Below, in pieces: positions 1 through 64,000 of a stretch of 64,000 nucleotides of DNA (the first letter of the stretch is position 1; every line of letters starts with the position of its first letter). Source of the stretch: Guillardia theta CCMP2712. Its lineage: Eukaryota > Protista > Cryptophyta. The position numbers and the translations under genes are program-made. The notes beneath the pieces are model-generated. The model was not told the DNA's origin. It was given only the letters and a program-made list of their open reading frames with translations, and did not search any database. The stretch covers positions 124,001 to 188,000 of the forward strand of contig NW_005434604.1 in NCBI RefSeq assembly GCF_000315625.1. The letters run 5' to 3'.

Positions 1-311
1 CATCCGGGACTTACTCCCATCGAATCGTCGCCCTTCCCAGTCACCCGCCGCCGTGCCAGACCCGGAAGCGCTGCGCTTCGCCAAAAGATCCTATTCGGCC
101 CCCCCGTTCTCCCTTACAAGATCGCGCACCTCCCTTCCCTATCCTCCCCATCGCCCCCCACCTCATCAAACGCGCTTGAGCAAGCCATCACTCGATACCC
201 GACATCTTGCCCTGACCCCGCCTTCTCTCCTCCACCTACATGTCCTCCTCCTCCCACGACTGGCAAGCCTCTCTCGTCCGTCCCTTCCCTTCTCTTCCCT
301 CCCCCTCCCGC

Positions 312-578
312 ATGCCTGCCCACGCCGTCCTCCTGCTCCGCCTCTCCCTTGCGCTGGCCGTGGCTTGCCTCGCGAGCCTGGTCAGCGGCCTTGTCTGGCT
401 CCTCCAAGACGACGACTTGGAGTCTCCCGTCACCCTGGACTCTCGTCTGGCGCTCCCGTCGGGGCCCCGGCTGGATCTCCTGCCGGCGGCATGCCAGGCA
501 GGCGGCTTCGACAGGCGGAGGCTGCTGCAGCCGCACTTCGGTCAGACCTTCAAGGTCAAGCGCGTCGGCGTCCTCTAG
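312..578 (+). CDS. Small putative secreted or membrane-anchored protein (88 aa), repeat copy 1
   Basis: MPAHAVLLLRLSLALAVACLASLVSGLVWLL hydrophobic N-terminus. Pyrimidine-rich leader upstream and AATAAA ~50 nt after the stop. The ORF is intact in all three copies. Confidence 0.5.
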   Translation: MPAHAVLLLRLSLALAVACLASLVSGLVWLLQDDDLESPVTLDSRLALPSGPRLDLLPAACQAGGFDRRRLLQPHFGQTFKVKRVGVL

Positions 579-886
579 ACGACGGGGAGAGAGGGGCTGT
601 GTAGAGTAGCGAAGCATGTATGTAGAGTAAATAAAGAAGCACGACTTTGAGCTGTCTTCTCGTGTGTCCTGGCAGCGTCGGGGGAGGAGGTGGAGTGCTG
701 GCAGGCAGGCTCTAGCCTGTCAGCCACGACCAGGGGGAGCAGAGGAAACGTCTGGACCGACGAGCATCGCTATCCGGAGCCTTGCTCCATGCTGTCTTCT
801 GAGTGGGAATAGCCTTGGAGTCTCAAGAGCTCCTCATGAGACAGCAGGTGAGGCTGGAGCGACAAAGCTCCCTGCCTCTGCCTCTC

Positions 887-1431
887 TCAGGCGCGTCCCG
901 GTCCCGCCCAAGAGCCAACAGTCTCAGCCATGGTCGAGAACGCACGCAAAGGGTGCCGCATGCCTTGAGCGAGGAAACGCAGCGATACGACCGCACGTGT
1001 AGCAACATAGGCCATGCGGTCTAGCGCAGTGCTCTCAGCCTCTCCCAGGCGGTACAGCGTCCTATCAGCAGATACCAGTCTTTCATTCATTACCAACCAT
1101 CGCCTCCTACATACACCCTCTCGTCCTATCTTACTACCCTCCTGTCCCTCGTCGCTCTGGATGGCCGCTGGCTCCATGCTGGCTCACAGCTTGGCTCCTC
1201 TGCCCCGCCGCTGCTCCCCTCCTTGACCTCCGTCGCCCCCATTCCCCCCGCTCCTGCCGTCCTTCCCAGCCGCACCCACTCCCCCGTCGCCCCCATCACG
1301 GCCTTGCCCGACTCGATGAGGCGGATAGATGCCTGCAGGCATGCCAGCTGCTTGGCCCGCGAGGGCGCTGGGCTGTCGGGGCAGGGGCGGCGGTCTGCGG
1401 GCGGCGAGTCGACGCAAGTATCGCACGGCAT
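887..1431 (-). CDS. Possible small spliced gene in the repeat unit, copy 1 (MPCDTCVDSPP...; 3' part ...DRMAYVATRAVVSLRFLAQGMRHPLRAF...)
   Basis: ATG follows a pyrimidine-rich leader. Protein-like segments occur in ORFs 1126..1629 and 887..1177, separated by purine-rich intron-like sequence. Conserved in copy 2. Splice sites not resolved. Confidence 0.25.
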
Positions 1432-2009
1432 GTCGCTGTGTACAAGGGAAGCCAAGAATGAGAGGAGCGGCAGACGCCAAGGAGATGAGACGAAGGGGGG
1501 ATGTTTACTCCAGGCACGGCTGTCATGATCAGGCATGCTTGTCCCATCGAAACATCGCGATTGGCGGTCACTTGTTGACATGCGACTAGGCCAAGCGATC
1601 TGTTTTTTTCGAGCTACCTTGCAATCCACAACGGCGTCCGGACTTCTTTCCTGTCAGCAAGATCTCCGACTGATATCCATCCATTGCGGTCGATCGTCTT
1701 CCGGCTTCAGTCCCATCGAATCGTCGCGCTTCCCAGTCACCCGCCGCCGTGCCAGACCCGGAAGCGCTGCGCTTCGCCAAAAGATCCTATTCGGTCCCCC
1801 CCCGCTCCCCCTTACAAGATCGCGCACCTCCCTTCCCTATCCTCCCCATTGCCCCCCACCTCATCAAACGCGCTTGAGCAAGCCATCACTCGATACCCGA
1901 CATCTTGCCCTACCCGCGCCTCCTCCCCTCCACCGACATGTCCTCCTCCTCCCACGACTGGCAAGCCTCCCCCGTCCGTCCCTTCCCTTCTCTCCCCTCC
2001 CCCTCCCGC

Positions 2010-2276
2010 ATGCCTGCACACGCCGCCCTCCTGCTCCGCCTCTTCCTTGCGCTGGCCGTGGCTTGCCTCGCGAGCCTGGTCAGCGGCCTTGTCTGGCTCC
2101 TCCAAGACGACGACTTGGACTCTCCCGTCACCCTGGACTCTCGTCTGGCGCTCCCGTCGGGGCCCCGGCTGGATCTCCTGCCGGCAGCATGCCAGGCAGG
2201 CGGCTTCGACAGGCGGAGGCTGCTGCAGCCGCACTTCGGTCAGACCTTCAAGGTCAAGCGCGTCGGCGTCCTCTAG
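2010..2276 (+). CDS. Small putative secreted or membrane-anchored protein, repeat copy 2
   Basis: Same ORF as 312-578 with a few substitutions (V>A, S>F, E>D) and no frameshift. Confidence 0.5.
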   Translation: MPAHAALLLRLFLALAVACLASLVSGLVWLLQDDDLDSPVTLDSRLALPSGPRLDLLPAACQAGGFDRRRLLQPHFGQTFKVKRVGVL

Positions 2277-2583
2277 ACGACGGGAGAGAGGGGCTGTGTA
2301 GAGTAGCGAAGCATGTATGTAGAGTAAATAAAGAAGCACGACTTTGAGCTGTCTCCTCGTGTGTCCTGGCAGCGTCGGGGGAGGAGGTGGAGAGCTGGCA
2401 GGCAGGCTCTAGCCTGTCAGCCACGACCAGGGGGAGCAGAGGAAACCTCTTGACCGACGAGCATCGCTATCCGGAGCCTTGCTCCATGCTGTCTTCTGAG
2501 TGGGAATAGCCTTGGAGTCTCAAGAGCTCCTCATGAGACAGCAGGTGAGGCTGGAGCGACAAAGCTCCCTGCCTTTGCCTCTC

Positions 2584-3128
2584 TCAGTCGCGTCCCGGTC
2601 CCGCCCAAGAGCCAACAGTCTCAGCCATGGTCGAGAACGCACGCAAAGGGTGCCGCATGCCTTGAGCGAGGAAACGCAGCGATACGACCGCACGTGTAGC
2701 AACATAGGCCATGCGGTCTAGCGCAGTGCTCTCAGCCTCTCCCAGGCGGTACAGCGTCCTATCAGCAGATACCAGTCTTTCATTCATTACCAACCATCGC
2801 CTCCTACATACACCCTCTCGTCCTATCTTACTACCCTCCTGTCCCTCGTCGCTCTGGATGGCCGCTGGCTCCATGCTGGCTCACAGCTTGGCTCCTCTGC
2901 CCCGCCGCTGCTCCCCTCCTTGACCTCCGTCGCCCCCATTCCCCCCGCTCCTGCCGTCCTTCCCAGCCGCACCCACTCCCCCGTCGCCCCCATCACGGCC
3001 TTGCCCGACTCGATGAGGCGGATAGATGCCTGCAGGCATGCCAGCTGCTTGGCCCGCAAGGGCGCTGGGCTGTCGGGGCAGGGGCGGCGGTCGGCGGGCG
3101 GCGAGTCGACGCAAGTATCGCACGGCAT
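2584..3128 (-). CDS. Possible small spliced gene in the repeat unit, copy 2
   Basis: Copy of 887-1431. Confidence 0.25.
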
Positions 3129-3632
3129 GTCGCTGTGTACAAGGGAAGCCAAGAATGAGAGGAGCGGCAGACGCCAAGGAGATGAGACGAAGGGGGGATG
3201 TTTACTCCAGGCACGGCTGTCATGATCAGGCATGCTTGTCCCATCGAAACATCGCGATTGTCGGTCACTTGTTGACATGCGACTAGGCCAAGCGATCTGT
3301 TTTTCGAGCTACCTCGCAATCCTCAACGGCATCCGGGACTCAGTCCCATCCAATCGTCGCGCTTCCCAGTCACCCGCCGCCGTGCCAGACCCGGAAGCGC
3401 TGCACTTCGCCAAAAGATCCTATTCGGTCCCCCCCGCTCTCCCTTACAAGATCCCGCACCTCCTTCCCTATCCTCCCCATCGCCCCCCACCTCATCAAAC
3501 GCGCTTGAGCAAGCCATCACTGGATACCCGACATCTTCCCCCTGACCCCGCCTTCTCTCCTCCACCTACATGTCCTCCTCCTCCCACGACTGGCAAGCCT
3601 CTCCCGTCCCTTCTCTTCCCTCCCCCTCCCGC

Positions 3633-3899
3633 ATGCCTGCCCACGCCGCCCTCCTGCTCCGCCTCTCCCTTGCGCTGGCCGTGGCTTGCCTCGCGAGCCT
3701 GGTCAGCGGCCTTGTCTGGCTCCTCCAAGACGACGACTTGGACTCTCCCGTCACCCTGGACTCTCGTCTGGCGCTCCCGTCGGCGCCCCGGCTGGATCTC
3801 CTGCCGGCGGCATGCCAGGCAGGCGGCTTCGACAGGCGGAGGCTGCTGCAGCCGCACTTCGGTCAGACCTTCAAGGTCAAGCGCGTCGGCGTCCTCTAG
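3633..3899 (+). CDS. Small putative secreted or membrane-anchored protein, repeat copy 3
   Basis: Same ORF, intact, followed by AATAAA. Confidence 0.5.
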   Translation: MPAHAALLLRLSLALAVACLASLVSGLVWLLQDDDLDSPVTLDSRLALPSAPRLDLLPAACQAGGFDRRRLLQPHFGQTFKVKRVGVL

Positions 3900-4572
3900 A
3901 CGACGGGAGAGAGGGGCTGTGTAGAGTAGCGAAGCATGTATGTAGAGTAAATAAAGAAGCACGACTTTGAGCTGTCTCCTCGTGTGTCCTGGCAGCGTCG
4001 GGGGAGGAGGTGGAGTGCTGGCAGGCAGGCTCTAGCCTGTGCCACGACCAGGGGGAGCAGAGGAAACGTCTGGGCCGAGGAGCATCGCTATCCGGAGCCT
4101 TCTCCGGATTGCGACGCGAGGGAGTTATTGGGGTGAGCAAAATTCTTTCAGTCCCCTGCATAGCATTCATGCCTCAGTTCTCGACAATCACGTTTGTTCT
4201 TGACAATCATGCTTGTTTTTATATCTTTGTTTGATCAGTTCTATAGAGCGGGTGACGAATTTTACAAACTGGCAATTGTGCATCATTTCAGCTCAACGCG
4301 TTCATCCAACGGCGAGCTGGATAGCTTGTACACTGGTTTGGAACAGGTTTGGAACATTCGTCACGATATCTAGATTTTTCAGTCACGATGGCATGATTGT
4401 TTCGAGGCCGATATTCTATTGTCGGAATTCATTGAATGTTTAGACAATTGATCGACTCTGAATTGCACTAGAGAAAAACAAACAAAAAATGCAATCACAA
4501 CAAACAAAAATCCAATCAAAAGCCCTTGAATCCGCCGAGGTGTGGAGAAGTAGAACAGCATGAGCGCGGACA

Positions 4573-7500
4573 TCACGACGCTGATGTTGCCTTGGCCAGC
4601 CTCTCTGAGCAGATGAGAAGGTCAAGGGCAGAGCCCATGATCTCATGCCTAGTCGCTTCCTTGGGCAGAACTCTCCTGGCATTCGCGATCACCTGCCGAG
4701 CTCGATCTTGGCTGCATCCGCAGGCGCTGCAAACAAACTCCATGATTTGAAGGTCCTCGGGTGAGATGGAAGATGCAACCAGGTCCTCTGGGCGCCGCAG
4801 GACACCATCCCAACGATCCCACTGGGAGACGTCGTTAGCAAAGAAACGACAGTTGGGGCAGCTGTTGTCGATTCTCGCTCCTCCTTCCCCCTCGTGCCCA
4901 TCGTGGGTCGTCAAGTCACTGCAGGAGAAGTGATCGATCGGTCCACATTTGCATCGCGGGCACATGAGAGCATTGGGCATCTCCTTCTTCAGTTGCTCTT
5001 GTAGTAGTGCTCGCCCTGCTTCGCTTGAGAAGCTTCCTCCATTGGCGTCCTGCTCTCTCTGAAGAAGCGACTGTGCATGAGCATACGTCTTTGCATCCCG
5101 CCATTGCTGCTTGATGGCGAAGTACTTGGCCATCGCCTCCTCAGTCGCATGTCGGGCAACCTCGGTGTCTTTGAGCGGGTTTGACAAGCATCCTGGGGCA
5201 GCGCATCTGAGCTGCGGCTCAGGATCCGTCGCTTCCACCTTTTGCTCCGCCCACGTGATGCGAATGAATTGGTTGAAGCATTCATGGCACATCACATGCC
5301 CTTCGGAACACTGGTACGAATCTGCAGGGTCCACCTGCTCCATGCAGCTGTGGCACTCAACATCAACTGCATCTGACTGTTTTGAAGCCGCTGGCTGTTT
5401 CGAAGTCGCTGCAATCTGCTCCAATACAAGTTTCTGCAGCTGGGAAATGAGGGACGACGTGCCCTCGTCCAGCCGTCGATGGAGGAAGAGACACATTGCT
5501 CCGTACCTGCATGGGGTGGAAGTGCAGAATCGTCCTCGCCTGCCATTATCGTTGATGGCTCGTTGCTTCCCTGCGTTGTCGATAAATTCATCTTCCGGAA
5601 GGATCTCATCGTCCACGCCGATGAACCCCTTTGGAATGACTACTGAAGAAACCTCGCTGCTCATGCTTTTTGCATCGTCATCACTGCTTTCCTCACTTTC
5701 ATCAGACACTGCTGCTGACGAAACTGTCTTCTTCGCTCTCACATTTTCCTTGATATGAGCGCATTTACACATTTTGCCTTTGCTGCACTTCGGGTAAAAA
5801 TGGCACTCAAGCAAGGCTCGTTGTTCCGTCGAATGCATTCCTGTCCTTGCATGGTCCTTTCCAATAGTTTTTGCCATCTCAGACAACAAATGCTTTTCAA
5901 CCGTCCCGTTCTTGCGCTTCAAAAAGAAGAATTTTCCAGGAAGTGACTTGTTCGAGTCACTGGACTGACTAGCTTGCTTGGTCTTTTTATCATTCTGTCG
6001 TCCTTCCTGACTTTCTGGCTCTTTGTGTTGCTTCTTTTGTTGCACATTAGATCCCTGCTTTTCTGGATTTTGTGTCTCTTTAATTTTTGTTTGTTTTTGC
6101 TGATCATCCTTCTGTTTTGCTTCAGGCTCAGGTTTCTCTTGATTCTTACTTTTTTGCTGCTGACTCTTTTCCTTTTCGGGCTCCTTGCCTGTTTTGTCTT
6201 TCTTTTCACTGTTTTTTTTGTCTTTTTCCTTGTCCTCATCCTTGTCCTTCTGTTTGTCTTTCTTGGCCTGCTCATCTTTGGTCGCGGAGCTCCCCTTCTG
6301 TGCCTGTGCTTGCAACGGTTTCTCTTCCTGCTTCTCCTTGTCTTTTTGCTTGTCTTTCTTGCTCTCCTTTTCACCTTTCGGTGTGGAGTTTCCCTTGTTT
6401 GCCTGTGCTTGCGCCTCCTGCTTCTCATCATGCTTCTCCTTGTCCTTCTCCTTGTCCTTCTCCTTGTCCTTCTCCTTGTCCTTCTTGTTTTGCTTGTCTT
6501 TCATGTCTTGACCCCCTCGCAGCCCTTGAGATGGTTTGTCTTCTTGCTTCTCCTTTTCTGTACTCTTCTGTGTTTCCTTTTGCTTGTCCTTTTGCTGTTG
6601 CTGCTGCGGCTGCTTCTCTTGTGGTCGTTTATTCTTCTCTGTCTCCTCATCTCCTTTCGGCGTCTTTTCTTTCTTCTGCTTGTCATGCTTTTCACAAGCA
6701 CTGTTTGCTTTGTTGAACACGATGACTCGCTGTAATTGCTCAGCCGCAGTCACAATAGCTGAGCGAGGCATCAAGTGATTGTCCGACATGAGTGGAACAA
6801 GCCAGCGAAGCTCGTTATTGCTACGAGCCTGCAGTGTGGCCAAGTGATCGTTGTCTCCAGTCACTATCACTAAGTCCGTCAGAGTGACATTCGCTGGATC
6901 AGCACCGACAGGAGCAAGTTGACCGCTGCGACAGAGCTCTGATGCCTCGCTTGCAAGCCGAACGTCCTCGATGGTTGCCATCCATTGACCATTGGAAGTT
7001 CGCTTGAAGTTGCTGTTGATCACCCGCCATCCCAGTCCCGTTACACGATTCAAGAGTCGCATGGACTCAATCACCGCTTTCTGTGATATCACGTTCTTTT
7101 CCATCGCATCAATGGGATTTGGATGAAAGAAATATTTGGCCTGTGGGTGCACACGTGCTACCAGTTTTGATCGCTCAGAAAGTGTAGCTTCGATTCGCTC
7201 GATTAGCGTGACTAACACGTCAGGAGAGTCGAAGATGCAAAGAAAGCTGAAGCCATCTACGACTAACCCGACGTGGCGTTGAGTCTCACTCTGTACAAAT
7301 GACGTGGAGATGATTTGAGCTGGTTTGATGGCTTCCTCCTTGAAATGGACGAACTTGCACTTAGATGCGTCATGGCGATCTCCGTTCCCACACTCTTGCC
7401 CTATCGCTCCGGGATGGCTACGTAGATACCCCGATGCAATGTTGGGCACGAGTTCATTGAAGTTTGTCGAAACGCGTTGTCCTGAGAGGCGCTTCACCAT

Positions 7501-7761
7501 GCAAAAATTTGCCTTGTTCTTGTTTGTTGTCTTGGCAGCAGGCGAATTCGGCTGCGAGAAATGAACATAATTACAAGATGATGCATCATGCCCTGGACTT
7601 GTATTATTGCATTCCTTTGCTACACGATTAGTCTTCAAATACTCGAGAGCAGGACTTTCGACAAGTTGAGACAACTGCACTGTTTCTACCTCTCCAGAGA
7701 GGCGCATGACACGATATCGAACCGCATCATCTTTGTGTTGTTTATTCCCTTTTCCTGACAT
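4573..7761 (-). CDS. Intronless 1062-aa multidomain protein: 2 CHCH-type zinc fingers, NYN/LabA-DUF88 (PIN-fold) nuclease-like domain, K/E/Q low-complexity linker, 2 CCCH zinc fingers, RING, Cys/His (IBR-like) domain, UBA-like C-terminus
   Basis: C-x5/6-HDASxCxxVH twice. LVVDG...EDVRLASE...DLVIVTGDND fits the NYN pattern. CHFYPKCSKGKMCKCAH and CTSTPCRYGAMCLFLH are CCCH fingers. CHSC...CSEGHVMCHEC...CAAPGC is a RING. CPRCKCGPIDHFSC...H...CPNC follows, then CSQDRARQVIANA...SALDLL (UBA-like). Confidence 0.85.
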   Translation of the reverse strand: MSGKGNKQHKDDAVRYRVMRLSGEVETVQLSQLVESPALEYLKTNRVAKECNNTSPGHDASSCNYVHFSQPNSPAAKTTNKNKANFCMVKRLSGQRVSTNFNELVPNIASGYLRSHPGAIGQECGNGDRHDASKCKFVHFKEEAIKPAQIISTSFVQSETQRHVGLVVDGFSFLCIFDSPDVLVTLIERIEATLSERSKLVARVHPQAKYFFHPNPIDAMEKNVISQKAVIESMRLLNRVTGLGWRVINSNFKRTSNGQWMATIEDVRLASEASELCRSGQLAPVGADPANVTLTDLVIVTGDNDHLATLQARSNNELRWLVPLMSDNHLMPRSAIVTAAEQLQRVIVFNKANSACEKHDKQKKEKTPKGDEETEKNKRPQEKQPQQQQQKDKQKETQKSTEKEKQEDKPSQGLRGGQDMKDKQNKKDKEKDKEKDKEKDKEKHDEKQEAQAQANKGNSTPKGEKESKKDKQKDKEKQEEKPLQAQAQKGSSATKDEQAKKDKQKDKDEDKEKDKKNSEKKDKTGKEPEKEKSQQQKSKNQEKPEPEAKQKDDQQKQTKIKETQNPEKQGSNVQQKKQHKEPESQEGRQNDKKTKQASQSSDSNKSLPGKFFFLKRKNGTVEKHLLSEMAKTIGKDHARTGMHSTEQRALLECHFYPKCSKGKMCKCAHIKENVRAKKTVSSAAVSDESEESSDDDAKSMSSEVSSVVIPKGFIGVDDEILPEDEFIDNAGKQRAINDNGRRGRFCTSTPCRYGAMCLFLHRRLDEGTSSLISQLQKLVLEQIAATSKQPAASKQSDAVDVECHSCMEQVDPADSYQCSEGHVMCHECFNQFIRITWAEQKVEATDPEPQLRCAAPGCLSNPLKDTEVARHATEEAMAKYFAIKQQWRDAKTYAHAQSLLQREQDANGGSFSSEAGRALLQEQLKKEMPNALMCPRCKCGPIDHFSCSDLTTHDGHEGEGGARIDNSCPNCRFFANDVSQWDRWDGVLRRPEDLVASSISPEDLQIMEFVCSACGCSQDRARQVIANARRVLPKEATRHEIMGSALDLLICSERLAKATSAS

Positions 7762-8158
7762 CTTCGGGCGACCGCAAGTGGCACAGACTGTGATCAGAGC
7801 ACAAGGGGCATGGCCAGTCGATCAGTCCCAAAACAGACGGAGCAAGGAGAGGAGAGCAAGACACGGGAGCCGCGAGTGCGGAGCACAGGAGGGGTGGTGG
7901 GAAATCGCAGCACGCGGCAGAAACCGCATCTGTGACTCGAAAATAAAGCTCCATAACTTTCAAATACGAACAATTAAATTTGAATTTAATCCAGAGAATT
8001 AGCAATCCAAACCACAAAGTTGGCTGGCATTTCAGGCACCCCGTTTTAATTGCGCCCGGCCCACCCCCCAGCTTCTTTTGGCTCTCTGCCATCACATCGC
8101 AACCAGTCCACCCCACCCCACCCCCTCCCTGAAAGGACCGGCCTCCCCCCCTGATATG

Positions 8159-8380
8159 TTTACTCAAAGTTAAGTAAAACGTTACTGTACGAGGACAAAT
8201 GACAAGACCCCAGTACTACGGTAGTCGCACTGCAGCGGCAGCCCCGTCGGCCATTCTGCCGCACTCTCCGGCCGGGCCCCGGCCCCGGCCCAACGCCGGG
8301 CTCAGACACTGTCAGACTCAGACGAGTTCGGATCATCGCGCACAGTGCGCGATCGGACAAGCCTCCGTTTCCGTCAGACA
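8159..8380. promoter_or_regulatory. GC-rich intergenic island with conserved TTTACTCAAAG...GTACGAGGACAA element
   Basis: The element also occurs at 20415-20452, and its first part at 63965-63975. The island is rich in CCGG, GGGCCC and GACTCAG words. Function is unknown. Confidence 0.5.
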
Positions 8381-8652
8381 ATGAAGTAGACAATCCTTCA
8401 CTGACAGCAAAGCACTCAGGCTTCTATTCATTGATGCAGGAATACCTTCATTGCAACTTCATCTTTTACCGTTCTCTCCATAATCACTTGTGTTTGCATA
8501 TCTCCTTTTCATTCCTCTTACGGATCAACGACGGTTCAGAGCTCGTGCTCGTTCGGAATCCTCTCAGGTTCGTTTATTTAACTCGTTGGTGTATTCACCG
8601 CTTCCCAACTTTTACCGTCAGTGCATTTCCGGCGTGTCCGCATTCTCAAGTT

Positions 8653-9747
8653 TCACTGGGCGTCTGCGGCTGAACTGAGCCAGTCCTTCCACTCGGCTTC
8701 GGCCTTATCGAACAACAGCTGGCTCTTCTTCGAGTCTACCTTTCCCTGGGCAATCTGTCAATGTCTACAAGACACGAGCTGGGGATTCCAGACCTTTGCT
8801 CCATCCACGGATATTGAAAGCTTGTTGAGTGTCCTGCGAACTGGTCAGTGCTATCCTTGCAGCGCTGGGACTGATGGAATTACGAGAGGAATTTTCTCTC
8901 TCGCTGCTCTGCTTCGATTTCCAACCTTGAACAGGAGAGTTGAGTAAGGACAGGATCTGTGCAAGAGGGAGAGTAAATCTTACTTGTCTGGCTCCCCCCA
9001 CGTTGTGCCGCACTCACAGCCTTCAAGCCCTGTCACTGCAATGAGGACATGTCGAGGACAAAACTGAGTTAGTCCAGACACCTTCGTGCTGACTTGATTC
9101 ATCGCCCTTCGCAGCACGGCAGCATCTTTGTCGATTGCAAACTTTGCCTTGGAAAGATATCAAAGGAGATCCGCATGGATGTTCGGAAAGGCACCTTCTT
9201 CCAATCGTTCTCGCCCAATGCGGCCTTGACTGTAGTGAATATTTTCTCCTTGACGTCAAGGCAAATCTGTCTCTTTTCAGAAATGAGCGAAGAGTCCTGC
9301 ATTCTTGTGGCATAATCCGCGTTTGCTTTCTCTCTATTGTCATAGGGGTCTATCTTGCCCGCCGCCGGCAAGTCGTTTTCCCCTAAGCTGCTTTGGCTTT
9401 CGCTCTTTCCTCTTCCTGCTCCGAAGTCGAGTTTCGCAAAGTCTCCTCGCCTGGCTTCTGCTGGAGGAGGGGTGATAGCGATTGCAGCAGATACAAGGGG
9501 GAGAACAGAGAGACGATGTATCAAGCTCCTTCTGTGCAAGCACTGAGCTTCTTCCTCTAATCTCATCGATAGCGCGATCCTTGGCTGGGACCTCGAGGTC
9601 CTCCCTGCGCAAAACCTTCAGCTGGTGGATACTCCAGCGAATGTGGGGTCGGATGTCTTTACCCGCATGCACAGGGTGCGGCCAAGCAAAGCCATCGCAG
9701 GAAACGACGAGGAAAGAAAGAAGCACCAAGGTCTCCGAAAACCTCAT
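8653..9747 (-). CDS. Plastid thylakoid-lumen protein (possibly PsbQ-like helical protein), spliced
   Basis: Signal peptide MRFSETLVLLSFLVVSCDG|F. Twin-arginine lumen signal RRSLI...SAAIAITPPPAEA. Last exon reads IAQGKVDSKKSQLLFDKAEAEWKDWLSSAADAQ*. Confidence 0.6.
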
Positions 9748-10062
9748 CCTCGTATCCTGCCAAGCAAGGTATGTCAATGATAGAATGCCTGCTCCAGCAT
9801 TTTCACTCCGACGTATCAGCAGCTTCGTGTTAAGACTAGCAGCATCATTTGATCTACCATGAAGAGTCTCTCGAACAAAAGGCAGCAAACACAAATCGAA
9901 TCATCTCTGATATCAAAATGTTCTGCCCTGAAAACCTCCTCCTCTGGGGCAGCCTGTTTTGTCATAGGAAAAGGGAGGCAGTCCTCTTGGGGCAGCAAAA
10001 GCAAGCCTAGTTCTTTCCTCGCATTTATTTTGCTGTCTCACAAGAACTTTAATCAAGGCGTG

Positions 10063-11387
10063 ATGGCGGTGGCGAGGGGAGAGCCAACGACCATGGAGGG
10101 AGTTGCGAAGGCGATAAGGAGGGTGTTGATGAGAGCGATAGTGATCATGGCGATCGCGTCAGCGGCATGTTCTTCCTCCTTTGTTCCGAGCAAGGCACCA
10201 GCAGGCGATATGCTGCGAGCAGGGATGGATCGCTACAGGGGGCATACTTGCGATACAAGAGCCCGGTTGCTTCCTTTGAGACAGAGGAGAAGACGTCCGT
10301 CCTCCTCTGGTCCTCACTTGTTCATGAGACTTGGTATTAATCTTCGCACGAGCGAGAAAATCTTGCCGGCCCTCAGATGCTCCGCTGAGGAAACTGAGGG
10401 GTTCGCCGTGCAGCCTGTGGAAGGGGATGCTTCAGCGAGGTCGGAGGGGACGAGCATGTCCTACCGAGAGCGTTTCGATGATGTCCTACCGTCCTGGTTG
10501 ATCGACAGACTGGAGGCCTGCGGCTTTTCCTGCCCCACTCCCGTCCAGTCGGCCGCCATAGAGACGATTGTAAGAGATTCCAAGGACGCTCTTGTTCAAG
10601 CCTACACGGGCTCTGGCAAGACTCTTGCCTTCATGGTCCCACTCTTCGCGGTCTTGGAGCAGGTGAGAGATGGAGGCAGCGATGGCAGCAGTTCTGTGAT
10701 GGCGCATGCCAGGATCGACTGCAGGACAAGAAGGGAAGGAGGCTGGCTGGGGTCCAGGTGCTGTCCTGATAAAATTATCTTGATGTCTATTTGACGGGAC
10801 TCTCAGGCCGTCATCGTTGCGCCGACACGAGAGCTTGCCATGCAGCTGACCAAAGTTGCGCGTCAGGTCAGAGAGCAGCGCAGGCTTAGCCCCCCTGTCA
10901 TGCTGACCCTGTTTGTAAGATCGCCGTTGGATGCCCTGATGCTACCTTGAATGTGATGTCCATCACGAGCGATTCTAAGGTGATGAGGGGAGGAGGAGGA
11001 GGAGGAGGAGGAGGATGCGGGGGAAAAGATTGGGGGAAAGGGGAGCATGACAGGTTTGATTTGCAGGCAAAAAGGCAACGAATCTGGCTCAAGGCCGACC
11101 CCCCCCAAGTAACCCTGCAGCGGGATGTTTGCATTGATTGTCATTTTCTGATTATCAGGTTGTGATCGGCGATGCAGAGTCGCTGCTGAAAGTGTCAGAA
11201 GCAGGTGAACGCTCAGAATGCAAGGTCGCCACCATGTCGTGTTGTGCTTGACTTCTGGTTTCCTGTGCAGGAACGTTGAGAACTGGGTCTCTGCGATTCC
11301 TGGTGGTTGACGAGGTGAAACGATGGAGGATGGGAGGATGAAAGACGGGGGAAAGCGTGTGAGGACGAGAGGAAGAGGAAGAGTTTC

Positions 11388-11418
<31 letters not shown>

Positions 11419-13832
11419 TAGAGATGATGAATGGGGAAAGAGAGGGAGAACACAAGGGTTGTAACGATTCAACAAGATACATTGCCACACTGATGGGGAC
11501 GGGGTCAGAAAATTGGACAGAGACAGAGACAGAGACAGAAGATGACGATGATGTGATGATGAAAAGCTTGCTTATTTTTATTTCGATCTGTGCAGGTGGA
11601 CGCCTGTATCGCCAACCCTTCGAGCAAGCAGGTGAAGCGAAGAGATGAAATCGTGCGTCGAAGAAGACTGATTGGAGCCTTTCAGGCTCTCAACCGCCTC
11701 CTCAGCCGTTTCCTGACGTCAAGGAAAGCTGCGTCGGATGTCGAGCAGGTTGTCTGGTAGTCTGTGGATGCTCCAGCCTAGTGAGCTCTGTTGATAGAGA
11801 CGGACTGTGTTTGCCAGCGCTACTGTCAAGTTCCACCAGCACTTCTTACAGGTCCTGGAGAAGAGGAGGGCAGGAGAGGAGGAGGGGAGGGAAGGGGAGG
11901 GAAGGGACGGGGAGGAGAGAGGAGACCATTTTGAATGCCTCTGACCGCCAGTTTCGACAATCTCATCTGCTATCCTTGACATCCCTCTTTCTCTGTATCC
12001 TCACCCTTCTCCCCGAACTTCCCTGCCATCTTCCTTTCCATCGTCGCTTCCTCCATCGTTGAATCCACATCTCCTCTCTCTCCCTTCATCCTCAACGCAA
12101 CTTACCTTGCTGAACTTTCTCCCTTATCTCTCATTGCCATCGCAGGTCTGCGAAAAGAACAAGTGGCTCCTTGATCCCGTCCACGTTCACGTTGACAAGG
12201 AGATAAAAGTTCCTCCTCAGCTTTCCCATTTCTTCCTGCCCTGTGAGACCCTTGACGACCGTATCCGGGTGAGAGGAGGGAGCGAGCAGGAGAAGTTGCT
12301 GAGAGGTGGAGCAGGAGACTCTCAGGATGTGTGAGGTTGGAATGAAGCGGGCTGCTGCTGGGAAGGATGAGGAGGGAGGGAGGGGCGGGAGGAGGACAGT
12401 GGGGAGGGCGAGAGGATCGTCGTTGTCTTCGCCGATGAGAGTCGAGATAGCTGGGACGACCTGTACCGATCGCTTGCCGGTTTTGCTTCCTCCACATCTA
12501 CCTTCCAATCTCCCACCTCTTGTCCTTGCCACTTCTCTCCTCCCCTATCCGCTCCTCTTCCCCCTCCCCTCCCCTCCCCTCCCCTCCCCTCCCCTCCCTT
12601 CCCCTCCCTTCCCTTCCCTTCCCTGCCCTTCCTTTCTTTCTTCCTTCTCTCATCGCACTCCTCCCTCCTCAATGTCTCTTCCCCTCAACCCTCCACCTCT
12701 CTCCTTCCTCTGACCTCCACACAGGAGTGGTGGACAAGGATCGTCTCCTTGTCCTCGAGGAAGCGATCGGATCGACCGCCAGGACAAGAGTGATGAGCAA
12801 ATTTCGCAGCCTTGTGAGAAAACCTCCTCTTCCTCCTCCCACCATGCCCCTTCCGTCTTTTTGCTAGTCCCTGTACTCCCCCTCGCTGCTCTCTTCCTAA
12901 CTCTGCGGCCTCCCCTCTCAACTCCCCCTTCACTTCCTCCTCATCGTCTCCCAGGGCGGCAACCGCATCCTCTTGGCTTCAGACGTTGCCTCTCGCGGGC
13001 TCGACATCCCAGACATCAACATGGTGGTGAGGACCCAACGAGTCTTCTCCCATCTCTTCCCATCTCCTCCTCCCATCCTCAGCGTTTGCGATTGCCAACG
13101 CTCCTGCCCTCCTTCTCCTTCTCCTCCTCTTTGTTGCTCTCTTTTTCCGGGATGCCTGCTCACCCTTGACCCTCTTCTCCTCCTCTTGTTCCTCCTGCTC
13201 CTCCTCCTCCTCCTGATCCTCCTCCTCCTCTGCTCCTCTTCCTCCCCACTGTCTCCCCTCCTCCTCCCTCTCTCGGCCTCTCGTCCGCCTCAACACCTTG
13301 TCAGATCAACTTCGATCTCCCGCCTGACTGGGAGCTGTACTGCCATCGTGCCGGTCGTGCCGGTCGACTTGGACGAGAGGTGAGGGAGGAGAGGGAAGGA
13401 GAGGAGAGGGAGGGGAAGTGAGGGAGGGGAAGGAGGAGAGAGGGAGGAGGTATCGAAGAAGAGAGGGAGAGAGACGGAGACGGAGAGGGAGGTGAGGGCG
13501 AGGGCTAGGGAGAGGAGGAAGGAGGGAGGAGAAGGGGAGACGGAGAGGGTGGGGATGCTCGTTGTAGTCTGATCGTCTTGCAGGGCTCTGTGATGACGCT
13601 GCTGGCTGAGGATGAACTCTTCGTGCTCCAGCGTTTTGCCAACGCACTGAGTGTGGACATCAGGGAAGCTCCTTCCTCCTCGGGACAGGAGGGGCCGACG
13701 CGAGTCTTGTACGGGTCACAGGAAGAGGATGGAGACGAGGGTCGGGAAGATGGGGAGGAGGAGGAGGAGGAGGAGGAGGAGGAGGAGGAGGAGGAGGAGG
13801 GAAAGACGGAGAAGATGAGGAGGAGGAGGTAG
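10063..13832 (+). CDS. DEAD-box RNA helicase, probably plastid-targeted, multi-exon
   Basis: Q motif GFSCPTPVQ, AYTGSGKTLAF, VAPTRELAMQ, DE/VD split by an intron, SAT, ASDVASRGLDIP, HRAGRAGR. N-terminal signal ends ...ACSSS|FVP. Confidence 0.9.
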
Positions 13833-14001
13833 GGAGGAACGTAACGATCCATACACCTGGATCAAACACATGTAGGAATGGGAGCTGGCATGGCGAGCAG
13901 CAGTGGAGAAGGTCTTGATTTCAAGTAGTAGCGACATAACGAGGAGCAGAGTTGATTTTTTTGGTGTAGTGTACTTCAAATTTTCGCTTGCTCGCTGCCT
14001 T

Positions 14002-15791
14002 CTAGTTTGCCTGCTCCGCGAGCTCCTCCTGCTCCTCCTTCTCAAGGCTTTCTCCTTGCTCCTCCTCCCCCCTCGCTGGTGCCTCCGCTGCTTCATCCTC
14101 CCTTGACTTCTGCTCTGCCACTCCCTCCCCATCCTCCTTCGCATCCTCCTCCCCCTCGTCCACCTGCTTCCCTTCTTGGTCCTGCTTAACCTCCTCCCTC
14201 TGCTCATCTTGCACTCCCATCTCGACTTCGGCAGGAGCTGCTGCTGCTACATCTCCTGCTACTTCTCCTGCTGCTGCTGCTGCTGCTGCTGTTTCTTGCT
14301 CCTGTGACGGCGACTTCTTGGCTCTCGCAGCCTCCAACTCCTTCTGCAGCCTCAGCATCTCCTGCATGATGTCCTCCTCCGTCTTTGCCTTGGGGCTGAG
14401 AAGCTCAGCAATCTCCTGCTCTGCGAGTGAGCAAGAACACCCTCTCTGCCTTGACCTCGCTTGCTTCCTCTCCCTCCTGCTCCTTGCTCCCCTCCCTTCC
14501 TTCTCTCCCCCCCTCAATCACTTCTCCCCTCCGCTCCCCTCCCTTCCTTCTCTCCCCTCCTCAACTCACTTCTCCCCTCCGCTCCCCTACTGTCTTCTTC
14601 CTTCCCTCTCCCTCCGTTGCATCTCGACTTTCTCCTCCTCTCCTCCTCTCCTCACCTCATGCCCAAAGAACTTTGCCCAGTCTCTTGCCACCATCCCGTA
14701 CGCATCCTTCATTTCCAGCTCTCCTCCCGCCTCCACCAGCAGCTCCACCACCCCCCGGTGTCCCTTCCCAGCCGCCCTGTGCATACCCGTCCACCCCTGC
14801 TCGTCCTGCGCGTTCACGTTCGCCCCCATGACCAGGAGCGTCATGACAGCTGGGCAGCTGCCGGAGGTGGCGGCGTTGAGGAGAGGAGTTACCCTCCCCC
14901 AACCCTCCTCCTCGTCCACGAAGTTCACGTCAGCCCCGTAGCCCAGGAGAAGCTTGATGCCCTGCACGTCCCCGATGCTCGCCTTGTCCAGAAGCTCCTC
15001 GCCCAGCTCCTTCCGCTTCCTCTCGCGCGAGCTGGGGACGAGGGTCAGCGAGGAGGGAACGAGAGAGAAGCGACAAATGGGGAGGAGGACGCTGAGGGGA
15101 AGGGTGGGAAGTAAGAATGAAAGAGCGGAAGGAGGAGAGGAGGAGGGGACGAAGGAGAAGAGCAGCAGAGCAGAGGAGGAGATAACTTACGCAATGCATC
15201 CTCTGAGACGAGGAGCCGTCGCCTCGGTGAACTTTGCAAGAGGATGTTTCTTGCTCTCTTTTCTTTCCTCCTCCTGCTCCTCCCCATCATCCGTGCCCGA
15301 GAAGCTAGCGTACCCTAGAGCCTTCAGCCGAGCCTCCAACGGGTTCATGCGTCCTCCTCCTCCTCCCTCTCTTCCCGGCTCCTTCTCGTCGTCGGGTCTT
15401 TCTTTCATCGCTCTTTCCTCCTCCTGCCTTCCTCCTTCCTGCTCCTCCTCGCCCTCCTCTCTCCCCTTCTCACCGTTTGACTCAGGCAACTTTTTCTCCT
15501 GCTTCTTGGGCTCTCGCGAGTAGAGCAAGGGAATTCCTCGCACGATCTTCTTCCTCTCCTCCGACCCGCTTCCCTCCATCGCCTCCTTCCTGGGCTTCTC
15601 CTCCTCCTCCTCCGTCGCCCACGACTCGCCTCCTCGCAGACCTCTACGGATGGAGACCTCGAAGGGATACTGCAAGCACGCGATAAGAAGGAACAGGGAA
15701 GAAGGGACGAGGCAAGTCAGGAGCGGAGATTCAGAAGGGAGAGAGACAGGAGGCACAAAAGTGTTAGGAGGAAGAGGAGGAAGGGAAAAAG

Positions 15792-15847
<56 letters not shown>

Positions 15848-17436
15848 GACCTGGTTCCTGACGAAGGTGAGTGAGACGACGGTGCCTGGCTTGCCAAGGA
15901 TCTGCTGCTTTGCGTGCTCGAGGGAGATCACAGTGACGCCGTCAATCTGCTTGAGGATGTCTCCCTTGTCGATGTGAGGGAGAGCGTGATCTGCTGGGCT
16001 GTCGGGAACCACCTGAGGGAAGGTGAGAAGACGGTGGGGAGGGGAAGGGAGGGGAAGGGAGGAGAGAAGAGAAGAGGGGAGAGGAGGGAAGAGAGCAGGG
16101 GACAAGGCCAGCAGGAGGACTGAAAGCAAGTAGGGAGGAGACGTTGGAAGGGGAGAAGCGTATGGAGCATGTCCATCGGTTCATCTTCATCATCGTCCTC
16201 ACCTGATCAACCCTGACAGCCTCGTACGTCCGCGCTATCATATTGAGCGCCTGCGCGAGGCCCCGAGGCCTCCAAGTCTCCAGCACAAGACCAACTCCAC
16301 ACTTCTGCATCCTCAGCGACTCCGACATCTGCGCCTTTCCTTGCTCCTTCCCCCTCCCCTCCCCTCCTCCCTCCTTCTCCTCCTCCTCCTCCTCCTTCGA
16401 GCCCTCCACCACGATCCCGTGCCCCGCTACTCCGGCACGAATCAGCTCCGAGTCGTCTCCGTCGTTGATCTTCTTCTTCTTCTTGCTCGCCTGCTTCGTC
16501 TTCGTCTCCTCCTGCCCTGCCTTGTTCCCGTACAAGGTCGGCATGCCAAACCCGCAAGAACGCGAGGGCTTCGGCTGCTTGCTGTCGACCTGGGGGACGA
16601 GGCAGGATTCCCTCCAAGACTTCTTGTCCTCCTCTCCCTTTTCCTTGCTGCCGCCGAGCTGCCCGAATCTTTCCGTCCACCCTGACGTGTCCGGGAGTTT
16701 CATCTGAGGAATCGCACTCCTCCAGCTGCTCTTCTGCTCTGTGGAGAAATCAGCTCGGGGAGTTTCGGAACAGAAGGAGAGGAAGGGGGGAGGGAGGGAG
16801 GGAGGGCCTGACCTTGTTGTTTCTTTCGCTTCGTCTTGCCACTTTCCTTCTTGGATGCCTTGGCCTCCTTATCCTGATTTTTTCCCTTCTTTGAGGGCTT
16901 GATATCTTCCCCCTCCCCCTCCTCCTCCTCCACCACNNNNNNNNNNNNNNNNNNNNNNNNNNNNNNNNNNNNNNNNNNNNNNNNNNNNNNNNNNNNNNNN
17001 NNNNNNNNNNNNNNNNNNNNNNNNNNNNNNNNNNNNGATCCTCTTCCTCCTCCTCCTCTTCCTCCTCTTCCTCCTCTTCCTCCTCCTGATCCTTCTCATG
17101 CCCTTCTTCCTCTTCTGTGTCTTCCTCCTCTCCGTTCACCATTCTCTTTTCCCGTCCAGTTTCTTCGTCGTCGTCGTCGTCCTCCTCCTCCTCCTCCTCC
17201 TCCTCCTCTTCCTTCTTTTTGCCTTTCTTTCCTGTCACGCCATTTTCCTTCCGAGAAGCGCTGCAGCCCATCTTCCAACCCGCTTTCTCCTCCTTCTTCT
17301 CCTTCTTCTTTCCCTCTTGCTTTCTGTTCGCCGCACAAACGGCCGCTCCTACTCGCAGCTTCTCGAGTATGCTTGCTTTGCTCTTCTCTGCTTCTGACAT
17401 CTCCTTGGCTTTTGCCTTCACTTTCGCGTCCTGCAT
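14002..17436 (-). CDS. PDZ-domain and ankyrin-repeat protein with a charged low-complexity N-terminus (start uncertain; MGCSAS at 17271 is an alternative start)
   Basis: CGVGLVLE...VVPDSPADHAL...KGDILKQIDG...QILGKPGTVVSLTFVR (PDZ). LLLGYGADVN...TPLLNAA...GANVNAQDEQGWTGMHRAA (ankyrin). The gene spans the N gap. Confidence 0.7.
16937..17036. other. Assembly gap (100 N) within a (CCT)n-rich region
   Basis: Run of N in the sequence. Confidence 1.
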
Positions 17437-17471
17437 CGAGCAAACATGAGGACAAATTTATCCTGTCATCT

Positions 17472-17596
17472 TCATGTACATGTACATCTTCATGTACATC
17501 TACGTCTTCATGTACATGTACATCTACATCTACATCTACAACTACATGTACATGTACATGTACATCTACATGTACATGTACATCTACATCTACATC
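17472..17596. repeat. Hexanucleotide microsatellite (TACATG/TACATC)n
   Basis: Seen directly in the sequence. Confidence 0.95.
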
Positions 17597-17623
17597 TTCA
17601 ACTCTCATCATCTTTGACTTCAT

Positions 17624-19372
17624 TCAGATTCTTGACTCTTCCTATGGCATACCCTCCAGGCTTTCTCATCCCCCTGGTGCCCCTCCCTACCTCCCCCACT
17701 CCTTCTCCCATCGCCCCTGCACCAACGTCCCTCACCTTGGGCGTCAACTTTGACTCCAAACTCTCCAAGATCGAAGACAGTAGAACACCCTTGTTGGTAT
17801 GCTGCTGCTGTTGTCAGGTATCCCCCCTTCACCCTCCCCTCCCTCCTCTCTCCTCTCTCCTCCCTCCTCCTTCCTCCTTCTTCCCTCCTCCCCCTCCCTC
17901 CTCCCTCCTCCCTCTTCCCTCTTCCCTCCTCCCTCACCTTTATCCTCGCAGCGTTGCAAGACATGGACAGGAATAGTCCTTCCTGCTTGTCCGGCCGAGG
18001 AGCTCGATGATGCAGCGCGATAGGCTCGTAGTCCTTGAAGATAGGAGAGCCGGAGGATCCCGAAGCCGTATCCACCTTCATCCACAAGTCAACCCCCCTC
18101 ACCCTTCACCCTTGACTCGCCACACTTGCCCCATACTCCTCCTCCTTATCCTCTTTGTTCTTCCCCTCCTCCTCTCCTTATCTTCCTCCTCAATTCTCTC
18201 ATCACATCTTCGCCCTTACACTCTCTCTGACCTCGTAGGTGAGGTAAGGAGGCTGGAGGGCGCAGATCGGGCCACTCGCCACGGCTTTTTCTCCTCCTTC
18301 CGGATGCTGGACGATCACAATCGTATCTCCCTGCTCGCCCGTCACAAGACAGCAGAGAGCACATGAGGGGATGTTTGAAAACACAGAGGAGGAGGAGACG
18401 AGAGGAGGCGATAGCAGAGGAGGCAGAGGCGGAAGAGGAAGAGGAAGCGCATGGAGGGACCTGGCGGAGAACAAGGAGGAGGAAGGGAGGAGGGAGAGGA
18501 GGTTGAAGGAAGAGGACGAAGAGGAGGTAGATGAGATCTTTCGCACCTTCTGCGCACTGGTCTTGCTCCATGCATCAAGATCGATGGGCTGAAAAGAGGA
18601 ATCGAGCGTTACAACATCATCACAACAAACACAACAGCATGGGAAGAACTCGCTAGAGGCCAAAGAGGAAGCAGCAACAGCAGCAGGACAAGGAATCGTG
18701 CACAGCAAGTCCAACAGACTCAACCTCGACACCCGTCGGCGACTCGCAGGCAACAAAGGTGTAGTCAAGCTCTTCCTTCGGGGATGTGTGCCACAGTCGC
18801 TGGGGGTACAGAGAGATCTCAATGCTCCCTTTGTGCACAGTCTGCACCCCATGTCAGCTCCTCTACCTCAAACCAGCATGCATCCTTGCCTGGAAGATTG
18901 CTACTGCAATGCTGGCTACCTTGCGGGTAGGTAGCACATGGTTGTTCGTAAGAACCGCCAGGTGCCCTTGGTAATGAACGAAGAAACCACTGCCGTTCCT
19001 CCCCTCGCACTCAATCTTGCAGACAGCATCTTCGCGAGCATCTCGGATCGATCGAGGAACAAATTTGTTCCCGCGTCCTGTCTCAAGGCTGCTGTCGTTA
19101 TCGTACTCCTTGCGAGTGAACCTCGACCAGAACGTCGGAGCAGCGTTGGAGTTGCTCTCGCTCCCCTCCTCCTTGCTCGGGGTCTTCGACTTGCCTTTCC
19201 CGTTGACGGCCTTGGACGCCTTCTCGTCTTTCTTCATGACAGGATAGCACATGGGAGCTGCGTTGCATGTGATGTCTTTCTCCAGCACCGAGTTGAACGC
19301 GTCCTGCTCAATCTGCTTCTTGGCCTCGGGTGTGAGGGCAACCTTCTTCCTCTTGGCGTTAATGGCAGGCAT
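17624..19372 (-). CDS. Trypsin-like (Trypsin_2 / FAM111- or V8-like) serine protease, spliced
   Basis: AVCKIE...GSGFF...LTNNHVL (His), ELDYTFVAC (Asp), IVQHPEGGEK, DTASGSSGSP (Ser), HH, NKGVLLSSI. N-terminal AKRKK is NLS-like and there is no signal peptide. The 3' end is approximate. Confidence 0.85.
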
Positions 19373-20089
19373 GCCAGGCTGTTCAGACCTGTTGAAAGAG
19401 CAAAGATCACTTGTCCACATCGTATGTGAGCATGGAGACGTGGCTTATCCGAACCATCGTGGAACCGCGTTAACTTACAACATCACCGCCGCATTAGATC
19501 CTCTCTCCGGTCACGATAGTTCTTTTGAATTCATAATTCCAGCTCGGAGCGTTCCTTATGAATACTCCAAATCTCAAACTTTCTTTCTAATATTTCGAGT
19601 CCCACTGATGCTTCCTTGAACCATCTTTTCTCTCGTCGTTACCATTCCTACACAAATGTTCCTTCCTCTTTATCCTCTCTACGGTCATTACGACCCTCAT
19701 CTCACTAAGATCAGACACGGTTTTACGCTAGCATCCTAGTTCTGCACTTTGCCATGGATCTGCAGTGTCCTCTTGCCCCCTCTATAACATCGTCCTCCCC
19801 TCCTTTTCCCTTCCCCTCCCCTTCTGTTCGTCGGGCATTGCGTCACCAAACTAGCACCACCCCATCTTCTGATCATCATACTACCCTACCCTTGCAGATC
19901 CTAACCCTTCTATTCCTTCGAAGTACCCAGGTATTCTACCGAGGTGTAAAAGGGATATGGTAGGGTACTTGTACACCCCCACCTCCTAGACAAATACCAG
20001 ATGAGCTAGGGGGTCCACATCGAAAAGGCACTAAAATATGAGGGCGATGAATCGAATGGGTGATGAGGGTGATGATCATATAAATCATC

Positions 20090-20740
20090 GGAGCCCGGGC
20101 CCGGGCTATCATCCGAGTCGGCCGGGCCGGGCCTCGTCGCCGACTCACTGACGGTGCTGGCATTGGGTGGCGGCCGCGCCAGTCACAGTGTTGCGGCCGC
20201 AAGTTCCGAAGTTCCGGATCGTCCCTGAGTGGCGACGGAGCCGCAGTTGTCCGGAGTCCCGGCGGGCCGCGGCTGCACTGCACCACTGAGTGTGGCTTGC
20301 CCCGCGGCATCTTCGGCAGGAGTCCGTTAACGGCGTTGCCCGGCCGTTCTCTTTCTTTGTCGGATCCGACAGTGTTAAGGTACTTAGGGGGTCCGACCGT
20401 TCTCAGATCTACTCTTTACTCAAAGTGAAGTTAAAAATCAGTACGAGGACAATCAGGAGCAATGTCATCCGGGCCACGAGTCATTGTGATCAGTCGACGC
20501 ACGGTGCGTGCCGCTGAGTGCCGTCGGTCCGGCGGCCCGGTCACGGTGACCCCCGGCGGCGCCCGGCCGCTGAGTCCGATCCGATGCCCGGGCCGCGCAG
20601 TCCGGCGAAAGCCCCGGCTGCACAGGGTGGGTCATTTAATGAGGGGGTACTTAGATTGGAGAACATGCGAGAAAGGAGGGGTTATAGTTATGCGGAAGGT
20701 GGACAGTAGGGTGATGGTCCATAGGGGTAGGGGTTGGGGC
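20090..20740. promoter_or_regulatory. GC-rich intergenic island between divergent genes, containing the TTTACTCAAAG element (20415-20452) and GGGGTAGGGG (~20724)
   Basis: Dense CCGG, GGGCCC, TGAGT and CAGTG words, plus the element shared with 8159-8198. Confidence 0.5.
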
Positions 20741-21270
20741 GGCCAATCCATCTCGGCCCCCACAAGATGGTAGCGCATGTCCGACTAGGAATGAGTAGGA
20801 GAGGGAGGAGTGGGAGAGAGGAGGAGGAGAAAGAAGAAGAGGAGAAGAGGAGAAGCAAGTATGAGGATAGGAAGCTTGATGACAACACTGAGGGTCAAGT
20901 GCACCAGCTCGACCTCGTGTAAGCAGAACAGCAGCAGGTGCGATTTCGCACGAGCCATGTTTGTGTTGGATGCCATTGAGTTGTTTGATGGAGGAGTTGG
21001 ACAGGCTCTGCAAGTCTTTGGGATGATAGATTTGTTGACTGTCAGAACAACAGAAAGGACTCCATCAGTCATGAGAAGCCAAAAGCTGTTATGAGCAAGA
21101 CCTTAAAATGGAGTCAAGGTCTAGCAGGACACGATATCTAGATATGGGTGTAGAATCAATGGTTCGAGGAATGCTCGAAACTGTTGTTGCCTTACCATAA
21201 CGAACTGGGATACTTCCTGTCTGTGATGTCTTCACCCTGATCGCGAACTTCCAGGTTTCAGGCCCACAAG

Positions 21271-24235
21271 ATGCGTTTGGGAATCAGTATCTTACTTGCA
21301 TTCTGTGTGAGCGGAACAGCGGCGACAGAATGGCGCAATGGCGATCATCAGCTTGGGTTCTGTTCGAGCACGGCGCTGCGTCATGGACAAGGGAGCAGGC
21401 ATGCGGCTCTCTCTACATGCAGGCATGCAGCGCCCCACGGGTCGACGAGCATCGGGAGGTCGAGGAGACTTTGCTTGAGAATGGATGGCAGACAGTCAGA
21501 TGAGTTTGGAGACATTACCAAGTTCCTGAAGGCTCCTCGACCAGGGCAGGTGAGCCTGACGACCTCCGTCGTCGTGACGTTGGCCGCTCTCCTCCTCACA
21601 TGCTCGCAGGAGCTCGCGGGTGACCGGGCGGAGGTTGTGATGGGGTCAGGGTTTGGGTTCTCGGAGCAGCTCTCCGAAGCTGTCGAGCAGGCGATGCAGA
21701 ACGCGACCAAGACCTGGAGGAAGAACAGTGAAGGCCTTCCTGCTGTGCCCTCCCTCGCCATCGTCTTCTTCACCTCTGACTACGCTCGAGACGGGTGGGT
21801 TACTGTCGTGTGGACATGCCTGGTCTGACCTCTGGCTCAAGGATCGGAAGAGTTCTTCCCTGTGTTCTGAGGAGCTTCGCCATGTTTGGAGGGAAGCAGT
21901 GGAAGGACGGAGTGAATGTCAGTGACATAGCAGAGGTCGCTGGCATCTAACAAGCTGCTGGCAGGTGGTGGGAGGGACTGTGGCTGGGTTCGAGGGGCAT
22001 GAAGGCAAGGGAGGAGTGAGCATAACGCTGATACAGGTAGTTTGACATGTGGAGCTGGTTGTTCTTTGTGTTCATGAGGCTGTTGGCAGGGAGAGAACCT
22101 GAGAGTCGTTCCTTTCAACGTTGGTAATGAAGCCTCTCAGTGGACGTCTGCAGGTGAGTTGGTGTCACGTTCAACGCTTGTCAGCGTCTTTCTCCCCTCC
22201 TGCTCCTCCCATCTCTCGTCCCTTTGAAGCTTCTGGAGCAGAATGGGCGTTCAAAGGCGGTTTGAAGGGGATTTACGACTCTCACTCCCTCAACATGGTG
22301 AGTTGATGTGAGTTGACATTGAAGACAATGATCTTGCTTGTAAGGTGATGTTTGGCCATCAATCATCGCAAGGAGCGCTAGAGAAGGTCTGTACTCTACT
22401 ATCCCTTGCTCTCTCTCCATGCTAATGCGCTTCCTGTCATGGCTCAGGTGATCGACGTGTTCGACGACTCCTATCCTCTTGCCAACAAGATCGGAGGCGT
22501 TGCTGGTTTGTTCTCTAGTCCCTCCTTCTTCCCCTTCTCATCTGCACTGCGCAGGAGGATTGGGTTCTGCTGAGGACAGGTTAACTACTGCATGCATAGA
22601 GGAGAATGGATGACCGGTGTCGTCGGCAGATGTTTGATCTTCAACAAGGGGGTCGGGGTCCTGAACAAGGTGCCTTGGATGTTTCGCAAGGATACTAGCG
22701 ATTGTAAGAGCTTCGTTGCATACAGAAGGGAGAGCTTCTGTTTGGAGAGGACAAGAACGCGGCAAAGTGAGAGAAATCAAGTTAGTCTCTCCTCTCCTTC
22801 ACCTAACGAGGGTTGCGGTCAGGTACTCAACTAGCGACGAAATCTTCTCTAGCGGAGGTGAGGAGGTGGATCAGCCGGCTCTGTATGACTGTTCCCTGTC
22901 GCTGCATCCTATCCAGATCTCACTTCTCCATGCTTGATCTCATTCCAAAACGATCGACAAAGTGTCGACTTGTTCGAACATCTTGTCGACGTGTTTGTTT
23001 CTTGTCCGTGTCGTGTTGAGATACTGTGCACATCATGTTCTAATATTTTTGTTCTGCTTGCTCCTTCTGACCATCTCAACATTCTCTCTTCCTTTGCATC
23101 TGCTCACTGACCATTTCTGTTCTCGCAGCATCGTGGAGGAGGGATGGGATAGTAGGAGCGGTCCTTGAGGTGATAGCGAGCAAGGAAAGGCGGTGGTCAG
23201 CATGTAAGAGTTGAAGGGCAGGGGCTGAACATGGATGTTTGCGCTCTCAACGACCAAACTGAGTCTACCGAAGTGACCATCGCAAGAATATCAGCTGGTG
23301 AGAAAACATCAAGAAGCATGTCATGTCCGCCAGTTCAGACATGGATTTGCGTTGTCATTGAGATGTGCAACTTGTATGCCATATCCAATCTCTGTTTGAT
23401 TCTTCCTTGCTTCCTAAAACGGCAATTGTCTGCCAACCTTCTCATCAGTTCTACATCATGTTCGGAAGTTTCTTGCAACAGTGATTGAACCCTTGTTGTT
23501 GCAGTGAAATCTGTACAAAAGGAAGAGAACATGCTGCCGGTCGGAGGGCTGGTGTTGTGTGATGAGACGTTTAAGGAATCGAAAGTAGACAAGGGCGGCG
23601 AGGCTTCTTGCTTCAAGGTTTTCACACTTGCCGCTCCTTCTATCTCTCACGCGCTCGTTCTCGGCAGATGTTGAAATCCGCTCTCAAGGTCCCCGTCGGG
23701 TCTGCGATCATGGAGAAGGTGAACGATTCGAAGGAGCTATGAGGAATAGATAGGAAGATAGGAGGAAGATGATGACGAAGGATCCGGGTAGAGGCAGTGG
23801 AAGGGCAAGGGGCAAGGGCAAGAGCAGGGCAGAGGAGGGGGCCGAGGAGGGAGAGGAGGGAAGAGGATGAAAGAGGCAAAGAAAACGAGAAGAGGAGAGG
23901 GAAGGCAGAAAGGAGGATAAGGAAAAGAAGAGGAGGAGGGAAAAGCGAAAAGCCAGCAGCCAAAAGGAGGGGAAAGGAAAGATGTTTAGCGGAGTTGTTT
24001 TACGTCACCAATCTGATCAAAACCATGTGAAGGTGATCACCTCGGATCACGACAAGGATGTGCTGGGCAAGGCTTCGCTAGAAACCAACTCGGCCACTCT
24101 CATCTCGCTGTATGCTCGGGAGGAGCAGATCCGAAATCTCCTCTCGGACGAGGTGAAGGAAAGGACATGGTTATCGCACACTGACATCTGTGCTGTCAAC
24201 AGGAGTTAGCAGAGGCCGATGAGATCTACGGGTGA
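21271..24235 (+). CDS. FIST-domain-like protein with signal/transit peptide, multi-exon
   Basis: Signal peptide MRLGISILLAFCVSG. QLSEAVEQAMQ...PSLAIVFFTSDY and DVFDDSYPLANKIGGVAG resemble FIST-N, and LPVGGLVLC resembles FIST-C. Confidence 0.55.
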
Positions 24236-24869
24236 GATCAAGTCTGCGGTCGTGATTGAGCATGTCCTTCAAACTAAACACGCTGCTTTCTTGCTCCCTG
24301 GACCTGATGCTTGCAGGAGTTGAATGTTGTCGTTGTTATGATGAAAGTGTTGTATTCTTTTATGCATTGTGTGTTCTTGTGAAAGTCGATTGATGGTTGC
24401 TGTACTTGCAGAAATACGATCGTGAATAGCAATGGCGATGTTTTGGAGATACCTAAGGTAGATGGCAACCATGTGCAAGTTGTTGCTGATTTTGTCTTGC
24501 AGTTTGTTGGGAAACCAAAGAAGAGTGGGAAGCGAAAGAGGAATTAAAAGAGAAGAACAGTGATGAAGAGAAACAGGGGAGGAAGGGGTATTAGGGTGAA
24601 GACTTCGATAGATCGTTTTACAAGACCTTTCAATGTATAAAGATACAACAATTTCAACATAACAATAGTCATATTTATCCGATCTCTTCCTCAACGTGAT
24701 GATTCATGGCAAACGGAACAATCGTGTTTGCTCTTCTTAGCCATCATAATCTGCGCCATTGCCGTTCACCTTCACGTTGATTCTATTCACCGCCCTCTCT
24801 TTCTCATTTCGCTTCCCCACATTCCTCCCATCACTGTCACACCTCTCTCAACCAGCCTCCTCTGCTAGA

Positions 24870-27655
24870 CTTGAACCTCGTCCGACGAAAGTTGGGACTT
24901 TTCATGCTCACAGCAGGTGGACTTACCAGCTTACCTCCTCCTCCTCCTCCTCCTCCTCCTCCTCCTCCATCCTCTCCCTCATTGGCGCTGTTGAAGCTCT
25001 CAAGCAACTTCAAGGGAACGCACGGCAGGCATCTCTTGCCTCCCGTTGTTCGTATCACAGCACACTCCTCATGGTCGTCGCTCGCACCCGAAGCATCCAA
25101 GTGCTGCTGCAGGTCTTAAGTGAGCCGGAGAGAACAGGAGGCGAGGAGACAAGACAAGAAGGGAGCGGAAAAGGTCAGGGGATGGAAGCAAGGAAGAAAA
25201 CACAGAGGAGGAAGAGAGGGAGAAAGGGATAGGAAAGCTGAACCTTCATCGCTGCTCCCTCAGCGTATTGACGGACTGATACACCAGCTATGTCATGGGC
25301 ATACTGGGAGGCTCTTTCCTCTTCCAAGTCGACATGGCGAGTTCTGACGTCGTCCTTGTGAACTTCCTCGATGTTGTTGACGATCCATTCTCTCACTCGC
25401 TCCTTAGCGTTGGGAGTTGCAAACCCCTAAGACCGTCATCGTGAGCGCGACAGGGCAGGGCTTAGCCAACCACCTGGGCTCTCAGAAGCATCCTTCTCAC
25501 GTCCCGAGACGATGGCTGGTCTGCCGAAAGAGTAAGACGAGGAGGAGGAGGAGGAGAAGGAGGAGGAGGAGGAGAAGGAGGTGGTGGTGGTGGCGGCGGC
25601 GGATGCACCCAAGGAGGACCAACTTCGTGGAAGGACCAGGAGCAGGAGCAATGAAGAGAAAAGAGCACGAGAGGGGAGGTAAGGGCTAAGAGCATACTGT
25701 CTTCAGTCTGAAATCTTGTCTTTCTACAATTCAGTCTTTTCCTCTCACTGCAAGAAAATTTTTCAATAAGACCAAAAGGAGAACGACAGGATATGAAGTC
25801 AAACGACAGCGTTTGTTCTCGTGCTGAGCACGAGAACAAACGGGCCGTTCAAAGCTCTTTCGGCTCTCACCAGTTCTCGGGGGTGCGGGGGAAACGAATG
25901 AGGTTGACGAGTGAATGGTCTTGTGAGGTCGGGGAGAAACCTTCTGCTCCTGTCGAGCATTCCAACACACCCTGGTTCAAGATCAGAGGCTCTTGGAAAC
26001 AGAATGAACAAGTGAAATGACACAATAAGGTATGGTGGCGACGGTGAAGGTGATCGTGGTGGTGGTGGTGATGGTAAGGAGGAAGAGGAGGAGGAGGAGG
26101 AGGAGGAGAACGAAATGATGACGAAGATCATGATGTTATGGTGGTAATTATGACGATGACGATGAGAAAACAAGCTAGAGAGTACACCTTTTTCATCTTC
26201 GACAAAAGCTGGCTGTCATAGATTGTTCCCTGTACCTCCATGTCACAACAGCCAGCAGAGTCCTTTGAAGTTGTTTCATCACGGGGTTGGAATCGAAGAT
26301 CCATCTCCTTCGAGACTTTGACGGGAGAGGTGAGACTTTCAAGAAGTCCCTCGGAGGAGTCTGGGGGATGTTATGACTCGGCACTAGGGGCGATTGCGGT
26401 CAGACTGGGCAGAGGAAAGAAATTTCATTGCTCTACCTTGACTCTCTGAAAGTTGTCCAACCCCCTTGTCTTCATCTTCATCTCCCAACTCCTCATCTTC
26501 TGGCTGCTCCTCATGAATCTTGGAACAGACATCTCGGAACAGGTGCAGTGAGTCGTTCCAATCCTGCAGTCCTTGTCAGCTCGCTTGCACTAGCTGCAAA
26601 CCCTTCACCTTCAGCTTCTTCAGCGTCGAGCTGTCTTCTCCGTAGTACATGCTGCATGTGGACAGTGCTGATTCCTGTAGCACCCATCACAACAACGGCA
26701 GGTCGAGACGAACAAGAGGCAAACACACCAGAGCATCCTGACTCTTTTGTTCATCGCCATTCCTCCATCCAAGGTATCAGCACGTGCTACGACCCGACAG
26801 TAGTTGATCTCATACCTGAGGTAGGCGATGCTCAAAACTCGGTATGTACAGATAAGCATGTCTATCCTCTCCTTAGCGTTCTGTGAAACATACGTCAAGG
26901 GATGGTACAAACACCGCTGTGCTTCCACCTGCCAATGGCTGGTCACCTCCCATATAGTATTGAGAGCCTCCCGCGCATGGTCCAACGAGCTCTCGATCTC
27001 TCCTGATTGAAGTTGCAGGATGGAAATGTTGAGGAGAGGAGCGCAAGCATTGGGCCCGACGAGTCTCGCAGAGCTCTCACGATCTTGCTGCGATGAGAGT
27101 GAGAGGGTCCACGAGGAACATGCATGCATAATTCACTTTCAGTCTTCCAATCAATCTGCTGCGGAGGGATTGGTTCAGCTTCAGAGCTTGTTTGAAGCAA
27201 TGGAATGCCAAGGAATCATCTCCCAGCCTAGAAAGATGCATACAATCACGAGCGAACGGCGCAGAAAGTCTGCCATACCTTCTTGCCGCGCACCCATTGT
27301 TATTCAGCGTGATCGCTTTCATCCTCAACAGACTTTCGTTAGCATCGCTACTATCATCCGAGCCGAGGAATGAGATGGCCATGTTAAGTAGCTTCTGTGC
27401 AGACTTGGCACTCTTCTCCTTCATCCGTCTGACAGCAAGAGCATTGATAGCACTCACTAGCTCAAGGTCCTGCGCTTTGCCCGAGTTTTGCGGCGCCTTG
27501 ACGAGATCTATTACGAATTTCCTAAGATCTTCGACGTTGGCGTCCTCTTTCATGCGCAGCTCTCTGTCTCCGTCCTGCCTCCTATGACTCGCAACGATCT
27601 CCTCCTCGAACTCTGTGCACACCATCTTTACCAGCTCCCTTTCCTGTCCCAACAT
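24870..27655 (-). CDS. TPR-like repeat protein, multi-exon (3' end uncertain)
   Basis: AITLNNNGCAARR/LGDDSLAFHCFKQALKL and LLNISILQLQSGEIESSLDHAREAL are TPR-like helical pairs. Confidence 0.6.
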
Positions 27656-27759
27656 TTTCCACACGCCTTCTTTTGAACGAATCAAATTTTGCACTCTCCA
27701 ACCAACTGCCTACCCCTACCCATGGATTCTATATGGTTTTCTACCCCTTTGTCAGTGCC

Positions 27760-28310
27760 CGGTGTCGGAGCACTGCCCCATCACTGCCATGATGAGTCTC
27801 GGACCGTACCGCCGGCCCGGCCCGGCGGCGTGCGACAATGTCAGACCGTCGGCGGACAGTGACTCAGTCACTGAGTTACTCCGAGCCTAGGCTCAGCGGC
27901 TCTCCGACGGTGCCCGGCCAGGCAGGGCGGCCCCCGCGGGGCCCCGCGGGCCATGCCGCATGCGCCCTGCCTGACTCGGGCGCCGCTGTGCGATCATATG
28001 AAGAAAGACAGTGGCCAGTTGCGGCAGTGCAATCACTGCGGGCTAGGAAGGCGCGGCCTCCGAGGCTCCAGGCTTCGTCACTGAGTCACACGTACGACAT
28101 TGCCGCCTAGAAAGACGTACTACGGCAAGGGGCATCTTGGTTTACAGGAGAGTTTCAGTGCTCGGCCCGGCAGGAGCTACACACGTGAACGGAGTAGTAA
28201 AAGTTGACTCCGGCAGTGAGTCATCACTGCCCGGTGCCGGGATCATGCTACAGGGCCACCCGGACACTGTGCCCTGGCAGTGCCACGGTGACAAGGGCCC
28301 TGCTGAGGCT
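27760..28310. promoter_or_regulatory. GC-rich intergenic island between divergent genes
   Basis: Same word composition as the other islands (CCGGCCCGG, GACTCAGTCACTGAGT, TGAGTCA, GTACTACGG). Confidence 0.4.
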
Positions 28311-28580
28311 ATCCGAGTGATTGAATTGAACCGATTGAAAGCAGGAAAATTGGATATCTTGTGGATTAAATCGATGAAATCGGAATTGGTAGGGACGTTC
28401 AAGATGGATAAGGTAGGCCGGCTCCTTCAATGCCGGTGCCGGGGGGGAAGAAGAAGCCATGCTGGGAGAGCGTGACATAGTCACTCGGAGAGGAAGAGAT
28501 GAGACTTCGACGTCAGAAAGAATGCTGAGAGTTCGGCACTTACAATTCAAACCAAGGTATCTGAATACCAACGTGTAAGA

Positions 28581-31500
28581 ATGCGGTGGAAAGACAAAGA
28601 GCTTTCCATCATCAACACGATGCTCTTGAAAGGCAACAGAAGGAAATTGTTGTGGCTGCTGATGTTCATGAACGTGTTCGCTCAAATACAACTGGTCAGA
28701 TCCCAGAAACTGTTTGAGAACATCACCAAACCACCAGAGAAGATACCAAATGTAGTCACAAGTTTTGGTCAATCCGTTGCAATACCGTTGATGACTTCGT
28801 TTCCCAAGGCATACTTGCTCGACACCATCGTAGCTGAGTTACAGGTCTCTCCCTTCTCTACCTCTTCGCTGCACAGTCCTCACACTTTCCATCAGATTGG
28901 AGGCATTTACAACCCTCAAGATGTCACCGCGTCGGTTGAGAAGTCAATCCGCGACTCGATCACCGTCAGCCTGAATCAGCTGCTGGATAAATCGAACGCC
29001 TGCTGTGCTGACATCAACAGCATCTTCATCACCAACGTTTGCAGCTACGATTACCTGCAGTGCCGCAACCTGATTTACAGCACGTTTGGAAACCTCTGTG
29101 GGAATGGTGACAACCTGAACTGAAACCATCCGTCTTCCTGCTGACTTGTGTTGTTTCAGGTGTAAGAAACAATGGAGAGCAGTGCGATGACGGAAACACC
29201 TTCTCTGGCGACGGTTGCTCCACCATGTGCACTATCGAATCAGGTTTCACCTGTACAGGGGGAAGCACAACCAGTGCCGATATCTGCACAGCACCGAACG
29301 CAACCTCTGGCAGCAGAAGGCATCTCACTCAGGCTGGCAGCATCTTTGTAGCCTTTCAGATTCAAGTCAGGAGCAACCCAGTCAACAGCTCTTACAAGCT
29401 TGAGAACGTTTTCTCGGTAGTGAGCGACCCCTCGTTCATATCGCAATTCCAGGTGGACATGAGAAGCAAGCAGTACCTCATCACTGCCCAGTACTCCCCG
29501 TGAGTCAGGCCCTGTATGTCAACAAGCGTTTGTGACGTTTCAACCTCCACAGGACGGGCTATCCAAAGATCAACCTGTATGCTGGCTCGCCGAGAGCTTT
29601 CTTCCACGACGTGATGAACAGTGCTTCTATCACTGCGTGCTTGACGTCAAGCTATGCAAAAGAACATCATGACGCCTGCCTGTACTTTGATGTGAGTTCT
29701 TTTAAGTCTGCTGCAAGTTTGACTCTGACAAACTTCGCTCAAGTATTTGGTGTATGAGTGCATCTTTGGATTGTTTGCATCAACTTTCCTGCTGATCACT
29801 TGCTGTGGCTTCGGTTGTGCGAGGCTCTTCCCTTGCTGCGCTTGGATTGGTCGATGGCCTTGTAGGGCAGACCAGTGTGGGGGAGCCCTTCCAACAAAGA
29901 GAAGAAAGCAGGACGAGAAGTTTCAAATTAATGTCTTGGTGGTCGTCTTCGTGGGCCTCCTGATGTGATTTACTTCTTCTCTGCTTTGAAGGGTGTGTAA
30001 TGCATTTGTTTTCCAGGGCTATGACGGCCATCGGATATCAGATCAACCTTCAAGCGGCTCATGACATCACCACCTCGATCTACAACCTGCAAAATGCAAA
30101 GAAAGCAACTCCGATTTTTGCTCAAAGTGTGTCAAACAATACTGAACTTTTGAAAGTCCGCTCAGAATACGAACTCAACACAATCAACAAACGATTGTCA
30201 GGCCTATCAGATCTCATATCTCTAAACTCGTACACAACTCTACAGATGTCAATCCTTATCTCACAGATTTTGCAAGCCCAGAATTTCATCGAGGGTGTAC
30301 GTGCAAATGTCAGCAGCGACAACATGTCCAACCCTTGCGTTTATTTGGATCCTTTCTCTTTCGAAGTATTAAGATACAATGTTGACCTGATGGTGTGGAT
30401 CAAACCTGATGGAACTGAGAGCGTCTCTCTGACTCCCAGGGGCAAGCACGTTTACAGCGATGGACACGGAAGTATCCTGACCAATGGCAAACGATCTCCA
30501 ACCTGTTCGGAGCATCAGTTTCAACGGAAGACTTATTCTTCGACACCTCTGGCTTGCCCTTGCTGCCGAGATTGTTACCAATATTTCTATGCTATGAATG
30601 ACAGCTTGAAGAACATGCCGTCGAGAGAAGAGTTGCTGAAGCTCAACATCTCATTGCCTGCAAGTGAGATCAAGGTTGACATCGACGCTCTCATCTTGCA
30701 GCTTCAAGATGGAATCAGCGAGATGAGTGCCTGGATAGATTCAATCAATACAGGGCTTGATGGTTTGATATCCTTCCTGCAAATTATCGTCGGCATATTG
30801 TACGTTCTTGTCTGATTTGCGGCGCTGTGTAGTTGCTGACAATGTTTTGCAGGCCTGTCATGTATGTATTTCTTTGGGTTTCTGCCTTTCTGGGCTTGGC
30901 TCTTGTTTTCCCGGCGTATTTTAGAAAAAGCCATCGATCAGTTTTCTGGTGATGATATTTTACCCGCAGAATCACCTCTGACAGATCCTTGCAGTACATA
31001 TACAATCGGTGTTGCACTCTGTACATTCTTTTACTTCCCACTTGTTGCTTTCGGGTCCTTTGTCATACTGCCGCTGAACGATTTCTGCAAAGGAATCCCA
31101 CAGACAGGCGACGATGCCTCAATTTTTCTGAAGACCTTCAGCACGAATGGCAACATCTCGGGGATCAATCAGACGCTGATTGCGATTTTTCAAAATTGTT
31201 TGACAAACCCACAGGGGTACGTCTGGAACATCGGAGGTGTAGATAGACAAGGCATCATCAACCGCCTGCAGAAGTACAATGCGTCCAATCGGGTGGGACC
31301 GACGTTCTTCTCTCACTTAAACACGGCATACCGAGACCTCACACGTAAGCTAGCTCCCCTCCCCGTCCACTTGTCTTACCTTTGCCCTTGACAGCCGGAT
31401 TCACCAACCACTACGACAGCATGAGCCGCATGACGGGGTCTAACATGTACTACGGGTACGACTCGATGCCGACAGGGACCCAGCAGGGAATCATGCAGTT

Positions 31501-32314
31501 TCAATACGGGGGAGTGATCAATGGCTTCAATGCAAACGCGCTCATCCCCAACATCAACGCCATCATGAACTCGGCCCTGGACCTCTTTGGACTGTTGTCG
31601 AAGTGCAACCTGTACCATGAGTCATCTCAAGTGCAGAGCAGGTGGCAAGCATCAGGTCACACAGGAACGATGACGGAGTTCTGCCTGACAGAATACACGT
31701 CCGAGTTCTACACAGGGTTTGACATCTCAACTCAGTCTGGGCAGACGCAAGTAGGATGTTGCTCCTCCGATGTTTTCTGGGGTGGGGCTCAGACCCCAGC
31801 GCAAGTGGTGTACGACTATGAGATCTACAAGAACGAACTCCAATCTATCATCGACGCCTTCGAGCATACGCTGTCACTGACCAAGGACGGCATGTCGAGC
31901 ATCAAGACAAAGTCGGCGGACATGGAGTCTAACATCACTCTCATGATGAGTGAGGCACAGGCTGAGATCAACAAGATAGCAGACGAGCTCTTGACCATTG
32001 GCTCGTGTGCAGACTACAATCAGCTCTATGAAGCCATCCGCAAGCCCATCTGCAACAACCTCTCCTACTCCTTGAACGGCCTCTGGATCCTTTGCCTCCT
32101 TGTCGCTCTCTTCTGGCTGCCTTTCTTCTTGATCCTCCTACGGTTCGCCAAGATTTTGATGCTCGCGCAAGGGATGGGGAAAGTTGCTCCTGGTCATCCT
32201 CTAGCCCCGAAAAACAGCTTAGTGGAGGTGCAGGTGCAGGAATCAGCCTTCACAGATCAGAAGAACACGATGAACGACAAGACTGAAGATTTGACTTTCA
32301 CAATCATAGACTGA
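28581..32314 (+). CDS. Prominin-like 5-TM glycoprotein with an N-terminal Myxococcus-type cysteine-rich repeat
   Basis: Signal peptide. CGNG/VRNNGEQCDDGNTFSGDGCSTMCTIESGFTC repeat. TM1 is followed by a Cys-rich loop (CCGFGCARLFPCC), and there are two large extracellular loops. C-terminal GSCADYNQLY...ICNNLSYSLNGLW...FWLPFFLILLRFAK matches the prominin pattern. Confidence 0.75.
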
Positions 32315-32390
32315 AGGCCGCAGCCAAGGCCGCAGCCATGTATGTTCGTAGCTAAGTAATCAATTAAAAGACATAAGGGAGACGCAGCAG

Positions 32391-33858
32391 CTAATATCCA
32401 GTGTTTGGCTGCTCGCTCAGGGATTGTTTGAGCTCATGGTACCTTGAGGTGATCCTCTTCTCAGTGATCTCGGGGTGGGTCATAATGAGGAACCGGTCCT
32501 CGACAACGGCCTGCAGCACTAAGTCGGCGACCTGGGCCAGACGGGTCAGTGCAAGAACGGGGTAGGGGGAGGAAACCATGTCAGGAGTCATGCCGTCTTG
32601 ATTGAGTCGCTCGTCAAACTGCTTCGAGATCGGGTCCAGCTCGTTGTCAAGAGCTCGGATGTTTGAAAGGTAGAACCTCGAGTTGGGAACCAGCGGCGTC
32701 GCCACCACCGAGGGGCAACTGTTGGAACTCAGTCTTTGTGGAAGGAAAGCCATCACGAGTAACATACAGGAGATGCGGAGTGACTGAGCTGTTCCTCTGA
32801 GCCAGCTCTACCTTCATGGCCTGCACCAGGCCAGTTAGGAGCATGCTCTTGAGTTCTCCATGACGCACCTGAGTGAGTACAACGGCACAGTGCTTGGATG
32901 ATACATAGGGACCCATAGTCGCCCTGTGTTGACTGCGATCACGCATCAATAACCTTAAAACCCGACAGGGAAGCAGAGCAGAACTCGCTGTTTCACCTGT
33001 ACAGACCAGCCCCAGAGGCGGTGTTCACGATATGCGTCTCAAACCCTTGCTTCCTGCCGTCCTTGTAAGCAGACAACAGCAAGAGAAGACAAGAGAAGAG
33101 GCTCACTCCATGTAGGGAACAAACGTCTGCATCCCGTTGATCAACCCGACAACGTTGGTGTCAAGGATCCACTTCCACCTCCGCCACAGTCACGGATCAT
33201 ACCAGCAACAACACAGGAGAGAGAGTTACGATTCTAGAGGTGTGTCCAGAACTCCTTTGTCCGGCTCACCAATCACGCCCGCATTGTTGAAGAAGATGTC
33301 CACTCTTCCGAAGTTCTCCTGCGCGCTTGCGTGAGAGACCTTAGCAACTCATTGCTCGACCTGGCAACATCGAAGGACGCTCGCCATATCATCGGGATCC
33401 CTGACATCTGCTCGCAGCGTGCAGAAACCCTCCAAGTTCTCCTGCTTGAGTTGCAGACTTGCCTTGTCGATCAAGTCTGGGTTCCCATCGCTCAGCACGA
33501 CCTTCATTCCGCTCCTGAGGCATCGTCGAGCGAGTGATAGACCTATCCCCGAAGCTCCTCCCGTCACAGCAGCGACCTGTTGAGGAAAGAACGTCAGGAT
33601 GGACATAGAACAACGTCTCTTCAAGTCTCTCTACACCAGGAGAACAACTCGAGTCCTCACCTTCCCCTGGAACTTGGACCTAATCAAACCGTCCAGCTTC
33701 ACCTCGGGCAGAACCTCTATGGCTGAGCCGAAGGCGAGGACGCACGCTACTAGAGCGGCATGTACAAGTGGGTGAACAGCCGGGCATGCCAGCTGGTTCA
33801 GCCCGCCATGCCTCCTCCTCCCTCGCTCGTCCATCTCCGATAACTCCAATGCTGCCAT
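32391..33858 (-). CDS. Short-chain dehydrogenase/reductase (classical SDR), multi-exon
   Basis: VAAVTGGASGIG, FNNAGVI, IVNTASGAGL, YVSSKH. Confidence 0.9.
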
Positions 33859-34353
33859 ACCGGCCCCCTACATAGACCAGGATCATTCCAAGCTCCCCTC
33901 AACTCAGAATTAGAAGTAAACATGAAGGCATTCTGTGAATTATTACATCATCCCTTCAATGTTCTACGACTAACCAGCGTCTATCGGTATTTACTTTAGC
34001 TAGGCGGACTTGTCGAGTGTGACACCTTGCATGCCAGCTAGTATTGTCCACCTCAATTTTTTACTCATCAAGAAGGTTGCGCCTCTCCAGTAGTACTGGG
34101 CGGAACAGTTTGCTCCCGAAACCCGGAATCATGCGTTTGTCAACAACAAGCAAGACGGGGAAGAAGAGGAGCAGGAGGAGCAGGAGGAGCAGGAGGAGCA
34201 CAAGGAGCACGAGGAGCACGAGAAAGAGGGACAAGAAATCGAGGGTTGGGAAGATAATAGAGGGTAGATTGAACACGAGGAGGACAAGAGGAGCGAAACG
34301 AGGTAGAGCTTGACAAGCATGCACAGGATTCGGCTGCTGCCAAGGCTTTCAGC

Positions 34354-37300
34354 ATGGTGCTTATGGAAGCCTTTGTTTATGGATCCTCCTTTGCGTTGAT
34401 AACATGGCCAATGAGGGAAGGTCCTGCCATGAAGGTACCGCAATGTCCTTCGGAACAGCGTGCTCCTGAATTGACCTTCCACACAGGCCATCGTTATCAG
34501 TGCTGCCTGCGGGTTGACGTACTCCTTGTATCGCAGAGTCTTGATCAACCCCAACCTCGGTTTAGACCCGAATTTGCTCCTTCTACGGTTTGATGATTTG
34601 CTGTACAGCGAGGATTGAAATATCCAAGGAGGGCGTGTACGATGTAAAGGACCTCGTCGCCCCGTGAGTTTGACTCTGCTAGATTGATGGGCAGTGACGC
34701 TCATGGGATGATAGAAAATGCGCTGGCTGGAAGCTTGTTCTGTTCGAAAAGCTTCTCAACGTGATACTCTTGTACTTGTCACCTTAAGGCCTTGATTGAA
34801 TGCTCGGTGATTCCAGTTACCGTTAATTGGAGATTTCTTGAAGTCCTTGCTACTCTACAGGCAAGGTCTCACGCAATCTGTGCAGGACAGTGACAAACTT
34901 TGTATCGTGTAGACAAGGAAGCTTCAAAATCAGAGCTCTTGCGGGCAGTCTGAACATAAGAGCCGTTTTCTATCCATATCATTTCCCGACGGCACACGTA
35001 AGGAAGGTGATGGATGGCGGCTATTGAATGTTATACTTGCAGCAAGTCGAAGAGGCATCCTACTTTTCCACAATGAAGAATGCCGAGTGGCTGTCAAAGC
35101 TGCAAAAGGAAGAGAGCAATAAACGGGAAAGCACAAATGACTTCAGGTCCATCCAAGTTGATGCGTGATTCAACGGTTGACTCTCATGAAAGATATTGGA
35201 GCTCATCCGATTATATCGCAGCTTATGAAGCTGGCTGCACTGATCCTGTTGAGGTACTCAGGTAATCGTTTTCCCTGAACTACTCTTGAGCATGTTCAAG
35301 GTCGTTGAACGCATCCTGGAACTAATCACACGCGCGAGGGGTGAAGAAATTCCATTCAGAGCATTTGTTGAGGTATCTGAATAGCTCATGATGAGTCAGT
35401 CTGACGACTTACTTGCAGGTCAACGAAAGTGATGCTCTGGAGCAAGCCTCCCAGAGGTGCCACCTGGGCTGAGATGGTGTGAGGTCGATCTGAGCTCTGC
35501 TACCAGCAAGCGAAGGTGGGAAGAAGGCAAATCACTGGGCCCCCTCGACGGTGTTCCCTTTGCTGTGAAGGACAACTTCAACGCTGTCAACTACACGACA
35601 AGTTACGGAACCTGGTGCCTTGACGTTGATGCTGATCTCACTGTCTGATGCTGCCGGGAAGCTTTCTGGCAGATGCCCTGGGTGTACAGCTGCAGGATTG
35701 TACTCCCATCGCACGCATGAAGGCAGCAGGAGCCATCCTTGTGGGAAAGACGGGTGAGAGCAGAGAAGAGGGAGACGAGAAAGGAGGAGGCAGGGGGGGG
35801 GAAGAAGGGAGGAGAAGACAAAGGGGGAGGGGGAGGGAGAGCGAGAGGAGGAGAAGGAGAATGGGATAGAGAAATATTGACTACGGTGTAACCAGGCATG
35901 CATGAGCTCGGACTTGGAACCCTCGGCACCAGCAGCGTTGCTGGTCCCTTCAGGAATCCTCATAACATCAACGCCTATTGCGGAGGATCTTCGACAGGTC
36001 AAGCCCCCCCCCCCCCCCTCCCCTCCTTTTGCCCTTTGCTTCTTGCCGAGCAGAAATTGGAGCTGCAGGTTCGGCTGCTGTTGTAGCAGCTGGTCTAGTG
36101 CCCATCGCACTCGGAGGCGATGGAGGAGGATCGGTCAGGATACCGGCCAGTATATGCGGCGTCTACGGGCTGAAGCCGACACATCGCAGGATCCCCAACA
36201 TCAGCGTAGGGAGGAAGGAGGAATCTCGAGCAAGTCTGACAGATAGCCAGGGGTCAGGGATTGTTGACAACTCGGTTGTTTGCATTGGCCCCATTGGCGC
36301 GACTATCTACGACATTGCCCTTGCGTACCTTGCGGTATCCGGCGACGATCCGACGGCGGGAAACTCTTTGATTGTGATTGATGATGTTCGTAAGTCGAGC
36401 AGACGCTTACTCTGGTTGCATGCAGACCCCAAAGCCGCATGTCTCTGGCTTTGAGAAGATCACGAATCTCAGTCAGTCTCTTTGAGTTAGCATGAGCCCT
36501 GTCCCAACCTGGATGGCAGGAGGCGTAAGAATCGGAATCTTCAAGTCTTTCTTCGAGCATGCGGACCCACCGATAGTCGAGGTCTGAGATCCCTCCCCTT
36601 CCGCCATCCGTTGATGTATTGCCCGCCAGGCTTGCTACCAGCAAGTGAGAACGCTGGAGCAGCTTGGAGCACAGGCACAGCAACTTGCTTGTGTAGCAGA
36701 CGCAGTAGATGAAGTTTGACAGGTCAAAGACGTCGTCATCTCAAACATGGACACGATCCGGCTTGCTCATCTCCTGACCATTGCGACTGAGACCGGGCAA
36801 TGTATTGAAATGTTCGAGAAGAACAACAGGATGTGATGCTTCTCTCCCCCTGCCTACCTGCCGTCTTGCTGATGCTTGTTAAGCAGTGAAAAGAGCAAAA
36901 CCATGGGAAAGTTCACGCTGGAGAATGAGATTCTGCTCAACGTTTGCAAACAATGCACTGCATACGATTACATTGCAGCACAGAAGGTGGAAAACCTCTC
37001 TCGCTTCCTTGATGACAAGCTGACAGGTCAAAGCATTCGCGGTCGAGCAGATGAGGAAGATGTTTGAAGAAGTAGACGTCCTTGCTCTCCCTACGTGAGT
37101 TCTGGCCCTCCGGATCTTGGAGAGGAGGAGGACATGGGAAGAGAGGGAGGGAGGAAGGGAGGGAGGAAGGGAGGAAGGGAGGGAGGGAGGGAGGGAGGGA
37201 GGGAGGGAGGGAGGGAGGGAGGGAGGGAGGGAGGGAGGGAGGGAGGGAGGGAGATTGTATATTTGCCTCGGTGTGAGAGAGGAAGGGGAAGGTGGTGTGG

Positions 37301-38178
37301 AATGGTGGTCGAGAGTGAAGGAGTTTTCATCAGATGCGCCGTAACGGCTCCTGACATGAGGGCTGAAGCCATTTCCCATGGCGAACTGGACATGCAAGTC
37401 TTGGGAAGACTTGGAAGGTGCGGAGAGAAGAGACAAGAGCGAGAATGATAGCCAGGAGGGCGAGATGCTTTAAGATAGTGCGATACGAAGGATTAGCATG
37501 TCAAGGGTAGGAGAGAGGTTGGCAGGCTGGTACGAGGGAGAAGGGAGGAGTGCAGAGAGGATATGGGAGAGTAGGAGGACGCAGGAGTGGGGAGTTACAT
37601 GGACTGTAAAGTCACTTGCTCGAACAGGTTCTCTAGCCTTGCAAACTTCGCCGGTCTGCCTGCAATCTCCGTCCCTGCTGGGTTTGATCAGCAAATGAAA
37701 CCGATAGGCTTCCAGGTGACGGGGAGGAGGAGTGGCGAAGGAGGAGGTTACCATGGCGAAGGTGGAGAGGACAAGAAGATCGGGAGGTGGACAAGAGAAA
37801 GGGGGGAGGAGGAGAAAGAAGATGGGGAGGAGGATGAAGACGATGGGGAGGAGGAGGAAGAAGATGGGGAGGAGGAGATCGTTTGAGCCAAGGGGAGTGA
37901 AAGAAGGAATTCTGAGCATCGTGATTGGTTGATTTCGTCTTGCAGCTCATGGCAAACGCGTACAATGAGCCGCTCCTGCTTAGATTGGCAAACTCGCTCA
38001 AGGATTCAGTCAAGATGCGAAAGCCAGCAGGTGAAAAGAGGGGGAGGTGGACAAGAAAGAGAGGGGGAAGGGAAGGGAGAGGGGGGGGGGTGGAAGAGGA
38101 AGTGAAGGGGGGTGTAGCTACTCTGAACCTGAACGCGATACTCCAGGATATTTCTACGGGGATGAAATTATTCTTTGA
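34354..38178 (+). CDS. Amidase-signature enzyme, fatty acid amide hydrolase-like, multi-exon (start uncertain)
   Basis: [30 protein letters not shown]...[49 protein letters not shown]. Confidence 0.9.
37142..37253 (+). repeat. (GGGA)n tetranucleotide tract within an amidase intron
   Basis: Seen directly in the sequence. Confidence 0.95.
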
Positions 38179-38312
38179 AATCTGCGGTATACACTTTAAC
38201 GGCACGATTAGCCGCTAATCCAAACTCCTTCTATATACAGAACCTCCAAGTGTTCCTCCTCCTCCCGCTCCTCCTCAACTCACGCGTGTAAGCTATCCAT
38301 CCTCCTATCCAT

Positions 38313-41137
38313 CTATCTATGGACCTTCCTCGCTTCAGCCAGTAGCTCGGTGATCCCCTGCACCATCGTGCTCCGACGATCGTGAGTTGCCTGTGTCAAC
38401 TGTCAGACTGGAACCCAGCAAAGCAGCAGGAGCCACCAGGAGAATTTTCTGCCCCTCCTGCAGAACATCCGCAGCTTCTTCGCCGCGGCCATCATCAAAC
38501 TGACTCGCACAGTTCAGTCTACTTCCTCCTCCTCTGCACATCCACCCAACCCTCCTCACCATTCTCCCATCCTACCCCATCATCAACATCCTCATCCTCA
38601 TCCTCATCCTCATCCTCATCCTCATCCTCATCCTCATCATTCTGTCAGTCCTCCCCTTTCGTTCTTCCTCCTTCAATCATTCTCTCCCTCTCCTCGCCCA
38701 CGCTGCCAAGCTCAGGTCTTACCAGCAGGTTTCCAAGGGTGTACAGCTGCAGTCCCAGCAGAGGATGTAGAGGGGGGTAGATCCCCCGGTAGCCTTCCAC
38801 GACTTGTTTGCACGCTCGAATCGCAGAGTCCATCATTCCGAGCTCGATGGAGGCCTGCGCTGGAGGTGAACAAAGGCAAGATGCGCAGACGAAGGAGGGA
38901 AGCAAGGAGGATCGGGAAGAAGAAGGAGGAGGAAGGAGGAAGGTTGATTCTGGGATCGGGCAGGAAACAGCGCATGAGGCCACTAGGAAGGACCAAGAGG
39001 ACACCTGAAGCATCTTTGACTTGACGGATAGACGGTCAAGGTCGACGTTTCCTCTGTCCGCCAGCACATTCTCGTCAAGATCTTTCAACCTGCCGGCACA
39101 AATCAACGAGGGGAAGGAAGCGCGAGTCCCTGCCACCTGCTCAGTGCGTGCTCGATCTCCGTCCTCGAGCCAGCAGCTGCCAGCAGCTGTAAAGTAGTCC
39201 TCAGTGCTTGTCAGCGGAGATGAGACCCTGCCCGACTGACCTCCGCTGCTCTGTCGCACTTCTCTGTGACCTTACCATCCCGAGCTCCCAATCTGCAGGT
39301 ACATGTTAGGGAAGACTTGCGGGCAACACTGACTAACTTGTTGTCTAGTTCCTCCGGGAACTTGCAGCACTGGCAATCGCAATCGAAGTAATAGGTCGAT
39401 TGCAGCTTCTCTTTCCTCTTTGGAGATATCAGGGTTCATCACGTTTCAGTAGAGAAATGTCGCTTTCTCACCGTCTTCGAAACTGCCGCAAGATCTGATG
39501 CAGTCGATCAGCAAGATCAAGATCAACATCAACATCAACATCAACATCAACATCAACATCCACATCAACATCAAAATTAAGAGCAATACATGTCATGTCG
39601 TATGGAATCAATACATGTCATGGCATGCCTTAATCAAGGCTCCTCACCGATGTACGAGTGACATATATCTTCGCCGACTTGAATGTCTTCGATGCACCGA
39701 AACTCCTGAAGAAGTGAACAAGATGTCAGTCAGTCTCGCAGCAGCCACACCCTGACCTGCTCGTGCGTCTCGGGGTGGTAATAGATCACACAGTTGGGCT
39801 TGCACGAATGGTTGAGAATCGCTCCAAGGGGATATACTCCCATGCCATGGCTGACGATGAGATCATCCCAGATCTGCCGAGCAGCATGCTGTGAGCAAGG
39901 CAGCGAAGAAGCAAGCAGGGGAGGGGCAGCAGAGTCAGGGAGGGTGAACGGCAGGCAGTCATCTCCTTACCGAGAAGTTGTTGCATGCGAATTTGCACAG
40001 GACTTTGAGCAGCTCTTCTTCTCTAGTGCATTCATGACATCCCTTTACCACCTCCCTCTTTTCCTCTCACGTTGGTTTCAGGCTCCAGTCCAGCCCCTTG
40101 GGCGACCGCGCCTGCAACATGTCAAGCAGATGTTCTGCAATCCTGACGATTTCTGAGAGCACAGTTACGAGAGGAGTGAAAGAATGAGATTGTTTCCTTG
40201 CCTTGGTTCCCCGCAAACTCCTGTGCATTCGACTTTCTCATCTGAGCCATGTGATCTATCATCGCCTTCACGTCATCGTGGTCTGCGCAAGATCGTTGGA
40301 CAGGAAACATGCATACTTGTACTATCAACCCTGAACATAGTCGTCCGAACTCATCGCATTTACAGCTTTTCCGCTCATGAGCAAGATCGCAATTCGGATA
40401 ATGATGGTAACATCGATGTAAACGCTGGAGGGAAGAGACCCGAATCTGTCTTCAAGCTCGCGCTGTGCCGCATCAGCATGAAGCGCATCTGAACGCACAG
40501 AGATGACCTGCAATGAGCATTCGTACTTGTGACTTCGTTTCCATGCTCGCGCTTGACATTCTTTGCCGCAATACCTGTACATTCGTCATACCCCCCTCGT
40601 CCCCAGGGGTTGACCTGGTGATCTTGCAGGAGGAGCATCGGAGCAGGCTGATTCCTTCTGCCGGCCTCCTGAAGCACTCATTGCATCGCTCCTCTCTGAG
40701 CTCAGGGAAAATCTCGAAGGCATACGGCCTAGATCGCAGAACCGTGTCTGCAAGCAACAAGGTGACAAGGGGGACTTGTGCGGGTAGCGGCTACCTCCTG
40801 GTCTGAAGGCCTTCAGAGCAACCAGGTGACTTCCTTTGTTCTCCGTGGAGCGAACACCCACCGAGAAGCTCCTCTCAAGGTATGCGTCTCGATGTTGAAA
40901 CTTGTCCATCAGGACGGCAACAACCAGAACGACAGGTACGGACAAGGAACCGTGAGGGGATCTGAGCTTTTGTAAGTCTCCCTCCTCCATCTCCATGTCT
41001 CCCCTCCATGTCTGCCCTCCATCGCTCCTCTTCCCCGCTCCCCCCCCCCTCCCCTTCTTAACCTCTCGCGTTATACTTCCCCCCCCCCTTCCTGTCCTGC
41101 TCTGCTTGTGATGAGACTCGTCATGATCGTGCTCCAT
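38313..41137 (-). CDS. SMYD-family SET/MYND lysine methyltransferase, multi-exon (start uncertain)
   Basis: KGSHLVALKAFRPG. MYND finger CNEC...CSSC...YCGKECQ...W...HKYEC. GIYPLGAILNHSCKPNC, post-SET YYFDCDCQCC, and C-terminal YPPLHPLLG. Confidence 0.9.
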
Positions 41138-41517
41138 GGGGGTAGCACACCTTACCCCTACATTCCTGGAGTAACAGAGAGGAAAAATAAGGGTGGGTCT
41201 TGAAAATTGCTGGGTAGGGGGTGGTATGTTACTCTGGGTCTTGTGTGGTCGCAATGCAAGGACTTGGAGTCAGGTGTGATGGCGGCGGAGGATGAGGAAG
41301 ATGCTGAGTGTGATATGATGCGGAATACGAGAGAAGACGATATGCTCTTTGCGAGAGTTGACATGAAATCAATTCGATGAATCTTCTTCCATCGAAGACT
41401 TGGAGGTGAACGGATTGTACCATTCACGACAGACCTCGCTGGAACACCGTTGATGCACAAAGATGCGTTGTAAGGGACCGAGGTTCACTGTTGTACTTGT
41501 CATGATGTTGTACATGA

Positions 41518-43755
41518 TGAGTAGCAACGAGTCGATGCCATTGCGGAAGAAAACTTTACCTGCCCTACCGCGGAAAACTTCACCTGCTCGATCGACACCA
41601 CTCCGCAAAGCAAGCAAGCTGAAAACACAAGTCGCTGTAAAGAAAAGGCTGGGAAGACGAGAACGGATGAGGAAAACAAGGAGAGTCAAGGAAGCGAAAT
41701 CTCGCCATCCTCCTCCTCCTCCTCCGATCCGGAGGTCTTCAATTATTTTCAATAGTCCAGAGGATCTCGAGGGGAAGCGAGTGTAATTTGTTTTGTGCTC
41801 ATCTCAATAGCATAGTGACCATTAACAACTCTCGCAGCGGAGATGTAATGAAAGAATACCTTCCGACGATGGAAGAACTTCGGGAGGCCTTTGTGGCGTG
41901 CGATGAAGGGAAAACCCTGACGGAGCACCAATCATGGTTGATTGCCACTTTCGTCAGTCTAGAGGACATGCCCACCAAGTATCACCGATTCATCACCGAC
42001 GAAGAGTACAAGAATCATCAAGTTTCGGTCTGATTGCTCCTCGCCAATGACCTGCATGACTGACAGCATGCAGTACGAAGAGAACCGGTTGATCTTGGGG
42101 TGTGGAGATTTCGTCAACTGCGAGTTCTGTCATGTAACAGAGTCATGGACTTCATCAACGACCCTGATGCTCTTTTAGTATCGCTACAATCGAACGAACT
42201 GGCAGAAAAGGCCCGAAGAAGAACTACCCCAGGTCCTCCAACCCTTCGCATGCGTATCACTTATGATAAGCTATCGTCCAGAACCTCACACACTACTATG
42301 ACATGGCTCATGACAACCTGAAGATGGTATGGTATGAACAGGATGGCAACAACGCTCTGACTTGCGATCAGCTTTTGGAAAAAATGAAGATAATGTTTGA
42401 GAATCCGACAGATGAAGGTGCGTGCTTCTCCATCGTTAGCCCCGCGAGCGATTGAAACCTTGGGAGATTTCGACTTCAGCAAAGAGATACAGCCAGTGAA
42501 AGAGGTGAACGCAACTTTTGAGCGATAGAAGCCTCAAAACTTGTTCAGATGACGGACTATGATGCCAAGTGAACTTGTCGCCGTGTCTGAGACGTTGATT
42601 CTGAAATCAGCTGTCACCCTCCCAGGATCAATATCTTGAGCCGGCTGTATGACTCACGGTCCATAACAGACTTCAAGTTTAGGCAATCCTTGGTGTGTTC
42701 CCCTTAGTCATATCAACAAAGTTACTGTCACAACAGGCGCACGTGATGAGAGATCCGAAGGTCATGAACTGCAGCATCTTGCAGCTCAAGCAACACGCTG
42801 TAAGGTCTGCCTACAGCGTTTGAATCTCTTGTATACCCTCACCCCACGCCAGGATTCGGAAACGCATGGCACGCAGCATGCGTCATGTAACGTCCAAGCA
42901 ATGTCAAGGTTGCCGGTGACGTTGTCCTCACAGAGAACGCTTGTTCCAGGAGAAGTGGTATCAGTGTTGGTAGATGAAAGAAAGTCTGTCTCTCGGGCTC
43001 AAACGGTTTCAGGTGACCAGCGTCAGACCCTATGGAGCCATAGTCCATATCTTATGCGTAATCCCTCAAATCGCTGCCTCTGCCTCGATGACGATGCCGA
43101 ATGTAGATCGAGAGAGTGGGGCTGGTGCATCTGAGAAACTTGGGACGTGGTTTCGCTGTCTTCAACGGCACAAAGATCCAGGTTAGAAGGTTTGAAGTCC
43201 AAGGGAACTGTCGGGTGACGAGTCAGGAAGATATACAGAGGTTCCAAGGTGATCGAGGAGATAACCAATGGGTTGATTATGAATGTTACGGTGATTTCGG
43301 TAAGGAGCTCTAGTTTGCACTCTCCAGTGACCACTTTACACCGACAGGCGAACCCGATTATGCGATATCAGTTCGAGTTGAGCAGGCTGGGCGTGGAAGA
43401 GCACATAGACAAATGGGTGCAAAGAGACAAGGAGGACCAGGAGATGAGGCTTGAGGCGTGGCAAGCTTTTCAAGAATGGCAGAGAGCAGAACGTGATGAT
43501 GTTTTCCTTGTTTGTCGAGGTCTTGCTCAGTTCTTTTCTTGTTCAGTCTTAGAACTGGAGGAAGAGGAGAAGAAGAAGGAACGCCCCAAGTTCAAACCCG
43601 GGCAATGGAAACAGAGGTATGGCATGCGGTGTTCTTGCGAAGATGGTTAACAGGAGGACCAGACACAGGCTCCAGAAAAAGAGGGACGAGAACGACATTG
43701 TTACAATGGATCAAAAGGTGATCAGCGGGCTGGTAACAGGCGAGGAAGAATAAAG
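41518..43755 (+). CDS. Hypothetical protein(s), multi-exon, with a basic N-terminus
   Basis: Protein-like exons (41463.., 41788.., 43249..) separated by ~50 nt GT-AG introns. No family recognised. Confidence 0.45.
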
Positions 43756-43969
43756 AGATCTTTGCGAAGAAGCCGGAGACAAATTGTTTGTGAGCAGTCT
43801 GTGAATGAAGAAGGGAGCAACTTCTTCAGTTGCTCCCTTCAAAGAATGCAGAATATCATTCAGACGTTTCAGCACATTCTCCAGCTGTTGTGCAATGTCT
43901 CAACCGATGGTTCTAAGTCACCGATTCTTTTATATCATCATCAGATATTTCTCATCTACTACATAACAT

Positions 43970-44576
43970 CTACATAGGCAAATCTGCTTTCACTTCGCGT
44001 CTCTTACCCTTCCCCTCTTCTTGCTTGTCCCTGTCGCTTTCAGTCTCTGCAAGCTCACTGATTGCCTTCACTGCAACGCCGTCGGGCTCTCCATCGATCT
44101 GTCAAACTCATCACTGCGAGGACACATCCATGTTGCCTCCACACACCTTGTAGCGAAACTCAGGACCAAAGTTGTACGTCACTTGTCCACCCATGTACAC
44201 CGAGGCTGCAGGATAGTATTTGCCCGCCTGCACATCTCTGAACGCGACCCCCAGGTCCTCCCCGTTGAGGTAGAAGCGAACGCAGCTTCCAACATGAATC
44301 TCGACTCCAACATCAGTATCTTCCTCCTTCACGTCATGACGTCAGTAGCGTCTTCAAGTAGCGTTCCTCTTCCCTCCACTCTGCATCCCACACCCCTTCC
44401 TCTCCTATCGACTACCTCTCTCCTCTCCTCACTTCCTCTGTTCTCACCAGGTGGTACTCAATCCCTGTATCCTTCCAGATCAGCGTGTCTGTCGCCGTCG
44501 GGAGCTTTTCTTTGCTCAGCTTCTCCTTCCCTTTTGCATTGCTCAATGATTCCTTGCCCCGGCTGATGCTGCTACC

Positions 44577-44607
<31 letters not shown>

Positions 44608-45488
44608 TCTTTCCCATGCCCATCGACGCTGTTCTTCATCTCCATTTTCTCATCATTCTGCTTCTCCTCCTTCCTCTCCAGCTCCCCTTCTTCGTCAGGC
44701 TTCTTTCTCATCGGCAAATAAATGTAACAACCCAGCACGTCTCCCTTGGTCAAACTTCTCCCGTACGCCGCCGGCAATCGGGCATGAACGACGGAGCCTT
44801 TCTTGGAGCAGTACGCGTAGCCGAAACGATCGTATCCCACAGGAGCCTGTACGAACGCTCCGCTCCTCGCCCATCCAAGCCTACAGTGACCCTCTACCTG
44901 CATGAACCTCTCCTCGATCCATGGCGGATGGAGATCCTCCCGCACTGTCGCCTCACAGTACCAAGCGCCCTCCCGGATTCCATGGGTCGCACGGATCAGA
45001 CGGTATCCCTTGCAGCCCGAGACAGTCAAGTTCGAGTCTGCAAGTCGCAGCTGAGGAGCTCTATCGTAGGGAGAGAGCATGACGCCTCGGGGATCAGGGA
45101 TGACCGGCGTGAATCGCCATGAAGGAACATTGAAAGGCTGCTGTAGGGCAAGGTCCCTTTCCACCTGCTCCTCAGGCTTGAGCTTCTTGACGGGTGGTTT
45201 CGCTGCAGCCTCCCCATCCCTCCTTGATGAGCGTTTCGCTGTTTCTCCCTCTCCGTCTTTGATGCTCCTCCTCCTCCTGTCCTCCTCCTCCCCCCTCTTC
45301 CTCTTCTTCTCGTCTTCCTCCTTCCCTCCCTTCCTCTCCTCCTCCCCTCTGTTTCTTCTCCCCTCCAGCTCCTCGATCTTCTTCTTCCTCTCCACTTCTT
45401 CTTGCTCCTCCAGATCTCCTTTCCTCCTCAGCACGCTCTTGAACAGCGGCAGCCCAGTGCGCGGCCGTCGCTCTAGCGCTGTAGCCAT
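43970..45488 (-). CDS. ASH2L: Set1/COMPASS subunit ASH2L/Bre2/TRAUCO-like SPRY protein
   Basis: DRAPQLRL...KGYRLIRATHG...GAWYCE...HCRLGW...QAPVGYDRFGY...GDVLGCYIYLP...FYLNG...YYPAASVY...NFGPEF. Confidence 0.88.
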
Positions 45489-45566
45489 GTTTGGCAGCGG
45501 GACTGAACTACCCTACCCCACTGTCACGAAACAAGAAATACCCCCGCATCCTCCTTACGAAATACA

Positions 45567-48500
45567 ATGGCGGGAGATGGGAAGCTTGAGGTGATGGGGA
45601 GGAGGAGGAGGAGGAGGAGGAGGAGGAGGAGAGGAGGAGGAGGGAGAGGCGATGATAATGATGATGGTGATGACGATGATGACGATGATGACGATGATGA
45701 CGATGACGATGATGACGACGACGACGACGACGATGATGATGGAAGCTTACAATCTGCTTCAGGACGAGCTTATCCGCGAGTTCTCCGGGGAAGATGATAT
45801 GCGCAAGGCAACACACCCTAGAGATCTAGCAGACAGTTCGACCTCTGAGTGACGAGCGACGGCAGGTGGAGCTGCTGGTGCTGAGAGGACTTGGGCTGAA
45901 GGATGTCACGGCACTGAAGAACGTCCCCTGCTTGACTAGCCTGTCGCTCTCGCACAACAGCATTGAAGGCATAGATCTTGCACCCAGTATGTTTGTAGCT
46001 CCTCCTGCCTCTGCATCTCCTGGCAGTGAACTTGGCCTTGACAGATGCACTCCCGCACCTTGTCGAGATGAACATCAACAACAACATGTTGACCTCGCTA
46101 TCATGGATACGATGCTGCCCAAAGGCGATCCCAACACAAATCATGTTGAACATAAGAGTAGTGATGCTTTTCTGAGCAGATTGAAAAGTTGTATGCTTCT
46201 TGCAACAAGATCCAAGGTTGAATCTGAGGCTACCTCATTGTCGTTCGTTGTCATCACTTATATCATCTTGGGCAGATGTGGATCCTCTTGCAACTTGCGA
46301 ATCACTAGAGTTTGTAAGTGATGATGTTGTGTGATGAACCTTTCCCCCTTGACAATCGCCTAGATCGGATTGCATGGAAACAATTTAAAGGATCTCGATT
46401 CATGTCTCAAGGTTCGTGGCAATTTGTGCTCTTTCTGATGCGTTGTCAGTTGTCTAACGATACAACTGGCAGATTTTGAAGGGATTGCCAAGGCTGATCG
46501 ATCTCGAAATTGACGGCAATGAATGTTCTCTTGTGAGTGGCTACAGGTTTTCATCCCCTTGCAGAGATTTATCCTCATCTTTTTCTATCAGACACGTTGT
46601 GATCGATCAGTTGCAACAAATCATGCGTCTAGATGGAACATCGATCCTGTCAGCTGACCGCGAGAACGCCCGGTGAGTAGAGGTCCCCTGTGATACCGTC
46701 ACCTGCAATGATTTACCACGTCTGCTTCCTCAGGAACATTCTCAAGTTCAATGAGCGACAGCCCACAGAAGTGAACAGCAACAGGAGCTCACGGAATGAA
46801 CAGCATGTGAGGTCAGGTTCGCACTGTGAACGAGATGTTGACGATCGTCAAGGACGACAACGACAATGGGGATGACAAAGTTTCTTTCTGGACGCATTCC
46901 GAAATTGATGTTCCTCCTCCTTCCAGCAGACCCAGCAGGTGACATTTGATCAAACCGACCATTGCTGCGGCCAGGATCTGCCTTAGCAACCCTTTGACAT
47001 CTACCTTAGCGCTCGTCGACCTGCTACCTCTCACCAGAATTCAGCGCAGTATCGCCTATCAAACACCAACATCTCGACTGAGTGTGTCAGCACCACTCGC
47101 GTACTCTGGTTGCTGATTGTGTTTACAGCGCAAAGCAGCTCTCAAAAGTGCTGGCGGGTGAGAATCTACATGTGAGGGTGTTGTCGACTCTAACAACGGA
47201 TGCAGCAAAGTCGAGTGAATACCTTCAAGGCCCTCAGAAGAAGATGATGGCAGGGTTGAACGAAGACGAAAATGCGCAATCAGACTCGCAGATGTTCAAA
47301 GTGACGGAGAACGCAAATTTTCTCAACTCGAATCCTATCCTGTTGGAATATCTTGCTGAGGTGCTTGTGTTTGCGTTCTCTTTCCCCTCCCTGTCTCATC
47401 GGGCAACTACAGGCTGCAGCGGGTGAAGAAGAGGAGGAATCTGTGCCAGAAGATGTAAATCATAAGGAGGGGGGCGAGGCTCAGACAATGCTAGAGAAGA
47501 ATTTTGTATCCGATGGAATCATGTTTGTCGACTCTTCTGCTCCTAATGCGAATGGTCACGCTCATCATAATGGTTTCGACGATAACTCAGCAAGTCACTC
47601 GATGAGGCATGACAGACCGAGCAGTCGACGAAGGGTAGGGTTTGCAAATGAGCTCAGAAAGGTGACGTCGGCAATGTCTGCAGTGGAGGCATTTTCAATC
47701 GAAGAGATTGTAGAGATGATGAATGTGAGGATCCTCCTTGCAGATTTCTTGTTTACAATCTCACACAAGTTGTTGAAATCCAGACGGCCAAGCATGCAGA
47801 TTCTCAATCGCTGGGAGAGATGCTGAGTGAGTTTGCAATGGGCACAGCGGGTCAATCTCCTCCGCAAACCAATCAGCGACCAACCAACAAGAGTGATGAG
47901 ATGATCATACGGAGACTTTTGAAGACCATCGAAAAGTTGCAGGTTGTATTAATGCTTGTGTGAGAGCAAATTTACAGAGTCTGCAGAGCAAGCTTGCATT
48001 GCTTGAATCGGGGAGCATGCCTCAAGAGGGAAATGTAAATATTGACAGCTTGAAGAAAGAAATTGCCACACTTAAGATAGAGAACACCAACATGTGTGAT
48101 GTGAAGTTGGAAGAAGGAGAGTGATTTACCCTGTTAGGTATCATTTGCAAGAAGAAAATGTTTCTCTCCGAAAGCAGTTGAAAGAAATTCATGAGCGATG
48201 GAACGACAACAAATTGTGCGAAGGCCTCTATCCTCCAGTTGGGGTTTGATGTTTGTCTTGCCAACAGGAGGGAGCAAAATTCGAGGTTGAAGACCCAAGT
48301 CAAGCACTACAAGGTCTGACTTGCTTCACTACTCTTGAATGTTGATCTTCCGATTCCTTCACCGCAACCATCAACTTCCCAATCGCGGCTGACCAAGCTC
48401 TGCTTGACTCGAGTTGTACTCAGGCACAGTGTCAACGTCTTCGAGAAGAATCTGCGAAGTTTGGAAGGCCGATGACATCAGCAGGTGAGAAGATACAATT

Positions 48501-48838
48501 GGAGATATGAAAGAGGAGAGCCGAACCATAATCGATGCTACGCTAGTGAGAATGGCAAGGACGATAGAACACAGAGGGAATGAGGAAGAGGAGGAAGAAG
48601 GGGGGGGGAGGGGGAGGGTTGAAGGGATGTGAAGGATGACTGTTCGTCAGGGGTTCGGGCACGTGAGAGCAGAGAGACAGAGTCACTGCTAGCAGAGGTG
48701 ACATCCCATCTAGAGCATCTATCTTCTCTTCCATCCTCCTTTTTCCTCTTCTTCCTCCTCTGCCTCTGCCCCATTGCCACTCAGAAGATATCAGGTGGAC
48801 GAGTACGACAGCGAGCTCGCCGAGCTTGTTCGACGTAA
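45567..48838 (+). CDS. Leucine-rich-repeat (SDS22-like) protein with LRRcap and a C-terminal coiled coil, multi-exon
   Basis: Spliced MAGDGKLE/DELIREFSG..., then LTSLSLSHNSI, LVEMNINNNML, LIDLEIDGNEC...YR/HVVIDQLQQIMRLDG. Confidence 0.75.
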
Positions 48839-49399
48839 TGTTGCGATGCTGTCGGAAATCCAGGCAAGGAGATTAAAATGGATGAGGATGAAAAGAAACG
48901 CTTGAAAGGAAGAGGAGGGGGGGGGGGCGGGAGGGAAGCGGAGATAGAGGGAGGAGGTGGGTGGTTGAAGGGAAGTTCAGGAAATAGGGAGGGATGGGAA
49001 GGTGTGAGGAAGGTCGAGCTGTGCTGATATGAACGTTCACAGGAGGACATCCAAGAGCTGCAGTCTGTGCCAGAAAACGAGCATTCCCACGAGAGTTTTG
49101 AATGAAATTCATGAGAATTGCTCGTTGGAGAAAATATCTTGCATCATAGCGTATTGCTGCTCCTGTTATAGAGCATCAGAACATCTTATATCGTTACCGT
49201 GTTGTCCTCTTCTTTCTCCTGTCTCCTCTCATTGGTGCCCTATCGTAACACTCTTCCTCCTTTACACGCCACCTCGCTGTGCAAAATCTATGTGTTTTCC
49301 ACTCCCTTTCCCCTCCCCCTTCTCCCACCTTCCCTCCCCCTTCGCCTCTCGCCTCTCCTGTGCTTTCTCTTTACATACCAGAACAATCATCTGACGCGT

Positions 49400-51626
49400 T
49401 AGAAGCTCCATGGCGTCCTGAGATGAGGTCAAGCAAGGACAAGTGCAGAGGAAAGAAGGCGGGGACAGGAGGATGGAGCGAAACGAAGGGTGCGGGGCAG
49501 CAGGTAGCGATGGTACTCACTGCAAGAAGTCTCTTCTTCTCCCTCCTGTACTCAACCGCCAGCTGTTTTTCACCTGGACGGAAGTTTCACGTCACGAAGA
49601 AGAAGTTGCTGCTGGACCCTTGCTAAGCGAGCTGAGAAGAAGGGTATCCTCCTCCTCTGTGGTCTTCATGCTATGCAGCTGAAGGCGACAGACTTCTTGG
49701 ATCTTTTGGAGAACTTGACAAGCAATATCAGAGGAGGTGAAGGGGAGTGAGAGCAAGAAGGCTAAGAAGGGACGATGCAGGAGTTGGGGAGCAAAGTAGA
49801 TGAGAAGCAAAGGAGTCGTGAGTTACCGGAAGGATCTTGAGTTGGTTGCCCACTGCCTTTCCCCTAGAACATAATTTCAGGAACAAGCACAGCAAGCAGT
49901 CAACAGGAGTGGAGGTCGAAAAGTGAAAAATTGGATGGAATCACGAAGAGGTGACTTGATGGTCAGAGGTCACGGGAGAGTAGAGGCTCAGCAAGCAGAG
50001 ACAGCACTTACTTCACGAAGCAAGTCGCTAACATTCTTCGCGAAGCCTTCAGCAAAAACGTCAGAGAGTAGGCAATGGTATAAACCTGTTTACTCGCAAA
50101 ACTCTCATCCAAGAGATCTCTCGTGATGATAGGAGTGACAATCACAACATCGTCGCCTGACAATGAATCATTTCTATCTCACTGAAGGATTCAACCTCAC
50201 CTAGTCTGACATTCAGAACGGATGATAGAAACTTCTTTGAATCTGTGATAACAAAAAAATCCTGAAAAAAACAAAAACAAAAACAAAAACAAAAAAAGGG
50301 TCATCAGAAGTTCAACAAGCCGTGAGAGAATCAGTGATGAAACCTCTGGATTGTCGGGCAAGATGAATCCATAACTTAGAAGGAGCTCATGATTGCTCTT
50401 CAATCCTGCAAATGATGACACATCACGGCAAATTCATTGTTCGTAATATGTTGTACCATAACTTATCTCAACGCTCTGTCCCACTTTGAAATCTTTCTCT
50501 GGGTGCGGCATTTTAGTTCACTTCAACATTTCTTATCACCGCACCTGCTACGATCTGAAACTCTTGCTTGCTGTTATCATACTTCACGCTAGTCCCTACT
50601 TTGACATCAAAGGCAACACAGGACTTGCATGAGGAACCAGAAATCAGGGGCAGGTGATTGGCAGAATCTATCATAGGCAACAGGCAAGTCACATCACCGC
50701 ACCCTTCATCTGTGTGATGGTTCATTCCGCCGCATTACGGCACAAGGATCGTTGAATCACCAGAAAAGACAAGATCATCCCCTCCCGTCCTGCTGAATGC
50801 AAACGCTCGAGAAAGAACGATCTGCCGATGATGACTTCATGTCAGTATCCTTCACAAGCTGTAAATCAGACAATTGCAGGACCTCGATGGCCCACAAGAG
50901 TCGATCGTAAGTTATCCTAGGAGAGAGACCTTTCTGAATTTCATGGAACAATCGTTGAATCTTCCTCCTCCGAGTTTGAATCTGCTCTATCATGTACGGA
51001 TCTTGCAGCTCTTGGATCGCTTCTTCAGACCATGAGAAAGTACTCAGCACTTGTTTCGGCAACACGTCGAAGTAATCTCTCAGTGGCCGAGGATCTTGCT
51101 CGGCATGATCGATGGAGTATAGCAAGTAGATTGCAAGCTTTGCATATGATGGGATTGCCTGCCACATCTCTCCCGTGATGTATTCTTTACACGGACAAGT
51201 AGCAGCATCATCTATTTCCAGGATTGCTCTGCGGGGAATGGCGAGAAGCACCTCACCCCTTTTCACATCCTTCACAAGCCTCAGCTCCAATCCATTATCG
51301 CCTCCAATGATATTGATGTTTCTCTTGACTGAAAAATGCTCCATGAACCCGTCGAAATTCTTCCCTGCTGTTGATGGCACCTCGTTGAGACTGCTCATCC
51401 GAAGTGAAGGACGTGTGCGTGCAGAGAACATGGCTTGCAAGACCCCGATCAACCCCATGCGTGAGAACCCAGGGGTCCATCTCCTCCTCTCACTGCGTAG
51501 AATTCTTGGCTGGTTCAGCTGGTTTGAAAGTGCTGGATAGCACCACAAGGGCCTGCCGCATGGAGAGGCAGGAAACGGGGTACGCGGGCATCCAACAGAA
51601 TGCGAGTACATGAAAGCCAACGCCAT
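49400..51626 (-). CDS. Rubisco-LSMT/SETD3-like SET-domain protein, probably plastid-targeted (ends approximate)
   Basis: VKRGEVLLAIP, YFDVLP...WSEE, WAIE/IVLSRAF, LLPMIDSANH, SY/GLKSNHELLLSYGF, C-terminal AVEYRREKKRLL. Confidence 0.85.
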
Positions 51627-52219
51627 GTTGACAATGATATGCTCTCCTTACGCAAGATGGCTGCTCTCCTCTTTCCCTGCATCATCATCCTTAGTGAACT
51701 TTAACAAGGTCGTACGCAACATCTTTCGGCAGGTGCTCCGATCTATCAGAACCCCTCCTCTCGTTGTGACAGCACCAGCACCAAAGAATTATCTCGCCTC
51801 TCCTCCCCCTCTCTCCTTCCCTCTACTCCCCTCCTCTCTCCTCCCTCTCATCTCCTCTCATCTCCTCTCCTCTCATCTCATCTCCTTTCCTCTCCTTCCC
51901 TCCCTTCTCCTCCCCCTATATCGCGTGCGCGTCCCATCATCTCCTCCTCTATCCCCTTTTCACCGATCGCCATTGCGATCCGACCCATGGGAATCCGGTA
52001 GCCCTCATCCCCCCTCAACCCTAGGGGCGGAATTCGTTGAAATGCTTGTGGGAACTGGAGCAGGAGGGAAGGAAAAGGGCGGGGAAGCAAGCGCGATGAA
52101 GAGGCAAGTGGTCGGGATACTGACACAAGTGCAACGAAGATGCAGATGAAGGTCACGATGAAGTCCATTGGTGTCAAGTAAACCCTGGGTGGACTTGTCC
52201 CAGTCGTCCTACTCCCTCA

Positions 52220-54544
52220 ATGGAGTTTTGGAACTTTCCTGCCAGAATTTTCGTCACCGTCGTGTTGATGGTCTCTGTGGAGGTCGGCCCGTCACCGTAT
52301 GCCGAGCCAGACCAGAGATCCGCACTTGAGCTTGCGACGATCGGTAGACGCCTCTGCTACCTGCGGGGAGGCTCAGATGAGTTCTCTCGGATGGAGACCT
52401 CGAACATGTCGAGCATGGACCCGGACGCAGCGCAGCGAGTAAGTTCTGCCAACTTCGAGCCAGCATGCCATGTTGCTGATTCTCTCTGTTCAGGCTGAAA
52501 GATCTCCGCCTCTCCGACGAAGTTCACGGGGTTCCAGCAAAGGGAATAGCAAGAGGGGCCCACGCCCCCTCTCCAGGATCCTGCAGAGTGTGAGCGAACC
52601 CGAGCAGGATGGGTTTCGAACTCCCAGCCCAGACAAAAGCTCCGACATGCAGTCGTCTTCTCTCGTGCCCCAGACTCCACGAACACCCCGAACTCGCAAG
52701 ACTCCACAGACGCCCAGGACCCCCAGGACGCCCAAGACCCCCAGGACGCCCAGGACGCCCAGGTCCCAAGCTTCAAGATCTGACTTGGAGTCACAAAGTA
52801 GGACGTCATCCACTTCGAAACAAGCGCCATCAAGCACTGCAGATGCGCAGAGGAGGCTGGAACTGGAAGCAGGGCTTGCAACGGATCACGAGGAGATTGA
52901 GAATCGATACGCGTCTCAGATGGCAAGAATGCTCAAGGGTTTGAAAGAAGGTTTCAATGAGACGTGGATCATTCCTCCGGATACATTTCCGCGTGAGTTT
53001 GACAATGAGCAGGATTACATTGATCACCAGGTAAGCTGCAAACAGCGAGTATTTGATCTGCTGATATCTGCAATAGTTCAGAAACTCAGCGGAAGAAGGA
53101 AATATCTCGGCTCTCGTTTTCTGGATGAAGCAGGTTTGTGCCATCATCTGAGGCAACGGAACTCGCATCGCATTCACGGTTAGATCAAACTTCTCTTGTG
53201 CTCACCAATTTCGACCAGGGAGCTCGGATTGACGCCACTGATTGTATGAATTACACCGCACTGCAGCTTGCCACCTGTAAAACCTGACTCAACACAACTT
53301 TTACGAAAGAACGACTGACATAAGTATCAACCAGGCAACGGATATGTTGACATTGTTCGTCGGCTCTTGGATGCTGGCGCCAATCCGAAATTGAAGACTT
53401 ACTACAGCGGTGCGGGCTGTGATCGTTAAAATGATGAACTAACTCAGTTGACAGGTCGAACAGCTCTGGACATGGCAAAAATGTGGGGATTGGACGAAGA
53501 TGGGAAGATGGGGTCCCATTATGCGGAGGTGTACCTGTGTGCAGGAGCTGTTTCCGTTCTCATGGCATCCTTCCCAGATAATTGATATGCTGAGAACTGA
53601 GGAAAAAGGCACATTATCAATTTTGTCAAGTTTCTCGCAGAGTTGTTGAAACGCATGCAGTTTACGTGAGGAAAGAAGACATGAAAGAGAGCAAATCGGA
53701 GCATCAGATTGTGGATGACATGTATAATACGCTGCTGGTAACTTTGTGTCATTCACAACTGAGATCGATTGACGACTGCTTTGAAGCAATGTAGGGACGA
53801 GGTAGAAGAAGAGTGGAAGCAACAAGGCAAAGTTCCAGAATCAGACTCAAATGATCTTCTGATATTCAAGGAGGGAAGGACCAAACCTAAGGAGAAATTC
53901 AAAGTGAAGCTTGCAGTTAACCATGACCAACGTGACTGAGATGAGTGGTCAGGTGAAAGATGATACAATCATAGACCTCGGTGATGAAGAGTCAGACTTC
54001 TTCAAAGGACTCTGGTCACAAAGCTCGGAATCGACTTCTCTTCCCAAACCAGGAGACTCGGACAGCGATGAGGAGGATAAGGACAAGGTTGAGGGCAAGG
54101 ACGAGGACGAGGACGAGGACGAGGAGAAAGAGTCCAGCAGCGAATTCGAGACCTATTACCCGTCGGAGTCCTCGGGCAAGGGGACGTGGAAGTATATTGC
54201 GAGACATCCAAGGACTAGACAGAAGTGGTACTTGATGACATGAGTGTGTTTGTAAGGTCGTGATGGAGATTTACAGCAAGGAGGTGTTTGGAGAGGAGTA
54301 TTCTGACAATGTTGAAGACCTTATGGATTCTAACTCGTCAATTGCTGAAGCCGACATGGTCATTTGCCTCTGTTCTGTTTGGAGTGTCTTCTGACGTTTT
54401 GCTGTTGTGGGAGATCAGGGTGGTGGACTGTTTCCAGATGATTTGTCGATGGACTCTTCGAACCACAGCGATCCATCAGGTATGGGGGGTCCCGGCGAGC
54501 CGAGTACGCCGTCCAATGTCGACGGGTTCTCTTGGAACGTCTGA
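52220..54544 (+). CDS. Ankyrin-repeat protein with signal peptide, LRGG motif, (TPx)n repeat and acidic C-terminal region
   Basis: MEFWNFPARIFVTVVLMVSV...RRLCYLRGG, then TPRTPRTRKTPQTPRTPRTPKTPR. GARIDATDCMNYTALQLA/NGYVDIVRRLLDAGANPKLKT...RTALDMAK is ankyrin. Confidence 0.7.
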
Positions 54545-54679
54545 GTCTTCAGGGGCGAATCGGTGAACCGTGATCCGTGATCAGACGGTGCCAGTAGTAA
54601 GGCACGCCCTTAACTATCAGGCTGTAAGCTATTTGAACATGAAGTACTGTTGTCTTTTCGGTTGAACCGAGTTAGTTCA

Positions 54680-54955
54680 GCCACTGAGTGAGAACTCCCG
54701 AGTCCGGGGGAAGGAGGGGCAGTGACAGTGCCGCAGTGCTGATCCGGGCCGAGATCCAGCGGACTCAGGACCCGGACCGCCGGACTGCGCCCGGCGGGGC
54801 CCGTGCCCGGGAAGGCTGAGCCACGGGCCCCGGACAGACTTGACGGTACCGTACTATAACTCGGCCTTCGTGAGGCGGGCTCATTAGCCCCAATAAACCT
54901 GCACGGGCAAAAGGGATATTCGAGGGGGTAGGGTGGTACAGTTATAGTACCCCTC
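54680..54955. promoter_or_regulatory. GC-rich intergenic island upstream of MAP2K with GGGGGTAGGG motif
   Basis: Same composition as the other islands. AAAAGGGATAT is shared with ~19948 and GTTATAGT with ~20681. Confidence 0.4.
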
Positions 54956-55072
54956 TCAATCTAAAAAACTGAATATCAAGGGTGGGTGGAGGGTCCTCCA
55001 CCCCTCTCTATATTTCATCCCCCCTGCCGGAGATGCAACGGTCTGTAACGGCGGCGGCGGCGGCGGCGGCAA

Positions 55073-56811
55073 ATGGCGATGCTAGTCATCGGACCCTTCC
55101 AGGTAGGGTGTGAAATGAGAGGAGGAAGGAAAGTGAGCATGAGAAAGTGAAGTGATTATGACTGCTCAACCTGATGGCATGTTGATTGTGTCCAAAAGCG
55201 CCGCAATGCCAGGCTGAGGGGTTGCGAGCGTCGTTACGCTGATTGTTGCGCCCCCTACATGGTGATCTGTTGGGGGTTGAATAATCGCGTGGGATGGTGA
55301 TAGAGTATGGTTGATTGATATTTCAAGCAAGTTCTATCAAAATCAAGTGCTTTCTGTGTATATATGCATAACGGATATTGGATCCATAAAGTTTTAGGCT
55401 GGCGCCATACTTTCTCATGACCGGATTTTCGGTACAGGTCCCGACCAAGCCTAATGGGGAGTGGGATCCTTGTGGCCTTGGGACGAGTGGCATTGTAACT
55501 AAAGCCTACAATAGCGCGGACTACTCTCCTGTTGCTCTGAAAGTGATTCCTGTCACTCTCCGTGATGAGGACAGGATGTCTGTGCTCCAGCAGCTCGTTG
55601 AACTGTGAGGTACTTCTCCCGCGCAACCAAGAGTGCTGACTCGCCGTCCTTGCAGTTACAGCTCCGCTCACCCGTCCGTTGTTGCATTTTTCGGAGCGGG
55701 TAAGATCGGACGACATCGTTGAGGTGCTCCTGATGCGACACTGCTGCAGATTATTTTCCAGACAGAAGTTCTATTATTATTGCAACGGAATTCATGGATC
55801 TCTATTCACTCAAGGACATCGTTTCTCGGACTGGGCCTATTCCTGAGCATGTGTGTGGCGCTAGGTGCCTGGTTGTGCTTTTGATGAACCTTGCCGTTAG
55901 GTTGCAGGATATGCTTGCGGATTTTTGTTGGAGGGTCTACGATATTTACATAAGGCAACTTCTTCCAGTGCAAGTTATCAGATGATGACGCTCCTTATGC
56001 AGGAAAGAAAGCTCATACATAGAGATATAAAACCTTCAAATATTCTGGTGAATAGCATGGGACAGGTGCGACAGATACACTCTACTGCTGCCCGTAGAGC
56101 CTCGTGTGCCAATCGGATTCTGACGACCTCCTACAGTTTAAAGTTTCAGACTTTGGGATGTCAACACAATTGAAAAATACTCTAGATCCTGCAAACACGT
56201 GGGTTGGATCAACAACTTACATGTCGCCGGAAAGGTAGAGCATTGCAGAAGCCCCAGACCAACATTGTAACGACGTGGGAGCAGAATAGCAGGATTACAA
56301 TATGTGTACAACAGCGATATCTGGAGTCTCTCTCTCTCCTTGGTGGAGTTGAGTACGGGGAAGTTTCCATATGATTGCTCGGGAGTTGCAAAGAGGATGG
56401 AGTTGATGTTTTTGCTGGACAGGTAGGGTCATGCCCGTGGTTCCCGATCTTTGAGTGACATCCTGCTTTCTAGGGTTGTGGATGATGATCCTCCTCGGTT
56501 GCCTGAGGGTCAATTTTCACCTGAATTTTGTAGTTTCATTGCGGCGTCGCTGGTGAAACGGTAAAATCTTGACTGCATCTGAGGACCAGCCTTGATGTAA
56601 GCACAGGGTTGAAGAGCGACCGAACGCAGAGCAGTTGCTCAATCATCCCTTCGTGGCTCGCTATGCGGGAGCTGACATCTCAGACTGGCTGGCAAACACT
56701 CTGGTTGGCTCCCTTCCCTTCTTTCCTCTTCCCTCGTCGCTCACACGAGGATTGCAGGACGTTATGCAGGTTCCGCCCAGTCAGTACCAACCTCAAGGAC
56801 GAGGGCACTGA
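55073..56811 (+). CDS. Mitogen-activated protein kinase kinase (STE7/MAP2K family), multi-exon
   Basis: [49 protein letters not shown], activation loop [24 protein letters not shown]. Confidence 0.92.
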
Positions 56812-57234
56812 ACGAAAGTTATTGATCATGCCAATCCAAGAGGAATGTAATTTGTTATTGAAAGCAAGCTGAACTTACCAGCTGACAATCTGCGATGGGA
56901 CGAGACCACTTTTATCCACTTCATTCGATTTTTAAGACACTTCAAGGATTTGTCGCCCTTGGAATAAACTTAATCAATCATTGCCAGTTGATACTGGACT
57001 GGAATTCTGCATGGAATGTCCTCCCGTGGTACTACAAAACACTCGACACTGTGCCATATTATTGTGATTCAGGAATTTAATATTCAGGGACCTTCCTCTG
57101 TTCATTCTGCTAATGACCCTCAAATCCCTCCAACCCAGACAGCGATGGCTGACATGATGGTTTACATGCTGACTACCTGAACACTCAGTCCAGCAGCCTG
57201 CGTCCCCTCGCCGAGTCCGAGTGGCATCCTTGCC

Positions 57235-58289
57235 TCACAGCTTGTTGTAGCTCCGGAGCACACTGATCAGGTTGTTGAACGTTGCTTCGCAACCAGGCCA
57301 TTCCCCTATGACGTCAGACGCTGCTCAACTTTGTTACTTACACGGCACGAAGGCTCGCAGCTACACTCGCCTCTGGTCCGGACATGCTCCAAGGAGGCGT
57401 CTCTTAGACCCTTCACCCCCTCCTCCATGGCATCAAGAGGAACCTTCATCTGCCGCGTCGGGGCAGTGAGGGGCAGGTTGAGGAAGAAGATGCGAGGAGA
57501 GAGAAGGTCTTCACCTCTCTATAAAGCTTTCCCATGATCTCGGATCCCTCGTCATCCGCGATGTTTGGGTTTCCTGCGAGGGTCCCATAGCTGACAAGCT
57601 GCTGACTTGTCATCAAGGATGGGGTGACACAACCTGTCTACCTTGAGGAACGTCGAGAAGTCCCTCCAGCATGCTTCTGCTCTGATGGGAGGATACAGGC
57701 CTCCCCCAGGCTCCGTGATCCCCGGAAACTTGTCATAAACTTTTTGCCTCGCCGCTCCTGCAAGTCCATGTGAGCTTGTAGACGCCCAAGATGGGAGCGG
57801 GTGGCGGACCGATGATCGCCACTTCGTTGTCTCTCAGGACCTTCATCATGCCTGCTCTTGAGGAAGAGAACCCCCCATCAGCAAGCTCGGAATCTGTAAC
57901 GAACCTCTGCAGCATCCATCACTTCCGACATTCAGTCTTACGCTTCTGTCTTCACATCGTTCTCGAAGGCCCTGGCACACGTTTCCCCTCCAACTCTTCC
58001 TGCATAGAGGAATGGTCAACACGAACAAGCGCACGCTCAGCATCCACTCGCCTTTGGCGAAGAAAGGCCTCTCCTTGAGCTGTGAAGCTAGCACTTTGGA
58101 CGCAGGGGAGAGCTGGCACTGCACGAGGCGGAGGGATCGGCATGGAGCACGAGGAGGAGAAGAGAGCCTGACAGGTTGGTGCAGCCATGCCGAACTTCCC
58201 ACAGGAGCACTGGAGACCTTGAGGGGGGGAGGTGCTAGAAACGCGTTCGCATGCGCCCAGCACAAGCTGAGGGTCACCAAGACTTTCAT
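57235..58289 (-). CDS. Nucleus-encoded plastid-targeted allophycocyanin-like (AplA-type) phycobiliprotein, 7 exons, ~242 aa precursor
   Basis: Exons 58289-58052, 57999-57956, 57906-57810, 57757-57642, 57598-57515, 57449-57371 and 57305-57235 sum to 729 nt in frame. They give ...ENDRFVTDSEL...LRDNEVAIIGAARQKVYDKFPGITEPGGGLYPPIRAEACWRDFSTFLKLVSYG...LYREMKVPLDAMEEGVKGLRDASL...FNNLISVL. Signal peptide ends ANA|FLAP. Confidence 0.88.
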
Positions 58290-58511
58290 GGCTTCGTAAC
58301 AAAGTCTCAGAGCAAATGCCAGCTCGCCTCATGAGAAGGAAAGAGGAGTGAAAAAGACAGAGCACTAAAGTGAACTTTCTACTATGTGAATTTCTCTTCT
58401 TTTGGGGCAGCGATTCCAGGATGACATGTGGATGACATGATGGAGTTTTATTACTATTCCCTTGGCGTCGAGTCCAACGACTGCAAGACGACCGACGGTA
58501 TCCTGCGAAAC

Positions 58512-60628
<2,117 letters not shown>

Positions 60629-61654
60629 TCATCATAAGTCGTGTCCCCATTTTTCATCAACCATACTCTGTCATCTTTGTCTTTATCTGTTTTTTTGATA
60701 CGCGAACCTCCATCTGCAACCAAAATCGCATTGGCTCAACCTCCTCTGCTATACAATCCATGGCCATACATCATGCCAAACCATCATCAAGTTCTCAGCT
60801 GCATCAGTTTATTTGATCTAGTTCTTTCAAATGTCTGAACCTCAAACCACTGGTCTTCGAAAGCCCTCCTTTGTTGAATGCTAAACTTTTTTTCTTGCCA
60901 TTGCAAGGCTCCTTCTCGCTTCTTCCTGCCTCTTCTTTTCCCCTCCTCTCATGTCTTCTCTTCCTGTTCCCTGCATGTCTGCATGCCTTCCCTTGTCCAC
61001 TTCATCCACTCCCTCCGATACCGCCCCCCCTCCCTCCCTTCCTCTCCTCTGCTCCTTCCTCCTAGAGCTCTTATAACCCCTTTCTGCCCAAGATTGAATT
61101 GCTTGTTCCACTAGATGAATTGCTATGGTGTGACTTCTGCCCTTCTGAATTCTTTGCTGGACTAAGAGTACTATGCTGCAATCTGTGCCTTTCTGTTCCT
61201 CTAATAAGACTTCTGAGGCAAACCTGTTCTGTACCCTGGTCCAAATGTGGGGTGTTTTGACTGGGGGGTAGGGGTGGTCCATTGCTATTACGGGAGACTA
61301 ATGGCCGGGCTGGAATAAGAGGAGGGACAGGACATGGTAAGGAGAGGAGGAGAGTGAGGGGAAAATATGAGAGAGGAAGGATGGGATGAAATGAGGACAC
61401 GGATATGAATGTGTGGTGCTGAAGGAGGGAGGGTGTGTTTGCTGTTTCCGTGTCGCGAAAGGAATGTGGTTGTGGAAAGCCGCTAATGAAGCTCTGACTT
61501 TTATTCCCAGGCCTTTCAATCATCTCGGAGGCTGTGGTGATAAAATAAGAGCAGATAGTTCCAAAAGGCAAGTTAGCTCCTTGTGGGACGAGGAAGAAGG
61601 GCGATTGAGAAGCAGTCCAGCTGTTTCATCAACATACAATCACACACAAGCAGC

Positions 61655-63727
61655 ATGGAAGAATCAACCGCTCCCATGAGAAGCCCTGGATCGACATGCG
61701 AGACGAGATCAAGCTCTGAGAGTCGCTACTTTCGTCTTTTTTGTGCTGTTCCCATGTTGCTAGGTTGCAGCCTGTTGGCAATTTTGTTCATAGCGCATGG
61801 AGGATCGGGGGGGTTAAAGGCAGAATCAGAGTTGTTGTCCGGTATCGACGGGTACCTGATAAATAAGTACGGGGACGATGAAGATGCGTTAAAGGCATAT
61901 GGTTTCATGCCATTGGCAGCTCATCGCCGGACAACGACAACATCAGATAGATTGACAAGAGCACAGGCGCCTCCTCCAAACTCAGGTGAGGAATTCATTT
62001 TAAGAATCATCAGGGTATGAGATTCAGGAACTGAATTGAAATGTCCAGAGAACTTTGCATCCTTGCGAAAGAAGATGATGCAATCTATGCTGCACCACTA
62101 TGACAGCAGGGTGAGGGATTTTGTGCTAGGACGGATTAGCTCTCTGACTTTGCCTGTGCTCTTTGCAGGCTGAATCCAGCATGTCGAACATTGGCGACAG
62201 TGGAGGTTCGGAGAAGATGGATTTTCCTGCCGCTGACAAGGAGGTGACTGTTTGACTCTCCCATCGTTGGTGATTCAAAACTCATCCTGGTGCTGCGTCT
62301 TGAACACAGGATTCACTGTTGAGTAGCGGCAGTAAGAGCGAGAGAGCGGCAAGTTTGATGGACAACAACAAGCGATCAATGCTGCATGACAAGACTGAAG
62401 AAAGGAAGCATTCTGTTGACAAGCAACCGTCTCCCACCTGGAAAAGCCTTGCCAAGTCACTGTAAGCAAGGAATCCACACTGAAAGACTACTAACCGCAG
62501 TGGCCCTGTTAGCTACGTCAGAAAGTGGAAGCCATCGCATGAAGCAACGCATGCATCAACCAGCATCAAACAAGGAGCGTCATGGTCGGATCTTAGCGCA
62601 GAGCTCAAAAATGATATAGATCCGAACGTACGGGTATGTTGCATATTTCGACCCCAAAAAGCGTGTGTTGGCGACTTGAGCATCTTTTGCCATAAGAATT
62701 CAAATCACTGTCGCTGATTGATATCTTTTATCAGGAAGAGAGAAAGGATCTTCGAGAAGCGAAGATTCGAGCAGAAAATTACCTCAGTGAGAAGCAAGTG
62801 GATCAATCTGCATCAGGCAGAGCCCATGTCACTCAACTAAGTTTGAGAAAGAAAGCGAAAGCAAAGAATGTTGATCTCGAAGATAGCAAGTCAGAGAATC
62901 TCAAGCGGCAGATGGCGAATGAGGACAAGCTGAAAGCCAGAAAATATGTCTTGGGGATCATCGCGAAGGACGTCCCCAAGTCATTACAACTTGCCTTCAT
63001 CAATAATTTGGAAAGCAAGCGTAATGATGGACATGGGCAGTCTCTTGCAGCTCTTAACTCGCAGATGCTGAAGCTCAAAGATGAAGTTCGAAGGATGAAA
63101 GACAAGGCACAGATTCTAGAATTGCAGAGCGAGGTACAAAAGTTGGAGCGGCAGCAACATGAAGCGAGCAAGCCCGTATCAAAGATGATGACAGTTGCTG
63201 CAGCAAAGGAGGGTCTGCTGAAGAAAGTGAGATCCATTCTGCAGGCACAATTCAACACTTTGAGAGAGAACATCGAAAATGAAATCAAAACCGTCAGTGC
63301 TTCGGACATTGCGGAAATCATGAGAGAAGGAAATGCAACGTCCCCGTTTTCTGATTCCAATGAGCTTAAGAAGATTGAAGCATTGAAGGGACAGAATGCG
63401 AAGTTAACGTCACTGCCTGCACGTCAAGAAGGCGCAGATACAAGGGCCAAAAGCATTTTGACAAAGTACAAGGCCCTGGTCAAGGAGAATGCTGACTTGA
63501 AAAGTGAGATAACCTCTATCGAGATGAAGCAAAGAGATTCGAAGAATCTTCCGACCAATCAAGACGTTTACAAACTCCGGCATTTGGCCTCGAAGTACAA
63601 ATTGGAAGCGCTCAAGCTCAGGGAGAATAATAGTAAGTTATCTGCCGAAGTCTTCAATTTGCAATCTCGGCAGAATACTCCATCAGCGGCAGCATTAGCG
63701 GCTCAAAAGGATGGCAAGCGCAAGTAA
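61655..63727 (+). CDS. Single-pass membrane protein with a long coiled-coil region, multi-exon
   Basis: TM segment LFCAVPMLLGCSLLAILFIA. The 309-aa terminal exon has a heptad-rich K/E/L composition. Confidence 0.65.
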
Positions 63728-63908
63728 ACTGAAAGGCAGGGAGCGATGAATTCAATTGAAATGATCGCGGTGGCCTGGATATCTTCTTTCTTCTTTCTTC
63801 TTTCTTCTCTCTATCTCAAGCTTTCATAGATCCTTTTTAAGCTACTAAGGCTGATCTCTTGTTGTACTATCCTGACACCAAAATACTTCAATCAAAATGA
63901 CAGTAAAC

Positions 63909-64000
63909 TCCCGCCGCACCGGCCGGCGGCGGCATCCGATTGTCGAGCCCGACCGGCGACTTTCTTTACTCAAAGCGACTAGTAGCCGAGGCTTTCCAGC
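63909..64000. promoter_or_regulatory. Start of another GC-rich island with TTTACTCAAAG (63965-63975)
   Basis: CCGG-rich sequence plus the shared 11-mer. Confidence 0.4.

Follow-up and report, generated by a model that had tools for sequence, protein, structure and literature searches.

A possible one-chain coupling of an NYN-type RNase to RBR-type RING1 ubiquitination in the cryptophyte Guillardia theta

In animals, the cleavage of RNA and the ubiquitination of proteins are known to be coupled only through partnerships of separate proteins: ZAP with KHNYN and TRIM25, and Regnase with Roquin. A long reading frame of Guillardia theta was predicted, from its sequence, to encode zinc fingers, an NYN-type RNase domain, a RING, a second Cys/His domain and a UBA-like tail in a single protein, which raises the question of whether one chain can hold both activities and what it might do with them. 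Here we analyse this locus in a window of 64,000 nucleotides (contig NW_005434604.1, positions 124,001 to 188,000), whose own numbering is used throughout. The best explanation, to which we assign a probability of roughly 0.6, is a finger-guided NYN endonuclease coupled in one chain to ubiquitination by an RBR-type RING1, acting in RNA decay or surveillance.

The locus is a real, expressed, intron-free and polyadenylated nuclear gene, delimited as follows:

4573 to 7761, minus strand: coding sequence, 1062 codons plus stop, an open reading frame without interruption.
4415 to 7888, minus strand: transcript without introns, with its 5' end at or beyond 7888 and its poly(A) site at about 4415.

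Contigs of RNA runs span positions 4421–7888 with no joints and with a depth of zero outside, and the poly(A) end is marked by loose T-runs before 4414 in stranded RNA reads. The start of the coding sequence is backed by the ortholog in Hanusia phi (P0001), which has the identical kind of beginning; this transcript-derived protein of 1066 residues is collinear with that of Guillardia and 82–86% identical, the folded parts reaching 76–100% and the linker 40%. The contigs, the poly(A) end and the collinear Hanusia protein together bear out the prediction that the gene is intronless. The stretch is present in the runs of seven studies, presumed to be RNA, and contigs of three runs (from three studies) cover it. 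The gene is single-copy in the Guillardia genome, and its G+C content (~50%) equals that of most of the window. The neighbouring genes have 7 and 11 exons.

An intronless gene beside such neighbours, in an intron-rich genome, could be explained by recent foreign or retroposed insertion. We consider this origin very improbable: it fits poorly with a base composition equal to the surroundings, with an ortholog in Hanusia, with distant relatives of the same architecture whose frames are likewise uninterrupted, and with a relative of the NYN domain that sits among ordinary eukaryotic genes.

From its N terminus, the protein consists of two C-H-C-H finger modules, an NYN domain, a charged linker of ~240 residues, a third finger module, a fourth (CCCH) finger, a RING1, a one-zinc Cys/His domain and a helical tail (all on the minus strand):

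7552 to 7722, minus strand: finger module 1, aa 14–70, ending in a C-x6-H-x4-C-x3-H knuckle (aa 51–67); internal repeat alignment and HMM, with a weak match to Pfam PF25512.
7336 to 7509, minus strand: finger module 2, aa 85–142, ending in a C-x5-H-x4-C-x3-H knuckle (aa 124–139); repeat alignment and family consensus.
6670 to 7287, minus strand: divergent NYN (LabA/MARF1-like) nuclease domain, putative, aa 159–364; AF2 model, fold matches and invariant residues.
5947 to 6669, minus strand: disordered linker rich in Lys, Glu, Asp and Gln (together 57–75%), aa 365–605.
5746 to 5934, minus strand: finger module 3, aa 610–672, with a CCCH knuckle C-x5-C-x5-C-x3-H (aa 653–669); motif and repeat alignment.
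5479 to 5526, minus strand: fourth zinc finger, CCCH type C-x4-C-x5-C-x3-H, aa 746–761; motif, 100% identical in Hanusia.
5077 to 5376, minus strand: RBR-type RING1, aa 796–895, with C803, C806, C818, H822, C825, C828, C853 and C858; Pfam, phmmer and VIA.
4792 to 4971, minus strand: one-zinc Cys/His domain, aa 931–990; alignments of 5, 9, 23 and 19 sequences.
4576 to 4764, minus strand: C-terminal helical tail, aa 1000–1062, weakly UBA-like; model with pLDDT ~67–79.

These motifs lie far beyond chance, since every one of them is kept in relatives at 25–40% identity. The places predicted for them were also correct, with VVDG at 7252–7263, EDVRL at 6955–6969, TGDNDH at 6844–6861 and the RING running from 5358 down to 5188. 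Within the linker, TRF finds a 12-bp tandem repeat at 6433–6485.

All four zinc fingers of the original prediction are present, as two C-H-C-H variants and two of CCCH type: fingers 3 and 4 fit the ligand pattern C-x4-8-C-x4-5-C-x3-H, and in fingers 1 and 2 a His replaces the second Cys. The scores of the Guillardia fingers against CCCH/TZF-type Pfam models lie under the cut-offs (module 2 reaches 23 bits on PF25512, where 27 are required), and relatives of the module exceed the PF25512 cut-off (E-values down to 7e-13). A consensus of the family was drawn from 54 modules. By analogy with plant TZF-type fingers, the C-H-C-H knuckles would bind RNA.

The domain between the second and third finger modules was identified as NYN by its fold, and not by Pfam. 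Its AF2 model (pLDDT 88.9) matches 2qip in VIA with Z 15.0 and an rmsd of 2.9 over 153 of 162 residues, and the NYN domain of MARF1 (5yaa) with Z 14.0 over 146/150 residues; the next match falls to 9.6. Foldseek likewise places 2qip first (E 3e-4), every one of the closest shapes in the Atlas belongs to NYN clusters (TM 0.72), and the language-model neighbours of the region are NYN clusters too. Residues 160–350, which had been predicted to adopt a PIN/NYN fold, thus do so in the model and in its VIA and Atlas matches. Profile searches gave a different picture: the Pfam NYN family (PF01936) has no match, even at E 10, to residues 153–354 or to the whole protein, and also misses the close relatives of the domain; NCBIfam does not match the region; PDB sequence searches with the N-terminal 375 residues and with a profile of the NYN family returned nothing useful; and hhalign of this family against canonical NYN gives a weak link, with a probability of 16.7%, on the last motif only.

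Five acidic residues (D169, E264, D265, D303 and D305) do not vary among 14 relatives, whose identity is 25–39%. In the model, D169 stands at the end of strand 1, E264 and D265 at the start of helix 3, and D303 and D305 at the end of strand 4, and the five make up a candidate active site, predicted to be a complete acidic metal site. In the alignment they follow the same order as the residues of the MARF1 active site, Asp358, Asp426/427 and Asp452 (PMC6294520). The domain might instead be a non-catalytic scaffold or RNA-binding module, which would make the protein an RNA-binding E3 comparable to Roquin, MEX3 and Makorin that cleaves nothing. Divergence past the reach of Pfam and a hairpin inserted between a conserved Lys and the Glu-Asp pair are in keeping with such a loss; nevertheless, the invariance of all four or five acidic positions among such distant relatives is not expected of a dead nuclease, and we judge a non-catalytic role quite unlikely.

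The RING is specifically of the RBR RING1 type. Pfam PF17978 matches it with 31.1 bits against a cut-off of 26.6 (E 3e-7), phmmer matches it to the RING1 of parkin, and its closest structural matches are without exception RING1 domains of RBR ligases (Z 6.8–9.1), led in VIA by RNF144A (9.1), parkin (8.3) and ARIH2 (8.2) and including those of HOIL-1L and HOIP. A RING had thus been rightly predicted, but not its type, which had been likened to that of Roquin and Makorin. In RBR ligases, RING1 normally passes ubiquitin to a downstream cysteine. An IBR profile finds 21 places in the Guillardia genome, none of them at this locus even at E 1, and RING1 is separated from the next zinc domain by only ~35 helical residues that contain no Cys or His pairs. 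A search of the literature on PF17978 and on RBR-like ligases in protists found nothing.

Alignments of 5–23 sequences show that the second Cys/His domain of the original prediction exists and is conserved; it is 95% identical in Hanusia. Two CxxC knuckles (C934/C937 and C968/C971) flank the invariant residues C947, D949, L950 and H953; of these C947, D949 and H953 are unneeded for one zinc site, yet they are invariant in 19–23 sequences. Pfam matches the domain with generic zinc-ribbon families only and with no IBR or Rcat model, and its profiles find no match among PDB sequences. Its C-x2-C-x9-C spacing is the same as in the Rcat domains of Guillardia; hhalign against these gives probabilities of 1.2–3.5%, which are not significant, and both times aligns the domain in the register of that spacing. 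A model of residues 640–1062 from a five-sequence alignment (pLDDT 52) is usable for RING1 and the tail only, the one-zinc domain being poorly folded in it (pLDDT 29–50). At the level of sequence, then, its possible likeness to the catalytic domain of RBR ligases is one of spacing and is not significant.

How RING1 and this domain would work together may be read in two ways. The ligase unit that they form could be an ordinary allosteric RING E3, with the one-zinc domain serving as a zinc ribbon for a substrate, an E2 or ubiquitin, and with Cys947 carrying no ubiquitin. The match to generic zinc-ribbon families alone, the lack of an IBR and of a second zinc site, and the low hhalign probabilities all suit this reading, which we consider quite possible though not favoured. 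It leaves aside that the RING has a specific match, over its full length, to RBR RING1 domains, a type that ordinarily hands ubiquitin on to a cysteine, that the spare Cys, Asp and His do not vary, and that the spacing equals that of Rcat in a register chosen twice. Alternatively, the unit may represent an undescribed, RBR-like class of cysteine-relay ligase lacking an IBR, with Cys947, His953 and Asp949 as its transfer site, which protists would have wired repeatedly to three RNase lineages (diverged NYN, canonical NYN and Regnase type), cleavage and ubiquitin transfer forming one cycle on the same ribonucleoprotein. We put this forward tentatively, as a doubtful proposition; a version in which ubiquitin is transferred to something other than a protein is more remote.

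The helical tail, 92% identical in Hanusia, is predicted to form a helical bundle; the UBA-like nature given to it in the original description is only weakly supported. VIA matches it to the UBA domains of EDD and Dcn1 with Z 5.0–5.4, scores similar to those of unrelated helical bundles. Pfam has no match on the Guillardia tail itself, and UBA_4 matches the tail of an ortholog (P0011) at E 0.026. A predicted complex of the tail and Guillardia ubiquitin reached a score of 0.27, the mark being 0.34, a value that counts neither way on the question of binding.

Beyond the cryptophytes Guillardia and Hanusia, two distant metagenomic protists (P0011 and P0014) have the full architecture as well, and two other protists (P0010 and P0026) combine a RING with a canonical NYN and the same finger modules. 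The ligase unit has three paralogs in the Guillardia genome and occurs at 17 metagenome loci, where it is fused in one case (L026, marine) to an RNase of the Zc3h12a (Regnase) type together with CCCH fingers, and in another (L024) to CCCH fingers. Word-index protein searches with each half of the 1062-residue protein returned the Hanusia ortholog only, and with a profile of the ligase unit two short relatives (P0048 and P0049); DUF4729 matches weakly, on the RING part of one paralog only. No named family with such an architecture was found, in agreement with the original prediction, and a catalogue of the PIN superfamily mentions no fusion of NYN with RING or CCCH domains. RNA-type fingers, NYN, RING and a second Cys/His domain are united in one protein as originally interpreted, and the idea that RNase and E3 are coupled is strengthened by the fusion, elsewhere, of this ligase unit to a Regnase-type RNase with CCCH fingers.

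For the mechanism of the whole protein we infer the following sequence of events. The finger modules would select an RNA, which the NYN domain would cleave, like MARF1 and KHNYN, with the help of Mg2+ or Mn2+; RING1 would recruit a charged E2, and ubiquitin would go either to the enzyme or to proteins bound to that RNA, possibly by way of Cys947, invariant in the one-zinc domain, as in RBR ligases. Such a protein would be a one-chain counterpart of the ZAP-KHNYN-TRIM25 or Regnase/Roquin pairings of animals, working in the decay or surveillance of RNA in the cytoplasm.

The protein might also be a dedicated effector of antiviral or immune defence, possibly induced by infection; an antiviral role had been suggested at the outset, and it gained no support from the analysis. 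The idea may be argued by analogy with ZAP-KHNYN-TRIM25, Regnase-1 and N4BP1 (PMC11670115, PMC11685948, PMC6615859), and from the fast-evolving linker; protein clusters of giant viruses appear among the language-model neighbours of the ligase unit, a finding that we treat as a lead only. Against such a role, the gene is single-copy, its architecture and catalytic residues have stayed the same in distantly related protists, scans of viral contigs for the ligase unit found no relative, and among the seven studies whose runs hold the stretch, including the three that yielded contigs, no record of an infection experiment was seen. We regard an antiviral specialization as unlikely.

The preferred reading, of RNA cleavage and ubiquitination by one chain, has implications beyond this gene. 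A natural fusion that several lineages of protists have kept, and that has been rebuilt with three different RNase domains, amounts to a Rosetta-stone argument that both activities are part of a single pathway far beyond the animals. Domain libraries miss two sequence families here, an NYN subfamily that looks catalytically complete from its sequence and a parkin-type RING1 joined to a small zinc domain, and the spare invariant Cys in the latter may point to a new ligase mechanism.

Each part of the protein can be set beside a known system. With the MARF1/LabA-like NYN nucleases (5yaa, 6fdl, 2qip; PF01936) the Guillardia domain shares its fold over the whole domain (Z 14–15) and the order and placement of the acidic residues; by contrast, its sequence lies outside the Pfam model, the Glu-Asp helix is preceded by an additional hairpin, strand 4 is followed by an Asp-x-Asp-His motif, and the partner domains are zinc fingers and a ligase, not RRM and LOTUS. 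The fingers share with those of plant TZF proteins (AtC3H23-like finger, PF25512) the knuckle spacing C-x5-[C/H]-x4-C-x3-H, but their second ligand is usually His (an 'HDA' motif), a conserved pre-segment of ~35 residues precedes each knuckle, and the Guillardia protein itself stays under the PF25512 cut-off. The RBR ligases (parkin, ARIH1/2, RNF144, HOIP and HOIL-1) have in common with it the fold and sequence of RING1 and, with the spacing of Rcat, a Cys that follows a CxxC knuckle at nine residues; unlike them, the Guillardia protein has no IBR and only a single zinc site, where they have two, in its downstream domain, whose likeness to Rcat is not significant.

Among proteins with related combinations of domains, Roquin, Makorin, Unkempt, CNOT4 and MEX3 also hold, on a single chain, CCCH or other RNA-binding modules and a RING, which is of another type than the RBR RING1; none of the five is known to have a nuclease domain. 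Regnase-1 (ZC3H12A) and N4BP1 combine an RNase of the PIN/NYN type with a CCCH finger or with domains that bind ubiquitin but have no ligase domain, and the putative Guillardia nuclease is LabA/MARF1-like and not Zc3h12a-like (ZC3H12C reaches only Z 7.1). The ZAP-KHNYN-TRIM25 system of vertebrates brings together CCCH-type RNA fingers, an NYN endonuclease with a small C-terminal bundle that binds the ubiquitin family, and a RING ligase on one RNA target. The putative Guillardia ligase is of the RBR RING1 type where that of vertebrates is a TRIM; what vertebrates distribute over three proteins is found in Guillardia in one chain.

The gene under study is a single open reading frame on the minus strand of the window:

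7761 to 4573, minus strand: coding frame of 1062 codons

Assemblies of RNA type from three runs of three studies (their RNA status being a guess rather than taken from their records) span exactly 4421-7888, with zero cover on either flank and with no joints; their sole breaks lie at a 12-bp tandem repeat (6433-6485). In a run whose record says RNA-Seq, reads end at 4414 in a poly(A) tract. Transcription, polyadenylation and the absence of introns follow from these data, in keeping with the original prediction that the gene is intronless. Its nearest relative, a transcriptome-derived protein of 1066 residues from the cryptophyte Hanusia phi, is collinear with it from the first to the last residues, with an identity of 76-100% in each folded part and only 40% in the central linker. 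The N-terminal half of the protein is single copy in the 87-Mb Guillardia assembly, and there is little to support a foreign origin of the gene. Within the coding sequence, reads of a 3'-biased RNA run pile up at 6265-6566, over the A-rich Lys/Glu linker, probably through internal oligo-dT priming rather than at a second transcript end. Positions 1-4000 of the window have 61-66% G+C, compared with about 50% for most of the remainder, and this shift falls just downstream of the poly(A) site.

Residues 150-375 have no match in Pfam or PDB sequence searches, and judged by sequence the protein falls outside Pfam's NYN family. An exhaustive search yielded 14 usable relatives of this region (25-39% identity), and the model of residues 158-364 built with their alignment reached a pLDDT of 88.9 and a pTM of 0.86. 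When a structure aligner was run against 48,161 representative chains, the top two matches were both NYN domains: the LabA-type 2qip (Z 15.0, rmsd 2.9, 153 of 162 residues) and that of mouse MARF1 (Z 14.0, 146 of 150 residues), followed by FEN-type nucleases (9.6) and by Rae1 and ZC3H12C (about 7). Foldseek agreed with the NYN assignment, and in the ESM Atlas the predicted structures closest in shape were all NYN clusters (TM 0.72). In the PIN superfamily catalogue, 2qip is classed as LabA-like NYN and MARF1 as NYN.1 (PMC5499597). The original prediction had staked its NYN claim on this region modelling as a PIN/NYN fold, and it does so. Residues D169, P214, W245, K253, A262, E265, D266, T301, D303, D305, W320 and R345 (numbering offset 157) are invariant in the family; the acidic ones sit, in the model, where strand 1 ends, where the third long helix begins and immediately past strand 4. 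By motif alignment their order matches that of Asp358, Asp426/427 and Asp452 of human MARF1, which form its metal site and whose mutation abolishes cleavage (PMC6294520). The topology of the model suggests that these residues cluster in space, and the domain may well cleave RNA; that it is a dead nuclease finds little support.

Four zinc fingers, identified by their ligand patterns, are all present at their predicted places:

residues 51-67, minus strand: N-terminal zinc finger with His as second ligand
residues 124-139, minus strand: N-terminal zinc finger with His as second ligand
residues 653-669, minus strand: true CCCH finger
residues 746-761, minus strand: true CCCH finger

Three of the four form the end of a module, about 57 residues long, that is repeated in the protein. 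By exhaustive HMMER search, about 30 further proteins carry this module, often as two to five copies; in ten of them a canonical NYN domain precedes the modules. The consensus knuckle of the module, C-x5-H-D-A-x2-C-x-F-x-H, scores in relatives above Pfam's cut-off for the plant AtC3H23 (TZF-type) finger (best E-value 7e-13), while the Guillardia protein's own knuckle falls below it. RNA binding is a candidate role for these fingers.

The predicted RING proved to be of a specific kind, as residues 798-880 pass Pfam PF17978, align to parkin RING1 and, within an otherwise poor model of residues 640-1062, form a part with a pLDDT of 71-86 whose closest fold matches, without exception, are RBR-ligase RING1 domains (RNF144A, at Z 9.1 over 92 of 94 residues, parkin, ARIH2, HOIL-1L and HOIP). 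About 35 helical residues separate it from a 60-residue zinc domain, the second Cys/His domain of the prediction, which recurs in three other Guillardia genes and at 17 marine metagenome loci, each time downstream of such a RING. Two CxxC knuckles are invariant in the 19-23 sequences compared, as are a Gly-Pro and then a Cys-x-Asp-Leu-x2-His between them; since one zinc needs no more than four cysteines, the conservation of Cys947, Asp949 and His953 has another reason. Searches with this domain returned only generic zinc ribbons in Pfam and no sequence match in the PDB, and its part of the model is unreliable. Its C-x2-C-x9-C spacing is that of Guillardia's catalytic RBR domains, to which hhalign gave the same register both times, at a probability of only 1-3%. 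The IBR profile has no match at this locus. Therefore, one defining RBR feature (RING1) is present, another (the IBR) is absent, and the third has a putative candidate; the protein is not a canonical RBR. The ligase unit would be expected to recruit an E2 and might use a cysteine relay, the main alternative being that it acts as a plain RING. Its Guillardia paralogs lie on other contigs of the genome:

L003:823-2079: ligase-unit paralog
L004:187-2079: ligase-unit paralog
L005:275-2652: ligase-unit paralog

Two of these have a Cys-rich repeat ectodomain and a membrane span ahead of the unit; in the third, which a short intron or frame change interrupts, the unit follows a weak kinase-like region.

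The tail (residues 1000-1062) is helical by prediction, at moderate confidence, and 92% conserved in Hanusia. Its fold matches include the EDD and Dcn1 UBA domains (Z 5.0-5.4) alongside many unrelated bundles that match similarly, and one ortholog's tail has a sub-threshold UBA_4 match. "UBA-like" is a reasonable but tentative label for this tail, which may bind ubiquitin.

Local HMMs of the four units recovered the full order (finger modules, diverged NYN, finger module, ligase unit) in P0011 (894 aa) and P0014 (733 aa), two distant proteins from metagenomes whose contigs have 60% and 42% G+C, respectively; a further group (P0002) has fingers and the NYN domain without the ligase unit. Related combinations occur on metagenome contigs, the first of them marine:

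L026:89-1948, plus strand: 620-residue single frame joining a Zc3h12a/Regnase-type RNase, three to four CCCH fingers and the RING1/one-zinc ligase unit
L024:176-1222: ligase unit with two CCCH fingers

Two other metagenome proteins, P0010 and P0026, each combine a C3HC4 RING, a canonical NYN domain (PF01936) and two to four finger modules of the Guillardia type, and represent a second, independently built RING-NYN-finger architecture. In protist proteins, three different RNase lineages are thus found joined to RING ligases and CCCH-type fingers, and it is this recurrence that argues most strongly for joint action of nuclease and ligase. On another metagenome contig, two diverged-NYN paralogs (L007:7203-9305 and L007:11470-13860) lie about 2 kb apart, and its other genes (a split tRNA synthetase, HSP70 and MCM5) resemble those of a small-celled eukaryote. 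On two related metagenome contigs, the stretch immediately upstream of the P0002/P0044 finger-NYN gene encodes a protein of some 2,090 residues that has no Pfam match (L006:1-5785 and L043:1635-7904).

An expressed gene, an NYN fold with a conserved acidic set, a RING1-type RING, a conserved ligase unit and a recurrent fusion are established. We propose that the fingers would bind RNA, the NYN domain cleave it, RING1 recruit an E2, ubiquitin pass perhaps by a cysteine relay, and the tail bind ubiquitin. The suggestion of a dedicated antiviral effector has gained little support. Neither the searchable literature nor the PIN superfamily catalogue (PMC5499597) yielded a description of this architecture. 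In its proposed working mode the protein can be likened to the animal ZAP-KHNYN-TRIM25 and Regnase/Roquin systems; it differs from both in being one chain, assembled from different domain lineages.

What the first reader, a model, noticed from the sequence alone, without database searches (positions are those of the whole stretch)
57235..58289. Hidden nuclear gene for a plastid-targeted allophycocyanin-like (AplA-type) phycobiliprotein with an intact bilin-binding Cys
Seen: joining seven short exons gives an uninterrupted 242-aa protein that the ORF track misses. It has a signal peptide (ANA|F), an S/P/R-rich transit peptide, and then RFVTDSEL, FPGITEPGGGLYPPIRAEACWRDF (Cys codon 57669-57671), LVSYG, LYREMKVPLDAM and LRDASL. 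Established: PGG..Y...R..AC.RD is the phycobiliprotein chromophore site (Cys84 equivalent). The ACWRDF / VPLDAM variant is, from memory, typical of cyanobacterial allophycocyanin-like (AplA) proteins, which are not phycobilisome components. Globin-fold biliprotein genes are normally plastid-encoded in red-lineage algae. Cryptophytes lack phycobilisomes and allophycocyanin and keep their antenna in the thylakoid lumen. Inference: no twin-arginine or hydrophobic lumen signal is visible, so this may be a stromal biliprotein. It could act as a light sensor, bilin carrier/chaperone or photoprotective factor, i.e. a second biliprotein system in this alga. I cannot confirm whether it has been described.
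Basis: partly seen in the sequence, partly recalled or inferred. Interest (0 to 1): 0.92.

Follow-up and report, generated by a model that had tools for sequence, protein, structure and literature searches.

The report
Nuclear AplA-type biliprotein gene, Guillardia
This is a real, expressed, seven-exon nuclear gene of the cryptophyte alga Guillardia theta for a plastid-targeted allophycocyanin-like (AplA-type) pigment-binding protein, but a 2019 red-alga genome paper had already named the gene as a member of that family, and its function is still unknown.

Summary
Transcript contigs from two runs give a minus-strand gene of seven exons (ATG 58289, stop 57235-57237) encoding 247 aa. Two of the six introns are GC-AG.

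The protein has a signal peptide ending ANA|F, an acid-free transit peptide, and a Pfam Phycobilisome domain. The Cys84-type site is R..ACWRD, with Cys156 at codon 57669-57671.

The genome is Guillardia theta CCMP2712. NCBI holds a 118-aa partial model, XP_005827057. Lee et al. 2019 (PMC6811547) already name that accession as one of the nuclear, plastid-targeted "PBS proteins" of Porphyridium-type red algae and cryptophytes, related to cyanobacterial APC-like proteins. The novelty claim therefore falls.

The AplA-type affinity is supported by a tree, by HMM scores (118 bits against Apl, at most 59 against canonical classes) and by Apl-specific motifs. No lumen-targeting signal is visible, so a stromal location is inferred.

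New here:
- The full gene model.
- Cyanobacterial apl genes lie beside pebA-type reductase, CpeS-type lyase and HEAT lyase-like genes.
- apl co-occurs with phycoerythrin: 12 of 14 Apl genomes carry CpeB, against 3 of 137 without Apl.
- This may explain why an alga that kept only phycoerythrin retained the gene.

Bilin binding and function are untested.

The parts
58052..58335 (-). Exon 1: 5'UTR 58335-58290 and start codon 58289-58287. It codes residues 1-79: signal peptide, transit peptide and the start of the mature protein.
   Evidence: Transcript contig X1 piece 58051-58335; translation.
58242..58289 (-). Signal peptide, residues 1-16, ending ANA with Phe at +1.
   Evidence: Sequence and hydropathy. 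Cryptophyte orthologues P0062 (..VQA|F) and P0223 (..SSA|F) have the same layout.
58116..58241 (-). Transit-peptide-like region, residues 17 to about 58. It is rich in P, S and L, with 5 basic and 0 acidic residues, no RR motif and no hydrophobic lumen-transfer domain.
   Evidence: Homology to relatives starts at about residue 54-60.
58000..58051 (-). Intron 1, 52 nt, GC-AG (donor AG|GCGAGTG).
   Evidence: Joint in X1 and X10 with 3 ambiguous letters; boundaries.
57956..57999 (-). Exon 2, 44 nt, residues 80-94.
   Evidence: 43-nt piece between two joints.
57810..57906 (-). Exon 3, residues 95-126 (RFVTDSEL...), corresponding to the X/Y helix region of phycobiliproteins.
57642..57757 (-). Exon 4, residues 127-165: the chromophore-site exon, FPGITEPGGGLYPPIRAEACWRDF.
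   Evidence: PF00502 at 38.2 bits, profile positions 49-85. Aligns to residues 55-90 of solved phycobiliproteins.
57669..57671 (-). Codon of Cys156, the Cys84-equivalent bilin attachment site. It is followed by W-R-D, the Arg86/Asp87 equivalents.
   Evidence: Cys, Asp and the upstream Arg are invariant in 42 family members.
57515..57598 (-). Exon 5, residues 166-193 (LVSYG...LYRE). Its acceptor is the distal AG of a cagcag tandem.
   Evidence: PF00502 profile positions 86-113.
57371..57449 (-). Exon 6, residues 194-219 (MKVPLDAM...).
57321..57370 (-). Intron 6, 50 nt, GC-AG (donor AG|GCGAGTG). It is retained in the NCBI partial model.
   Evidence: P0001 reads through it.
57025..57320 (-). Exon 7: residues 220-247, stop TGA 57237-57235, and a 3'UTR of about 210 nt.

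Best explanation
This is an expressed nuclear gene of Guillardia theta for an Apl-family (AplA-type, allophycocyanin-like) phycobiliprotein homologue.

Shown: it has a seven-exon structure, it is spliced in transcripts, it carries a PBP domain, it groups with the Apl clade, and its bilin-site residues are conserved.

Inferred targeting: the signal peptide takes the precursor into the ER and periplastid route. The Phe-initiated transit peptide takes it into the plastid stroma. No further lumen signal exists, so the roughly 190-residue mature protein stays in the stroma, apart from the lumenal PE545 antenna.

Inferred action: it binds a bilin at Cys156, held by the Arg/Asp pair. In this alga that bilin is most likely phycoerythrobilin or 15,16-dihydrobiliverdin. 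The single S-type lyase GtCPES is the likely attachment enzyme. The protein works outside light harvesting, in the phycoerythrin/phycoerythrobilin pathway, as a bilin-sensing, buffering or hand-over protein. That role would explain why it was kept when the phycobilisome and allophycocyanin were lost.

The lineage is cyanobacterial apl, then the red-algal nucleus, then the cryptophyte host nucleus.
For: Gene model and expression: (joints in X1 and X10, none in DNA run X12).

Domain: PF00502; aligns to PBP residues 55-90.

Identity: (G. theta CCMP2712, XP_005827057).

Family placement:
- Tree: canonical PBPs form one clade (support 99). The G. theta protein sits with three cryptophyte-type sequences (support 99) among Apl-like proteins.
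- HMM scores: 118 bits against the cyanobacterial Apl profile, against 59, 47.5, 42.5 and 22 for the canonical classes.
- NCBIfam equivalogs are all far below cut-off.
- Shared N-terminal extension and the ACWRDF and VPLDAM motifs.

Site conservation: Cys, Asp and Arg are invariant in 42 sequences.

Targeting.

Fold: the AF2 model of orthologue P0002 has pLDDT 94.7, and its best PDB matches are PBP chains.

Link to PE/PEB:
- Within 6 kb of 80 cyanobacterial apl loci: a HEAT lyase-like gene in 64, a CpeS-family lyase in 34 and a bilin reductase in 38. The one reductase tested is PebA.
- 12 of 14 Apl-bearing genomes carry CpeB, against 3 of 137 without Apl.
- G. theta has one CpeS gene and two FDBR loci.
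- GtCPES attaches PEB to Cys82-type sites.

Literature: Lee et al. 2019 place this accession in the same family. Six et al. 2007 report aplA in the PE rod region of marine Synechococcus and, citing Montgomery et al. 2004, describe AplA as not linked to the phycobilisome.
Against: - No experiment here shows bilin binding, localisation or any phenotype.
- Targeting was judged by inspection, not with a trained predictor.
- The PE association in cyanobacteria is not corrected for shared ancestry, and it has exceptions: 2 Apl genomes lack CpeB and 3 CpeB genomes lack Apl.
- PE-containing Eurhodophytina reportedly lack the gene.
- One cryptophyte orthologue (P0223) has C-E-K-D instead of C-W-R-D, so the pocket is not strictly fixed.
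- The protein was not mentioned in the G. theta antenna proteome paper.
- The experimentally studied AplA sequence could not be fetched, so equivalence to it is inferred.
Confidence: 0.6

Rival explanations
1. It is an Apl-fold protein that no longer binds bilin in cryptophytes. It acts as an apo-protein, for example as a scaffold or chaperone for the plastid-made CpeB before export, or in an unrelated regulatory role.
For: AplA reportedly lost the residues for alpha/beta contacts, and its function is unknown. Orthologue P0223 has an altered C-E-K-D pocket. A second G. theta paralogue has lost Cys, Arg and Asp altogether, which shows the fold can be kept without the site.
Against: Cys, Asp87-equivalent and Arg are invariant, and W and R are at least 90% conserved, across 42 members including this gene. 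The cyanobacterial genes sit next to bilin lyase and reductase genes.
Confidence: 0.15
2. It is a lumenal partner of the PE545 antenna, for example a low-energy terminal emitter or linker between PE545 and the photosystems, reaching the lumen by a cryptic signal or by hitch-hiking.
For: It is allophycocyanin-like, and canonical APC variants are terminal emitters (established knowledge). How PE545 couples to the membrane is an open question. Lee et al. guessed 'APC-related functions'.
Against: There is no RR motif and no hydrophobic transfer domain between residues 17 and 75; the maximum 13-residue hydropathy there is 0.77. The two cryptophyte orthologues also lack one. The family exists unchanged in cyanobacteria and red algae, which have stromal-side antennae. 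It is not mentioned in the antenna proteome study.
Confidence: 0.07
3. It is a decaying relic of the lost phycobilisome, transcribed but without function.
For: The NCBI model is partial, and Lee et al. say it is unclear whether the cryptophyte 'APC' is functional. An out-of-frame upstream AUG sits in the 5' leader.
Against: The 247-codon frame is intact across six correctly spliced introns. Transcript contigs occur in runs from at least five studies. Orthologues at 44-50% identity in other cryptophyte-type sequences keep the leader layout, the site and the motifs. It is not a canonical APC at all but a member of a separately conserved family.
Confidence: 0.06

Closest known systems
AplA of Fremyella diplosiphon and the cyanobacterial Apl ('phycobilisome protein', about 193 aa) family, including aplA of marine Synechococcus
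   Same: - PF00502 fold.
- The roughly 30-residue N-terminal extension (LS..a..LI).
- LYP..RA.ACWRDF and VPLDAM motifs.
- The conserved Cys84-type site.
- A position outside all canonical alpha and beta clades.
   Different: It is nuclear, has six introns and carries a bipartite plastid leader. It is about 38-40% identical over the domain. FWHFLRCITYGIAG is replaced by FSTFLKLVSYGTLAG. The available bilins in this alga are PEB and DHBV. There is no gene neighbourhood of lyases or reductases. Direct comparison with the published AplA sequence was not possible, because paper PMC523187 is not held.
Nuclear-encoded plastid-targeted 'PBS protein' of Porphyridium purpureum (KAA8495026.1) and other Proteorhodophytina (Lee et al. 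2019)
   Same: It is the same family; the paper lists this gene's accession as a member. It is nuclear, carries an N-terminal plastid leader and keeps the ACWRD site.
   Different: The red-algal proteins have a simple Phe-near-N-terminus transit peptide. The cryptophyte proteins add a signal peptide in front. Identity is about 36-40%. The cryptophyte sequences form their own well-supported clade.
Canonical allophycocyanin subunits (ApcA, ApcB, ApcD, ApcF)
   Same: They are the best-scoring canonical class. The globin-like fold and the Cys-x-Arg-Asp bilin site are shared.
   Different: Scores are 40-61 bits against equivalog cut-offs of 270 and 228. The protein lies outside the canonical clade and has the extra N-terminal helix. 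The Foldseek superposition has a high rmsd of about 9 Å despite TM 0.63-0.72.
Cryptophyte phycoerythrin PE545 beta subunit (plastid cpeB)
   Same: It is the only other globin-fold biliprotein known in this alga, with a Cys82/84-type site served by an S-type lyase.
   Different: CpeB is plastid-encoded, lumenal and part of the antenna. The present protein scores 36 bits against a cut-off of 275 for CpeB, is nuclear, and is predicted to be stromal.

Membership tests
Apl / AplA-type allophycocyanin-like phycobiliproteins | Phycobiliprotein globin-like domain (Pfam PF00502) | tested here: met
   Exon 4 alone scores 38.2 bits (cut-off 22.2) and exon 5 continues the profile. It is one of only two PF00502 loci in the nuclear assembly.
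Apl / AplA-type allophycocyanin-like phycobiliproteins | Groups with Apl sequences and outside the canonical alpha and beta subunit clades | tested here: met
   In a tree of 76 rows, the 27 canonical PBPs fall on one side of a branch (SH-aLRT 99). The G. theta protein lies on the other side, with Apl-like proteins. This was a quick search, and the deeper branches are weak.
Apl / AplA-type allophycocyanin-like phycobiliproteins | Scores better against an Apl profile than against canonical profiles | tested here: met
   A profile built from 12 cyanobacterial Apl proteins only gives 118.3 bits. ApcA/D gives 58.9, ApcB/F 47.5, CpcB/CpeB 42.5 and CpcA/CpeA 22.3.
Apl / AplA-type allophycocyanin-like phycobiliproteins | Family-specific motifs: N-terminal extension helix, LYP..RA.ACWRDF, VPLDAM | tested here: met
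   Alignments. Canonical subunits lack the extension and have C(L/I)RD(L/M).
Apl / AplA-type allophycocyanin-like phycobiliproteins | The sequence family used here is the same as the experimentally studied AplA | tested here: inconclusive
   The AplA paper is not held. Indirect evidence: Tolypothrix tenuis PCC 7101 has a single non-canonical PF00502 gene, and it belongs to this family. The neighbourhood (pentapeptide protein, CpcG-like linker, PE genes) matches what Six et al. 2007 describe for aplA.
Apl / AplA-type allophycocyanin-like phycobiliproteins | Covalent bilin attachment and absence from the antenna complex | not testable with these tools
   This needs expression, Zn-blot or mass spectrometry, and fractionation.
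Canonical allophycocyanin (ApcA/ApcB equivalogs) | Reaches the NCBIfam equivalog cut-off | tested here: not met
   The G. theta fragment P0001 scores 39.8 against 270 (ApcA) and 36.5 against 228 (ApcB). Full-length orthologue P0002 scores 60.7 and 48.
Phycoerythrin beta (CpeB) | Reaches the NCBIfam equivalog cut-off | tested here: not met
   35.8 bits against a cut-off of 275.
Cryptophyte stroma-targeted nuclear proteins (bipartite leader) | Signal peptide followed by a transit peptide starting with Phe, and no thylakoid-transfer domain | tested here: met
   By inspection only: ANA|F, a basic acid-free 42-residue region, no RR and no hydrophobic stretch. Orthologues P0062 and P0223 show the same layout. 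No dedicated predictor was available.

The most novel reading that the evidence does not exclude
Apl-type proteins are a conserved, antenna-independent part of the phycoerythrin/phycoerythrobilin pathway. They would act as a bilin-loaded sensor or hand-over protein working with PebA/B and with S-type and HEAT-type lyases. The cryptophyte copy would be the stromal element that couples bilin supply and plastid CpeB maturation to the nuclear-encoded, lumen-directed alpha subunits. This would give the first function for a family left unexplained since 2004.
Probability: 0.2. Interest if true: 0.65.

Novelty: already known. Interest (0 to 1): 0.3.

Why it matters
Cryptophytes are usually described as having a single phycobiliprotein. 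A second, stromal, bilin-site-bearing globin-fold protein contradicts that picture, even though it has been noted in print.

Its retention after complete loss of the phycobilisome is natural evidence that Apl proteins do something other than light harvesting. The linkage of cyanobacterial apl genes to phycoerythrin and phycoerythrobilin genes gives a concrete, testable direction for a protein family whose role has been open for two decades.

The corrected full-length model, with its targeting leader, is what any expression or localisation experiment needs.

Tried and rejected
- Searching the large protein database with the exon-1 ORF (region 1-79) found nothing. The full-length product is not in that collection or is withheld, so all work on the G. 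theta protein itself was done in scripts from window.fa. Orthologue P0002 stood in for folding.
- The AplA paper (PMC523187) is not held.
- Two literature searches on 'AplA' and 'phycobiliprotein-like' were uninformative.
- A second profile search with eukaryotic rows only gave no further organism names. The listing of cluster members named only Porphyridium, Rhodosorus and unnamed MMETSP transcripts. The protein atlas gave no taxonomy. The species range of the other 30-odd eukaryotic clusters therefore stays open.
- I briefly considered that some were green-algal, because they have Ala/Arg-rich leaders. I dropped that idea because 22 of 27 have Phe within the first 12 residues. From established knowledge, that is the red-algal and glaucophyte transit-peptide pattern.
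- Raw RNA reads of X17 were too sparse over this gene to add to the contig evidence.
- A single-protein search for the apl-linked HEAT protein in G. theta found nothing, which proves nothing.
- Pfam found no CS/p23 domain in upstream ORF pieces of the paralogue.
- No complex prediction was run, because no binding claim is made.

Full report
**1. What is in the sequence**

The feature is a gene on the minus strand. I laid two transcript-type assemblies, one DNA assembly and one raw RNA-seq run on 56800-58800. This gave six joints in the transcript contigs of X1 (one 1000-nt contig, depth 25) and X10 (730 nt, depth 235), and none in the DNA run X12.

The exons are 58335-58052, 57999-57956, 57906-57810, 57757-57642, 57598-57515, 57449-57371 and 57320-57025. 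Joined, they give exactly 1000 nt, with a 46-nt leader, a 744-nt CDS and a 210-nt 3'UTR.

Introns are 43-65 nt. Four are GT-AG. Introns 1 and 6 are GC-AG, with the same donor AG|GCGAGTG.

The product has 247 residues. This adds SDVIG and explains 242 against 247.

Runs holding about half of the sampled words, as expected for a spliced copy, come from at least five studies.

**2. What the protein looks like**

- Residues 1-16 are a hydrophobic signal peptide ending ANA, followed by Phe.
- Residues 17 to about 58 are rich in Pro, Ser and Leu, with five basic and no acidic residues. There is no RR pair, and no stretch reaches a 13-residue hydropathy above 0.77.
- Homology to relatives begins at about residue 54-60 with LSPASKVLASQLKERPFF.
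- Exon 4 alone reaches 38.2 bits on Pfam Phycobilisome (cut-off 22.2, profile positions 49-85), and exon 5 continues at positions 86-113.
- Against solved structures, exon 4 aligns to residues 55-90 of phycocyanin and allophycocyanin chains. That places Cys156 (codon 57671-57669) at the Cys84 position, with Arg and Asp at the 86 and 87 positions.

**3. Whose gene it is, and whether it is annotated**

The assembly has 87,145,349 bases in 669 contigs.

A phmmer search of 1.84 billion representatives with exon 4 returned a 100%-identical 118-aa protein. Its records are EKX40077.1 / XP_005827057.1, 'hypothetical protein GUITHDRAFT_75898, partial [Guillardia theta CCMP2712]'.

That model covers exons 4-6 and then reads through the GC-AG intron 6. 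The gene is therefore only half hidden.

**4. The family**

The same search gave 60 hits at E <= 1e-3. Most are 200-300 aa, with the site at about residue 100-190, which means they carry N-terminal extensions.

Named members are:
- a nuclear Porphyridium purpureum protein (KAA8495026.1, on a 1.85-Mb contig);
- Rhodosorus marinus and Porphyridium aerugineum transcripts;
- MMETSP transcripts.

The full-length G. theta protein is 47% identical over residues 54-245 to P0002, and 30-45% identical to the rest. Two cryptophyte-type full-length relatives have the same leader layout: signal peptide ending VQA|F or SSA|F, then a transit peptide, then LS(E/D)K....

A profile of 42 members found 564 proteins. 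The top of the list is about 193-aa cyanobacterial 'phycobilisome protein' from Nostoc, Tolypothrix tenuis PCC 7101, Trichodesmium, Crocosphaera and others. A scan of one genome per species confirmed 540 stretches encoding a relative.

The cyanobacterial proteins are very conserved, with LYP..RA(D/E)ACWRDFWHFLRCITYGIAG and LLYQELQVPLDAM. They carry a roughly 30-residue N-terminal extension that is absent from canonical subunits. The G. theta protein shares all three features.

**5. Membership tests**

- NCBIfam equivalogs for ApcA, ApcB, CpcA/B and CpeA/B are all hit, but far below their cut-offs: 40-61 bits against 225-279. The two APC models score highest.
- I took canonical subunits from two cyanobacterial genomes and labelled them by their N-terminal sequences, from my own knowledge of these families. 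In a maximum-likelihood tree of 76 rows these 27 canonical proteins form one side of a well-supported branch (99). The G. theta protein sits on the other side, in a supported group (99) with P0002, P0012 and P0032, among eukaryotic and cyanobacterial Apl-like proteins. The tree came from a quick search, and its deep branches are weak.
- A profile built from cyanobacterial Apl proteins only scores the G. theta protein at 118 bits. ApcA/D gives 59, ApcB/F 47.5, CpcB/CpeB 42.5 and CpcA/CpeA 22.
- In the 42-sequence alignment the Cys, the Asp three residues after it and the upstream Arg are invariant. The Trp and Arg between them are at least 90% conserved.
- An AlphaFold model of orthologue P0002 is confident (pLDDT 94.7). 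Its best matches in the PDB are phycobiliprotein chains at TM 0.63-0.72, at most 27% identity and about 9 Å rmsd. There is no closer solved structure.

That this family is the 'AplA' of the literature is inferred, not shown, because the 2004 paper is not held. Three indirect points support it. T. tenuis PCC 7101 has exactly one non-canonical PF00502 gene, and it belongs here. The gene neighbourhood matches the one described for aplA in marine Synechococcus. Lee et al. tie the eukaryotic proteins to cyanobacterial 'APC-like globin domains (cd12130)'.

**6. What was already known**

Lee et al. 2019 (Nat Commun 10:4823, PMC6811547) describe a nuclear-encoded, plastid-targeted PBS protein of P. 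purpureum that belongs to no existing family. It is present in other Proteorhodophytina and 'in some cryptophytes'.

[quoted passage not shown] They relate it to cyanobacterial APC-like proteins, and add that it is unclear whether the cryptophyte 'APC' is functional.

No other paper in the library mentions the accession. The cryptophyte biliprotein literature still speaks of a single PBP type, and the antenna proteome paper does not mention this protein. The gene is known but neglected.

**7. A functional lead from cyanobacteria**

In the 80 best cyanobacterial loci, with 6-kb flanks, the apl gene is accompanied by:
- a HEAT-repeat PBS-lyase-like (NblB-like) gene, usually just upstream on the opposite strand, in 64 loci from at least nine orders;
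- a CpeS-family lyase in 34;
- a ferredoxin-dependent bilin reductase in 38, usually as a pair;
- a pentapeptide-repeat protein in 34;
- a CpcG-like linker in 29.

The reductase in the Nostoc example is PebA by the NCBIfam cut-off: 378 bits against 263.

In an even sample of 151 genomes of the phylum, 14 have a full-length Apl match, scoring 113-372 bits. Weaker matches of about 92-101 bits are canonical APC subunits. Fifteen genomes have a CpeB above its cut-off, and 12 have both. Fisher's exact p is 2e-13, or 4e-7 among genomes with a strong CpcB/CpeB-type match.

In several genomes apl and cpeB lie within 0.4-6 kb of each other. The test is not corrected for shared ancestry and has exceptions.

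It agrees with Six et al. 2007, who found aplA in PE-containing marine Synechococcus. It also agrees with Lee et al.'s report that the PE-less Cyanidiophytina lack the gene.

G. theta kept only a PE-type beta subunit with PEB and DHBV. It has one CpeS-family gene and two bilin-reductase loci in the nucleus. GtCPES attaches PEB to Cys82-type sites.

**8. How it most likely works**

Shown: the gene, its splicing, the fold family, the conserved site and the leader layout.

Inferred from established cryptophyte targeting rules: a signal peptide plus a Phe-initiated transit peptide leads to the stroma, and lumenal PE alpha subunits need an extra twin-arginine domain. On that basis the mature protein stays in the stroma.

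Inferred from site conservation and gene neighbourhood: it binds a PEB-type bilin at Cys156, probably via GtCPES, and serves the PE/PEB pathway rather than light harvesting.

The rivals are an apo-protein role, a lumenal antenna partner and a decaying relic. Each is given in the report with its evidence and odds.

**9. Verdict**

The AplA-type and stromal readings are supported. The possible novelty is refuted by a 2019 paper that names this accession. The function remains unknown.

Noticed in passing
G000 contig C11:233372-233656 (+), locus L002 about 1380-2056: The only other PF00502 locus in the assembly is a multi-exon paralogue. In it the bilin site reads AFWEE instead of ACWRD, so Cys, Arg and Asp are all replaced. 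Its intron positions differ from those of this gene, and a coiled-coil-like region lies upstream. It is a long, unplaced branch outside the canonical clade. RNA-type runs hold about 0.52-0.54 of its words against 0.77-0.93 in DNA runs, which is consistent with a spliced transcript. Another first-stage note (s1-430478) calls it a CS/p23 fusion; Pfam did not confirm a CS domain on the upstream ORF pieces I tried.
   Followed up: partly
window 58000-58051 and 57321-57370 (minus strand): Two of the six introns are GC-AG, with identical donors AG|GCGAGTG. The NCBI partial model fails at the second one.
   Followed up: partly
window 58330-58332 (minus strand), mRNA position 4: An out-of-frame AUG lies 43 nt upstream of the start codon, 3 nt from the end of the transcript contig. 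It opens a 108-codon ORF overlapping the leader. Whether most transcripts include it is unknown.
   Followed up: partly
window 57599-57604 (minus strand): There is a tandem cagcag acceptor at intron 4. The transcript contigs use the distal AG, giving ...FLK|LVSYG.
   Followed up: yes
window 58140-58407: In the raw stranded RNA run X17, a few reads lie with the first mate on the + strand. This is opposite to the direction seen for the minus-strand neighbour gene. It may be a low-level antisense or divergent transcript over the 5' end.
   Followed up: no
window 58429-58800 and beyond (minus strand): The upstream neighbour is a well-expressed minus-strand gene with two 46-nt GT-AG introns (58546-58591, 58647-58692). 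Its transcript contig ends only about 93 bp from this gene's 5' end.
   Followed up: no
loci L007-L086 (cyanobacterial apl loci); genomes G001-G151: apl genes sit beside HEAT lyase-like, CpeS-type lyase, pebA-type reductase, pentapeptide-repeat and CpcG-like linker genes. They co-occur with cpeB: 12 of 14 Apl genomes carry it, against 3 of 137 without Apl.
   Followed up: yes
proteins P0009-P0057; loci L003-L006: About 30 further clusters (at 50% identity) of eukaryote-type homologues come from unlabelled runs. Some are uninterrupted (intron-free) ORFs on 5-94-kb contigs; the three contigs I fetched also carry eukaryote-type genes (a cyclin, a WD40-repeat protein, a metacaspase). Of 27, 22 have Phe within the first 12 residues, as in red-algal transit peptides. 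The family may be wider among red algae than the few genera named in 2019.
   Followed up: partly
protein P0223 (cryptophyte-type MMETSP transcript): This orthologue keeps the Cys but reads R-K-E-H-C-E-K-D instead of R-A-E-A-C-W-R-D, so the pocket varies within cryptophytes.
   Followed up: no
protein P0027 (cyanobacterial, 261 aa, five members on 4.7-Mb genomes): This Apl variant has a roughly 75-residue coiled-coil-like N-terminal addition.
   Followed up: no
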